DNA of 64,000 bases from Pelomyxa schiedti (taxonomy: Eukaryota; Protista; Evosea), in the NCBI GenBank assembly GCA_020536535.1, contig JAHLWZ010000511.1, positions 1 through 64,000 on the forward strand, written 5' to 3'. This document shows positions 1 to 64,000 of this stretch, piece by piece. Positions within the stretch are counted from its first letter, which is position 1; each line of letters opens with the position of its first letter. The notes below the pieces were generated by a model, which did no database searches, was not told the origin of the DNA, and worked only from the letters and a program-made list of their open reading frames with translations. Position numbers and translations under genes: made by a program.

Positions 1-842
1 CGAACCCGAGAAGAGACTCACTGCCAACTGCATCCGCGAGGTCAACGCTGATATTCTAGCCCTTCTCATCCAAGGCAATGACCAGCGCTACATCAACGCG
101 GGCCTGCTGTCAAAGTACCCCCTAGGAGTGATCCGGACGCACAGGGACGAGCTCAAGCCAAAGTCCGATACGCCACTATTCAGTAGGGACTGTCTAGAAG
201 TCGAGGTCAAGGTTGGTTCCAAGCACCTTCACGTTCTTGTCAATCACTTCAAGTCCATGATGGGCGGGCGTGACGAAACTCTTGCAGGTCAACAAAGTAG
301 TTGAAATCCTTAATGAGAGAGGTCAGGAGTATCTTCAATCGGTACTATTACATGGCTTACACACCTTTATCCCAAACAAGATATGGCCCAGAGATAAGAG
401 GAAACTTGATTGTTCTTGGTGACTTCTATGATTACTGTGGGGCCAGATGATCAAGAGAGTGGAGTCACACCCCTGGTTTACAACCCAATCTGGAGAATGT
501 TCTTGCGAGGACGAACCACAGACGCACTTCTACAAGAAAGGCTGCGAGTATGAGCAGCATTAATACGTTCTTTCAGGTCACTTGTCTTCCTCTTGCAACA
601 AAAAAAGTTAACAGGAAAAAAAAACAAAAACAGGTATCTGTCTATGGCACCCAAGAATAGAGATACTGTGCCGCAAGTACTGCGCAAGGGAATCACACAC
701 CAAGCTTCTAGATATACCGGGGAACGATACACTGACACAAAGTGCGTGAAATCAAGTCTCATTTGCCTTACCAACTTATAGTCTCACAGGTCTCGAGGCG
801 AGTGATCATTGCCTATTCCACATGGACTTCTATCTCCCCTAA
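1..842 (+). pseudogene. Endonuclease/exonuclease/phosphatase (EEP) family gene, 5'-partial and apparently degraded
   Basis: Frame 2 reads ...EVNADILALLIQGNDQRYINAGLLSKYP...FSRDCLEVEV...VLVNHFKS. Later exons give NLIVLGDFYD and GLEASDHCL before TAA at 840-842. The catalytic QE segment after DILAL is missing, GDFN reads GDFY, and there are frameshifts. Confidence 0.7.
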
Positions 843-2129
843 CAAAATATTCGACGCTACGTAGAAGCACCCAATAAACCTTTTTTTCCCTTGACTTCTT
901 TTGCTGCTAAAGTGTTGGGAATCAGTCAAACGGTGCAAAGGCGTCCTAATACCGTTATTTGTGCCCGTGAGTTCGGTTCCCGAAGAATTTTCTGTGGCGG
1001 AATTTTTTTGATGGCGATGTGAATTGAGAAGTGCCCGGGCAGGTGCGGCTTGTGTGGGAATGCTACCCTTGTCGCCCATCAATGTAAACACAAGAATAGA
1101 AAGGGGAACAAGTTTAAGGGTTTTATTTAACTCCTTTGCTATGTTGGTGGTTATAGGCTGAGTCACACTCTGAGTATGTTTCCCAGAGATCCAAATCAGA
1201 AGACCTTCCGCGAACTAATCAACTGTCCATTCTCACACTTGTGTGGGCAGCCGAGAGCGACAAGGAACTTGTTTATTCCAAGTACATCAATGATTATGCA
1301 CCACCCCAGCACAGAGGTCTCGTTAAAGATGACATCTGCACTGCCTGGAGGAACTTGAAGTACCTAAATAGGAGCTCCTGTTGTTTACGACACAGAAGAA
1401 CCCAACCAAGCCACCAAAAGAGAGCCAAAAGACACCATCACAAAGGTCTTTGGCCTCCAACAGAAAATAGTTGCCACAAATATCTACATCAACTCTATCC
1501 TTCAGTGTCGATGGTTTTGAAGTCTTTGGAAGCTCCAAGTACATGAGTAAAATCTTCCACCTAATTATCCCTGCAATCTCTGGGAGATCACACTCCTAGG
1601 CACATCCAACCTCACTGGCCCCATGAACATCTACACAGAAGAACCCAACCAAGCCATTACACCAGAAGCTCAGCCATGACTCGGACCTCCCAACATCCAG
1701 TAACAACCTCGTAACCTTGTAACTTTGTTGATTAAAGCCACAAAAAGCTCTTCCAGAAGTTAATTAAAACACGGTATAAAAATTATTTCAATTACTGGGC
1801 ATATCTCTTTGAGTTGGATAGCACCGCAGGAAAGAAGCACTGCCGGCACGTAATGCGGCAGTACCACAACAATAGATCCTTTCTTTATAAAAGCCTCTCC
1901 ATTTCAAGAGGGCATCCCCTCAACCTCGGCCTCTGCATTACACGAAACACCAACTTAACTAAAAAGACCATAAATAGAAACATCCACGGACAAAAATTGC
2001 ACCACCAGTGTGTACACTCTGGCATGAAGTGAAGCAATACCACAAATTACATGACTCTTCCTCGGAAATACACCTCACGCAAAACCCCATCCAGAAAAAG
2101 AAAGTGATTGTATTGGTTTTGAGCATTCA

Positions 2130-2898
2130 TTATGTGCTCCAATGAAGGTTAACACGGACATGGCCATCGGGCCCCTTCGCGGTGATTGTGAAAAGAGTTG
2201 ACCTCATCCAGTTGAGCGTCACTTTCGTTTTGAACGTAGATCCATCTGACACGGTTCCTGACCAGAAACGTGCTTTCTTAGACCCATCGTTGTAGCTGGA
2301 GAACGCTTCAGCTGTCCAGGAGCCTGGTGGCGCACTCACAGTCCCTGCGAATTTCACTGTGATCCATGGCACTGTGTGTGTGTCCAGATATGTTGCTTGA
2401 CCTTCCCCATGGGACACATCTACGTCGAAGTGGATGTCACCACCCTCTGTTTATATTTGGAGAGAATGCAAAATGTCAACCAATCTGTTCCCACATAATT
2501 TTGTAGCAACACACGGTTTGATGTCCCTCGAGCTGCTATAAGCATGTTCGCCCCAACGTCCTCTGCGCAAAGTGCCCAGGCATCGGCTGACAGGCGGCTC
2601 CTCAATGCTGTTGTTTGTTTGGTTATAATAGGTCAGTGTTCACTGGAGACACTACAGACCGTCCACCCAGAATTGCAAGAACTTTTGTTGCATCTCTTCA
2701 ATGCCACGCTCTCCCAGTAAACTCATTATCCTTTCGTCATGCAGAGTTTCCACTTCCAGTGTGGCCTGTTGTTGAAAAATGAGGGGTCACAACTCACCCA
2801 AAAGAGAAGTAAGTGCTACACACATCTGTCACAGGAGTGCCTGAGGTCAACGAAGCGGGATTTGGCAGTACTGAACACAAAGAAGCATTGGATGCCAT
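2130..2898 (-). CDS. Hypothetical multi-exon protein
   Basis: ATG at 2898 (MASNASLCSV). Segments ATLEVETLHDER..., LRSRLSADAWALCAED... and VSHGEGQATYLD...VNLHWST* follow AG acceptor sites. No family recognised. Confidence 0.5.
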
Positions 2899-3188
2899 GT
2901 TTGTTGGTTTGCTTGCTTGCTTGCTTGCTGTGCCTGCTCGTGCTTTGTTGTTTGTTTTGAAAATGTTTTCAAACAAAAAGCATTTTATAGGCAAACAATT
3001 TTCATTCGTAGAATGCAAAACCAACACTTCCTCTCTTGCTTTTGGGGAATGCCAAAGTCTAGCTAATATTAGGGCTGTTTTGTACTTTTGGGTCCCCAAC
3101 ACAACCCCAAGTTTCGCTGAAGTAACACAGAACTTTTCGGTTTAAATTCAAACCAATTCTTGGCAAAGATTAAAAACAACTTCAGGAG

Positions 3189-6050
3189 ATGAGCCAACCA
3201 AACAGTAGTAGAGGTACACAAGTGGGAGGAGTAATAACAACCGATGGTGCAACAGATTATTCAGGTTGAGTCATTTTGATACCTTTCGCGAATTCTTACT
3301 TCTTCTTGTGACAGGTAAAAATCTTTCAAGCTGTGACAAAGGTGCTTCTGGCGCTGGGGTGGATTATGCAGTAGGTGAGGGGTTGCCCCAGACTGGTGGT
3401 ACTCCTGGGCAACCAGCAAGCACGTTCTACCCCTACAACATGTCTGGCTTCAGGGGGGCCGCACTTGTCATAGCTAACTCCGAATATGTGAGGTTACCCA
3501 ATCTTAATGGATGTGTCCATGATGGAGCCCTGGCTGCTGCAACTTGGAGCAAGCTTGGTTATCAAGTGGAATTAAAACAAAACCTAACTGCAGAGGGCAT
3601 AAAGTGTGCTATTGCTGAACTGTGCAACCGAGCCGTCAAAGAGTGGGACTCTGTTGTGGTGCACTACTCTGGTCATGGCACCAGGGTGCCCATTACATAC
3701 GAAGGATGTACCCATGGAAAGAGTAATGACGTGGACGATGCTGTGATTGGTGTTGACGGTGACGCCAACGCTGGAGTGAGTGTGAAGGAAATACTGGATC
3801 GTTTCATGCCCAAAGTAGCCCCCCTGCTTGCTGCAAGGCCTAAGATCTTTGTATTTGATTGCTGCAGAGGGGCCGCAGCAGAGAAGGCTTGTCCTCGTGG
3901 GGGTACCGTGGTAGACAACCACCTTGCATCGGTGGTGGCAACACTGCCCGACTACGCCGACATGGTGATAGGCAATGCCTCCCGCCCATACCACCTAGCG
4001 TTTGAGACCAAAGGAGCTGGGATCTACAGTGGGACTCTGTACGGGTGCATGGATCAGAACATGTCCTCTAGTAACCCCGTCGACCTGCTACGGGTTCTTC
4101 AACTTACAAATGACACAATAGCACAGTCTTCTCAAGAAAAGAACCTCGTACATCAGAGCCCTAACTTCTGCAGTTACCTCAGGAAGGATGTGTATGTCGG
4201 CTCCAGGGAAGTGCATGCAGAATCAGCACGCGGCTCAGTTCCAATCGAAACCACAACAAGCACCAGCATTGAGGTGGGTGCTTCAAAGCCCCGTGAGAAC
4301 AAACGACCTGTGCCCCAACATTCGGTATTTGTGTTCAGTGACCTGCACCTTGGTGCTTTTCCGCCTGTACGTGACCCTGCCAAATGGGAGCAACGTGACC
4401 TTCCCGATCAAAATGTTGCGTTACTCCAGGCACAACTGAACAAGTGGAATTCAGAAATCTGGTTTCTCACAATTACTCTTTTTTTTTTTTCTAATGTTGA
4501 GTTGCAGTGGGCTGTCATTATCAGTGGAGAGAACTGTTGTTATGAATGGGGACATATTTGACTTTTGGGCACAAGTATTTCCCCCTCCCCTTTTTATCTT
4601 CACTCAGGAGCCCTTCCTTATTCTTCTTTGGCAGCCTCTTGATGTGCTGTTTACAACTATAAGTGACATAACATCTGAAGAGACTATGGCCGTCATCCCT
4701 GAGTGGGGTCAACACCTTACTTTGGCCTGTCACCTTTTTAAGGATACAGTCCTTCAGTTGCATGTTTGTTTTTTTTTTTTTTACTTTGGAATTTTTTTTA
4801 CTTTGGCTTTTTTAAAACATAACTTGGCACAGAAAACAGGAGTTAAGTTTATTTACGTTAAGGGGAACCATGACATGACCGTTACGGAAGTTCAGCTGCA
4901 AGAATTCTTTGGTGAAGTTCCCATTGTGGTAAAGGAGGTGTGTTCTGTCATTGCACTGGCTACAGCCACCTTCCTCGTCTTTGCTCCTTCACTGTTCTAA
5001 CTTCTGTCAAGGATTGCCACCTTCTGCACCTGCAAAACAAAAAATACATTCGGTTTGAGCATGGGCACGCAAAGGACGCATTCAACGCCCCTGTGAAAGA
5101 TAAACACCTCCGGTGCTTGGATATCCTCCCTATTGGGTATCTTATCACTCGTCTGCATGCAACGAACTTTGAGCAGACCAGCTCTGTAAGGGACATCGTA
5201 CAAGAAGAAATCTTGGTTTGATGGAGACAATTTCCATTCGGAATTACCCACTTCATTTCCAGAGACTGGTGAAATCCGGGCTTCCAACCTCTTTAGGCGA
5301 TATACTAAGAACCATCATCAAATGTACTGTTGAAGCTGTGTCAGGAAAGAAAATTGCACAGTTGGCTGAAGAGCAAATCAAAACACCACAGGGGATCATG
5401 ACCGTTGTGTGTAACACACTCCTTCTTTGTCATCTATGTATCACCAATCTATCCTCCCCTGATAGGGTCGCGCACTGCCACTGCTGGAATACGCTATGGT
5501 GTCACAAGTTGAATCGGTACGAGCCTATGTAGTAAATTAAGAAAACCAAGTAAAACAAAACAAACCATCAACGAAAAAGATGCTTGGGCCAGAATTGGAG
5601 CCTCGGTGTGCTGAAATAACGAAAAAAGCCAAGCACAAGTTTATGGAGTTTTTGCTCAGTGCGCACCCTCTTCTTCCACTGCTTGCAGCTTGTTTCTTTG
5701 ATGAAAAGTATCCAATCCACTCCTCTTTTACAACTCACAGTCAATACTTCTAGCTATGGACACAGCCTGTTGCAGAATGACGCAGAAATAGAAGCTATTG
5801 TCTTTGGTCAGTAGTGAACTGCATGCAATGCACAGTGATTTCACACACTTTTAGGGCACACCCATGAGTGCTACAGTGATAGCCTGAAGCATCAGCAGTA
5901 TTTCAATGATGGTGCCTGCTGCAAAGGTGTTTCGGCAATCCAGCTAGACATCCGGGAATCCAAGGTTGATATTTTGTCTTGGAAACCTCCTCTCCCAGCT
6001 CAAACCTGTTTTTTTTTTTGAAGGTTCATGGATCATTTCGGGAGGACTGA
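3189..6050 (+). CDS. Caspase-fold peptidase C14 (paracaspase/orthocaspase-like) fused to a calcineurin-like metallophosphoesterase
   Basis: Protease motifs AALVIANSEY, HYSGHG (His), FVFDCCRG (Cys), AFE and HQSP. The same ORF continues into FVFSDLHLG. Spliced exons then give NGDIFDFW, VKGNHD, RFEHGH and VFG|HTH, i.e. all five metallophosphoesterase motifs. ATG at 3189; likely stop TGA ending at 6050. Confidence 0.85.
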
Positions 6051-6489
6051 AATTTAGGGATTTGAAGTTCTTCAAAAAAATTAAGGCCCTGTTTTTGTCC
6101 TCCAAAAGTTCTTTTGTTTTTTTCTTGGCCATAATATGCTGGACGTTTAGCGCAACTGACAGCATTCCCCAGCGTTACAGAGGGAGGAACTACTAGTAGA
6201 CAAGAAGAAATTCAAAAAAGGAGGTGAGTGCTGACTACCAGAAATGCATTGAAGCAGATGCTGGAATCCCAACACGCACTGCAAACCGGCTTGTTGGCAT
6301 TTCTCCAAAGGGATTCACGTGAATCACGGAGTGTTCTTTCCTTGAATCAACCAAGTTGGGCAATAAATTCGAATTTAAGAGCTGTTTTTGGCTCTAATTC
6401 ACAAAGTTACGTGGGTTACGAAGTTGCGTTCAGGAAGTTTAAAGGAAAAGAGTATAGTACACGCAGCTAGGCTGGCAATTCTGCGGAGC

Positions 6490-7094
6490 TTGTAGCCGTC
6501 AGAGATGTGCGGTATAGCAACAAGGAAGGGAATAGCGTCGCCGCCAGAGCACGTGGCGTTGCGCGGCGAAAAGCTTCCTCGCGGGGATTCCAAACAACGT
6601 TCTGGGGGACGAAATAGGCAGGAGATGGATCATGGGCGTGAACAGGCGGGCCGTCGTCGGGAGTTTGTACCGGAACGGGTCCGGCCAGGCCCGCGGTGGG
6701 TACTGGTTTGTGAGTGTGTCCCACACACTCGGAGTGGTTAGAATATCCTCCGAGTTGGGTGTGAAGCCGTTCGGCGATGTGATCGTGGGATGGCTTGACA
6801 GGAACATGGTCGTTTCGGTGAAGCCCACTGGGAAGGAAAGATGTCCTGCCATCACGAGGTGGCCTTCGGGAAGTCTCAAGGCTTGCTTGAGGGAGCGTTA
6901 CTCTTGGGGTTCTATAATTACAAAGTTTGTAAGAAGCCGCAGTTGGGCTGTTGTGTACACACCCGGGAGGAAAGCGATGGAAATGTGGCCCATTCCGCTG
7001 TCATATTACCCTCTGGTTCTTGTTCCCCTGGGTTCCCAGGAAGAAGAGCTGATGTGGATGGATATCATTGATGGGGAACGGGGAGTTGTGTCTG
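6490..7094 (+). pseudogene. Frameshifted copy of the lineage-specific gene at 42835-44010, truncated by the assembly gap
   Basis: Nearly identical to about 42817-43474 but lacks about 50 nt (42890-42939), which shifts the frame. Confidence 0.8.
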
Positions 7095-7194
7095 NNNNNN
7101 NNNNNNNNNNNNNNNNNNNNNNNNNNNNNNNNNNNNNNNNNNNNNNNNNNNNNNNNNNNNNNNNNNNNNNNNNNNNNNNNNNNNNNNNNNNNNN
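7095..7194. other. Assembly gap (100 N)
   Basis: Run of N. Confidence 1.
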
Positions 7195-8157
7195 AAAAAA
7201 ATGGTTTTTTGGTTGTGCTGGTTCCCAGCTGAATCACTCAGTTCGGAAACAGGACAGAAAGGAAGAAATGATTCAATTAAAAAAAATATTTTTTTTCTTG
7301 TGGTGTAAAAACAACACAAAAAACATCCCACGAGCCCAGGTGCCAACGTGCCCAGCTCCCACACAACGCCCATGCACCAACGCGCTCCAACACGGCTGCG
7401 CTCTAGAGCTACGTGATGCAATCACACCATCAATTCTGGAAACCTGTGATGTACGCACAAAAAAAAATGAAGGGTACAACTACAAGCCAAACGATTGGGA
7501 AAACAAAAAACACAACGACAAAATGGGTGGCTGTTGGTAGTACCCACAAAAGTCCACGTGTGACCAGCCGACTTGAGTTTTTTTTTTTTTGGTTTTTTTT
7601 CAACACAAACACAAAACAAAGCTGTGAGTTCGAAGCCACCTTTCGGAGAAATGGGGCTAACCGTGGCTTCGAAGCCAAGCACTGTTCTGTTCCGAAGGCA
7701 GAAACACTACACAAAAAAAAAAAAAAAAACCAAGACAAACGGTTTGGTTGCACAGACACACCAAGCAGTGTGCCTGTACTGATGCATCAGGTGTTTCAGG
7801 TTTCTCCTTTTCGTCGTTTTTTTCCCAAGTTGGCCACCTTCGGTACTCACCATTTAACAGAATTGATGGTGCGATTGGGATGCTCACTGGGAGTGCAGCG
7901 CGGGAGCGTGGGCGATTGTATGCTCGCTGGGCATGTGGGAGCGTGGGAGCGTGGGAGCAGTGGCTGGGCGGGTTGTTTTTACGTCGCAAGAAAAAAAATA
8001 TTTTTTTTAATTGAATCATTTCTTCCTTTCTGTCCTGTTTCCGAACTGAGTGATTCAGCTGGGAACCAGCACTGAATCATTTCTTCCTTTCTGTCCTGTT
8101 TCCGAACTGAGTGATTCAGCTGGGAACCAGCACAACCAAAAAACCATTTTTTTTTTT
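7195..8157. mobile_element. Non-coding foldback/MITE-like element with about 240-bp imperfect inverted arms
   Basis: 7195-7438 is the reverse complement of about 7858-8157. The right arm carries a 60-bp tandem duplication, and there is an internal hairpin TTCGAAGCCAC...GTGGCTTCGAA at about 7629-7673. Confidence 0.65.
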
Positions 8158-8760
8158 GTCAGCTGGCATTTCCAGAACGGAAACTTTTGTTTTATCGCCA
8201 GCTTTCGATTTCTCAAAAGCTGTTGCGTGAAGCCGATTTCTGCCAGATGGATGAGAAAACGCTGATTAATGATTTTTAGGGTAAGTCTAATGGGTAGCAT
8301 CGATATTAAACTTATTTTTCGTGGGGTTGCTGGGGGTGCCTGGTTGGTGGTGGGGCTTGCTCCGCCTCCAACTTGGGTGCCCTCCTGATTGCCCAGGCAC
8401 TGCACTGCCGCCTCGTGTGGTCAGCCCCACTCCCACAAAAAAAATAAAAACATAAAAACATACTCGATAAGACACGAAAGGCCCTTTTACCGATTGTTGT
8501 TGCTGTTGTATCCCTGTTTTCGGCAGAGATATCTGAAAGGTTACCATCCAGTGGGTGAGTGTTTTTTAAAAGAAAAAACAGTCAGATAAAGGGAAAAAAA
8601 GCCCTTTTTTTACAATTGGTTGTTGGGGTTTACAATGCATAGAAGTGATTCCATTCCTTCTTTGAGTCAGTGTTGCTTGGTTGTATGATGTATTTATGTC
8701 TGGGTTGGTTTTTTTTGTTACAGTCAGGCGCACTGTCACGGTGACACTGGCCGTTTGAAC

Positions 8761-11700
8761 TTATGGAGGGTTGAGGTGCAGGTCTCTCCACCCCTTTGTG
8801 TCAATCGGGAATTCAGTCCTGAGGTAAGTTGTGTGGTCCGGCAGTAGATACTGCTGCACTTTGACACACATTTCGCCGTAGTGCTTCTGCAGCAGCGCGT
8901 GGAACGATGCGTGCTTCTCGGAAATGATGGACTTGTTGAGCGCGAGTGCGAAGCCGCAGAAGTTGACAAACACGCACACGGCCCAGGAGAGTTCCTTTAT
9001 GTGCTGAAGCGGCTGCTTTTGCCGCATTGTGGGAGACAGGAATGTTTCGCATATCTTGAGAGGTCCCTCGTTGACCACTGTGGGTGATATTAGTGGGAAA
9101 GTTTAGAACCAGGTTTTTTTGGATTCACATACTTGGAACAACACTGCCTTGGAGTACTTGTTGCAATGGATTTATCTTTGGGGGTGTATTTTCGAGTTGT
9201 TCTCGGATTTTGTCAATGCGCTCCGTTATAAGTTCAATTGCATTTTGAATTGGTTCCAGAATAATCTGGAAATGGTTAGTCTAGTGTTGCGGACTTTTTT
9301 TTGGACATAGGGCACGGCACCTCGGTTTTGTGTATCACTTCGAGCCGGTTTTTGACAAACGGGAACGGAAGTTCTGTTTGGTATATTGTCTTCTTCTTTT
9401 TCTGGTCAATAAGATTGTCGGCAATCAATTTCTTTCCTTCACTGAATGCTTGGCTGGAAATAAAACGACCTTGAAAAAACACCACTTGTTAGGTGCTGGA
9501 GAATAGTGTGTTTGGACTTACATGTGTTGAAGTGCCGCTGGAAAGGTGAAACTCTAGCAGTTACCTCTGCAGCATCAAAGTACGGGTCCACAAAGGCCAC
9601 TTGATAGTACATTTTGCGTTGGTCAAGAGCTTTTACATCCACAGGCTTGTTGGGTAGTTGGACTACATCTTCCGCTCGGATGACAGGTGGTGGAGGCGGT
9701 GGGATAGGTGGAGGTGGAATGTCTGCATCAAGTGGTGGAGGAGCAATATCGGAATCCGGAGGTTGTAGGCCTGCGGATTCCACTGCGGAAATCGCCTCTG
9801 GTGAAGGTGTTGGTTCTGGTGCAGTGTGTTTGCACAAGAACTGGGATACGTGCTGCTGCATGGTTGCCAAGTTGCAGTCGGGTGGCATTTTGTAAATAAA
9901 CTCTTTGCCAGATAAGGCAGGGAAGGCGTCTCCATAGAAGCCGATGCGGTAAAACCTCCCCAATATGCGAGGATCTTTCCCCTTTGATGAATGGTGAAAG
10001 GAGAGAAAACATTGGAGAGGAATACCTTTTCCTTTTCTATCATGATTTTGCATATGCGGGAGCATTCCTCCATGGCTTGGAGCATCAGGGGATAATTTTT
10101 CTCTCTCTTGTGCAGAGTGCTCAAAAGGTGATTTATTTCAATGCATGTCTCAAATAAGTTCACCTTTTTGATGTTACTGCAAAGGATAAAGGGTTCACAA
10201 AGAAAATGTGTTCACCTTTTCCAAGTATCTTGCTGCCTTCTTGAGGGAATCAATCATTGACTTTTCACACCACAAGTTCGAGGTCAACTTCGCGTTTTTC
10301 TGTGGCATTTTCTATTATGAAGAAATTGCGGAGGGACAGAAGAACCTGGCATAGTCCCATTATCCCTTTCACCGGTCCATCCATTGCAGAAAGATTTGGG
10401 GTGAGGACTGAAAAGTGAGAGGCTGTGATCGAGTCCAAACTGTGGAGAATTGACTCGTCAGGCTGTGATCAACTACCAACGAAGTTCACTTACCGTTTTT
10501 CCAAAATGAGGTACTGGGAAATGAGATACGCAATCATTATTTGGCATTGCGCAGCTTCCTCCCAATCGCGGTACTAAAAGCAAATGTTTATTGGGAGGAC
10601 ACAATCCAAGGTAACTGGCATACCACTCTGTGATGCTTCTTTGAGATAAAGCTATCTAAGTATGTGATCAGTAAGTCTGGATTGTCATTGTAGCTCATCG
10701 CAGCCTGGAAAAATAAGTCCACCTGCGACTCCGGGTCCTTTGTACTGCGAACTTGGCCCCAATACCTAAAGAGCCTGTCAGAAGAAGAGACGTTACAGTT
10801 GGGGCTACCTAAATAGCGCTTTGAGTCTGAAGGTGACTTCTTTGGCATTTTCTTTGAATTCCCGAATTGTGGTTTCCGAGGGATTGTCTACGTATTCGGG
10901 AGCGCGGTTGTCAATGTCATTTTCAATATGCTCCAGCATCTGCAGCAGTAAAAACTGTTGGGAGTCCTGCTGCAATGCAAGGAGGCGAGCAGCAGCCACG
11001 ATTGTTTGTATTTTCATTCGGTACATATCGCCAGTTTGTTTGAAGTTTTGCTGTATTTTTGTGAGAAGAGTTGAACTTGAAGCAATAATGTTACAATTAG
11101 CATCTTCCTAAAGAGTTCTCTTGCTGGGATAAGGAATTTGGAGTTGTGGGCACCATTCATAAAATTGAGCAATTCATTGCTAAGTAGTTCACAATATCTT
11201 TGTAGAAGGTGAAATTTTTGGTTGCTTACATGAAGAGGGTGTAGTACGAATTTCCTTGTGCAACAAAAATTTGATGGCCATGGTTTTCAACAATGAGATC
11301 CAGGACTCCAAACGTTTGTTTCATTACCAACATCTGAACGCATCATTAGCTAGACGCCTAAATAACTGACGTAGTACTTGGTCAGCAGGGGCACTCTCTA
11401 AAACACTTGTAAGCACACTCAGCAGTCGTTGGAAAACAGGGTTTTGACTGCTCTTGAGAAATTCATGTCTGTCTTTTGTGTACTCTTGGCATATCCTCAC
11501 CGCCACTGCCAATACATCATTCAAAGCGGGTTGTTCCTTTGGTTGTTTAATTTCTATCACCCCAGTCTTAATTAAAAATCAGTACCAAATATTTTATGCA
11601 GCTCCATATCAACTCAAGAAATAGTGTGTTGCGTTTCTCTGTATCTCTGGACCACCAGGATTTCAACAAAGAGGGTTGCACGTTCTTGAGTACATAGACA

Positions 11701-14700
11701 ACGCAAATGAGATACTCATGCTTGTGAACAGGTTCAAATTTGGAAATAAGTTCGTCATTTGAAAGTGCCTACATCAAATGAGAACTGTATTTGAAGAGAA
11801 AAAGAAAGGTACAGAAAGGATCAGAGGGAAGTAGATCGTGGCTATCAGTTTTTGTTGCCCACTTGAGCTATACCGAGGATCAGTCAGATGTTTTTTAAAG
11901 AGTGCTTTCAAAGTTTTCAGAGCCTACAGATGCATTTAAGAAAGTGTTCATAAACAAATGCAAAAATAAAATACTTGATCTCTTATTGAAGATGACTTGG
12001 AAAGGCAGGACTGAACTTCATTCAAAATCAAACCTGCAATGGGATGCCGGTTCCTAAGGAAATATGTGAGCCGAGAAAAATTAAGTTGTTGAGGCAGAAC
12101 CAAAATACTGTCTCCAGACCCTCAGGCAAATTGACAAAATCAGAGTCATACGAAACGGGCATATTTAGGGGCAAATAGTGCTCATAGTCAGCAACACCCC
12201 TCAAAATTGTCATCTTGAATAATTTTATAACAGAGGCGTCATTGTTTGACGGATCGATTCCCGCAACACATCGAATTAGCTATGAATGGTAAGGAATGGC
12301 GTTCAAAAAGTGGGTGCACGTACGGCATCGATCAGCAAACCTCTGTCAATGAGAGGGAACATCTTGTTGATGAACACAGGTATACTCTGGATGTTCTGAA
12401 GTACATTGGTACCAACAACAGAGCCTGTGGTGAACTGAAGAAGAAAGTTCTGCACAACTTGGACAATCAGTTCACAGACATTTTTACTGAAATCACTTGG
12501 GAATCGCGCCGCGTGATTATCGGTGCCTGGATTGATTTAGTCATCCTGTTAATCTAAAGTGCAATATACAAAGTTTGTTATTTGCAGATGCCCAGACCGC
12601 TGCACTTTTTGCAATCATTTCAAAAAGAAACCACGTAAGATCGCTTGTATCACATTCAACAGGAGCTTCATCAGGAGCTTCAAAGCTTCCACTCCGACGT
12701 GAACGTTTCTCTTCGAGTTTTGGAGAAGATTTCAAAGCACCAAGCCAGCTTTGGGTAAGAGTCTCGTGATGGGGATGAATTATTGGTGGTCTCATCGGGT
12801 TGAAGACAAATTTAACATAATGATCGAGGAGCTCAGTTTCGGACTTGGGGTGAACTTGCTTGGTGATTCTGTATTGTTTTGGGTTGTTGAGATAGGCAGG
12901 ATATGAAAATAGAAATACGCACTTGGGGAGAAAAACCATAAGTGCTCTGAAGGCTACCTGTCTACTAGCTTCATTCCAGGTACTCATTATGTTGAGAATA
13001 GTCGACATTAAGAAAGGGAAAAGCATGATGCAGGCTTCTGGTGGCACCTATTTATCAGGTTACGAAAAAGAATTTCCATATCTCGAGGAGGTACGTTGGC
13101 AATGATTTTCGCATAGTCCTGTGATAAGAGAAGGTAAGGTGCCAGAGTTTTATGAGAATACACATACCAATTGTGTGGGAAGTGAAAAAATAAATGATAT
13201 TGGAGGTTTTGAGCTCAAGGAGGCAGGCGAAGGAGAGCTGGGAGGAACCATTGTTGTGGGATTCATTATTGATGAAATAGTGGGGCTGCTCCCGGATGGA
13301 GATGAGCTCGGGGAAGTTGAGAGTGAATGGGATTGGTTTGTGGATGAAAGCTGTGGTCTTGCGGAAATCTTATCTTTTAACGGGGCAGAGTTGGGGTGCC
13401 ACACTCCTCTTATGAGACGCGCAAGTTTTTCATTAGATGTATGAATACTACTGATAACTTCTGTATGCACAGAAAAGAAATTTTTCAACTTCGTATCTGA
13501 AGATATGTCTAAGGTATCTTCTGTCTGAGAGAATGTGGTTAGTTTAAAGTTGAAAATCTAGCACATCACACCGTACTAACAAGTTCCACCAATGATTTGG
13601 CGATAGGAAGTTTGTGTCTTCCGTTTTTCAGAATTGTATTCCTAGAAGGTGTTGATTTTTTTTACGGTAAAATGGCACGATTACTTCTCTTCTTTGAACA
13701 GTGGAAGTCGGGAATACCCAAGAATTGTCTTGTTTGCGTGCATTAATATCTTCAAATCAAGTAATAAATACCTTTATCTTGGGATTTGGAGTGACATTAT
13801 AAAATGTGAAGAGCAGTGTGTGATGAGATAGATGAGCAGGTAAACTTATCTGCATGAGGGTGTCATGGTACGAGCTGAGGAAAAATTGGAGTGAACCTTA
13901 ATTTCATCACTGAATTCAGGAACTTTTTCATTCGTGATTACAGATGAAAAAGCTGTTTGTCGCAGGTCAAGCTGGGAGGGCTTGGAGAAGTCGTAACAAG
14001 TTCCATACATGACCTGATTTTACAATTATACTCAGATGAAGACTGCCGGTGCAACCTTGAAAGGAACTATGTTTTTTTTCTCTAGTTCTCTTCCATCAAC
14101 TAACTGGACTCCAATCTAGAAGACGATATGCTTTGAATGAAATCACATGATGATTTACCTGAGTGTTGTGATGCACAGAAGCTTTTAGGAGCACAGTCTC
14201 CGGATACACATATAGGTTATTAATATAATCAAAGTGTGGGGGTTCACTATGCTGTCCCTCTTTTTCTTTGTGTGTAAAATGTTGTAGTTTTTTCAGATGG
14301 GGCTATGGTAAATGTTAGATTCGAAAATGAAAAGGCAGTACTTTGTGTGAAGAAGGTGCACTCGGTACAGAAAACGAGGGGTCCAGTATGACAGCCGCAA
14401 TAGTTTCTGTCGGAGGTGCTACATTCACCCAGACCTCCATATCAGCAGAAATAGGACGAACCTGTGTATCAAGTCAATTCACGATTAAGATTGAGAGGAA
14501 TGAAACCTTTTTCAGTGATTCCGGTTCCTCCAACCAGCCACAGATGGATTCGAGAGAGTTACTCCCATGCAGTGGATAAAACTCATTTATGCTATTTCCA
14601 CGATTAACAACTTCCAAGGGGCTGGGGATGCTACAGTAATTTCCTGTTTGTTGCCTGCTTTATGAGCTTTTGATTTTGAGATGCTTCAACACTAATGATC

Positions 14701-17700
14701 TCAGCAGGGTATACAGCAAAGAAGCCCCACATAAGGGGCTGCAGAGGAAGCGGGGGAGTATGGTCAGCTGGAATGAGGATAGAGTATTCCTTTAACTCTT
14801 GTTGAGCTTGTCTCGCATATTGTGCCATCTACACTACAGTTCAACGGTAACTCACAAAGGAAAGACTAACCAGTTTGGTCTTGGTGTATGCTTGGAGGTC
14901 CTTTTCAATATCACCATGGAACACTCGGAATATTTTAATTACAACATATAAGTTCTGGGAGGGATGCTCCAAAGTTACAAGTGCCTTGTGCTTTGTCAAT
15001 TCACAACGAAATAGCAATTGGCAAACCTCTCGTATCGAAGGGCTTTTGAAGTCATCAAATGCAACACTATAAGTTGAAAAAGGAGATGAAGGAGGTTCAG
15101 TGGGCACAGAAGAACTATGTGCAATTTTTGCCGCAGATGCTGGAGGTGGCGGTGGAGGTGGTGCTGGGGGAATGGTGGGGGTAAGATGAAAGTGAAAGTC
15201 CTCTGACACCTTCCTCAATTGCGTTTTCTCTTGAGATAAATCAACAACTGACATGGTTCCGCATAGTGGCTCCACAATCTCGCCTCCAACATGAAGATCA
15301 CCAACATGGATGAGGAGAGTGACTCTAGGTGGAGGTGAGACAAACAAAAAGAAAAGGTATCCTCACCGTTTAGAGGACAATGTCAGCTCAGGCACAGCAC
15401 ATGGTGGAGCTTGTGGAATGAGTTCATGTATTTTAGCAGATGCAAAAAATAAGTGTGGGTCCTCTTTCAAAGGCTGGAAACTATTTTGAATAGCCTGGTG
15501 TTCCTTTCTTTAGTGTCTTTTGAATTGAAAATTGGGGGAGACACACTCCATAGTGACTGTATCTGTAATCTACAAAAACCCGATCGTTTGAATATTCGTC
15601 AATGAAAGCCCCTACAATTGGACTTGTGTCAGTGGTATCGCTCTGGAGGTATCAATTAGCCATAAAGAGAGTTAGAATGACGATATACTCTCAGTCTTGT
15701 GATCCTTGGGAATCGTATTACATTGATGTCATCTGAAGGAAAAACAAAACATGGATCCAGGGAACGCTTTTCGTGGAGGTAAATCATCTCATACTTGTCC
15801 CAGATTCCATATGACTGACTTTCCTCCGTCATCTGGAAACTGTCAGATTTGACAAACAGGAAGCGGACCAACCAGTTGGTCATGCCCTTTGGCGGCACTG
15901 CTCTCAACAGATACTTTTGGAGCTGAAGAGGTTTTCCTTTTTTTAACTGTTCCAAACTTGCCACTTGACCTCTTTTCTACTGAATTGTTAACATCTTCCA
16001 AAAGAATTTGGGAATTGAAGTACGTTTTTCAAGTTCTTTTGTAACGTCAGCAAGTGCATCTACCTCGCTTTGAGGGGGAAGAATTGGAGGTAGACCACTT
16101 AGATACTCTGGATCAAGTGAAGAGGACATGGAGGCAATGTCGACAAATTCTTCACATGCAACTCGGGAAGCCAGAGTTTGACATCCTTTATGCACATCTA
16201 GCTTACAATCTAACAAACTTGTTATAAAAAGGATCCAACAGAAGTCCATACTTGTGCAACGAAGGCCTTGCTTTGTGAGACCCCACATTTCAGTGTTACA
16301 TATACAACATTTTGAAAGCCATTGGTACGTATGGGGTACAAAATCGTGATGATCGTGGTGTTTTGCAGGGGTTGAGGGAGCAATAAAAGTGGTGGGGGTA
16401 ATGCGACTGATTGCCATGGGTTCTTGAAGTTGCTTGTGCATGAGAAACTGCATGTTATCACCAACAAAAAGATTCTCAAGCCTGGTTGTCTTGGTAGAAG
16501 TTTGTGAAAGTGGAAGTGGAATATTTTTAGACCCTGAGTCTAATTGGGTTGGACTGTCAACAGGTGGTGGAATTATAATGGAATCGAGAGGTGGTGGAGG
16601 AGGAATATCCAGAAGCAGATCGTCGTCACAACTTGGAGGAGGTATCTCAGAAAGAGAGGGAGGAGTAAACAGACTCATTAATTTCGCGACACCTCCTTGT
16701 GTTGCAGGTGAGGATTTTGGGGGTGGCCCTATGGAGTCCATGAAAGGTGGTGGTGTGCATGACTTGATAGGAATCCTATCAGGCGTCTGCGGACCGAGAA
16801 GAGCTGACGAGGAGAAGAAACCTTTTGTTGACGATAACCGCGCAATACCATCATTAGGCTGCCTAGCGGAGCAAATAGTAGGAGTAGAAGATCTGCTGCT
16901 GTCAGTGCCACTCTCACCGCCAGTGGAGTAGTCGGAAGAGGTTGGGGTTGTTATAGTGGGGCTTGGTGAAGAGATATTCTTTGGAATATTAATAACAAAG
17001 GGATTTGTCTCCAGTGGAGCAGGTGTTGAATTCGCGGAATTGCTGCAGGACCTTCGGCGACCTGAAGAGGCTCTCTTGAGGCCCCCATCAGGTCCCTCAT
17101 TTGTCTCGGAGTGTTGCTTGTGGTGTGAAGAGTGTGTGTGAGGAGTAGTCATGTGCCCCCCCTTTGAATGGGGGTGACCCGGTGTAGTATGCTTGCTACT
17201 GCCGCTCTCTGCCTTGTCATCACCAGCAGATAGAAGCATAGCTCTCAGTGAAGGTGCAGAAGTTTCCATGGTAGCTATTGCAGTAGCCAAACTACCAAGA
17301 ACCGCGGAATGTGAGTTGTGACTGCGGTGCTTCATCCTCGCAGGAGCCCCAAAAGACCCAGGAGGAGTCCCTGTGCTTGTGGCACTATGAATACTACCAT
17401 TAGTACTAGAGCTACCACCAGTAATACCACTGGAAGCACTGGCACTAGATATCTCCGAAATCGCAGTTGCACCGCCCCTTACGTCATCGCCTCCTCCCGT
17501 CATCCCACAATTACCATTCGCAGCCGTCGAGTCCGCAGAACCGTCGTCGCGCCCGTGGTGGGGGTCGTTAGCGTAAGGGTCGTCGTCGTCGGCGTCGCCC
17601 GCGCCGCCGCCGCCGCTGCTGCCGTGGGACTTTGGGGTGGGCGTGGGCGTCGCGTAGGGGTCGTCGTCGCTGGGGTGTGCGGCCGCCGCGGCCCCGCCGA

Positions 17701-18112
17701 TGGCCCCGAGGCGGAACCCGGGCCGCGCCGCGGGGCTGGGCCTGGGCGCCGGCATGGACGGGTGCAGCGGCGGCGTCCGCGTGCCCCCCGTGGGCAGCCC
17801 CAGCACCACCCCCGAGGTGCTGAGCCCCCCGCCCGTCGCGGTGGTCGTTGTCGTGGTAGTGGTAGTGGTTGTTGTAGTTGTGGGGCCGCCGGGCAGCGAG
17901 GGGGAGGAGGAGGAGTGGAGGGAGGGCGAGCCCGGGGCGGAGACGCTGGAGTGGGGGTTGTGGCCGTGGACCAGCTGGGCGTGGGGGGTGCCGGGCTCGC
18001 TGTCGTAGTCGTCGTCGCGCCGCGGGGTGCTGGTGGCGCTCGAGGGCTGGCTGCTCGTGGTGTAGTCGTCGGTGTCTCGTCGGTGCTGGTGGAGGAGCGG
18101 CGTCGTAGTCAT
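8761..18112 (-). CDS. DOCK-family (DOCK-C/D, zizimin-like) Rho GEF with low-complexity N-terminus, C1 zinc finger, DHR-1 (C2) and DHR-2 domains; many introns
   Basis: C1: HDFVPHTYQWLSKCCICNTEMWGLTKQGLRC..CKLDVHKGC. DHR-1: YINNLYVYPETV and FSDEIKV. DHR-2: GRFYRIGFYG...GKEFIYK, YYQVAFVDPYF, TELPFPFVKNRL and VNEGPLKICETFL. ATG at 18112. Confidence 0.9.
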
Positions 18113-18381
18113 TTTTGTGTGTCGCGTGAAACGACGCCACAGATCGCGCGGGGAAACGAAGTTGCAAAGAAACGAAAAAATAAAACAATGAAAGCCGGGA
18201 CGTTGCCGATGTTTGGTGCAACAAAGGGACCGAATGTGGTTCCACGAATGGGAGATCAATCAAAAAGAAAGGGTGTTGTGTGTATGTAAAGTGTGTTGTA
18301 CAAGGGAAGTAAAGGAACAAGGGAGAAAAAGGAGTTTCTTGTTGGTCCAAAAAAAACATGTTGGTGGGTGCCTCCTATTCT

Positions 18382-18803
18382 TTATCGGAGTCTGCGGGCC
18401 TCACGCTCTGACTCCAGGAGTACAAGAATATCTCCCTCTCTGACTGGGCCCTTTGTTGTGGTTAATGTGGGAAAAGTGTATAGTTAAAGGAAGATTAATT
18501 ATTCCGGAGGAAGGTGAATAGAAGACCGGATAAAATAAAGAGTATGTAATCGTAAATTGGTTATAGTGTTAAAAAGTAAAGTACATCCAAGGTTAATTAA
18601 TATTTAAGCATAAAAACTGTTTATAAAGGAACGCCTACCTTGACATTTCTGACTAGCATACGGTCGGAATCGAGGAATTGAACTCTGACTTGGGTGACAG
18701 CACCTCGTGAGCCAGTGCGTGACAGAACCTTCTTAACGACTCCCAATTTAACTGGTGTTACGCCCTCCTGGGTGGGGGCTGAGACTGGTGCAGCTGTTGC
18801 CAT
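18382..18803 (-). CDS. RPS28: 40S ribosomal protein S28 (eS28), two coding exons
   Basis: [33 protein letters not shown] splices to [22 protein letters not shown]. Confidence 0.97.
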
Positions 18804-19262
18804 TGATTAACTGCCACAATTTAGTGCTCAATGCTCAACCAGCGGTGCCAGAAAAACAAAAAAACGAAGCAAACAAACAAAAAAAAAACCACCTCACACA
18901 AGCAAGTTGTTCGACACAACACCACGAAAAGAAAAAATAAACGCGTCTTTTAAACAGCAGTACTCGCATAACAACAGTGCGGACATACGTACAATAAACG
19001 AGGGTGTGGGAGCGACGACGCAAGGGCGCGTGGCGAGAGACGAGATCTCCTTAGTGTTGATTTAATTTTATGCTTCCTTCCAATCAAAAATGACGCAGGG
19101 TTGTTTCGACCGCAGTTGCTTCCAGGAAATTAGAAAGTCTAAGTCTAACCCAACGCCCAACCGGTTGACAAAGGACATTTGCCTGTGTTAGTTTCGATTG
19201 GCTAATCCTAATTAAACACTGATGGCCTTACCGTTTAACATTTGTTGTTCTATGCAATAACG

Positions 19263-19746
19263 ATGGAGTACATCCTTTACGTGCGCAACGGGTGTGTCGC
19301 CATTAGAATCCTTTATCTACCACCCGTATTGTGCTTGTTACTACTTTTTAGTTTGTGTTTTAACTTTGTCTATACTGTAACTAAGTTGCTGGCAGGTGCC
19401 CATACTGTGATAAGGTGTGTGAGTTTATTGATTGCATGCCACAGTGCACGCGTGTTGTTGTCAAGGATGTGTGTCGTGACCCTGCTGCTGAGCGTGACCT
19501 CCTCGAGCTCACTCATGGATCCAAGCAGGTTGTAGAACAACAATATTAACAATGGTTAACTAAAAAGTACCATAACCTAAGAAAGAGTACTATCAAGTAA
19601 CTGGATGCCTGAAACTGGATTGTATTTTGCAGGTTCCTTGCCTGAAACTGGGTGACAACTTCCTGCACGAGTCTCTAGACATAATCGAGTTCCTCAAGAA
19701 GCAATTCTGCTGTGGAGGAGATGGTCCTGTTGTTGGTGTATCTTGA
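19263..19746 (+). CDS. Dithiol glutaredoxin-like protein (CPYC), 91 aa, three exons
   Basis: Exons 19263-19291, 19396-19528 and 19633-19746 give MEYILYVRNGCPYCDKVCEFID...GSKQVPCLKLGDNFLHESLDIIEFLKKQF. Absent from the ORF track. Confidence 0.85.
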
Positions 19747-19902
19747 CATCAATCAACGCTACACAGAACCAGATCATTCGCTCCAAGTGAGAGTATGTTT
19801 ATGATGAAAAAAAACAAAAGTTTTCGATGAACCTGCGTTTTTTCAAAGCCTCTTCAACAGTCAAGAAAAAACAAATCCCATACACAACCCCACAAGCCGC
19901 GG

Positions 19903-21474
19903 ATGAGTGACGAGGACTACGAAAGCGACGAGTGTTACGACCACAGCGACCGCGACGACTACAGCGACGACGACGACGGCGAGCCGCGTTCGCCGAGACC
20001 AAAAGTGAGCCGATCGGCCGCAGATTCGGCTCCGCCGCCGCCGCCCCCACCGCCGCCGCTTTACCGTCCCACAATCGTGCCCCTGCCGCAGGGAATGTCC
20101 TGCACCACGCGCGCGTGTCACCTGCGCGACCAGTTCCTGGCCCTGTTGATGTCCACGCACCCTCGCTGCGGCGGTTCCGAGACCTGCCTTCTCAGGCAGT
20201 TGTTGATGGCTGCGTCGCCGTGCCTCCCGTCCCACAATTCTGCTTTGGCCTGCCGCACAAGCTGCACCACAACCAGCAACACCAGCCCCAGTCACAGTAG
20301 TGTTCTGTGGAGCGCCCTGAGGGTCCTCTGGGGCTGGCTCGTCGACTTCCCATCATTGTTCTTCTGCCTCAAGTTCGGGACCAGGACATTTCCTCCGCAC
20401 AACACCTTGGTCACCTTTGCAGTTTCGCCCCTCGCCGGCTCGATCACCCGCGACGCCAGCTGCTGGGACGACGACAGGCCCAGCTCGACCCTGGTCTCGG
20501 TCAACACCCACACCGCCGTGTCCCTGTTCACATCGCCGAGGGGCTGGGGCAGCGACACCTCCAGCATCGCAACGGGCGACAGGCTGGGATTATGGGAGGA
20601 GCCCACCCCCGCCGTCCAGGTGGCGGCCACCGGCAAGTGGTTCGTGGCGGCCCACGGAAGGGTCTCGCACATGTCGATCACCCCCACTTATGGGCCCGGC
20701 GCCGGGGCCCGGTGCCTCGTCGACGTGCCCGAGGCCATGCCCAAGGCCTATCTCGGGTGCACCAACGTGTCACTGTTCTTCAATCACGCTGTGCCTGATG
20801 AGGCCGTTCTTATGTTGGTAGGCGATGGATCAAGGCGCAGGAACCGGCCGTATCTGGCTAGTATCAGGGTGATTGACGTGTCAAGGACCTGGGCAACAAG
20901 GAGGTTCTGCGAGGTCAGTTCGACCACTTCCAAGTTCGGTGCTGCTGCCTGCGAGATTCTATCCGGGGTGGTGCTAAGGAAGCTGAGCGGGGACCACGTT
21001 TTCGCCGCTATCGTTGATAGATACCAGGCTGGCAAGTCTGTTGTTGTGATTGAAGAAGGAACCGGCATACAGACCACCGTGGGTGCTGGAAACGAGGACG
21101 GTGGCCCCTCCATTGTGGACACCCTCTGTCAGCTCAGCGGTAGCCTGTTCTGTGTTGCGAAGCACAAACCCATCACAGCAACGCCTGGCTCTCCTGGTTC
21201 CCTTTTTCTCGTTCCCCTCATGGTAATGTATGCAGGGCCCACATGGTACGAGATATGGGACTGCAACAGCCTGGACTTGAGCAGGCCGCTGAGGACCGTG
21301 CAATGCACAGTGGGTTGGACCAGCATGTTTGCTGAGGGTGGATTGGTTTGCACTGTGACAGGGGGCGCATTTCTCTGCATGCAGGTCACTGACCCATTCT
21401 CGGGGATTGTTGTTTTCGAGTTCAAGTATCCTACCAACCTCGTGGCACAGAGTGTATTTTCTCTTCTGGTTTGA
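19903..21474 (+). CDS. Intronless lineage-specific hypothetical protein (RDQFLAL...HPRCG family)
   Basis: 523-aa GC-rich ORF. Its N-terminal motif resembles, from memory, an expanded Pelomyxa-type family. Confidence 0.7.
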   Translation: MSDEDYESDECYDHSDRDDYSDDDDGEPRSPRPKVSRSAADSAPPPPPPPPPLYRPTIVPLPQGMSCTTRACHLRDQFLALLMSTHPRCGGSETCLLRQLLMAASPCLPSHNSALACRTSCTTTSNTSPSHSSVLWSALRVLWGWLVDFPSLFFCLKFGTRTFPPHNTLVTFAVSPLAGSITRDASCWDDDRPSSTLVSVNTHTAVSLFTSPRGWGSDTSSIATGDRLGLWEEPTPAVQVAATGKWFVAAHGRVSHMSITPTYGPGAGARCLVDVPEAMPKAYLGCTNVSLFFNHAVPDEAVLMLVGDGSRRRNRPYLASIRVIDVSRTWATRRFCEVSSTTSKFGAAACEILSGVVLRKLSGDHVFAAIVDRYQAGKSVVVIEEGTGIQTTVGAGNEDGGPSIVDTLCQLSGSLFCVAKHKPITATPGSPGSLFLVPLMVMYAGPTWYEIWDCNSLDLSRPLRTVQCTVGWTSMFAEGGLVCTVTGGAFLCMQVTDPFSGIVVFEFKYPTNLVAQSVFSLLV

Positions 21475-21741
21475 GCTCCAAAAAAAACAAGAGTCCCTTT
21501 GCAACTGTTTTCAAGTTACAGTGGTTTGCGAAAGTCGTGAAAAAATTCCGAAACAATTTTTGCATCTGGAAAATTGTGTGTGGTGGAGGTGGTGTGTTGG
21601 TCACGTGGAAGTCGTAGGCAACTGGCCAAACAAGGAAAGCTTCGATGCCTTCCACTATTTTTTGCGTTCCCCCCTTTCCAACACACCACCCAAAAAAAAA
21701 TACAACAAAAATCAAAAAAAACAAAAAAATCGTGAGAGGAG

Positions 21742-23080
21742 ATGAGCTGCTACCCCAGGGTAAATAGTGACTGTGCGATTGCAAACAGGGACTTGAATGG
21801 ACTGGGCATCACACTACCACCACCACCTCCACTTCTTACACAGCAACAAGTATCACGGCCAGCACAACAGTGGCAAATGCCGGCACCACACTCACAACAG
21901 CTACAACCACAACCACAACAACTGTGCCACCAGACCTGGGTCATTGCGTGCTATGGCTGTGGGCATCCTACAGAGTTGCGGGTAAAGAAAGAATCCTCCA
22001 GAGGAAAAGGAAAAGGAAAAGACCAGACTCAGGTGAGAATATGTTGAATGAATATTCTTTACTTGTTCTTGCTAACAATTGGCAGAACCGGCAAACTGGA
22101 AGCGTCTATGATAGGTTGATGTGCAAGTGTAGGTGCCGAGGACTCTTTCCAGATCCTTGTGGAGGTAAGTAGCACTGTATTCAATTATGTTGTTCGGCTG
22201 CTTACTTTCAGCTTGCGATGACTGCCGTCGATTAATTAATGCTGGGGACTTGTGTGGCTGTGGGTGTGGTGGCTGCGATCCTGCTGATGATGGAACATGC
22301 CAAGGATGCTCACGACAACACTGCACAGTGTGCCAGTACGTAATAACTGTTGCTTATATTTTTGTCCTTCACATTGTACAGGTTCTGTTCATGTAAATGC
22401 GCAGCCTACCCTGAGGCTACTGAAAAAGAATGGCCTGCCTCAAAGGCAGCCGAATTAAATAGAAGTCTTCAGTTCAAGCTCTCAAAGCAAGGGGCCAAGC
22501 AGGATCTAGCCGGCCTCAGTGAAAACCCAGAACTACATAATGCTTTGGCTGAGTGTGTGGCAAGCAACCCTTTGGCCATGTCTGCACTTACTGAGAGTGT
22601 ACAGATGAATCTAAGTAAATCTTTTTAATAATTCCTTTTCACTCAACCACTACAGGAGGAAGATCAGGTCAATGTGGGCAATCAACTGCTGATTTTGTCA
22701 GTTCTCTTCCAAAACGAGTGCCACCAGCTGTACCTGTGACAGACAAAAACCCGGCTAAACGATTATGTACTGACCAAGCACCTCCGGACCCAATAAAAAC
22801 AACCAAAGGTACCTTCTCATTTACTCTACCCACACCTCACGCTATGGTAGTTCTAATCCAAAAACTGAGAAAAATTGCTGGTGCTGAAAATGCTGTGCTA
22901 TTTCATGCCATGTTTTCTGTGGTTCATGATTACCAGAGGTTTATTGACCAGTACGACGATGCTGAAGTTGAAGAAGCACTCAAGCGGGACTACCCAAAGG
23001 CTGTAAAATTAATACAAGAACAACTGAGACAAGAACTACTTCTCGATAGTGGCACAGCACCCTCACCACAAAGTTCCTAA
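21742..23080 (+). CDS. Cys-rich passenger protein of the Tc1-like element, multi-exon
   Basis: Starts MSCYP inside the left TIR. Contains CYGC, CKCRC, CDDC, CGCGCGGC and CQGCSRQHC clusters, then a helical C-terminus ending at TAA 23080. Confidence 0.65.
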
Positions 23081-23115
23081 ACTAAAAAAAAAAAAATTTT
23101 TTTTTATTTTTTGTT

Positions 23116-24380
23116 TTATAATGGGTTTGTGTATGGCGTGTATGGAAGACCAGGAACATAGTAGTGGCAAGCAGACGCAAATTTCTGTACCAGTGGCCCA
23201 TCAATTGCAAAAGCAGCCTTGTAAATATGTTGTGCAAGATTCTGTTCCGTTATTTGACCAGGTGACTCGCGGAGGCGCCTCTTGACTTCGGCAAAGCAAA
23301 GCTCAATCCAGGCTAGATCAGGTGAGGCTACTGGCCTAAAAAGGGTTGAGGCCTAATAAAAAAGAAAAGACATACCGCGGTACCAGAAGGTGACCTTCCT
23401 GTGAAACTAACGCAAAGATGGAAGGGTTAAGGTGTGCCTTGTGATTATCCATCAATAAAATGCGTTTTTGGCCACGTATTTGCGGGAGTAATACTACAGC
23501 AAGCCAAACATAGAATAGTGATGTGTTGAGTGTTCCTGGAAACACGAAACAACCCAAAGACCCAACATTAACATCGGCACCCATTATTAAAGTGAGGTGT
23601 TTTGATTGTGGTGGCTAAGTTATTATTAGTGCAAGTTTAAGAGAATTGCAAAGAGGGATGGTGAAACATACATGATGGGTGCGAACAGGTTGACCAGGCA
23701 AGGAGTGCCCTCTGCGTCTTGCTGTATCCAACAGGGTGCACCCCATTTCATCTAGATCGAGCAATACCTCAACTGGTACACAAAAAATACTAGGGTAATA
23801 TTAGAATACAGAGTTAGGAAATGGACACAAACCCATGAGGACTCTCAGTAAGAGTATTGGTAAACCAGGCCCGTCGTTGTGCCTATCAGGGCATTAGTAG
23901 GACAAATGTATCCAGCAGCAACGAACCTCATTTCTCTCTCCAATAATTTTTCGGGTAGTAAAACGAAGGCGGAAGCCAAGTTTCTTTATTGCACGGCTGA
24001 TTTGCCAAAGCCTACAAACCCCAATATTTAAGAGATACTACTGAAGAAAGAGGGATATACTTGCAGAATTCGTGTGTTGCCGCCAGCACAACTGTCTGGA
24101 GCTCTTTTAATGTCGCTACTGGGTACAAGAGTAAGGTCCAGGCAATCATATAACACGCCAAAAAACTCACAGAAAAAGGCCTCCCAGTTCGTTTTCGTAC
24201 TTCTAATTGAGGTCCTAGTACGTGGTTTTTGCATGCACAGTGGTTGAATTGCTCCACACCTTGCTGCCGGTACCGGCGTACTGTGCTCTCACTCACTCCC
24301 TCAATGCGGGCTACAACACCAACTGATTCGTTCTGATGGCTCAATACCCGTCGGCGTTTGGCAAGGGGGTAGCAGCTCAT
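23116..24380 (-). CDS. Tc1/IS630-like DD34E transposase with introns
   Basis: HTH-like VARIEGVSESTVRRY, then RKRTGRP, IDLDEMG (D1), LLMDNHKAH (D2) and SPDLAWIE (E, with 34 residues between D2 and E). Confidence 0.9.
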
Positions 24381-24717
24381 CTCCTCTCACGATTTTTTTG
24401 TTTTTTTTGATTTTTGTTGTATTTTTTTTTGGGTGGTGTGTTGGAAAGGGGGGAACGCAAAAAATAGTGGAAGGCATCGAAGCTTTCCTTGTTTGGCCAG
24501 TTGCCTACGACTTCCACGTTACCAACACACCACCTCCACCACACACAATTTTCCAGATGCAAAAATTGTTTCGGAATTTTTTCACGACTTTCGCAAACCA
24601 CTGTACAAGGGGATAGGGAATTTTTTTACAGATTTCACAAAAACTGTGATTGTCGGCTCCCTCTTTTTTCTACAAAATCGAATTGTTTTGTCATGTACCA
24701 GGCACAAAAAAATGGGT

Positions 24718-26180
24718 TTATGTTTGTGCCCAGTGCCCAGCAGACCATAAACAGCCTATGACTATATTTACCACTGTGAACAGAAGTGCCACAACTGCAC
24801 CAACAACTCTTTTGCTGTAGCCTATCACCCTCAATGATATGAATATTCCAACAGCTGGTAAAAGGAAGGCAACAATCAGACTCAAAGGTCCACAGAACTT
24901 TCTTGGTGAGGCCAGGGAAACTACGGCAGCAACAAGCAACAGAAAAAACAGTGCCACCACAAGACCATCGACTAGAATGAACAGCCGCGACGAAGTTGTG
25001 GACCGCTGTACAATGATGTCAAAGAAACGGGGGAGCATTATGGGATGGGGGGAGGGCAGCACAAACCTGAGGCACAGATACATTGTAATCAGGTGAAAGT
25101 TGGAAGAGAACACGGCACACATTTCCAATATAAGCTGTGCTCAACACCATGAACACACCCTGGAGGAGGCGCCAGCATACCCACAACAAAAACAACCACT
25201 GAGCCGTGTGCCCATGTGGCGGCGCAATGACAATCCAGAAGTAGCCGAGTGCCAAGTTAAAGCAGCTCCACATAGACAACGCAAGTGCACAGTCTGTTGT
25301 TTGTTGCTGATTCCTCCATGGGCAGTTCCAGTCCCAGAACAGTGCAATCACAAACGTGATGAGACCAAAACTGTAGGATTCTGGGTGAGCCACCAGAGCA
25401 ACCTAAAGAAAAGGGAAGCTCCGTGATTCTCATATAAAAGTGTCAGTCACAACACACCAACAGGATAACATTGACAATGAGCAACACAGCCCACAAGGCG
25501 AGTGAGACAAGCCTCTTTGGACGCGACTCACACAGTGTCAAAAGAGCAGTGGAGCCTCGGAACCCTCTGGTGTGTGGTGTCAGACAACAACAGGATTAAA
25601 TGATGCAGTCAGTACTCACGTGTCAATGTATTGCTTGACAGAACACAACTTTGGGAGTGACGAGCTGCTCTCAGAGAGCAGGAAGCAACCCAGCGCGAAT
25701 CCCTTGAGAGACATCAAAGTTCCGTTCTGTTCCTGTTGAACCATGCTGGATATGCTGTCGATTTGAGACGGTGATGCATTGTGGTGGTTTCTCCACTGTT
25801 GTTTGACATCATCCACGGACACCAACTGCTGCTCTCCCTCCCCTGCGCAAAGATACGCAACAAATGAGACATCTCACCAACAGAAATCGACACAACACAC
25901 AGCTCCCCCAGTCAGAATAAAGAAGTAACAGTGGTGTGTACCTTCTTTGTGCCCAGGATGACTTTCAAAGAGTTCGCAGCACTCTGTCCACACCTCAGAG
26001 GGGACCAACGAGAACATGGGACGTCCGCCGGCGGCTTCGTTGTTCTGTTTCTGCTTTTCCTCGACAACAACAACCTCGTTGAGGTCAATGGTCACCTCTG
26101 GAACCCCAACAACGAGGTTGGTCATTGGGGAGAAAATTTGTGTTCTGTTCGAACAGATCAGCATTAGCAGAAACATGGCC
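24718..26180 (-). CDS. Hypothetical multi-exon membrane protein, possibly disrupted
   Basis: Several minus-strand ORFs (25874-26176, 25616-25825, 25019-25393, 24718-25128). The distal ones carry multiple hydrophobic TM-like stretches. Exon joins are not resolved. Confidence 0.4.
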
Positions 26181-26237
26181 CGAGGGTGCTGCCACCAGTG
26201 ATGGTTGAATCAGGAGGTGGAGGTAGCGAAGTGGGAC

Positions 26238-28003
26238 TCAGTGGGTTTCATCAGGACCATTTTTTGAAAATCGTGCCCTTTTTGCTGCAGTTGCCTTAGC
26301 TTTCTCACACTTCTTCTCAGCTTTTGCTGTGGCCTTGGCTGCATTCTGAGCCAACAAGCCAAGATACTTCTGGTGATTCTTCAGGTCTTCGTCATTCATG
26401 TTGTTCAGTCTTGGGAGATTCAGTGTGCAGTATTAAGGGAAGAAAGGCAAACTTGATATTTTCATTTATCAGAAGTATCCTCACATCCACATCTGTGTCC
26501 AGTGTATCTAAAGCAAAACGGTATGGTATTAACAATGATGTCCATAAAACTGTCATTCGGCCAAAGAATTGTTCAACAACAACACTGTGCTCATTGAGTG
26601 TTTGCAGAGAGATATTTGGTTTTTAAAAGTACCGCTTCTTTTTCAAGGCAGCTATGACAGGGTCAGCATGACTCTCTCGTGGGATAGCAATTTTATTTAG
26701 CCTGTATGTCAAAGTTAACTTTGACACGAACTTGGGAAAAGAAATACCCGCTGGGTTCAGGGCCAATATACCCGGAATCAAATAAAGCAGCCCAGGTTGG
26801 TGGGTTGGGATGTCTCTGTAGTTCCTCAGGGCTTTTCCGCAGCAGTGGCTTGTACAACTCCCAACAGGTCTGAAGATCGGCATAGTCATGCCTTGCCCCC
26901 TTGCACCACTTCCCAATGCCACGTGCATAGTAAGGATGAGTGGCCTGCACAGCAACATGCTTTTTAGCAGCATGGAACCCGTGATGTGCATCAAACATTT
27001 CAGCCTGTGTGGCCCATGAACCAGAGGGCTTGTTCACAATAATGGGTGTGTGGTCCCCAATAGCGGCTATGTAGGATGTTTGATCAGTGGGGTCAGGGTG
27101 ATGTATAGGAGGGTTTTCAATCCACCTCCGCCACAGAACCAACCTTACATCCTCTCTGACCCGCTCAATGGCCTTCAGGCAAGATTCCCAGAGAGCCGCT
27201 GGAGAGCTGCGGTTTTGTACACAGAGGAACCATTTGATAGACACATAAAATAGAGCAAAACAGCATCAGCCGTTGAAATCTGTGGCTTCTTACCACGGCG
27301 GCCATAGTCAATCCGGGGCACAACATCGTTCAGGAAGGAGTTGAACCAATACACATCAAAATGTACAATAGTGAAAAAGGCCTGCAGCTGCAATTAAAAC
27401 GGGAATAAAGGCAAAGAGACACACGAAACTGCAGGAGAAGCACGAAAAGTTGGCCATAGTCCTTTTTCTGGCTCAAGAACTGTTGTATGGGCAAGTGGAG
27501 CAGCACTCAAGATGCGATTCACCTGCTGTTGATGCCTGAAGGACCATCTTAGTAATAGTCTATTGTAATTGGAAATGGAACTACCTCGTCATTAGCTCCT
27601 GCACATTTGCTGGGAGATTGGCATCTGCAGACCCCAGCCTTGCTCTGTCTTGTGAAATTGGTCTGGCAGATGTTGATGTGGATGCGGTGAGGGTGGGTGT
27701 TGAGTTTTGTTGTACATTCCTGCGTCTTCCAGACTGTGGAACTATAGGCTGCTGCACCAATGGTATGACAGGGATCTGCTGTTGTTGCAGCTGCTGCAGC
27801 AGTGGTGGTGGTGCCTGTTGTGACCCCAGCAAAGCTGATCCTCGCTGCTGAGGTGGTGGTGGCTCAGTCCAATGTTGATCTGAAAAAGCTGAGGTACCAG
27901 ACATGAGGTACAAATCCTGGGAGATTGCCAACTGCCTCTCATCGAAAGAATACTGAAGTGCATCACCACAAGCTAGGGGAAGCACGTTGGCAATGTCGTT
28001 CAT
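26238..28003 (-). pseudogene. PIF/Harbinger (HARBI1-like, DDE_Tnp_4) transposase/nuclease with an in-frame stop
   Basis: Motifs AIGDHTPIIVNKP, HHGFHAAKKHVAV, ARHDYAD, LFDSGYIG and HSVVVEQFFGRM. An in-frame TAA at 26623-26625 lies before the catalytic Glu. Confidence 0.8.
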
Positions 28004-28591
28004 CTTGGATTTGCGGCAATTTTGTTCACGTGTGTTGCATCCACAAGTCTTAAAACACCACAAAATGTGTTATGACCCAATTCACATCAGACAGTTCACG
28101 CGCTCTTCACCCCTTTTTTTGCTAACTCGCGAGGCCTTCATCTCTCCGTTGCAACGGTTTTTTTTCTTTTCTCACCCGATTACCATCAGATTCCTCGAAC
28201 TCGATCCTTCTTTCGTTAACACGAAATCATCGACGACAAGAACAAGGTGCCGAGCGCGATTTTTTTTATTTTTCTGTTTGTTTGGTGTGAAGTGATGAGT
28301 GACAGCCACAAAGTGATGAGAACCAGCCACAATTGCCAGCCACATTGCGTTTCTGTTTTTTTTTTTTTTTGTTGTTGTGCCTGTGGCAGAGATTAGTGTT
28401 AAAAAAAAAATATTACTGGTTTTTTCCCGCTTGTTTCTGTTGTGTTATAAAGACCGATTTCAATATGACCCCCCAAAAACTCGAGTTTACCTTTTCACTG
28501 GTTTGTTTGTTTGTTTGTTTACTTAATTCCCCAAGCATAAAAACCAGGGACTATTATCTCAAGGAAACCGGCTCCTTGACTTTTGTTACTG

Positions 28592-29236
28592 ATGATGGCT
28601 ATGGATTCTGCTGCCTTACTTCAAAAGGTGAAACCTCACTATGCTCACCTCCTGATCGCTTGTATTGTAAATTTAATGGATATAGCCGATGTTCTCTCGG
28701 ATGGCAGGTGGCATCACCTTGCTGTTTCAAGGACATCAGCAGAGATGAACATTTACGTAGATGGCGCTAGTATTCCCGGAAAGATTAAATCGTATCTTCT
28801 TCTAGTTTCCTTTTCCGACCTTGAACAACACTTTTTTTTTTTGTAGCTCCAGGAGCAATCCCCTTAATGTGAACTCAGAGGCACCCCTTTTCATTTGCTA
28901 TTCTGAGAAAAGAGGTGATTACTATGATGGACTTATCACAGATGTACGAATCTGGGGATGTAGACGTGACCCTGCTTTGTTTGGAAAACCACCTGTTGCT
29001 TCAGAAATGACGTACTCGACTGGCTGGTGGTCATTTTCAGGGGGATCAATGGTAGAACTCTTACATTTCTGATGAAATGCAAACATGTTTTTTATACTAC
29101 TACATCCATGGCGAGATTACTAACTTACAGTCAAAACACACTGACTCCAGTGGGGACTGTTGCATTGGTAGGAGTTTATCCCAGACCTACACGTTCTCAC
29201 TTTGTTCACGTGAATAACTTACAGTCACGCCTGTAA
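28592..29236 (+). CDS. Small LamG/concanavalin A-like (pentraxin-like) domain protein or fragment
   Basis: LSDGRWHHLAVSRTSAEMNIYVDG ... PLFICY...YYDGLITDVRIWG are typical LamG strands. Boundaries are approximate. Confidence 0.7.
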
Positions 29237-29334
29237 CCCTCACTCCACAAATCCAACTGAAACCTGTCTGTCCGCGGCACCCGAAAATTTCCTCCTCGAC
29301 TTTATAAGCCATAATGAAAAATTCTTTCTTTTCT

Positions 29335-30801
29335 TTAGTATTTGCCTTCTCTGTTGCGCTTCTGGGTGTTGGTGGGAGCAGGGATCATGAGTCTCTTGCA
29401 CCTTATGGTCCTGGTTATGGTGGTGGGGGTCCCACTTCCAGCACTGTCAGCTGCAGCACTAGCAGTGGTAACAGTGGCAGAATTGGGCTCAGTGTTGATT
29501 GGGGTACCTGTGTCAACATGCCAGTGGGGAACCCCCTCTGTGCAACCATCACTGCTCAAACCACTTTCAGAGGCGGTGGCTGCTCGTATTTCCTTCCACT
29601 CCAGTTTTCCTTGCCGGTCTTTACTTGGTGTCTTTGTGATGTGCTGCTTTGATGCAAAGACAGCCTGAAAAAACTGACGTAGACCTGGCCTTTCAAGAAC
29701 CACTGGGGGCAAATGCTTTTCCTTGACCTTGCCATGCAGTTGTGAATACAAACTGCTGAGCGCCCCAGATTCTGCGTAGGTGCAATAGCAGATGTTGAGT
29801 TGGAGTGCACTTAACATTGCACCTTTCCACACATTGCCTGGTCGTGGACACCCAAGTATATTGGGAAGACCTGTGCTACGGTACAGAGCGTAGCATCCCA
29901 AACATGGTCTTTTTGTGCCAGCAACAAGGCCATCAGGGGATGTCACACACTGCAAAATTTCAATAAACCTTTGCTCTGCATGGATGCCTGGGCGGCCATG
30001 AACACAATGCAAAGAGTCAGGATTCAATTGTTGCAGTGTATCCAAGATGCTAGGAACAACTGGCTGTGAGGGATCAATGGGATTGAATTTATTGTCACAT
30101 GTTGCAGAGACCGTGAGAGATGGCCCATGTGGTGTGGCTTTAAAGACTTTGAATATGGCAGCTATGATTCCCATGTCTCTCTCTGATGCACCTTCCCAGT
30201 AGCCCTTCCCACTTGAACGTTCTTCGAAGAAGGCCATAGAACGGTAAAGCTTTTTAAACATGCGGATAAGATCTGATTTGAACCCCCCAATGCCGGGCAA
30301 GGTACTATTCCGAACATCCATGCCATCTTGCATTAGAGTGTAGCCACCACTCTTAATTCCACTGAAAATCGTGTTTGCACCCTTTGTATCATTTGCAGCC
30401 AGAAATACATGGTACCTGCTGCTATCAGGGGTTTCTCCTAACTTCAGAACCATCATCTGGAGTTCATCTTCTTCACAGCCCCACGCGATTTTTGCCCAAT
30501 ATAAAAGAAAAGTGCACATGTGTCGCATGAACTGGCAGGCTCTTCGGTTTGAATAAGAAGCAGGTGTGCGCTCCACCCTGTCTGATGCCACGTATCGCCC
30601 TGGTTGGTCCCTCCCCTTTTCAAAATTATCCACCACACTCGCCTTCAGATCTTCCGTCAGGTCCTTTGACAGATACTCACAACTGCGGACACGTTCCTCC
30701 AGGGCCGCAATGAGCTTGACCACTGTGTCACTTATCACCCTGTCGTCGACCGTATCGTCTACCGTTTCACCTACAGTTGTTTCTCCGTCGCTGTCGTCCA
30801 T
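29335..30801 (-). CDS. Intronless zinc-dependent nucleic-acid/nucleotide deaminase-fold protein (OTT_1508/toxin-deaminase-like), 488 aa
   Basis: GIHAEQRF (HAEQ at 29971-29982) and VAGTKRPCLGCY (PCLGC at 29893-29907) match the HxE...PCxxC motif. Upstream VFLAAND strand. Confidence 0.8.
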   Translation of the reverse strand: MDDSDGETTVGETVDDTVDDRVISDTVVKLIAALEERVRSCEYLSKDLTEDLKASVVDNFEKGRDQPGRYVASDRVERTPASYSNRRACQFMRHMCTFLLYWAKIAWGCEEDELQMMVLKLGETPDSSRYHVFLAANDTKGANTIFSGIKSGGYTLMQDGMDVRNSTLPGIGGFKSDLIRMFKKLYRSMAFFEERSSGKGYWEGASERDMGIIAAIFKVFKATPHGPSLTVSATCDNKFNPIDPSQPVVPSILDTLQQLNPDSLHCVHGRPGIHAEQRFIEILQCVTSPDGLVAGTKRPCLGCYALYRSTGLPNILGCPRPGNVWKGAMLSALQLNICYCTYAESGALSSLYSQLHGKVKEKHLPPVVLERPGLRQFFQAVFASKQHITKTPSKDRQGKLEWKEIRAATASESGLSSDGCTEGVPHWHVDTGTPINTEPNSATVTTASAAADSAGSGTPTTITRTIRCKRLMIPAPTNTQKRNREGKY

Positions 30802-30950
30802 ATGGCCAATATCGTCCTCTGAGGTTTTTTATTTTTCCACGTGTTTTCCTGGAGTTTGAACCGAACTACTTTCCTGTGGTTTCGCTTCTATCAGTCCAAT
30901 CAAATCAAGGGAAATCACAAAAATTTTTTTTTCCGTGTACGTCAACCCGC

Positions 30951-33900
30951 ATGGACGGAACTGGTAATACTGTAAGCAACAGCGGAGGTACCAGTGCGGC
31001 AGCTACCGTAACCGAGGTGGCCACCACTGGAAGGAAACCGATGCCGGGGGGAGTAAACTGTGGTCCTTTCTTCTTGCAGCTCGCTGCAAGGGTGGAAGAA
31101 GTCACCAACAGGGGAGGGGCAACCCCGCTGCAACTGGCTGAGTTTATCCAGTTGGTGGTCCCCGGTAGGTTCAGCAGGCACGGCGGAATGCTGTTCCACA
31201 TGTTTCACAAACTTTTGGAAATACTATGCACTTCCAGCACCAACAGCGGCACCGGCACCGACAGCACCAGCACGACGAGCAGCAGCGTCAACGCTGCTGT
31301 TATTGCTTTCCTGCCATCCAACATCACAGCAGAGATCACTGGCCCTGAGCATGTTAGGTTCCTGTTTGACATAGCAGCTGTTCCTTGCACCAACCCCCGC
31401 TTTGCACTGCATGTTTTTGCTGACAGGAAGGGCTTGCAGGTTGCCCTGGGACCAGCAGACCCGGGCAAGTTCTGCCTGGACCTTGGGGATGTGGTGCGTT
31501 CAGTGGGGTCCTTAGTTGGTGGGCTGGGACAGGTGGTCACAGGTGCTGATGCAACTAACCCTGCTGATATACTGCCACAAGAAATCAAAGATTTGCTCTC
31601 TAACATCACAGTAACAGACTTCTACATTGGAACCACTGAAAAAATGGTGCCTGTATTCAAGCTCACCCTTGAGTACAAGCGCCCACATGAGATCTGGTCA
31701 CTCAAGCTGGAGAGTATTACTCTCAAATTGTGCATTAGGTACTACAATGACACTATATGCTCTGGTGGAAAACTCAAGCTGCAAATGGAGGTTAACCCAA
31801 ATGAGAAGCTCTTCCTCAGTGCAGCAATTCCAAGTCTCAGTGGGCCCTGGGTGTTCCGGGTGAGGTCCCACTGGGAATATCCAGTAAACTTTGGAAGTCT
31901 AGTTGCAGGTCTCATAACTGACAAAGATCTGCCTGGTTGGATAACAAAAAGGCTGCCAGAGATAAGTGACATCAAAGGAAAGCTGGTTGTTGGTGGGGGC
32001 ACTCCCTTTAGCTTTTATTTTAGCATAACCAACATGAGGACTCCCTGGCAACCAATAAAGCCTGATGAGATTGGTGGTTCTAGCGTTTTATTGCGCAATT
32101 TTGGACTCACTGTGGGGAGGCGTAACAGCAGGTTCCACCTTGCATTTGCAGCTTTTTTGGATATTGGAGACATCTCCATCCCCCTTATCTTCAGTTCCAG
32201 TGCATCTGGCCAGCTCCAGCTCTGCTTGGTTTCTGGTGACGAGCCCTTCAAGATAAATGATCTGGGGGACCTCACATTGCCTGGTGGGCAGAAGGTTGGA
32301 AGCCTGGCTGGCATAGAAGACATTTTAGACTGGTTTCAGGAGCTGGACATCAGTATTGACACCTTCCAGCTCAATGTGATCCCGTTTACTGTCAAGTCCT
32401 TTGAGTTCCAGGTCAGCAGTCATGGAACAAAGACAATCTGGGACTACCTGACAATTTCAAACATGCTCTGGCAGCTTCAGGTCGACTCCCCCTTCGATGG
32501 CACAGCACGGAAAGTCAGATGGAATGCCAGCATTTCCTTGTCCATTCCTGGAGTCAAGTCCTTGGTGCTGGCGGGCTCTTGCACTGACAAGGGGTGTACA
32601 GTGCGAGGTTCAATTGAGGAACTGTCTATTGTGGATCTCCTTGAAGGCTTTGGGCTGCCCTCACTTGACAATTTGGGGTTTGATGTTCGGGCAATCACAA
32701 CTTTTAGGAAGATCTCTGCTCAGTTCTCCTTTGGAGGCCCTACAACACAAAGGGTTTTTTCTCTCAAAGGAGAACTTGGTGGCATTGTTTTCCAATTCAA
32801 AAGGGCATACTCTACTGCAGGAACCCACACCTCCATATCATTCAATCGAATTGAGAGGCTTCTTCTGTTGGTTAACCTGTCACTGGAAGATTTAGAAGTT
32901 AACCTCAAGTACACATCAGGAAAGCACTCAGCATGGAGCCTTCAAGGTTGCCTGCACATGGTGAGCCCTCACAGTGTGATATTGACAAACCTCGCGGAAT
33001 ACATGCATTTCACTGAAGATCCGAAAGTGGTCATTGAGTACACCAATGGCAGTGTTTCCATCAGGCCAAAGGTGGTACCACCATCAATTAAGCTCCTTAA
33101 GGGTAGTGTTGTTATAAGGGATATCGACTTGCAGCTGAACCCAACAACCCCATCAGTTTCACTGTCATGCAAGCTTGACCTCAAAACCCTGCAGGACCTC
33201 ATCAAGTGTGATCTCAGCTTTCATGGTTCTGCCAAGGTGTCTCTGAGACAACCCATCTTCAGGGGGGAATTTGGCCTGCAGAGCGACTGTGGTGTCAGGC
33301 TTCTGAAGGGACTGTGGTTCAAGGAGTTGTTTTTGTCAATCGAAGATGAAACTGTTGGCTTCAAAGGAGCAATGACTGTGGGAAAACCTCCAGAAGAGGC
33401 ATCGGAGCTGGACAAGATTGAAGTGTCTGCCCTGATTGGGCCTGAGCTGATAGACACTGTATTCAAGGGTATGTTCCCCCCTGGTGTACCCTTGACGATC
33501 CCTGACTGCTTGGACAAGTTCACTGAGGGGGAATTCCAGATTCATGATCCACTGAAGGGGATCATGTCCCCATGCATACTGTCTGGATACTGTGAGCAAG
33601 ACATACGTGAATTCTTTTTGTCTGCCAGTAAACTTGGAGTGGCGGTGCTGCCATCCAGCACTGACTGCCCACTTCCACCAATCATTGTGCAATTGTGGAA
33701 TCAGGTGCGGCAGCCCAAGCAAGGCAGTGCAGAATGTAGGCCTCTTGACAGGCCCTTGTTGGTGGAATTCAAGCCAAAGGAATTGAAGTTTGGTTTGTGC
33801 TGCAAGCTTGAGATCCCCCTGTTCCACTTCAAGGCAATTGTGGATGTCACTTTTGGATTGGAGTATGGCTTGAGTGCAAAGGGGTTCATGTGGCCCCTGC

Positions 33901-36900
33901 GTGTGCCTCACAGTAATATTGGTCCAATTCCAGCAGGTTCTTTGCTGGAGATCACAGATTACCATCAAATTATGGGACCTTATATTTCACTCCAGCTTCC
34001 CGGCTTGCTTACATTCTTCAAACCTGCAGCACTTGAGACCACAGGACTAGCATTCAGTGGTCGTGTTAGACTGTTCAATTGCCTGGAGTCAAGCATCTTT
34101 GGGAGGCTTGATAGAGATGGCCTTATCTTTGACTTCAGGCTGCAGCTGGACAACTGGGCACACACATACCATATACTGGATACCAGAATCTACATCCGAG
34201 TAGGCAGCAATGGATTCACATTCAAGACACACATTGCCATCAATGTGGACACAGATAAAATGGACCTGGGTCCCCTCAATCACCTCAAGTATCTCATTCC
34301 CTCATTCTTTGCCAGTGCCAGTGTTGAATGCTCTTCAAGCTTCACTGAAGGTAATTCTGTTTTGAGGGTGAACGTGCAGCTCAACTTCCTATCATTCCAT
34401 GTTGAGTTCAACCTGGACTGTGAGGCCCTCTCCTTTAGGGACATCCCAAAGGCCATTTTGTTAGAGCTTCCAAAGCAACTGTACCGCCAGGCAAAAAATA
34501 TTCTGGCTGGCCTGGCAACACAACTGGGGGATGCTGTTGTGTCTTTTATTGATAGAGTGAAATCTCTTGTGGAGGAAGGTCCAAACCTGCTGCAGAGAGG
34601 AATCGCTAAAATCTTGGGGCTTGACAACAACAGCAAAAGGCTCAGGGAGATAGACTTACAGATCATCCAACAGATCCAATGCATAAGGGAAGCAGTGAAA
34701 ACACAGCAGCGGGACCTTGCTGAGAGCCGCCTTGAGTTTGCAAATACAAGGTATATGGCTGAACAAAACCAGCAAGACATTGCAGAACTTAAAAGAGAAA
34801 TGGAAGGAAAAGTAGATTCACTGAATCAGCGCATTAACGAAACCAACAGTAAGCTCCAAGCAGAAATCACAAAAAACACCAAGGCACTCCAGGACCTCCA
34901 GTGTGAGATGCTTGAGCTGCACAAGCAGACAATGGGAGAAATGAAAAAGAAGTTCAGCCAACTGGTGCACCGCATTGAAGTTGTGGACTTCAACTCACTG
35001 TGCATGAACCTTGAGTACCAGCTGACAGGGATACGAGGCCCATGCCTGCAGCTGCTAAACAACATTGATGACCCAGATTATTTTTCTCGGCAGAGGCCCT
35101 TCCTGGAAAACATGACAACACAAATAATGCAGCTGTCAGCATCCCTCCTGGGAGCATGCTTGGGTGGCAAGCAAAAGTCTCTCTTTGAACGGTATTATGA
35201 CCTAATGCTGATGCAAAAAAGCACAGCAGCCATTGAATCAATAACTGAGAGGTACCAAGACATCATCCAGTACCTCGTGCAGCACATGAAGATGGCACAG
35301 CTTATGGAGTTTCTCAGCCGATTTCCTCGTGTGGAAGATGCTCTTCATCAGCTGCCCTCTGGCCACAAACTCAACTCCCACCTGGTATTGGTTGTTGCAG
35401 AGGCCCATGGGTTCAAATACATCAAGCATGGGGTGAACAGAGGGATTTTAAAACTGGAATCTGCTCCAATGGGAGTTACAGGGGTAGTCTCTGGGAGGTT
35501 GGATTTCATGGGTACCCCAGAAGACAGGAAAGAGCGGGATACCTTTGTGGGGGGGATGAAAACCACAGAGAACAACATAGAAGAAGAAACCCATGCACTG
35601 TGCTTGCGCCACAGCTCAGGGTCCTGCTTGGTGGGTGGCAGCACTCCTCCTGATCCAGGGGCCCTCTCTGCCAATTTGAAGGTTCAGCTGGAGGAACTCA
35701 CGTACCAGTGGGACATGCAACTAAAGCCCCTGTCCGCGGAAATGGAGAATGTGATGTTGCATGGAAAGGGCACACTCACCTTTTCAAACAAGAATGAGTT
35801 CCGAGGTGTCTGGGACAGCAACCAGGTGCAAGGCGAAGGCGCCTACTTCTTTGCTGGCTCCTGTGACCCAGTCTGGCAGGGCTACTGGTCCCAGAAGTCT
35901 GCAAATAATGCCAAAGGGGAAGTGGAGATGGAAATCAAGTTCAAGTTGCATCCGTTCTTTGGGAATGGTGTGTTCCGGGGCACCTGCTCCAACATGCTTC
36001 TCCCAAATGGAAAAGGAACAATTGAATTCGGCGGAAACAGCTACATGGGCATGCTGGAATCTGGACATTTGCATGGGGAGGGGCAGATGCACTGGGCAAA
36101 TGGAACCACATACACAGGGAGCTGGGAGAACAACCAGAGGAGGGGAAAAGGTAAAGCATGCTTTCCTGATGGTCGCTGCTATGATGGAGACTGGCTGGAG
36201 GATAAGCCTCATGGTTATGGAGCACTATACTGGCCAAGTGGTGACTTTTTCCAGGGTGAATTTCAGAATGGCTGCAGGAGTGGACAAGGCACGCTGTGCT
36301 TCCATGGTGACGGCCACTACCAGGGGGATTGGGTGGCAGACCAGATGCATGGACATGGTGAACGGGTCTGGGGTAATGGCATTGCATATGTGGGCAATTG
36401 GGACCACGGGCTTGCATCTTGCATAACAGATGAAAAGCTTCAAAGCCTTTTGTCTTGTTATGAGGATATGAAAACCACTGTTTTGGAGGGGAAGCTCAGC
36501 GAAAGTAACAAGAACCTCGCTAATGCGCTGGATAGCAAACAGTTCGACCTTGTGGAGGGATTCCTGGAAGCGGGTCCGACACAAAAGAAGAACATTGGCC
36601 AAGTGCAAGCCTGGGTGTCAAGGAAAATGGAAGAGCTTAAGCAAGCAGTGCAGTGGTGGCTACCACTTGAGCAGAATGCTGCCGCCAATGCAGCATCAAT
36701 TGCTGATTTATTCAAGTCACTTCAGATGGTGTGTAACTTCCTGCAAGGAACCCCTGAGAGCCCAAGGGCGGCACCAGTAATTATAGCTAAGTTCAAAAGT
36801 GACCTTGGTAATTTACAGCGTATTGTGAATGACGTCATTGGTGCAACTATTAATCAAGTGCAAGGACTCAGCAAACAAGGTTTTTCATTTTTATTTGTCT

Positions 36901-39075
36901 CTTGGCTTAAATTTTTGTGATATTCAGGGCGTGTGGCAAAGGCAATTGAACATGTGAAAGTTCTGAAGCAGGTCCAACTCTCTCTGACAGTGGCGAACGT
37001 CTTGCAAGAGCCAGGGATAGCTGCTCTACGTACCCTTCTGGATGATTTTCTGGATGAAACGAAGTTGCTGGACGAAAAGATAAATGAGGCAACACAGAAT
37101 GGCATCGACTGTGCCAAAATCAACCTGTTGTTTGGCACTGCGGGAGGTGAACAGGTGAAGCAAAGGGTGGCCGATGTGGTAAAAATGAAGTGCAGCGCAA
37201 TTGAGGAGCGGCCAGGAGCGGAGTTCGAACTGGAGGATCTGGCAGGTTCACTGCTAACACTGAAGCCGGAGCTTTTGAGCTCCATCAATGCTGTTATTGG
37301 CAAAGCTAAAGACCGCATGAGGAAGAACAATGAAAACCGGGAGCGGGTTGTGCTTTCTCTGTTCAACGATAGATATGCAGAAGGGGTGCAAAGAGAACTC
37401 CTGAAGCTCAAAAAGGAATGGGACAAGAGTGTCTATGATAAACTGATTCTTGATCTGACTGGATCCTTCAACCAACTGTGTGTGGACAGGGCAAGCGTGT
37501 CCCCAAGTTCGTTTGAGTTCCTCTGGAAGGCCTCCAGTCTGATACAAGACCTCCCTTCCTCTGAGTTCACAAAGCTCTGCCAAGAGTTTCTGAGTATTTC
37601 CCTTGATATGATAAAAAAGATCCAGAAGGAAACGGAACCCATAGTCACCGCCGAATTCAACAAAGTTGCTTGCTTGCCAGGGCCCAAACAATCACAGCTC
37701 ACTGGATTGGGACTTGTGCTCTTCATATTGCCGTATTGTACCAGACAGGATGGTATATTTTCAGGGGATCCCCTTCGAGAGAAAGCTTCCAGCATGGTTA
37801 GAGAGTGTACCGCCCTGATGGAAGCCATAAAGAACCAGGCTGAGAAACTCCACAATGCTTTCCATTCTTCTCTAAGTTGCGGCAACTTCTTGGAGGTTAC
37901 AACCGTCCTGCCTGATATAAAGAGGTTGGAGTTGGGTCACAAGTGTCTGCAACCACTGGTAGCCCAGCTCCAGTTGAATCACCCTGCTTTTCCCACGTTC
38001 CAGGAATCTTGCAATAAAGCCAAGGAACAACTCGCCAAGATGTCTGCTGAATGCGATTATAAACTGGATGTTCACACTCCTGCCAGCTTTGCAGAAGTTG
38101 AAGTGATCTGGAAATCTGAAGCTGCAGTGCATCACCTGTTCAAGGAGGTACCTGAAACCACAGTCGAGTTTGAGATAAAGCAAAAGGTGACGAAGTTTTT
38201 CAATGAAAGGCACGCAACTGCTCTGAACCTATGGGATGCAGAGCCCAGGAATTATGCAGCAATAAACGAACTCCTGGTTCTCTTCATAAACGGCAGGTCT
38301 CTCTGTGGCACTTTGAACATTGGACCTCCCCAACAATTCATGGAAAAAGTGCTGGAGGGAGTAAGGACCGCTGCACTGCCACCTGTGCCAGATCCAAGCG
38401 AAGTTGCGAACATGCTTCGTGACGTTTCGACCCACAGCTGCTTCACGATAATGTGTGTGGACGAGTCTGGCTCAATGGACAGAGATCCCTGGATTTCCCT
38501 GAAGACCGCTGTCGAAGCCTTTTGCACCCGGCGCATCTCACAATGCGCACAAGCTTGTCTCCCTTGTGAAGATAGGGTCTGGGTGATTGGGTACACAGAT
38601 AGTGCCTTCCACCGAATACCAAGTTCACTCGAGGCAGAACCTGAACGTCTTGTTTCCGGACTTAGTTCCCGCCTCACTCACTTTGATGGTGGGATGGCGT
38701 CTTTCCAAGCTCCACTTACTGCTGTCAAGCAAGTATTGGATGGTCCAGGCAATTGGAGGTTCATCAGGCCTCCTCTTTTTTCCCCCTCAACTCACTGTTG
38801 GAAATAGGCCTGTTGCGGATATGATGAAAGTGCTTCTGTTCACGACTTATAGCAAGTGTGACGACGGTGATGCCGAAATGCAAAAGCTGTACAACGCACA
38901 CCCAGACTTGAAGGTGTTTGTTGTTGGATTTGGGGAGGGGTGTGATGCCGAAAGGCTCAAAAGTCTGGCTGCACAAGGTCATGGCTCCTACTTCGCCGGA
39001 CTAGACTCGGCAGCACTTATGAGAGTGTTTGACACTTTGGCTACTGCTATCTCTGCCCCGGTGATGTTTGCTTGA
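30951..39075 (+). CDS. Giant multidomain protein (at least 2675 aa): about 1000-aa beta-rich region, coiled coil, helical domain, MORN repeats, helical region, C-terminal vWA
   Basis: Exons 30951-36879, 36928-38758 and 38808-39075 join in frame (8028 nt). MORN repeats YxGxWxxxxxxGxG at about 35760-36410. vWA motifs CVDESGSM, VWVIGY, VLLFT and VFVVGFG. Confidence 0.85.
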
Positions 39076-39114
39076 AGTTACTTATTTGAACCCCTTAACT
39101 AATTTCAAATTTAG

Positions 39115-40497
39115 GGTTGTATGTTCAAAATTGAGGGTAGTGACTGCTATGTAGGACAATCCTGTCCAATTCCTTTTCATCCATTCCGGCTGGATGTACA
39201 ACCAAACGTAAGCGGAGGCATGACTTCACCACCAGAAAAGATGACACATGGCGAGACTTGCTTTGACGGAGCATCCCTCTTGCCAATAGGTTCTTATTTC
39301 ATTTGTTAACTATCGTTGAGCTTAACACTTATTCTTATTGATTTTTGGGTGGAGAAACTGCTTGGCACCGGCTCAAATGCTGCTGTGTTCGAAGTGAAAT
39401 TCCAAACCACAACATACAACTACAGCCTAACCCGTTCCCCATCATCATTGACTTCGTGTGCGAATGCCTGTGCTTCAGATTCTACAGCAGCAAAAACAAG
39501 AGACATGGTGATGAAGATCATTTTCAACTGGGAGAACGCACCCCAGCAGGCATTGTTGCAGAGCAAATACATGACTGAGTGTATTATCCTCTCATTGGTT
39601 CCGGATCACCCAAACGTGATCCACCCTCTTGGTGCTTTGGTCATCCCTTGGTATTTCCCCTCTTGCAAAATGGTACCTTTTTTCAACTCCGCCACAGCCT
39701 GCCAGCTGAGTTTGTGGAGAAAATACCAAGTGACAAAATGTATTTCAGGGAGAAACTGGCCAACAACAAGTCATTGGCCATCGTGATGCCCCATTGTGGG
39801 ATCACCTTGTCATCGTTCTTCTCGTCATCATCCTCCAGCAACAATTTGACGGTTGAAGGTGCATGGAATCTGTTTTTTCAAGGACTCCGTGCCATCTGTC
39901 ACATCGAGTCACATTTCGTCGTTCACAGGTTTGTTCCCAATTCCCACTCGATGACCAACACTGTAACAAAAACACAGGGACATAAAGGGAGACAACATTC
40001 TCATTGATCCAGAGACTGGAAAGCTGACACTGATCGACTTTGGTGAGTCTCAGCACTGCCCAAACATGGAGGTACATCTGTCGGCCATGTCACTACCATG
40101 GGGAAACACTGGCACGATGCCACCAGAGCTGAGCGTTTTTCTCAAGAGGATCACAAGGGGAACAAGTGGTGTGTTCTCATACTCAAAGTGTGACTCCTTT
40201 GCACTCGCCCTCACCTTCTGGAATGCCCTTCTGCCACAGGCCCACAGGTTCATTGGGAGTTCAATGAACCACGACATGAGCACGTTCAACACACAGTCAC
40301 TTCTCAGCCACTTCCCAGTGCCTTTGTTTTCTTTGGCAAGGTCACACCCACAACAACAGGCGAGGGAATCACCACAACAACAAACACGACAACACCAACA
40401 TGACAGCGTGCTCGAGTCAGTGATGATTGGGATGATGAACCCTGACAAAGCAGCCAGGCTCGGTGCTGCTGATGCCATCCATGAACTCACTTCTTAG
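39115..40497 (+). CDS. Ser/Thr protein kinase domain with PINK1-like motifs, possibly the 3' end of the giant gene
   Basis: LLGTGSNAAVF, VMKII, HPNVI, VHR|DIKGDNILI, LIDFGE, WGNTGTMPPEL and YSKCDSFALA. The junction at 39208-39355 is unresolved. Confidence 0.8.
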
Positions 40498-40716
40498 AAG
40501 ATCGTCAATTCATGATTGCCACTCTTTTTGTTCCACAACAGACATGCCAGTAAATTGGTCCCCTTTGTGAAATCGTCCAACTCCTTCACTCGTGAGTGAA
40601 AACGCTCCATATCCGCTGTTGTTGTTACAATGCTGTTACGTCCGAATCGATCACCACGCTTATTCTTTGAATTCGATGTGTACCAAGTCCCCAAGATAAT
40701 TAAAAAGGAAACCGTC

Positions 40717-41494
40717 ATGGTGCGAGCTGTTGCAATATACTCCAAAGACGTCTCCAAAACAGCTCCAATCGAACTCACACCAACATGGACATTCAATGAG
40801 CTTGCGAGGGCTATTTCCTCACAGCTGGGCTGGCAAGTGGGTTCGGTTTATTTTGGAAAACGCAAAAGGTTGTTTTCTACCACCACTGTTGAAAAGACTT
40901 TAGCAGAGTACCACCTTGCAAATGATGAAACAATGCTGTGTGTTGTCCTCGAATGTGACGGAGGTCGAGCTCAGATTAGTTTTTCCTCAGTGCCTAAGAT
41001 TCCCAGGTGTCGGTTTTGGCTTCTCCACAATGAAGACCATTAAGACCTGTTCATGGCAGCCTGCTCCCAAGTGGCGTAACCATATACCTGGTAATCTATT
41101 CCATTATCTTGATGTAAAGCTTATCAAGCCAAAGGTTTGAATCTGGAGGGAACATGTGCGTCACCCCTGTCTCAATGTGAGGCCTCAGGAAAGAGGGTCA
41201 TTGTACCTTGTGGTCTGGGCACGTTTGACATTGGGGAATGCTCCTCTGAGGCAAAATGCCCTATCTGTCATCAGTCTCTTGTTGTTGAATCGGTGGATAA
41301 CTGTGCTGTGAACAACTGGTGCGTGTCACGCAAATACTTGAGAAAACTAACTTGTGATAAGTCATTGGCAATACATTGGATCTACCAAAGGCCGGCGACA
41401 GGAAGATAGTGGAACAGTAGGAAATGAATGTGGTTGGTTTCCAACTGACACTGTTCAGTGGAGCTACCTCAAGATCACAACAAGAAGCTGCTAG
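40717..41494 (+). CDS. Ubiquitin-like domain (ending LECDGG) plus C-terminal Cys-rich putative Zn-binding domain, 215 aa
   Basis: Exons 40717-40963, 41007-41090, 41135-41318 and 41362-41494 (648 nt). Ubl features TFNELARAI, KTLAEYHL and GG, then APKWR...PGLNLEGTC...C...GLGTFDI...CPIC...NCHW. Confidence 0.75.
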
Positions 41495-41597
41495 AGTCAC
41501 AGTTAGCTGCACCAAGTCTAACCCCAATAACTCTCTGAAACGCTCCTGGAGCGAAGGTGTCTCAGACAATTTTATTTTTATTACAGTGACACCTGGG

Positions 41598-42669
41598 TTA
41601 ATTTCTTGTCACAGTAATAGTGGCACAGCAGTAGGAGTACTTTTCCAGGGGGACCATCATGGGTGAACCACCTCTTTCAGATACTTTTACTCCTTTTGTT
41701 GTTGTAACAAGGAGACTCCAACTACTGTGAGCTGAAACAGCTGCGAAGGGGTTTGAACATGCGGTTCCACATGAGCAGTTAGTGAACTCATATAGAACCT
41801 GCTGAACCCGGAAAGTTCCATAGCCATGAGTGGCAAAAATTGGCTTGCCACACCCACAGCAAATTCCTAAAGTGGTGAGGCCAACTGCATTGGTACAAAG
41901 GCCAAGCCTGGAGAGTACCCCAGAAAATTCAACAGAGTATGGCAGAGTGTCCACAATCTGCACGCACTGGGCAGTGGTTGTAGAGTTGAACGTTTTGGCA
42001 ACTGAGCAATTCACAAGATGAAACATATGGGAAAGGGACTGTTCCTTGCCAAGTTGTTGAACGAAGGCTTGGAGAAATGGGCTGCCCTCTGTGGTTCTCC
42101 AAGCATAGTGTGTTGGTGTTGTTGCGTAGGCAATAAAAAAGCAATGATCCACTGTGAAGTTCGTTCTCCCATCTGCCACCGCGAGGTTCGTTCTCCCATC
42201 TGCCAAAGGTGTATTTCCATTGCCCCTGCAAGCTTGAACGAGAATTATTCTAGGCTTACGGTCCAATGAACGGCAATTAGAAGTTCGGAACTGATCAGAG
42301 ACCCACTCCAACGGTACGGAAGAATCGTCACTACCATAAATCTGTGGTGACACGAAAGCAATTAAATCGAATGATTTTTTTGAGATAGAAAGTGACACAA
42401 CAAACCACGTTGTTGCCGCCATGGCTTGAGAGAATCAGAACGAGACAGCCCACCTGCGAGTAATCCTCTTTACTTGCAGCAGCGATCGCGCGCCGTATCG
42501 CTTCCCCCGTCAAGGCGCCAGCCGACGTGGACACGCTGAAGTTACGGTTCTCCAGTGCCGGGCGCAAGGCGTCTACGTCCCGCATGGCACCATCTCGCGT
42601 GTGCGTGTTACACACGATGTGGGCGCGTCCGTTCCATATGTCGTATGTTGTTTCACCTTCGCCTGTCAT
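41598..42669 (-). CDS. Animal-type caspase (C14A-like, QACRG) without a prodomain, with a C-terminal Cys-rich domain, 335 aa
   Basis: Exons 42406-42669 and 41598-42341. Motifs TRDGAMRDVDAL, LILSSHGG, FRTSNCRSLDRKPRIILVQACRG, FFIAYATTP and YAWRTTEGSPFLQAF. Confidence 0.9.
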
Positions 42670-42834
42670 TATTCCTTCAAAGTTCCGGGTTGTTTATTTC
42701 ACTTGGTGCTTGTTTGACGAGGATTGGCTCAAGACGAAAGGCTTTTTTTGGGAAGCACTGACAGGCTGAATGGCATTGATGTAGATCTTTACGATGCATT
42801 TAAAAATTGATCATCACTTGTAGCCGTATCAGAG

Positions 42835-44010
42835 ATGTGCGACGACGCAACAAGGAAGGGAATAGCGTCGCCACCAGAGCACGTGGCGTGGGCACGCCAC
42901 CAATTCGTTGCATTTTGCGTGGTGAGCGCCGCGCCTCGTTGCGCGGCGAAAAGCTTCCTCGCGGGGATTCCAAACAACGTTCTGGTGGACGAAATAGGCA
43001 GGAGGTGGATCATGGGCGTGAGCAGGCGGGCCGTCGTCGGGAGTTTGTACCGGAACGGGACAGGCCAGGCCCGCGGTGGGTACTGGTTCGTGAGTGTGTC
43101 CCACACACTCGGAGTGGTTAGAATATCCTCCGAGTTGGGAGTGAAGCCGTTCGGCGATGTGATCATGGGATGGCTCGACAGGAACATGGTCGTTTCAGTG
43201 AAGCCCACTGGGAAGGAAAGGTGTCCTGCCATCACGAGGTGGCCTTCGGGAAGTCTCAAGGCTTGCTTGAGGGAGCGTTACTCTTGGGGTTCTATAATTA
43301 CAAAGTTTGTAAGAAGCCGCAGTTGGGCTGTGGTGTACACACCCGGGAGGAAGGCGATGGAAATGTGGCCCATTCCGCTGTCATATTACCCTCTGGTTCT
43401 TGTTCCCCTGGGTTCCCAGGAAGAAGAGCTGATGTGGATGGATATCATTGATGGGGAACGGGGAGTTGTGTCTGTGAAGAAGGGTGAGCTTTACTTCCTT
43501 CGGTTCATTGACTTGGAAAAGACATACAAGCTCAGGGTTTTTTCCATTACACGGGAGTTCCAGCTGGACACCATATGTTGCGATGTCTACTTTTCCACCA
43601 AGCATGGAATCATTCTGTCACTTCAGTATCCTCCACCACACAAATCCCGGCAGCCTTCGTGGGCAGAGAGAGAATTCCAGATGGTTATCTTACATCCGAA
43701 CCAAGTGGTAAGCAGAAGCTACTTCATGGCAAGCAAAGTGGATTCGTGGCACTTTGTTCCAGCAGAAGCATGTCCCAGCCGTGGTGAAACCCATGTATAT
43801 TCAACAAATGACTTGGATCATGTATCACAGGTGTTCGTGCATGACCCAGATTCTGTGACCAGAGTCTCTGATGGCCTGATAGCAATCCAGTGCCAAAAAC
43901 ACATTGACCTGCTTGATGCCCTGACTGGCCGTTGGTTGTGGCGCCAGGCTGCCCCTCTTGATACTCAGGACATTCTCTATATGAATAACCTCAGGCTCTC
44001 CTCGTTCTAG
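42835..44010 (+). CDS. Intronless lineage-specific hypothetical protein, 391 aa (intact copy)
   Basis: Full ORF with an ARHQFVAF N-terminal motif. Partial copies lie at 6490-7094 and 50371-50672. Confidence 0.7.
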   Translation: MCDDATRKGIASPPEHVAWARHQFVAFCVVSAAPRCAAKSFLAGIPNNVLVDEIGRRWIMGVSRRAVVGSLYRNGTGQARGGYWFVSVSHTLGVVRISSELGVKPFGDVIMGWLDRNMVVSVKPTGKERCPAITRWPSGSLKACLRERYSWGSIITKFVRSRSWAVVYTPGRKAMEMWPIPLSYYPLVLVPLGSQEEELMWMDIIDGERGVVSVKKGELYFLRFIDLEKTYKLRVFSITREFQLDTICCDVYFSTKHGIILSLQYPPPHKSRQPSWAEREFQMVILHPNQVVSRSYFMASKVDSWHFVPAEACPSRGETHVYSTNDLDHVSQVFVHDPDSVTRVSDGLIAIQCQKHIDLLDALTGRWLWRQAAPLDTQDILYMNNLRLSSF

Positions 44011-47000
44011 TCATTTCAAAAAAAAAAAAAACTGTTTGCAGCAGTGTGCATCTTCATTCCATAATTTGCTATCCCCAGAGAGTTTTTTATGTGCTGAATC
44101 TTGAAGAAATCATGATAGTGTCTCATAGTGTATCTGATTGTGGTTCAGAGGACAAAAGAGTGGGTGACACATTTTCGGCAATGAAGCACCACTGTTTTCA
44201 AGATGTAGTTCTCGGCCAAATAGACAAGTAGGAAGCAAGCTGAATGATAGCCATAACTATACCGAGGACTTATTGGCTAGTTGTTCTACTATATAAATAT
44301 GATTGGGGATTTTAGTGAGATGCTCTTCAGAGACTGAAGGACTCCAGAGTCCAGCAAATTAGAACCTCTTTTTTCTGGTATTTCCACTATGCAAGGTGGA
44401 TCCCGGATTTGCGCTCCTGTCAGCACTGGCCTCTTGCCAAACTTGTACTAGTTCGGGTGGAGTGGAGATAAGAACTCTGGATCCCTGGCAGCAAAGTTCA
44501 CCAGAACCAAATAGATGCCATTACTGTAATGTATGGAGGAGCAGTAGAGTCTCACGGTCGGAAATGTGTTGCTTGTATTTCCTGTCACACGTACAATGTG
44601 CAACCAAGCTACGCTTGATTCGTGAACACTCCTCAAATTCTTGAGTTGGGTGGAGTGTGGTTGACTCTTAGGATTTGAACCAGTATTCAAACGGCTGATG
44701 TTGATTTTCCTGTCCGGATGGCTGGTCCATTTAAGAGATAAAAGGGTGGTCCACTTTAAATTATGGGTGCCAATGAAACGCTGAAGGAAAGGGGGGGGTG
44801 AAGAAAAACAGAACAGAACAGGAAGCACAATGGGTTCTTTTGGTGGCCCAGTTAGATCAAACCGGAATTGTTCCCTGCCTCCATTAAAAGAATAATGAGT
44901 AATAAGCCTTCCAAGAAGTGGGAACCACAGGGAACACCCCACGATAAAAGCCATGCTGGGTATAGACATCACATTACTGTTGAAAGCAATTCCACAGGTA
45001 CGCCGACTCACATTGAATGGAACCAATAGCGAATGTTGTCACTCTTCTCTTCCTCCTCTCCACTCTGGGGGCTAAAGGTTGTTCACTCGGCACTTTACGA
45101 GGAGTTGACGTACTCAACGCTCACAGCGATCTGGTGCCTGGGGTGCCCAATTAATGGTAATGGCGCTCAAAGAAGTTGTAAAACGTGTTTGGTTATCACC
45201 AAAAGACTCTTGTTGTCCACCTTCACAATATTTCCTATCTTGGAGTGCAGAACTTTCCAGATTGATGGGCTCTCATATTACTTTCGGCTGAAGTTGCAGC
45301 GTTGCGCCATCTATTTTGCCTGCGGCATTTCCCAAACACTACAATCAGCTTAGCTGTAGCACTCCTGCATAGTAACAAAAAAAGAGGAACGTGTAAAGCT
45401 GGGAGTTCTGGTAAAGCTGTTCACGTTGCTCAATTGGACAATCTTTTCTGATACACGGGCAACCTTCCTCCACTCATCCAGGGAAACCTGAATGAACTGT
45501 CAAAGCTGAAGACAAACTTGGGCTGCCGTTCATGTAGATGTTTCATTCTGGATCCCTGGCGGCAAGTTTTGATGTTCCTCAGCATGACAAGGTGCATGTT
45601 CCTCAGGAAGTGTAATGCACACTGCCCCATTTAATAGATAAAAGTGGTCCACATTGAATTATGGGTGTGACGGAAGGCGACACGTAGTTTTTTTGGGTCT
45701 TTGAATTGAATGAATGGCTTCAGAGCTAGGATGGTAATTATCAGCCCTGAAGTGCGGTACCGACAAGAATACATCGCCTCCTATCACACAGGCGACAAGA
45801 ATCTAGCTTCAGAAAGTTAGCTTCGCAAGTTCTGCAGTATTCCCTTGTAGAGTTTGAAGTATATGTATCTCTTCTCTTTCTTTTGCACCTCAATCAACGC
45901 ACCACATATTTTGCTAATAGCTTTCCGGGAGGCATATATTTCGACAAGGGACTCCGGGTGCCACATGGTCATTTTGTCTTCTTCAAGCATGGGAGAGACA
46001 GAGACCGAGAGTGCATTGTACAGGATCTTCTTTGGGCAACAAGTATCCAGACTCGTCCAGCTATCTTGACAAGATCCAGAACAAAGGCATGAGCTGAAAA
46101 GTATGAACTGTGTCCTAGAGAAGCCTTTACAGAAGGAACAGTCATTCCAGCACTCCAAAGTAGCAATAGGTCTCCAAAACAAGAAATATATGCACTGATA
46201 CCAGACCAGCCAGAGAGAGCTAGATTTGAAACAGGGAAACCAGAAAGTCCCACAGAGGAGAGTAGATCTGGCCATATTGACAAGGCGGCCTTGTTGTTAT
46301 AACATGGTGGAATCGTGATTATGGCTGTGGAAAGTGACATTGTGGAATTGTGTTATCAGCTGGCACTCAAGTGGATACTTTTGGCACTAAGCTGAGCATT
46401 TCCAGCACTAGCAGCACCCACCTGGAATTCTAGTTGGCATGGGGGTGTTCTTAAACATGAACTGGGCTTTATAGTCCTGAGAGGAGGTTGGCACATTGTT
46501 TGCCACATTGAAGAGTGGATGGGAATCATAAATTGCGGGTATGCCATGAGAAAGACTCCCAAATACTTGTGGCCATGAGGAAGATGTTTTGGAGGATTTA
46601 GTTCCTACTGGAATCAGTGGGGTCCCTCGAAGAATGCTTCCGTGCATCTTACCCCTATGGCTTCCTCACCTGGCACTGTCCAAGTTCGATGATTCCGTCC
46701 ACCTCGTGATCATGTTCTCTCCAACAAAACAGTCCCTAGAGACTCGACGCGGTGTTGGAACACCGGCACAACAAAACGCACCAGCAAAATTACCCAGTCC
46801 ACTCCCACTGCAGTTTTAAGAGCTGCATGAGGAGCACACATGTGCCCTGCTTTGCTTCTTCTTCTCTGGCTCTTGGTTTCCAGGTTCTGTCTCCAAATGC
46901 TGTGCAGCTTGTTTACTTGGATGTGCCAGTCAGAATCTATGCTGGCTTCTGGTCTGAAAGCTGCGCCAGTGTGGGACGTCCATCTGAAGTGTTGTTAGTT

Positions 47001-47573
47001 CTTCCATTAACCAGGAACACCTCACCACAGCATGTAGCATTCCACAATTGGTGAGCAGGGCATTGTGTAATGGAAAGTTTTCTCATAAAAACGGCAGACT
47101 GCCAGACCCAGAAGTTCTCTCGGAGCTTTCTCTGGTTTAAGGTTGTCCTTCTGTTGTTTATGATTATACAACCAAAGAGAGTCTCAGACTGCATTACATG
47201 TGTTCTGAGATTTGAGGAAGAGGAGCAAGATTGGGACTCACACTTTTGGGCATCAACGGGGCAGAAAACGTCCTGGTTCTCTGTACCCTGTGAAGGGAAA
47301 ATTCTGAAATGTCTGGACCACATCTGGACCAGACACATTCTACCGCTTTGTGGTCTTTCCAGCCTCTGAGGAGCATCACATGGCAAGATCTGAAGACCCA
47401 AAAAATTAAAAGTGTGAGTCCCAAAGATGTTTACACAGCTGTCTCATTTCTAAATATATTTGAGAAGGTAAAATATTCAGGTGACAAGCTGTACTTAGTG
47501 GTACTTGCATAGTAAATTAAGACGGCTGATTGCGTATTTCAGTAATGTGAAAAAATGAGTACTTAAGGCGATG

Positions 47574-47607
<34 letters not shown>

Positions 47608-50270
47608 ATATGTGCACCCTCACCTGACACAGTGCGCCAGTAACCGCACCAGAGTCTGAAGAAGAGTCAGCCAAAGTGGAAAAAAAGAAAAGAAAAAAAT
47701 AAGCCATGGGTTGGTTGCAGTGGTTTCTTCTTCTTCATCATCATCTTTCAATATCCTTCTGATCATCCAAAAAAAAGTGGGCCCAATCTTTTTTCATTCG
47801 TTCATTCGTTCATTCAGTTCATTCAGTCCATACATCCAGATGCAAACCAAGCAAAGATGCAATGCAACGCAACGCAACGCAACGCAATTGGGCGCCATGA
47901 TCATCAGTCATCATCAATGAATGCTGTCTTCTCTTCCAAAATCCAAAAAAAAAGAAATCAAAAGGAAAGCTTGCTTTTCAGCCATGGGAGATATCTATCT
48001 GTTTCAGTTATCTTCTGTTCTGTTCCACAGTCTTCTTCTTCTTCTTCCTCTTCATCATCGTCGTCATCAGGATCGTCAACAGCTCAATTCTCCTCTTTCA
48101 ATGATGCATGGTTCCCCACAGTCTTCTTCTTCTTCTTTTTCGTCATTGCCATCGCCGTCAGGCTCGTCACGTCATCAAATCATCGCGCGAGTCATCAGTC
48201 AGAGGGGAAGAAAAAAAAAAAAAAACGTCAAGCCAAAAGGAAAGATGTCAGTCGATTCAGAGATTCGATGCTTCTTCTTCTTCTTCCATCTCTGTTCTCT
48301 GTTCTCTGTTCTCCGTCTCAAAGTCTTTGTCTTCTCAGCTCAGCTCAGCTGGCACACTGTCCCCTGCCTGAGAATTTCTGGGCTGGGCAAGGCTCCAAAA
48401 AACCCAAAGCAAAAACCAAACGCCAGAGAGAGAGAGGAGCCAAGCAAGCAAGCACCAAAGAGAGAAAAACGCCAAAATGGATGTGGCTCCGACTCCCCTA
48501 TGGTGTACCTGTACGAGGTGTGCCGATAATTGAAGACGATCGTTGTTCGCTGTGGACCTATCAGTAGGATCTCAAAACGACGTGGGTTCTCGTGGCACAG
48601 AAGGCCCGTCCCGTTTGCGTGTGTCTGCGGTTCCGCCTGTTTTCCTGTTTGATTGTTCTCGCCTTCACCGAACCAATTCCTCTTTGTGTCTCTCGAGACA
48701 CTCCCGTAGCTTGCACAAAGAAACAGTTGCGAAAACAGCAACTTTGTGGTGGATTGAGTGAAGGGCTGGGTTCGATGCAAGGGCATCGGCAAATAGCCTC
48801 TTTACTGGATACCTTTCTTTTCGCTGGTCGTGTGTCTGTTTCCACTTCTGCCTCTGGCATCCTCGTTGTTGCCAACGGGTGATCACCTGAGGCGCTGGGC
48901 AATAACTCGTTGGTGAAATGGACTGCTGTTTCTCTCAGGTGCAATAAAAAGTGGATGACAACAATTCCCAAATGAAACAATGCAAGAGCCCGCGAAAGAG
49001 CTGGAAATTCCTTCCAATAGAACGTTCCACAAGCAGGCTATGACAATGCCAATGGAGTTTAACTGTAAACAACTTGCTGAAACCTCACGGAAGCTTCAGT
49101 GAAAACGAATATCCCTTTTGAGGGGTGTTGACTTGACTAAGCTACTTGGCACCCCAGCTGCAGGTGTTCCATCTCACTGAGTTTTCATCCAGTCTGCATT
49201 TACTCAGGTTTGCTCTGCCTAGGTCCTATGTTTATTGGGATAAATGCACAAGTACTTATGTTTCCTCCGCCTCAGGATGTTCTGTGCTGTTGGGTACCAC
49301 TCTCCGTGCGGTATTATTCTCGTATCGACCCAGAGCTGAGGTTTTTTCACCAATAGGAGGGAACACGAAATTGATATTGTGTCAAAAACGACACCATCAA
49401 GGGACCCAAGCTCTAACGACATTGGAAGCGTTCTCTCCATCCTGACTTAAAAAAAACCATTGATTAAGACTGAATTCAAAGCTTGGCTCCGGTTCCTGGT
49501 ATTTACATCTTGCACTGTCCCCCACCCTCCTTTTTTTTCAGTTTTAGAACTATTTCCCCATTTTTTTTCTAAAACCAGGAAGGAAACCCAAGCATTAAAG
49601 TGCACATGGTACGAACATTCCAAAGCACGTGCACATGCACTTGAAGTATAATTTGTACACAGAGGCTAAACGGCTTCAGTAGACAAAATACTTTTTTTTT
49701 TATGTGACAGTTGTAATAAACAACACAAGAATCCATATTGATGATTTTGCTCAACTGGATCCTGTTTTTCTTTGTTTCATAATTTGGTGTATCAAGGAGG
49801 AGTACCTTTTGATTTGGGAGTGGGAGAAACTGCAAATGGGAATGGTTAGGAGGTAAGTGAGAACTTTTTCTAGAGGTACCTTTTTGGGTGACAAGTTTCT
49901 TCAGCAGCCGTGTTGTAAAGGAAGCCTGAGCAATATTGGCAACAGAATATCCCAATGTGGCCACCGCCTCCACTCCTTCAGTTCGTTCTTTGTCGGCGGC
50001 ACTTTGGTTTTGATTCGGAGTTGCAATTTTGAATTTTGTATTTTGTGTGTGAAAAACGCACCTATTGTTATTATCTGCATGCAGTGTCTCTTCAGTGGCA
50101 GCAAGGATGTTTTTGCTGGCATTGGTTATAGACCCCCATACATTTTCTTTTTTTTTTTTGCATTAGTGGGTGGAGTGAGATGAATGAATTTAACACGCAC
50201 GGGCACCCTGGACCGATGCAGAAGCAACTTCCTTTGCGCCAGAGAGGGCATTGGGTTCTGGCAAAGGCAT

Positions 50271-50370
50271 NNNNNNNNNNNNNNNNNNNNNNNNNNNNNN
50301 NNNNNNNNNNNNNNNNNNNNNNNNNNNNNNNNNNNNNNNNNNNNNNNNNNNNNNNNNNNNNNNNNNNNNN
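50271..50370. other. Assembly gap (100 N)
   Basis: Run of N. Confidence 1.
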
Positions 50371-50672
50371 TAAGCAGAAGCTACTTCATGGCAAGCAAAG
50401 TGGATTCGTGGCACTTTGTTCCAGCAGAAGCATGTCCCAGCCGTGGTGAAACCCATGTATATTCAACAAATGACTTGGATCATGTATCACAAGTGTTCGT
50501 GCATGACCCAGATTCTGTGACCAGAGTCTCTGATGGCCTGATAGCAATCCAGTGCCAAAAACACATTGACCTGCTTGATGCCCTGACTGGCCGTTGGCTG
50601 TGGCGCCAGGCTGCCCCTCTTGATACTCAGGACATTCTCTATATGAATAACCTCAGGCTCTCCTCGTTCTAG
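50371..50672 (+). CDS. 3' part of another copy of the 42835-44010 gene, with the 5' end in the gap
   Basis: Translation SRSYFMASKVDSW...NNLRLSSF* is identical to the C-terminus of 42835-44010. Confidence 0.75.
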
Positions 50673-53600
50673 TCATGAATTCCAAAAAAAAAAAACGGTT
50701 TGCAGATGCTGAACCGACATTCAAATAATTTGTTCTTGCAGTGCACATCTTCAGTCCAGAATTTGCTATCCCCAGAGAGTTTTATGTGCTGAATCTTGAA
50801 GAAGTCATTACAGTGTATCTGATTGTGGTTCAGAGGACAAAAGAGTGGGTGACACATTTTCAGCAGGGAAGCACTGCCACTGTTTTCAAGATGTATGTAG
50901 TTCTTGGCCAAATAGACAAACAGGAAGCAAGCTGAATGATAGCCATAACTATGCCGAAGACTAGTTGGCTAGTTGTTCTACCATATGAATATGATTGGGG
51001 ACTTTAGGTGAGATGCTCTTCACAGACTGAAGGACTTTCGGAGTCCAGAAGAAATATTGCCAGTTAGTACCCTTTTTTTTCTGGCATTTCCACCATGTAA
51101 GGTGGATCCCAGATTTGCGCTCCTGTCAGCACTGGCCTCTTGCCAAACTTGTACTGGTTTGGGTGGAGTTGAGATAATAACCCTGGATCCCTGGCAGCAA
51201 AGTTCACCAGAACCAAACAAATGCCATTACTGTAATGTATGGAGGAGCAGTAGAGTAGGAAATGTGTGTTGCTTGTATTTCCTGTCACACGTACAATGTG
51301 CAACCAAGCTACGCTTGATTCGTGAACACTCCTCAAATTCTTGAGTTGGGTGGGGTGTGGTTGACTAGTTAGCACTTGAACCGGAATTCAAATGGTGATG
51401 TTGATTTTCCTGTCTGGGGTCCCCAGTGTATGCCTATGTTTTCGGCTGAGGATTCACGAAAGGAGCCTGATGTCCATCCCGGGGTTGTATGACCACAGTC
51501 CTGCCATCCAGTAGAGTGGCAAGTTGTATGCCCTTCAGGTGCCCTGGTCAATTTAAGAGATAAAAGGGTGGTCCACTTTAAATTATGGGTGCCAATGAAA
51601 CGCTGCAGGAAAGGGGAGTGAAGAAAAACGGAACAGACCAGGAAGCACAATGGGTTCTTTTGGTGACCCAGTCAGACCAAACCGGAATGGAATCTCCTGC
51701 ACTGGGAAGTGAGTCCAAGAGATTCACAGGAGTGTGTGGCGAGTTGTTCCCTGCCTCCATTAAAAGAATAAAGCTCCATTTTAGATTGTGAGGTCAGAAC
51801 AAGCCTTCCAAGAGTGGGAACCACAGGGAACACCCCACGATAAAAAAGCCATGCTTGGGTATAGACATCACATTACTGCTTTCTCAGTGTCTTTTGAAAG
51901 TTGACAGAAAGCAATTCCACAGGTACGCCCACTCACATTGAATGGAACCAATGGCGAATATTGTCACCATGCTCTAGCCCCCAGAGCGGAGAGGAGGAAA
52001 ATCTTGTCTCTCGTCACTTTACGAGGAGTTGACTGCAAGTATCGAACATATTCAACGCTCACAGCGATCTGGTGCCTGGGGTGCCCAATGAATGGTAATG
52101 GCGCTCAAAGAAGTTGTAAAACGTGTTTGGTTATCACCAAAAGACTCTTGTTGTCCACCTTCACAATAGTTCGTATCTTGGAGTGCAGAACTCTCCAGTT
52201 TGGGCTCTCATATTACTTTCGGCTGAAGTTGCAGCGTTGTGCCATCTATTTTGCCTGCGGCATTTCCCAAACACTACAATGCAGCTTAGCTGTAGCACTC
52301 CTGCACAGTAACAAAAAAAGAGGAACGTGTAAAGCTGGGAGTTCTTGTAAATCCGTTCACGTTGCTCAATGGGACGATATTTTCTGATCCACGGGTAACC
52401 TTCCTTCACTCTACCTGAATGAATTGTCAAAGTTGAAGCCAAACTCGGGCCGTTCATGTAATATGTTTCATTTCTCGGGACTGCAAGATGCATGTCTCAG
52501 GTTTAGGCTGATGATGGGAATTTCATTACAGAACTGGCCCTTTTTCGGTTTGAGTTGGGGTAAGAACTGTGGATCCCTGGCGGCAAGTTTTGATGTTCAT
52601 TAGCACCCAGTTAGGATGGACAAGGTGCATGTCCCTCAGGAAGCATAATGCACACTGCCCCATTTAATAGATAAAAGTGGTCCATGTTAAATCATGGGTG
52701 TGACGGAAGGTGACAGAAACAGGAGACACGTAGTTTTTTTGGGTCTTTGAATTGTGGCTTCAGTTCTAGGATAGTAATTATCAGCCCGGAAGTTATACCG
52801 ATAAGAATACATCGCCTCGCCTCCTATCACACAATGGTATCCAGGTCGACAAGAATCCAGTCACAAGGAGAGTTATAACATTGTGGAATCGCGATTATGG
52901 CTGTGGAAAGTGACATTGTGGAATTGTGTTATCAGCTGGCACTCAAGAAGGCAGCATAGATTCTGACTGGCACATCCAAAGTAAAGCTGCACAGCATTTG
53001 GAGACAGAACCTGGAAAGTCAGAGAAGAAGAAGAAGAAGAAGCAAAGCAGGGCACATGTGTATCCCTCACGCAGCCCTCAAAACGGCAGTGGGAGTGGAC
53101 TGGGTAATTTTGCTGGTGTGTTTTGTTGTGCCGGTGTTTCAACACCGCGCTGTATCTCTGGGGACTGTTTTGTTGGAGAGAACATGATCACGGGGTGGAT
53201 GGAATCATCGAACTGAAGTCATGGACAGTGCCAGGTGATGAGGAAGCCACAGGGGTCAGATTCACGGAGGCCTTCTTCGAGGAGAATATCGATGGAGGCC
53301 TGGGACCACACTGATTCCAGTTAAAACGCTGGGGAGCCTCGTATAGTGGCAGTGATGGCACAACCGCAGGGAGCACTAATACCATCATTTAGTTATGTAT
53401 GGTATGGTTGATGCCTTTCCCACCACACAAAATTTCAGCTTAAGTGGGCGATACTTGAAGAACAAGGGAGAAACAAACCACCTTCATGGATGCATCCCCT
53501 TTGTTCCAGACTTACTGGAGTGATCCTCAATCTCACCAAGGACTAAATCCTCCAAAACATCTTCCTCATGGCCACAAGTATTTGGGAGTCTTTCTCATGG

Positions 53601-54459
53601 CATACCCGCAATTTATGATGCCTGTGCCCTCTTCGATATGGCAAACAATGTGCCAACCTCCTCTCATGACTATAAGGCCCAGTTCAGGTTTAAGAACACC
53701 CACAAGCCAACTAGAAGTGTTCCTCACTCAATACACAATTCCTATTTTTTTTGTAAAGTGAAACTCCATGAACGCAATGGGGCCACTTCCCATAGAAAAA
53801 CCGAATTAAATTACTAAAGTAATTTTAAATTGAAGTTAAAATACATAGCCTTGTATTTTTGACGTGGTCCCAGATCTCTGAATTTGGGTGTGCAGGATCC
53901 TTGTGCTGAATATCATGCTGCCCGCGCTAATCTCATTGCAGAGAGCATGCTGCCAGTGCTGGAAATGCTCAGCTTAGTGCCAAAAGTATCCACTTGGCTT
54001 CTTCTCTGGCTCTTGGTTTCCAGGTTCTGTCTCCAAATGCTGTGCAGCTTTACTTTGGATGTGCCAGTCAGAATCTATGCTGCCTTCTGGTCTGAAAGCT
54101 GCGCCAGTGTGTGACATCCATCTGAAGTGTTGTTTGTTAGTTCTTCCATTGACCAGGAACACCTCACCACAGCATGTAGCATTCCACAATTGGTGAGCAG
54201 GGCATTGTGTAATGGAAAGTTTTCTCATAAAAACGGCACACTGCCAGACCCAGAAGTTCTCTCAGAGCTTTCTCTGTTTTGAGGTTGTCCTTCTGCTGTT
54301 TATGATTACACAACCAAAGAGAGTCTCAGGCTGCATTACGTGTGTTCCGAGATTTGAGGAAGAGGAGCAAGATGTTTACACAGCTGTCTCATTTCTAAAG
54401 ATAGTTTATAAGGTAAAATATTGAGGTGGGTGAAAAGCTGTACTTGGTGGTACTTGCAT

Positions 54460-55160
54460 ATATGTGCACCCTCACCTGACACAGTGCACCAGTAACACAC
54501 CAGAGTCTGAAGAAGAGTCAGCCAAAGTCCCACCACACAACCTGGCCTTCTTTTTTTTTTTTTTTTTTTTGTTGTTGTTGTTGTTGTTGTTGTTAGGAGA
54601 GTGAGTGGAGATCATCATCATCATCATACTTTGCGTTGCTGGTGTCCAAAGCCATGGCAAAAGTGGGCGATGCACATATATATATGTGTAATATGTGCAC
54701 CCTCACCTGACACAGTGCGCCAGTAACCGCACCAGAGTCTGAAGAAGAGTCAGCCAAAGTGGAAAAAAAGAAAAGAAAAAAATAAGCCATGGGTTGGTTG
54801 CAGTGGTTTCTTCTTCTTCTTCTTCTTCTTCATCATCTTTCAATATCCTTCTGATCATCCAAAAAAAAAGTGGGCCCAATCTTTTTTCATTCGTTCATTC
54901 GTTCATTCAGTCCATACATCCAGATGCACATATATATCTCTATGTGCAATAATATGTGCACCCTCACCTGACACAGAGAGTCTGAAGAAGAGTCAGCCAA
55001 AGTGGAAAAAAAGAAAAGAAAAAATAAGCCATGGGTTGGTTGCAGTGGTTTCTTCTTCTTCTTCTTCTTCTTCATCATCTTTCTCATCCAAAAAAAAAGT
55101 GGGCCCAATCTTTTTCCATTCGTTCATTTGTTCATTCAGTCCATACATCCAGATGCAAAC
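54460..55160. repeat. Three degenerate tandem copies of a 230-260-bp unit; a single copy is at about 47608
   Basis: ATATGTGCACCCTCACCTGACACAG...GAGTCTGAAGAAGAGTCAGCCAAAGT recurs at about 54460, 54691 and 54952. Confidence 0.8.
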
Positions 55161-55329
55161 CAAGCAAAGATGCAATGCAATGCAACGCAACGCAATTGGG
55201 CGCCGTGATCATCAGTCATCATCAATGAATGCTGTCTTCTCTTCCAAAATCCAAAATCCAAAAAAAAAAAAAAATCAAAAGGAAAGCTTGCTTTTCAGCC
55301 ATGGGAGATATCTATCTGTTTCAGTTATC

Positions 55330-55478
55330 TTCTGTTCTGTTCTGTTCTGTTCTGTTCTGTTCTGTTCTGTTCCGTTCCGTTCCGTTCCGTTCCGTTCCGT
55401 TCCGTTCCGTTCCGTTCCGTTCCGTTCCGTTCCGTTCCGTTCCGTTCCGTTCTGTTCCGTTCTGTTCCGTTCTGTTCC
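55330..55478. repeat. Compound pentanucleotide microsatellite (TTCTG)n(TTCCG)n
   Basis: About 30 units read directly. The paralogous site at about 48012 has only about 3 units. Confidence 0.95.
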
Positions 55479-58349
55479 ACAGTCTTCTTCTTCTTCCTCC
55501 TCCTCTTCATCATCGTCGTCGTCATCAGGATCATCAACAGCTCAATCAACAAGTCTCTCCTCTTTCAATGATGCATGGTTCCCCACAGTCTTCTTCTTTC
55601 TTCTTCTTCTTCTTCTTCTTTTTCGTCATTGCCATCGCCGTCAGGCTCGTCACGTCATCAAATCATCGCGCGAGTCAAGTCAGTCAGAGGGGAAGAAAAA
55701 AAAAAAAAAAAGAAAAAACGTCAAGCCAAAAGGAAAGATGTCAGTCGATTCAGAGATTCGATGCTTCTTCTGCGTCTTCTTCTTCTTCTCTTCTTCTTCT
55801 GTTTCTTCTTCTTCCATCTCTGTTCTCTATCTCAAAGTCTTTGTCTTCTCAGCTCAGCTCAGCTGGCACACTGTCCCCTGTCTGTGAATTTCTGGGCTGG
55901 GCAGGGCTCCAAAAAACCCAAAGCAAAAACCAAACGCCAGAGAGAGAGAGAGAGGAGCCCAGCAAGCACCAAAGAGAGAAAAACGCCAAAAATGGGTGGG
56001 GTCCGACCCCCCTATGGTGCACTGTGGGCCGTGGGCCGTTCACATTGATGACGATGATAGTTTAACTGCGGAGCTCTCAGTAAGATCTCAAAACGACGTG
56101 GGTTCTCGTGGCACAAGAAGGACAGTGCGCGTTTGCGTGTCTCTGGCGGTTCCTACCTGTTTTCCTGTTTGATTGTTCTCGCCCTTCACCGAACCAATTC
56201 CTCTTTGGTTTTGTTACGCTTCGTGGTACGAGTCACTCCCGTAGCTTTCACAGCGAACAGTTGCTCAAAACAGCAACTTTGTGGTGGATTGAGTGAAGGG
56301 CTGGGTTCGATGCAAGGGCATCGGCAAACAGCCTCTTTACTGGATACCTTGCTTTTCGATGGTCGTGTGTCTGTTTCCACTTCTGCCTCTGGCATCCATC
56401 TCGTTGTTGCCACGGGGGATCCCACGTACTCGTTTGGTGACACGGACCGCTGTTTCTCTCAGGTACAACAAAAAGTGGATGACAACAATTCCCAGATGAA
56501 ACAAATGCAAGAGCACGCGAGGGAGCTGGAAATTCCTTCCAATAGAACGTTCCACAAGCAGGCTATGACAATGCCAATGGAGTTCGACTGCTAAACAACT
56601 TGGCTGAATAAAAAAAACACCAGACCGCCAATCCTGAGCGACGTAAAGGAAAATGACAGCGTTCCGGTCCGTTGATTATTTTATTCAGCCACTTGCTGAA
56701 ACCTCACGGAAGCTTCAGTGAGAACGAATATCCCTTTTGAGGGGTGTGGACTTGACTAAGCTACTTGGCACCCCAGCTGCCCAGGTGTTCAATCTCACTG
56801 AGTTTTCATCCAGTCCGCATTTACTCAGGTTTACTCTGCCTCTGTTTATTGGGATAAATGCACAAAGTACTTGTGTTTCCTCCGCCTCAAGATGTTCTGT
56901 GTGCTGTAGGGTACCACTCTCCGTGCGATATTATTCTCCTATCGATCCAGAGTCGATGTTTTCTCTCCCATAGGTGGGCACAGGAAGTTGATGTTGTGTC
57001 AAAAAGCGACACCGTCAAGGGACCCAAGCTCCAACGACATCGGAAGCGTTCTCTCTCCGCTGTTATCCTTACTTAAAGAAACCATTGATGAAGACTGAAT
57101 TCAAAACTTGGCTCTGGTTCCTGGTATTTGCATCTTGCACTGTCCCCCACCCTCCTTTTTTTTCAGTTTTAGAACTTTTTTCTAAAACCAGGAAACCCAA
57201 GCGTTAAAGTGCACATGGGACGAACATCCCAAAGCACATGCATGCACTTGAAGTATAATTTGGACACAGAGGCTAAACGGCTTCAGAACGACAATCTTCT
57301 CTTTTTTTGTTATGTGACATTTTGTAACAACAAACACAAGAAGCCATATTCATGATTTGGCTCAGCTGGATCCTGTTTTTCTTTGTTTCATAAATTTGGT
57401 GTATCAAGGAGGAGTACCTTTTGGATCTGGGAGTGGGAGAAACTGCAAACGAGAATTGTTAGGAGATAAGTAAGAACTGTATCTACATGTACCTTTTTTG
57501 GGTGACAAGTTTCTTCAGCAGCCGTGTTGTAAAGGAAGCCTGAGCAATATTGGCAACAGAATATACCAATGTGGCCACCGCCTTCAGTTCGTTCTTTGTT
57601 GGTGGCACTTTGTTTTTGAATTTTGTATTTTGTGTGAAAAAAGCACCTATTATTATTTCCATTCCCCACTTTAGGCAAAATTGGACTGCACCCCTTCGCC
57701 AGTGTCCACTGTTGAGTCCGGAGTTATGAGCTGCTCACGCTCACTACAGTTTGTATTAAGCCATTAGCATCTGCTCTAAGGTGTGGATGCAATTGGCTTT
57801 GTAATTTGCAACAGAGCAATCCTACTTGACTCCACATTCATTCAATAGGGCAGCGCTTGCTCTGACACAAGAGAATGTGTGCAAGAGATGCTAGTTTTGG
57901 AAAATCTTGGCTATGGGCACGAAATGTTGCATTTTCCACAATGGAAAATGGTTGCAGACCACCAACAGCAGATGAGTTGTGCAAGGCTTTGTTTGATTCA
58001 ACTTAGCTTTGGCAGTGTGATGCTGATTGTTGTCTCACAAGGCTCTTTTTCAGGTGTAAAACACAGTGCTAATTCTGAGTGAACATCACAGAGATGATGC
58101 AGCATTGACGAAGCGGATTTCTTGTAGTCGAGAGGAGCAGATTCCTTCCTCCCGCCTCTCCAGCTGTGCCTTCTTTCGGGGATCGGTTTCCTCTTTCGAC
58201 AAAGAGCCAATATCCTTATCCTGGTTCCTCCATCCCGACTCCCCATTCTATCGGGGAGTACTATCCTTGTCCTCCTTCTTCGTTGACGAGCGATGTCTGA
58301 ATCCCCCTCCTCCTTCTATCGAGGATTGGTTTCTTCAATCTTACGATTA

Positions 58350-58626
58350 GGGGAAAATCGATTTTTCTCCTGAACAGCAGGGTTCTGGGCCCTCCAGTGG
58401 GGCCCCTTGGGCAATGCTCAACAACACCGAACAACACAACCGCACACCCACGGGCAAGCAGGGCTTGCTGGGGAGATATCTCTTTGTGTTGGATAGCACA
58501 ATTTTACCGGAAGGGGAAAATCGATTTTTCTGGTGAACAGCAGGGTTCTGGGCCCCCAGCAGTGCCCCTTGGGCAATGTTTGACAACACCCAACAACACA
58601 ACGACACACACCCACGGGCAAGCAGG
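58350..58626. repeat. Direct repeat of about 114 bp, two copies with a 163-bp period
   Basis: GGGGAAAATCGATTTTTCT...CCCACGGGCAAGCAGG at about 58350 and 58513. Confidence 0.8.
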
Positions 58627-59639
58627 CACTGTTGGGGACTCACACTTTTTGGCATCAATGGCAGAAAAGGTCCTGGTTCTCTGTACCCTGTGAAGGGAAA
58701 ATTCTGAAATGTCTGGACCACATCTGGACCAGACACGTTCTACCGTTTCGTGGTCTTTCCAGCCTCTGAGGAGCATCACATGGCAAGATCCAAAGACCCA
58801 AAAAATGAAAAGTGTGAGTCCAAATATTTATTTTAGGTGGTATGGTGAAAGTGTGCTGCAGATGTGGGGCTCGCCAACAAATCTGTTTTGTAGTGTAGTT
58901 CGAAAGGAACCGATCCTCTCGAGGAAGGATTCTGCAGTGCGTTGCTTATAAGCCCAGGTTCTTCTCGTGAATTCCAAGTATTCAGTGGACCCACAGCACA
59001 GCATCACGTGTCATTGAATTCCCAGAAGTTGTGGGTCGCTCACCGTGATTCCCTTTTTCAGGGAAATTCCCCTGTGCGTCCAGAGAGGGGTATGTACATG
59101 TACGTTCCCGGTGCAATGATGGTCGTGAGTGTCAAGAGGCGAGACGGCAGGGGATGGATGTGAGGCCAAAATAATGGTGTTGCGTTGCGTTGCGTATTCT
59201 TCTTCATAACCACCATAGATATCTTACAGCAGCCGGGTTAGACAACTGATTGTGCGTCACTCCTGATACTCCACATTGTTATTATAATAATTAATATTAA
59301 AATTAATATTAATATAATATCACACCCACACAACACACGAGGGTCTTATTAACCAGGAACCCAACCCAGTCAAAAGTCTTCTCTCTTCCTACCTGGAGAA
59401 TTCGGCTGCTCCCCACAAGGTGGAACATGAGAACAACAACACGATTCAGCCCACGACATCCCTCCCAATCTCAAACAAGATGGCCACATGTGACTGGCAG
59501 TGCCAGCACACGATCACCCACCAAAAATCAACCAATCACGGCCATCAAGCCACACCCGTCAAAAATTGAGTTTTAGGTAAGGTGTATTAGCAGTTTGGGT
59601 TCTGTTGATTTTCAATCTCGCCTCAGGTCGTGTGGAGTT

Positions 59640-60602
59640 TCAGAACACGAAGTCACTCAAAACAGTAGACAAGTGTGGTACCTGGTGCATCCCCTGCATA
59701 GATGCCTGCATGTCGTTGCATACGCCAGGCCACACTGTGCCCAGAAGTGAAGCACCAGGCTTGATGTATTTCAGGAGGTGTGCTGTTAACACAGAATTGG
59801 GGCGGATACTGTCACCTCCAAACGAACTGCGTCCAGGCTGGCAACCGTAAAGAATTGCCCACTCCGGTCGAAACTCCTGAGACCTGAGGTCTGCAACAAA
59901 CTTGGCAACAGAAGCATCGTCTGCAGCGTGCGCAATGTTCTCGGCTGGCGGTGTGGCTGTGGCTTGTTCCCCCACTGTTGTGGTCGTGATAATCGGTGCG
60001 CATATTCCCTTGGGAACGGCCTCCGAGCGAGTGGGAGAGAAACGGCACGCGTCAATCAGTGCCAGCACTCTCCCAGCAGCTTTTGGCTTTCCCACTTCAC
60101 CAAGGAACTTGATAATAACATCTCCGACGCGCACCTCATCTCGGTTGCGCATTTGAAGGTAGGTGTGTCCCCCTTCCTGACGACCGTGGCCAGAAAAATA
60201 TAACACCTAAGAAAAGGTGAAACAATGATGGTTTGACGAGAGGGAACGTACAACGCTGGCATCCTTCCCAGTACTTGCAATAGCCGTATCGATGAGGTTA
60301 TAGAAGGCGTTCGAGCTTACGATGTCATCTTCACCGATAATGGTGAAACCGCAAAGTTGAAGTGCTTCTTTCATCGCAGCAGAGTCCTCCATTGAATAAA
60401 GCTTATTTGTTGGGTCCTCGTTACCAATAACAACAGCAATTTTCGGAAAAGGCCCCACAGAGGGTGGAGTAGAAGAAGAAGAAGAAGAAGAAGGCTATGG
60501 GTTGTGAGCCAGGCTTCCAATAGAAAACAAGAGGAAGAATGAGAAAAAGACCTGTCCGTTAACCACTGCCCTCACTTCCACTGCGGAATTGGTGGTGTCC
60601 AT
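59640..60602 (-). CDS. Stand-alone caspase-fold peptidase C14 (paracaspase/orthocaspase-like), 286 aa
   Basis: Exons 60552-60602, 60252-60494 and 59640-60206. Motifs KIAVVIGNED, VLYFSGHG, LIDACR, AILYGCQPG, NSVLTAHLLKYI and HQVP. Confidence 0.88.
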
Positions 60603-60949
60603 TTTTCTACTACTTTTTGAAAATGTAAAAAAAGTTCGTTTATATAAAAAATACAAATTTACCAAAACGAAGAAACTCTTGGAAGGAGGACATACATTTC
60701 TTTCACATACATTTCTTTTTTTCGTGTAAATAACTTTTTTAAATTTTATTTATTTCCTTATATTTATTGAGAAGGAAAAAAAAAAACACCAAAAAAGAGG
60801 AAAAACGTGTTTATAAAAAACACGTTTAGGAACACTGTCAATGTTTTTTAACAAAAATTGGAAGAGTACCAGGCAGTTGGCAATCATAAATGACAGGAGT
60901 ATGTCCATTTTTCTGTTTCACAAATGGTTCATTTTTTTTTTTTTTAACA

Positions 60950-61690
60950 GGTTGTATGCGATGGGTGTGGCACATGGTACACGCTGGCACAATGCCAAAA
61001 AATTTATGGAGCATCGCTAAGCTCGTTGGAAAGCCGCCCACGTTCACGCTGTACTTCACCAGATGCACTTTCCTACGCGCGCTACTTCAACGATAACTCT
61101 CTGCCTTGCAAGTGTGGAGCGGAAAGGAGCTGGAGAGTGTTCCCCAAGGAAACTGAAGGAAACTGAATTGCCATCATAACTTTTGGCCATCAAACTATTT
61201 GCATCTGAACATGATCCGCCTTTTTTGTTTGTCCTCCACAACAATCACACGACGGCCCGGTACTTGTGCTTGGTTGTTGTCTCGTGGATGAGGTAGTAGC
61301 TGGTTTTTGTGGCATGGTTGTTGTTGTTCCACACGTCGTTGCTGTTGTTGGACTGTGATGAAAGGCCTGGTTTGTTCAGAACGTTGTACTTGTGCGTGGC
61401 GCCGCCCCAAGTTGTGTCTGCACAGGACACAATTGATGCGTATTCGTGAGAAGGCGGTAATGGGTTTTCGATTAAGAAGGCCGCTGTGGCGTTGTAGCGC
61501 TCGTTGGCTCTGGTGTCATCATAATCTCCCACGCCACAAGGCTGGGGCCTCCAGTGTAGAGTCGAGGTTAAAGACAGAGTGGTTGGTTGGTATAAAAGGG
61601 GTTGGGTCTGGTCTCGTCTCATCAGCAGATGGTTGATTTCTTTGTACCTCCTTCCTTAGCCCGATTTAGTTCCTTCCGCTACAGCCGCCA
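60950..61690 (-). pseudogene. Degraded hypothetical gene
   Basis: ORFs 61245-61622 and 61056-61244 are in the same frame separated by a TGA. The reading frame continues past further stops. Confidence 0.5.
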
Positions 61691-61891
61691 TATTAATCGT
61701 TTATTTCTCCACAAATCTACATCCCACTGGCATGCAGTTAAAGGCAAGGGATGCTAGTAGCATTTTTCTGCGGTAGTGGTAAAGTCCAGAGCCTGGGTAC
61801 CCACGGCTCCAAGCCGATCCCTTTCTGAAGACTGTTGTTCCACCACAGGGAAAGGTCTAGAAATGTTGGACTTTTATAGACCTCTTTTTGA

Positions 61892-63725
61892 TCAATAGAG
61901 AGTGAGAAAGAGGACGACAATGAAGCTCGCGAGGAGAGCCAGGCTCTCTGAGGGTATTGGAGCCAGATCCAGGCTCTCTTCTGGCAAGCTCTCTGATGGC
62001 AGGCTCTCTGATGGCATTGGAGCCAGATCCGCGGATATGGTGCACTTATTGTTAACGATGGTCACATTGATGAGACCTCCATCAATGTCCGAGTGCGTAG
62101 CAATGGAGCAATTTGTTGATGGGGCCATGTCGACTATGGGACAGTCCTGAAGCAGTGCAAATTTTGCCCACACCCCAACAGTAGTCAGAGCTACATCGCA
62201 TGAATACTGGTTCCCAACCCTGGCAAGAAATTAAGGACATGCAGCATAAAAAAAAAAGTGGAAGTACTGACTTTTTGGCAGCAACAATGTTATGGCTATC
62301 AATTGATAGATTGGAAGAATTATAGAAATCAAAGAGGCATGTGGGCATCCAAGGGAAATTACAAGGAGCTGTTGCATTTAGCCTGGCAGCTTGATCACTC
62401 AGGCTTTGTATTTTCGGGTCGACGTTTGGGTAAACGGTGAGCCTACAGCACTCTGTGCCACAGTTGCTTATCGAGGCAGCATAGAAACCCCTCTTTCCCA
62501 TTGGCCGTGGGTAGTACACGTCAAATAAAAATTCCTGAGAATCTGTGGCAGTTACCTGGTTGAAAGTTGAGAAGAGAATAAAAAGGAGAAAAAGGAAAAA
62601 GGATGGAGATTGGTGCAGGCCGTACATTTAGAGTAACAGAAGCGTGGCACCCAGAAGTACAAGAGTTTGGCTTAATTATGCCACTTACAGGACATGTGGC
62701 CGTGTGTAACCACTGGTGTGCAATTGCGACTGTGGTTCCACCTGCCATCAATGGAGCGATTTTGCATTGGACACCCTGCAGGGCCACAGCGGTGACCGAC
62801 GTTGCCACCAGCCCAAACTGGATTGGAATGCTGTTAAGCGGGAATACAACTGGCTGCACTGCCTGAAGGTGGGTTCCCCTTAAGCATCCGTCGTTATCGA
62901 GACCAGTGTGGGCTATGACACTCTCCAATGCGGCACATATATCATTGGTTATCGTGAGAGGCTCCCCGTTTCGGTCATATGCTGGACTTAAACCACTGCT
63001 GAGGTCTTTGCATGATGCTCTCAGTGCATTTGCATATCTTAGATATTTCCCCATGTATTAAAAAAAAAAAAAAAACCCGTTAAAAGGGGAAGCAGTAAGT
63101 GCGTACATTGAGAAAGTGGTGTCACCACCGTCAGTTTTATCTTTTGCATGGAAAAAGATATTAAAAGCGGCATCCAAGTGAGATTCAAGAGGGAGACCAC
63201 GTTCTCCATCAGCGAGCATTGCGTAAGTGTGACTCACAACAGCAGATGCTATGGTTTGCAAATGCCCGAAAAATGTGTGATAAAAAAAAAAAAACCCCAG
63301 AAACATGCATGCGCACATGTATAGCGAGCTCCAATGCCGTCTAGGGGAGGATAGGGAGGATCCATCTGGCACATCCCACAATCACAGAACATTGTTTCTG
63401 AGATTTGGTCATTTGGCTTGGTAACAAAGAACGGTAAAGCTGCTGGTTGTTGAACAAAGTACGTGCAGGAAGGCAACCAAGCGTCACGGAACAAATTAGG
63501 GCTTTGGTCACTTGGAGTAGGGTAACTGTCAGACCAGTTGGCAATGAAGCTTCTCCCATATAGCCACCGCCCTGTGGGCATTGTCGTTTGGTTTAAACAC
63601 GCAGTTCGTTTCTCAGCAGACACTTTGGCATCGGTTACGATATCAGCAGTAAGTGCAAATATATCTGACCATGCTTCATCAAGTGATCCTGGTTCGTAAT
63701 CCATTGCCTTTCTTTGCTGTTGGTT

Positions 63726-63765
<40 letters not shown>

Positions 63766-63977
63766 NNNNNNNNNNNNNNNNNNNNNNNNNNNNNNNNNNN
63801 NNNNNNNNNNNNNNNNNNNNNNNNNNNNNNNNNNNNNNNNNNNNNNNNNNNNNNNNNNNNNNNNNGCTGGTTTTCAAATGCAAGAACGCGAAAAAGAAAA
63901 ACAGAGAAGACACACAGTTCCAGCTTGGTCCACAGAAAAAAAAAAAGGAAACAAAGCATGCCTGAGTTAACAGGCAC
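61892..63977 (-). CDS. Multi-exon Cys-containing putative cell-surface protein with a C-terminal hydrophobic (TM/GPI-like) tail; 5' end crosses a gap
   Basis: Exon chain from MDYEPGSL... to ...PSESLPSESLPEESL...LASFIVVLFLTLY*. A hydrophobic stretch lies upstream of the gap. Confidence 0.6.
63766..63865. other. Assembly gap (100 N)
   Basis: Run of N. Confidence 1.
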
Positions 63978-64000
63978 CGTATATAAGCACCACCACTGCC

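Follow-up and report, generated by a model that had tools for sequence, protein, structure and literature searches.

A convergent gene pair for a ubiquitin-like protein and a caspase in Pelomyxa schiedti, and a candidate cysteine-rich docking domain

The gene pair

Two convergent genes of the anaerobic amoeba Pelomyxa schiedti lie tail to tail in the window, by which we mean the whole 64,000-nucleotide stretch of DNA that was analysed (Table 1). One encodes a ubiquitin-like (Ubl) domain followed by a cysteine-rich domain, which we name CysD; the other encodes a caspase. Each is a genuine gene that is transcribed and spliced. The stop codons (41492-41494, plus strand; 41598-41600, minus strand) are separated by 103 bp, in agreement with the distance of about 100 bp given in an earlier note on this DNA, and all of the motifs quoted there were located in the sequence. 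Our Ubl gene model is the same as NCBI KAH3761714.1 (Pelo_6461), except for 29 extra N-terminal codons upstream in the latter. The caspase is deposited at NCBI as "caspase 7 [Pelomyxa schiedti]" (KAH3761715.1). Searches with the spliced models used single exons or the protein ids of the database (P0001, P0004).

The RNA evidence consists of contigs from one study, which indicate presence only. The third intron of the Ubl gene (41319-41361) is spliced in an RNA contig. Single-cell RNA contigs confirm splicing of the caspase intron (42342-42405), and the 5' end of the caspase transcript lies at about 42690. The Ubl and caspase transcripts stem from different single-cell libraries. Contamination with animal DNA is unlikely, given the short GT-AG introns, the single-cell RNA and the continuous DNA contigs. 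Just upstream of the pair, the window contains giant open reading frames (30777-39075, plus strand) that carry MORN-like repeats and end in a vWA-like region, and an open reading frame of 488 residues (29335-30801, minus strand) with no Pfam match.

Table 1. Features of the gene pair (positions in the window) and loci of the related chlamydial modules
Feature	Position	Strand	Description
Ubl and long CysD gene	40717..41494	+	Four exons (40717-40963, 41007-41090, 41135-41318, 41362-41494); 215 residues from the ATG at 40717
Introns of the Ubl gene	40964-41006, 41091-41134, 41319-41361	+	Three short GT-AG introns needed for reading
Divergent ubiquitin-like domain	40717..40963	+	Pfam ubiquitin E 0.26; local Ubl profile P 0.003
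LECD-GG in place of the LRLR-GG of ubiquitin	40948..40963	+	Candidate caspase site, putative cleavage; Asp codon 40957-40959
Long CysD	41007..41491	+	Beta sandwich with an F..APxWR extension at its N terminus, the GLNLEGxC motif and two pairs of conserved Cys
Spacer	41495..41597		103 bp between the convergent stops; Ubl transcript extends to at least 41531
Caspase gene	41598..42669	-	Two exons (42669-42406, 42341-41598); 335 residues; almost no prodomain
Arg25	42595-42597	-	S1 residue, aligned with caspases
Catalytic His83 (SHG)	42421..42423	-	Alignment with caspases
Q124-A-C126 of QACRG	42228..42236	-	Catalytic Cys and S1 Gln; alignment with caspases
Inter-subunit linker	42168..42209	-	PLAD/G and AVAD/G, two Asp-Gly sites at which the enzyme probably processes itself
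W169-R170	42096..42101	-	Invariant in the caspase alignment
Caspase tail	41601..41918	-	106 residues; probable divergent short CysD without the APxWR extension (family profiles, alignment, model)
Second intron of the NCBI caspase model	41867..41918	-	GT-AG; would shift the reading frame of the tail; no spliced RNA contig seen here
Chlamydial CysD module loci	L033:6653-8993, L034:485-4047, L037-L040, L042:3473-10542, L043:2287-6581, L046, L047, L050, L053, L059		

The caspase

The caspase is closest to caspase-7 and caspase-3, which are its best matches in the PDB (E 6e-25) and account for all of the top 60, and is more distant from metacaspases and paracaspases. The His-Cys dyad is intact, with His83 and Cys126 at positions invariant among caspases. 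The S1 residues Arg25, Gln124 and Arg170, which we take to be the equivalents of Arg179, Gln283 and Arg341 of caspase-1, are also kept. Specificity for aspartate is thus predicted, and by these sequence tests the Pelomyxa enzyme would be classed as a true caspase (C14A). A short tandem duplication in the inter-subunit linker (42159-42205, minus strand) yields its two Asp-Gly sites.

Among the 26 caspase-domain matches in the genome, QACRG was seen in this one only, and no CysD was found on the others within the flanks examined. A second caspase-CysD fusion or pair was not found by homologue searches either; since these rely on shared words and length windows, its absence is weak evidence. Word-based searches of viral, metagenome and genome contigs for the Ubl exon, the tail and close relatives of the caspase, which detect close relatives only, were likewise blank. 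No paper on Pelomyxa caspases was found in the literature searched, whose coverage is incomplete.

The window contains two further genes of the caspase family. The first (3266-4561, plus strand) has SGHG and DCCRG motifs and matches Pfam C14 with an E of 2e-32; the second (59640-60600, minus strand) contains introns and is paracaspase-like (SGHG, DACR). On other contigs, a caspase-like domain with SHG, AACRG and SYR (L006:1087-1995, minus strand) is possibly a second Asp-type enzyme, and another (L005:1171-2286, plus strand) has neither catalytic residue, its GHD being shifted and no Cys occupying the QACRG position.

The CysD family and the Ubl protein

The C-terminal part of the Ubl protein belongs to a widespread cysteine-rich family. 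Exon 3 of the gene finds 26 relatives at E values up to 0.001, which have in common F..APxWR, GLNLEGxC, a second Cys, GxGxF, CPxC and a terminal strand. The Ubl tail scores 103 bits against a family profile built without it. CysD is 105-130 residues long and mostly C-terminal, and its invariant residues are Cys, Gly and Pro. We distinguish a long form, which carries the N-terminal APxWR extension, and a short form, which lacks it. The two pairs of cysteines suggest that CysD may bind zinc.

The AlphaFold model of the long CysD is mostly beta and of high confidence (pLDDT 95.8). No structure in the PDB matches it above Z 4.7. This best match is a beta-gamma crystallin (rmsd of 3.0 over 78 residues), and many crystallins score between Z 3 and 4, values too low to assign the fold. 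No enzyme fold was matched in these PDB searches, which does not in itself prove that the domain is non-enzymatic. Pfam, NCBIfam and PADLOC contain no model for CysD, and the literature searched, of incomplete coverage, yielded no account of the domain or module. Rotifers, Mucoromycota, Pandoravirus and Barrevirus have structural relatives of the domain, in fusions with ubiquitin, RING, U-box or ADP-ribosyltransferase domains; a rotifer ADP-ribosyltransferase cluster matches the short CysD part (residues 21-133) with a TM of 0.68.

The N-terminal domain is a very divergent Ubl, which falls below the Pfam cut-off when taken alone. It is collinear from end to end with a ubiquitin-CysD relative (30% identity, E 8e-14), and this alignment places LECD-GG on the LRLRGG of the relative, as the earlier note had it. 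A second Pelomyxa CysD gene is located on another contig (L031:1453-2058; G000:C197). It is stand-alone and divergent, and has no CysD or caspase neighbour within 16 kb.

The C-terminal tail of the caspase

The public model of the caspase differs from ours in this region. KAH3761715.1 contains a second intron (41867-41918), after which another frame is read and the cysteine-rich tail is lost. In favour of this model, the authors of the P. schiedti genome used RNA to refine their gene models (PMC8887013). The sole RNA contig over the region (41612-41945) is unspliced across the predicted intron, although it could be derived from DNA or pre-mRNA. Unspliced contigs account fully for the bin depths there and leave no room for another contig. 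The predicted intron has 52% GC, compared to 32-47% in the other four introns. The in-frame tail consists of 106 open codons and ends where the domain ends, and the alternative NCBI tail scores -2.7 bits against the CysD family profile. We consider the in-frame tail more likely than the spliced version, but not proven. If it is correct, the NCBI model hides the tail, and database surveys would miss it.

The two tails were proposed in the earlier note to align and share one domain, a similarity that becomes significant through the family profiles and not by direct comparison. Pairwise, the two are not significantly similar by BLASTP or phmmer (E 0.36, 0.48 and 0.058; 40 of 1000 shuffles were as good). 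Four CysD profiles built without Pelomyxa, however, match the caspase tail with 13.9, 12.6, 11.6 and 13.8 bits (P 1e-5 to 2e-6). No shuffle out of 10,000 beat the tail with the first and last profiles, shuffles with fixed cysteines included; two of 10,000 did so with the short-form profile, and these are the only two among the 40,000-odd over all four. Of 1352 peptides of the window, the caspase open reading frame scores highest after the members (E 0.014); among 3506 real peptides, its E values are 0.04-0.11. These scores of 12-14 bits compare with 60-148 for true members, and HHalign, the check suggested at the outset, gave a probability of only 17-25%. A short CysD fused to PARP, which is absent from the first profile, aligns with the caspase tail in the register originally read by eye (z 6.2, 0 of 2000 shuffles).

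The tail has the Cys pairs and GYGTF, but their spacing differs and two registers are possible. TKG, listed earlier among the shared residues, is present in both tails and is not a motif of the family. One alignment (A2) proved too variable for pattern scans, and an Atlas feature search with the tail gave no match. Only with the family alignment supplied does AlphaFold predict a fitting fold, with the same order of strands and helix (pLDDT 86), and the top four viral matches of this model are the same four as those of the Ubl protein's domain; both results are partly circular. We conclude that the caspase tail is probably homologous to CysD. Since it starts right after the small subunit and lacks APxWR, it would be of the short, enzyme-type form.

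The tails of the Pelomyxa pair are identical at 27 of 98 positions. The caspase tail is no nearer to its neighbour than to other members of the family (score rank about 26 of 38). A recent tandem duplication was rejected because the tail is not closer to the CysD next to it.

CysD genes in Chlamydiota

CysD was found in 14 of 401 Chlamydiota genomes, in adjacent genes in eight of the 14 and as single genes only in the remaining six. As three of the eight were seeds of the search, the proportion among the others is 5 of 11, one of the five being in broken pieces. In operons seen in the DNA around relatives, a short CysD without APxWR forms the end of a PARP-like enzyme, whose gene immediately precedes that of a Ubl-like protein with a long CysD at its end. 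The short form occurs on PARP-like, trypsin-like, patatin and U-box proteins, that is on at least four unrelated types of enzyme or ligase, and the long form on Ubl proteins, often with a CaaX end. Sequence identity is 47% among short forms, 52% among long forms, and 25-28% between short and long neighbours, similar to that of the Pelomyxa pair. In 11 loci, the long-CysD gene has beside it a protease gene, which may or may not carry its own CysD; ten of these proteases are trypsin-like and one is thermolysin-like. Several of the loci are orthologous and thus not independent.

One genome of environmental chlamydiae (G001) holds 12 CysD matches, and one chlamydial patatin-CysD gene is split over two overlapping frames. 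A metagenome pair (L041:178-1455) consists of a coiled-coil CysD protein and, after it, a stand-alone long CysD that begins with Met-Gly, a possible myristoylation signal.

The chlamydial layout, with CysD on an enzyme and on the adjacent Ubl protein, matches the Pelomyxa pair and, as judged from sequence, points to a docking module that has not been described. The adjacency foreseen at other loci is seen for enzyme-CysD beside Ubl-CysD genes, in the eight genomes above, and not for the caspase, of which no second CysD locus was found. The suggestion of homotypic recruitment is supported in part. The chlamydial neighbours and the short, enzyme-type tail lend it independent support, but the C-terminal, all-beta fold with its cysteine cluster is unlike CARD or DED.

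Proposed mechanism and alternatives

We propose that CysD is a small, non-enzymatic docking domain whose long form resides on Ubl proteins and whose short form resides on enzymes. The short CysD of the caspase would bind the long CysD of its partner, which we rate slightly above an even chance, and would thereby concentrate or hold the caspase in place of a CARD or DED prodomain. Once dimerised, the caspase may cut itself at the Asp-Gly sites of the linker. Binding of the partner could either activate or restrain the enzyme, with a possible role in defence or cell death. Whether the two genes form a coupled pair that docks through CysD is, in our judgement, evenly balanced. Several points count against it: the genes are convergent and not operon-like, no other caspase-CysD fusion was found, the second Pelomyxa CysD gene stands alone, the RNA-refined NCBI model splices the tail away, and the two transcripts come from separate single-cell libraries, so that co-expression is not demonstrated by them.

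In a second, less certain step, the caspase may clip its partner at LECD/G and free the Ubl. An Asp before the di-Gly-like end is present in only one of 25 family linkers, that of the Pelomyxa Ubl. In 7521 residues of long open reading frames of the window, Hydrophobic-Glu-x-Asp-small does not occur and Glu-x-Asp-small occurs twice. A site of the type LExD/G fits caspases whose S4 pocket is open, and the Pelomyxa enzyme has a Pro where caspase-3 and -7 have the S4 Trp. Its own linker sites are of the type xxAD/G, unlike LECD/G. Cleavage is chemically plausible, as the Asp pocket is intact, but the idea derives from one sequence in a very divergent Ubl, and we regard it as tentative.

Old local shuffling is the alternative that survives best, and has a distinct though minor chance of being correct. 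A CysD copy would have been duplicated onto the neighbouring caspase, diverged, and now serve the caspase alone, in stability, metal or ligand binding, or localisation, with no interaction between the neighbours. In its favour, a quick and provisional tree groups the caspase tail with its neighbour and amoeboid relatives, with weak support (SH-aLRT 84) and a very long branch leading to the tail. Partner genes are also not known for many eukaryotic CysD proteins, and the second Pelomyxa copy stands alone. The family ranking argues otherwise, as the tail is not closest to its neighbour, and so does the recurrence in chlamydiae of the short-on-enzyme, long-on-Ubl layout with unrelated enzymes. 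It is unlikely that the tail resembles CysD by chance or is not normally translated, in which case the mature mRNA would be the NCBI model and the open frame a retained intron. The insignificant pairwise comparisons, the empty Atlas search, the predicted GT-AG intron and the ambiguous nature of the unspliced contig would fit, but the four profiles agree, the alternative tail scores negatively, the open frame ends with the domain, and the GC content of the intron and the bin depths favour an unspliced message. Least probable is a protease-inhibitor pair following a guard or antitoxin logic. Here Ubl-CysD would be a bait or brake docked on the caspase, with its LECD/G loop in the active site, and recognition or degradation of the Ubl would free the enzyme. 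This would fit the chlamydial long-CysD proteins, one type of which is found with several potentially toxic enzymes and often has a CaaX end, as a holder or anchor would, and the Pelomyxa Ubl has lost the Arg residues at the LRLR position, which in ubiquitin are read by ubiquitin enzymes, but the Pelomyxa partner has no CaaX (it ends in TTRSC).

The docking model can be extended, at present as a speculation that we think doubtful. CysD could be an undescribed heterodimerising adaptor of chlamydial symbionts, giant viruses and protists, which in Pelomyxa replaces the death fold and recruits an Asp-specific caspase to a Ubl whose LRLR-GG end has changed into a caspase site; the pair would then be a caspase switch of two genes outside animals. 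This locus offers a two-protein test of how caspases were controlled before, or are controlled without, CARD/DED adaptors. In the literature searched, we found no description of this unnamed domain family or of the recurring enzyme-CysD, Ubl-CysD and protease module of environmental chlamydiae.

Comparison with known systems

The arrangement resembles that of the effector-associated domains EAD1-10 of bacterial conflict systems, small, non-enzymatic terminal domains present on a core component (Ubl among those listed) and on an adjacent enzyme, for which homotypic coupling has been proposed (Kaur et al. 2020, PMC7159879; 2021, PMC8195603). Likewise, one CysD copy is on a Ubl protein and another on the adjacent enzyme in the chlamydial loci, and in Pelomyxa if the tail is a CysD. 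Trypsin-like and caspase-like partners are common to both. However, EADs are mostly helical, whereas CysD is modeled as a cysteine-clustered beta sandwich. By this beta-rich model, and with no Pfam or NCBIfam match, it is not one of the named EAD1-10 families. Adjacent CysD copies, unlike coupled EADs, are split into long and short forms and are not each other's closest relatives. The hosts differ as well, since CysD occurs in chlamydiae, protists, rotifers, fungi and giant viruses, without an NTPase core; chlamydiae are mentioned in neither EAD paper (PMC7159879, PMC8195603).

The Ubl protein is most similar to unnamed "ubiquitin / RING and ubiquitin domain" proteins of protists, rotifers, Mucoromycota, Pandoravirus and Barrevirus, in which a Ubl also precedes a long CysD (TM 0.83-0.92 in the Atlas, 0.85-0.87 in BFVD). 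Compared to these, the Pelomyxa Ubl is very divergent, ends in Asp-Gly-Gly, and is not accompanied by a RING or U-box.

True caspases are rare outside animals; non-animal ones have been reported from Reticulomyxa (Klim et al. 2018, PMC5982838). The Pelomyxa enzyme has the His-Cys dyad, the Arg/Gln/Arg S1 pocket and the linker Asp sites of the C14A caspases, including those of Reticulomyxa, but differs in its occurrence in an archamoeba, its probable C-terminal CysD, and the Pro at the S4 Trp position of caspase-3/7. No death-fold prodomain (CARD, DED, DD or PYD) was matched by Pfam in the Pelomyxa pair, and the models of the tail and of the partner are nearly all beta. Compared to the animal initiator systems caspase-8/FADD and caspase-9/Apaf-1, the extra domain is C-terminal and beta-rich, with no death fold, the catalytic domain is nearest to caspase-7/3, and recruitment is a proposal. 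As in these systems, a QACRG caspase with an Asp pocket would carry an extra domain in common with its partner.

What the first reader, a model, noticed from the sequence alone, without database searches (positions are those of the whole stretch)
41598..42669. Animal-type, apparently Asp-specific caspase in a non-animal protist genome
Seen: a spliced gene with the His (LSSHGG) and Cys (QACRG) dyad plus all three S1-pocket residues. These are the Arg in TRDGAMRD, the Gln of QACRG and the Arg in YAWR. Established: these correspond to caspase-1 Arg179/Gln283/Arg341, which confer P1-Asp specificity, whereas metacaspases and paracaspases have acidic pockets and a D-x-C motif. FRTSNCRSLDRKPRIILVQACRG closely parallels caspase-3 [23 protein letters not shown]. 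True caspases are usually regarded as animal-restricted. The 64-nt intron matches its neighbours in style, arguing against contamination. Inference: an effector-like caspase with no prodomain but a novel C-terminal domain.
Basis: partly seen in the sequence, partly recalled or inferred. Interest (0 to 1): 0.92.

Follow-up and report, generated by a model that had tools for sequence, protein, structure and literature searches.

The report
Animal-style caspase in an anaerobic amoeba
The oxygen-shunning amoeba Pelomyxa schiedti has its own spliced, transcribed gene for a protein cutter with every sequence mark of the aspartate-cutting caspases that are usually said to exist only in animals; the enzyme's activity and origin are still untested.

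Summary
Confirmed. The host is Pelomyxa schiedti (NCBI auto-name 'caspase 7'). An RNA contig skips the 64-nt intron and starts 21 nt before the ATG, so there is no prodomain. One DNA contig links the gene to its amoebal neighbours. His83/Cys126 and Arg25/Gln124/Arg170 align with the dyad and Asp pocket of animal caspases. The model (pLDDT 90) matches caspases (Z 29-30) better than MALT1 (22.9) or metacaspases (19.5 or less). A paralogue on the same contig has the acidic Leu/Asp/Asp/Glu pocket instead. A 27-nt duplication gives two Asp-Gly linker sites, candidate self-cleavage points. Corrections: 'effector-like' is not shown by the trees (AU p 0.13; position unresolved), S4 differs from caspase-3, and the C-terminal tail has no RNA cover. 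NCBI splices the tail differently, but the open frame is favoured and resembles the neighbour gene's Cys-rich domain (p about 0.008). It is not the first non-animal case (Reticulomyxa, 2018). The best-scoring relatives are soil metatranscriptome proteins with the same pocket. The genome also holds a second Arg-pocket caspase domain. The scan noted this same stretch before, and a caspase-3-like domain on other DNA of this genome.

The parts
42670..42690 (-). 5' leader; RNA contig begins at about 42690
   Evidence: contig end at 42690 with 11 loose letters that I read (own knowledge) as a template-switch adaptor
42406..42669 (-). Exon 1 (aa 1-88): strands beta1-beta3, S1 Arg25 (42597-42595), catalytic His83 (42423-42421)
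42342..42405 (-). 64-nt phase-0 intron, GT-AG
   Evidence: RNA joint 42341>42406; ends and GC content
41919..42341 (-). Exon 2, catalytic part (aa 89-229): Gln124 (42236-42234), Cys126 (42230-42228), Arg170 (42098-42096), beta6 dimer strand with Val218
42159..42210 (-). 27-nt tandem duplication in the inter-subunit linker, giving two Asp-Gly sites (Asp136, Asp145); candidate self-cleavage sites
   Evidence: linker pLDDT about 52-54; cleavage is inferred
41598..41918 (-). Open-frame C-terminal Cys-rich tail (106 aa plus stop), resembling the neighbour's Cys-rich domain; NCBI instead predicts an intron at 41918-41867
   Evidence: 15/2000 shuffles; 81/20000 open by chance; no RNA cover; no Pfam or Atlas hit
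40717..41494 (+). Tail-to-tail neighbour: ubiquitin-like head (by eye; no Pfam ubiquitin hit) plus Cys-rich domain; spliced and transcribed
3440..4210 (+). Internal control on the same contig: paracaspase-type paralogue with acidic S1 pocket (Leu, Asp, Asp, Glu)

Best explanation
A genuine Pelomyxa schiedti gene for an active, aspartate-directed caspase (C14A-like). Shown: splicing, transcription, no prodomain, caspase fold, intact His83/Cys126 dyad and basic S1 pocket (Arg25, Gln124, Arg170). Inferred from caspase structure-function: it is made as one chain, dimerises through beta6 (small Val218 at the caspase-3 Val266 position, as in stable effector dimers), is matured by cutting after linker Asp136 and/or Asp145 (both followed by Gly), and cleaves substrates after Asp with an S4 preference unlike DEVD. 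More weakly inferred: the Cys-rich tail, shared with the adjacent ubiquitin-like gene, is a docking module that takes the place of a CARD/DED prodomain, and the enzyme works in defence or regulated death next to the amoeba's many D-x-C paracaspase-type genes.
For: RNA joint and 5' end. DNA contig 40452-42878 spans the gene and its neighbours at flank-like depth. Residue alignment meets the pocket definition in PMC2064784. Model pLDDT 90; Foldseek TM about 0.8 to caspase-3/7/8; VIA Z 29-30 for caspases against 22.9 for MALT1 and 19.5 or less for metacaspases. The branch separating all caspase-type rows from the two Pelomyxa paracaspase-type rows has 100/100 support. Soil relatives keep Arg/Gln/Arg and a linker Asp-Gly. 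Contrast with the acidic-pocket paralogue on the same contig.
Against: No enzyme assay. Expression rests on one low-depth contig (5.4) in one of two RNA runs from a single study. The loop before Arg25 is about 8 residues shorter than in animal caspases, and the near-invariant Asp at the start of the small subunit is Cys155 here; either could weaken activity. The tail has no RNA cover and its single-sequence model failed (pLDDT 38). No substrate or activator was identified; BIR and CARD searches were blank, but their controls gave no match over the cut-off.
Confidence: 0.72

Rival explanations
1. Origin A: member of an old non-animal caspase lineage, together with soil eukaryote transcripts and perhaps the Reticulomyxa proteins, so the Asp pocket predates animals.
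For: Best pairwise scores are to the soil proteins P0159/P0014 (284/280 against 239 for the best animal), and these were also the top metagenome hits. They share odd features with it (G-x-A...CN first strand, VNC, AQC). It grouped with them in every quick tree (SH-aLRT 84-95; in one with a sponge row) and in one careful tree. Animal monophyly without it is not rejected (AU p 0.26). No animal protein exceeds about 35% identity.
Against: Bootstrap for that group is only 56-58, and a long-branch glass-sponge caspase joins it. From P0014's side, some animal-type rows score as high as the Pelomyxa protein. The hosts of the soil transcripts are unknown.
Confidence: 0.5
2. Origin B: an old horizontal transfer of an animal (or animal-virus) caspase into an amoebozoan ancestor, followed by fast divergence, a new intron and a new tail.
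For: Very patchy occurrence: nearly all labelled hits are animal. Placement with effector caspases is not rejected (AU p 0.13). Pelomyxa is a phagotroph (own knowledge).
Against: No close donor. Long branch (1.6 changes per column). A second, separate caspase-type domain exists in the same genome. No match in viral contigs and only one fragment in 185,579 prokaryote genomes (pattern-limited searches).
Confidence: 0.35
3. Caspase-like fold and pocket but weak or no activity, or relaxed P1 (Asp/Glu); acts as a scaffold or decoy.
For: Short 179-loop and Cys155 for a conserved Asp. The genome carries dead caspase-like genes (L120 lacks His and Cys).
Against: The dyad and all three S1 residues are kept despite about 67% divergence elsewhere, which implies selection on catalysis (inference).
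Confidence: 0.15
4. Animal contamination or a chimeric scaffold.
For: The genome comes from single-cell assembly (PMC8887013) and the nearest named hits are animal.
Against: The spliced transcript is in the single-cell RNA run; the intron is short with the same GTTTGT donor as an RNA-supported intron in the nearby kinase gene; one contig spans the gene and its neighbours; the tail resembles the adjacent gene; there is no close animal match.
Confidence: 0.03

Closest known systems
Animal caspases-3/7 (MEROPS C14A)
   Same: Fold, dyad, Arg/Gln/Arg S1 pocket, Tyr/Trp S2 residues, QACRG, linker Asp, small Val at the dimer centre, short N-terminus; about 28-35% identity; best PDB match is caspase-7, E 6e-25.
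   Different: Shorter 179-loop and L4 loop, Pro and Thr where caspase-3 has the S4 Trp and Asn, Cys for a conserved Asp, duplicated linker site, probable Cys-rich C-terminal domain; not recovered inside the effector clade.
Reticulomyxa filosa caspase-like proteins (Klim et al. 2018, PMC5982838)
   Same: A non-animal protist with proteins that branch with animal caspases.
   Different: Different supergroup (Rhizaria). Their S1 residues and their relation to this protein could not be tested here, as no sequences were on hand.
Paracaspases (MALT1, Dictyostelium) and metacaspases (C14B)
   Same: Clan CD fold and His/Cys dyad; MALT1 Z 22.9.
   Different: They have an acidic pocket and D-x-C, which is what the paralogue at window 3440-4210 shows and this gene does not.
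Unnamed soil metatranscriptome caspases (P0014, P0159, L033; JGI)
   Same: No prodomain, Arg/Gln/Arg pocket, linker Asp-Gly, an extra Cys/His-rich C-terminal domain; highest pairwise scores.
   Different: Only 31-33% identical; their tail looks different by eye; host unknown; sisterhood has weak bootstrap.

Membership tests
Caspases, MEROPS C14A | Six-stranded caspase fold in one chain, closer to caspases than to para/metacaspases | tested here: met
Caspases, MEROPS C14A | His-Cys dyad in SHG and QACxG | tested here: met
   His83, Cys126
Caspases, MEROPS C14A | Basic S1 pocket Arg179/Gln283/Arg341 | tested here: met
   Arg25/Gln124/Arg170 by alignment (definition in PMC2064784); pocket geometry was not measured
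Caspases, MEROPS C14A | Cleavage Asp in the linker between beta4 and beta5 | tested here: met
   Asp136 and Asp145 are present (definition in PMC4357240); cleavage itself is untested
Caspases, MEROPS C14A | Branches with caspases, apart from paracaspases | tested here: met
   100/100 split; the outgroup is only two Pelomyxa paracaspase-type proteins
Caspases, MEROPS C14A | P1-Asp proteolysis | not testable with these tools
   needs an assay
Caspases, MEROPS C14A | Antiparallel homodimer through beta6 | not testable with these tools
   monomer model only; beta6 region present, Val218 at the centre
Effector caspases 3/6/7 | Clade membership | tested here: inconclusive
   outside the clade in all trees; AU p 0.131
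Effector caspases 3/6/7 | Short or no prodomain | tested here: met
   RNA 5' end 21 nt before the ATG
Effector caspases 3/7 | S4 residues and long L4 loop behind DEVD preference | tested here: not met
   Pro176 for Trp, Thr171 for Asn/Asp, L4 about 7 residues shorter; role of these residues from own knowledge
Para/metacaspases, C14B | Acidic S1 pocket and D-x-C | tested here: not met

The most novel reading that the evidence does not exclude
It represents an ancient, overlooked non-animal lineage of aspartate-specific caspases (Pelomyxa plus soil protists) that uses swappable C-terminal Cys-rich modules instead of death-fold prodomains. Pelomyxa, which holds acidic-pocket, half-switched (Arg/Ala/Arg) and fully basic-pocket enzymes in one genome, would then show that the Arg-to-Asp specificity switch predates animals.
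Probability: 0.4. Interest if true: 0.88.

Novelty: new variant of a known kind. Interest (0 to 1): 0.72.

Why it matters
Papers still state that caspases are restricted to animals and that the Asp-specific pocket was an animal invention (PMC10896300 abstract; PMC2064784). The non-animal exception I found in print, Reticulomyxa, rests on phylogeny and domain matches (PMC5982838, PMC10565124). A small, single-gene, prodomain-free enzyme from an amoebozoan with a complete pocket makes the question directly testable with off-the-shelf caspase substrates. It also puts a caspase in an anaerobe with reduced mitochondria, where it cannot plausibly be tied to a classical apoptosome.

Tried and rejected
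Alternative donor at 42408 (67-nt intron): rejected by the RNA joint. NCBI's second intron: disfavoured, not excluded (52% GC against 34-44% in RNA-supported introns; its tail scores at chance against the neighbour, 681/2000; the unspliced frame stays open for 106 codons, 81/20000 by chance). Searches for more copies of the Cys-rich domain in the genome and in viral contigs were blank, so no profile test was possible. Atlas, Pfam and a single-sequence fold of the tail were uninformative. P0076 and P0107 first seemed kin but lack the pocket arginines. Other QACRG-coding words in the genome: the 29 loci fetched held no other caspase; the remaining 25 were not fetched, but a genome-wide profile search found no further QACRG caspase. 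No paper in the library links Pelomyxa to a caspase (one irrelevant hit). Exons were searched separately by reference; the spliced catalytic domain was used only as the stored NCBI protein P0001; the 335-aa model was never searched or folded whole.

Full report
Observation. The gene lies on the minus strand. Exon 1 is 42669-42406 and exon 2 starts at 42341. Each exon alone hits Pfam Peptidase_C14 (E 4.5e-9 and 4.1e-20) and PDB caspases. A single-cell RNA contig covers 42123-42690, skips exactly 42342-42405 and ends 21 nt upstream of the ATG with adaptor-like letters. The 64-nt intron and the lack of a prodomain are therefore real. Support is one contig of depth 5.4 in one of two RNA runs from one study.

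Host and contamination. The database holds the product as 'caspase 7 [Pelomyxa schiedti]', an automatic name. One DNA contig of run X2 (40452-42878) spans the gene and its neighbours at the depth of the flanks. The intron donor GTTTGT is the same as in an RNA-supported intron of the nearby kinase gene. The window carries intron-rich protist genes (DOCK, MORN, vWA). No animal protein is more than about 35% identical. Contamination is very unlikely.

Active site. In alignments with Xenopus caspase-3, other animal caspases and human caspase-7, Arg25, His83, Gln124, Cys126 and Arg170 fall on the S1 arginine, catalytic His, S1 glutamine, catalytic Cys and second S1 arginine. PMC2064784 defines this Arg179/Gln283/Arg341 triad as the Asp pocket, and says para/metacaspases have Leu plus a downstream Asp, Asp and Asp/Glu there. 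The paralogue at window 3440-4210 shows exactly that acidic pattern, a useful internal control. Of the 26 C14 matches in the genome, most show a D-x-C motif, and this is the only QACRG enzyme found. The AlphaFold model of aa 1-229 is confident (pLDDT 90). It matches caspases at Z 29-30, MALT1 at 22.9 and metacaspases at 19.5 or less (Foldseek TM about 0.8).

Mechanism (inferred). The disordered linker carries a 27-nt duplication that gives two Asp-Gly sites 10 and 19 residues after the catalytic Cys, where caspases are cut (PMC4357240). The soil relatives also keep a linker Asp-Gly. Val218 aligns with caspase-3 Val266 at the dimer centre, which suggests a stable dimer. The most likely working mode is a single-chain zymogen that dimerises, is cut at the linker and cleaves after Asp. 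The S4 region differs from caspase-3 (Pro176, Thr171, shorter L4 loop), so DEVD preference is not predicted. Two deviations could lower activity: a short loop before Arg25, and Cys155 in place of a nearly invariant Asp.

C-terminal tail. RNA does not reach it. NCBI predicts a second intron (41918-41867) and a 59-aa tail; the unspliced frame gives a 106-aa Cys-rich tail. The open frame is favoured. It stays open where shuffled DNA does so 81 times in 20000. The predicted intron is GC-rich (52%) unlike confirmed ones. The tail aligns colinearly, exon by exon, with the Cys-rich domain of the tail-to-tail neighbour (15 of 2000 shuffles reach the score; NCBI's tail 681 of 2000), although the plain pairwise BLAST E-value is only 0.38. 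The neighbour's domain resembles an unnamed rotifer-rich cluster (weak evidence). I put the open-frame tail at about 80%. A role as a docking module for the neighbour's product is a guess.

Phylogeny. All trees separate this protein and the animal caspases from the Pelomyxa paracaspase-type proteins with full support, so it does not group with the C14B-type rows sampled. Its place inside the caspases is unresolved. It tends to join three soil metatranscriptome proteins (P0014, P0159, L033) that have the full pocket and no prodomain: SH-aLRT 84-95 in quick trees, but bootstrap 56-58 in careful ones, with a long-branch sponge caspase nearby. Neither membership of the effector clade (AU p 0.13) nor exclusion from an animal clade (p 0.26) is rejected. 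Ancient non-animal lineage and old horizontal transfer both remain open; I lean to the first (about 0.5 against 0.35). Pattern-based searches found no viral relative and one fragment among prokaryote genomes. Reticulomyxa, MALT1 and Dictyostelium sequences could not be added.

Second caspase-type domain. Contig C406 (L004) encodes a domain with both pocket arginines but Ala for Gln, followed by a D-x-C paracaspase-type domain. It does not group with this protein.

Comparison with the literature. Caspases are still described as animal-only (PMC10896300 abstract; PMC2064784), but caspase-like proteins branching with animal caspases were reported in Reticulomyxa (PMC5982838, PMC10565124). I found no paper on a Pelomyxa caspase. 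It works like an animal caspase by every sequence and fold test I could run; formal membership of C14A lacks only the assay and the dimer test; membership of the effector subfamily is not shown.

Method note. The spliced catalytic domain was used only as the stored database protein P0001, and the 335-aa model was not searched or folded whole.

Verdict. Real, host-encoded and well supported as an Asp-pocket caspase outside animals; a new variant of a known kind, with untested activity and unresolved origin. Interest 0.72.

Noticed in passing
L004:1087-2115 (G000:C406, about 26130-27160, minus strand): Second caspase-type domain in P. schiedti with both pocket arginines but AACRG (Gln to Ala), followed by a D-x-C paracaspase-type domain; possibly one tandem protein with two specificities.
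   Followed up: partly
window 3266-4561 (+): Intact paracaspase-type protease with an acidic pocket but a caspase-like PKIF motif; its relative L120 (C165) has lost His and Cys.
   Followed up: partly
window 59640-60443 (-): Third C14 gene on this contig, D-x-C type.
   Followed up: no
window 42828-43935: RNA contigs (several mismatches, probably from a paralogous copy) skip introns whose ends read CT..AC or TT..AC, that is, spliced on the strand opposite the 391-aa plus-strand ORF 42835-44010; the family has further copies at about 6632 and 50184.
   Followed up: no
window 29335-30801 (-): 488-aa ORF with HAE and PCxxC motifs that look deaminase-like by eye; no Pfam hit. It sits beside a 2047-aa MORN ORF, a vWA ORF, a kinase, the ubiquitin-like gene and the caspase.
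   Followed up: no
L029, L032, L033 (JGI contigs of about 1.1 kb, 33% GC): Prodomain-free caspases with the full Asp pocket and a Cys/His-rich tail, of unknown eukaryotic host.
   Followed up: partly
L030, L031, L124: Environmental caspase-like proteins; P0076 (ubiquitin fusion) and P0107 have lost the pocket arginines and may be intermediates between para- and true caspases.
   Followed up: partly
L122 (GCA_029979705.1): Gene-dense, intron-free contig with a divergent QACRG caspase and unannotated neighbours; possibly viral. Observed only.
   Followed up: no
L121: Caspase-MORN fusion on a 373-kb eukaryotic metagenome contig among ASC, TIR and UCH genes; host not identified.
   Followed up: no
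L113: Fragment of an animal-like caspase in an Ekhidna MAG; probably host DNA in the bin.
   Followed up: no
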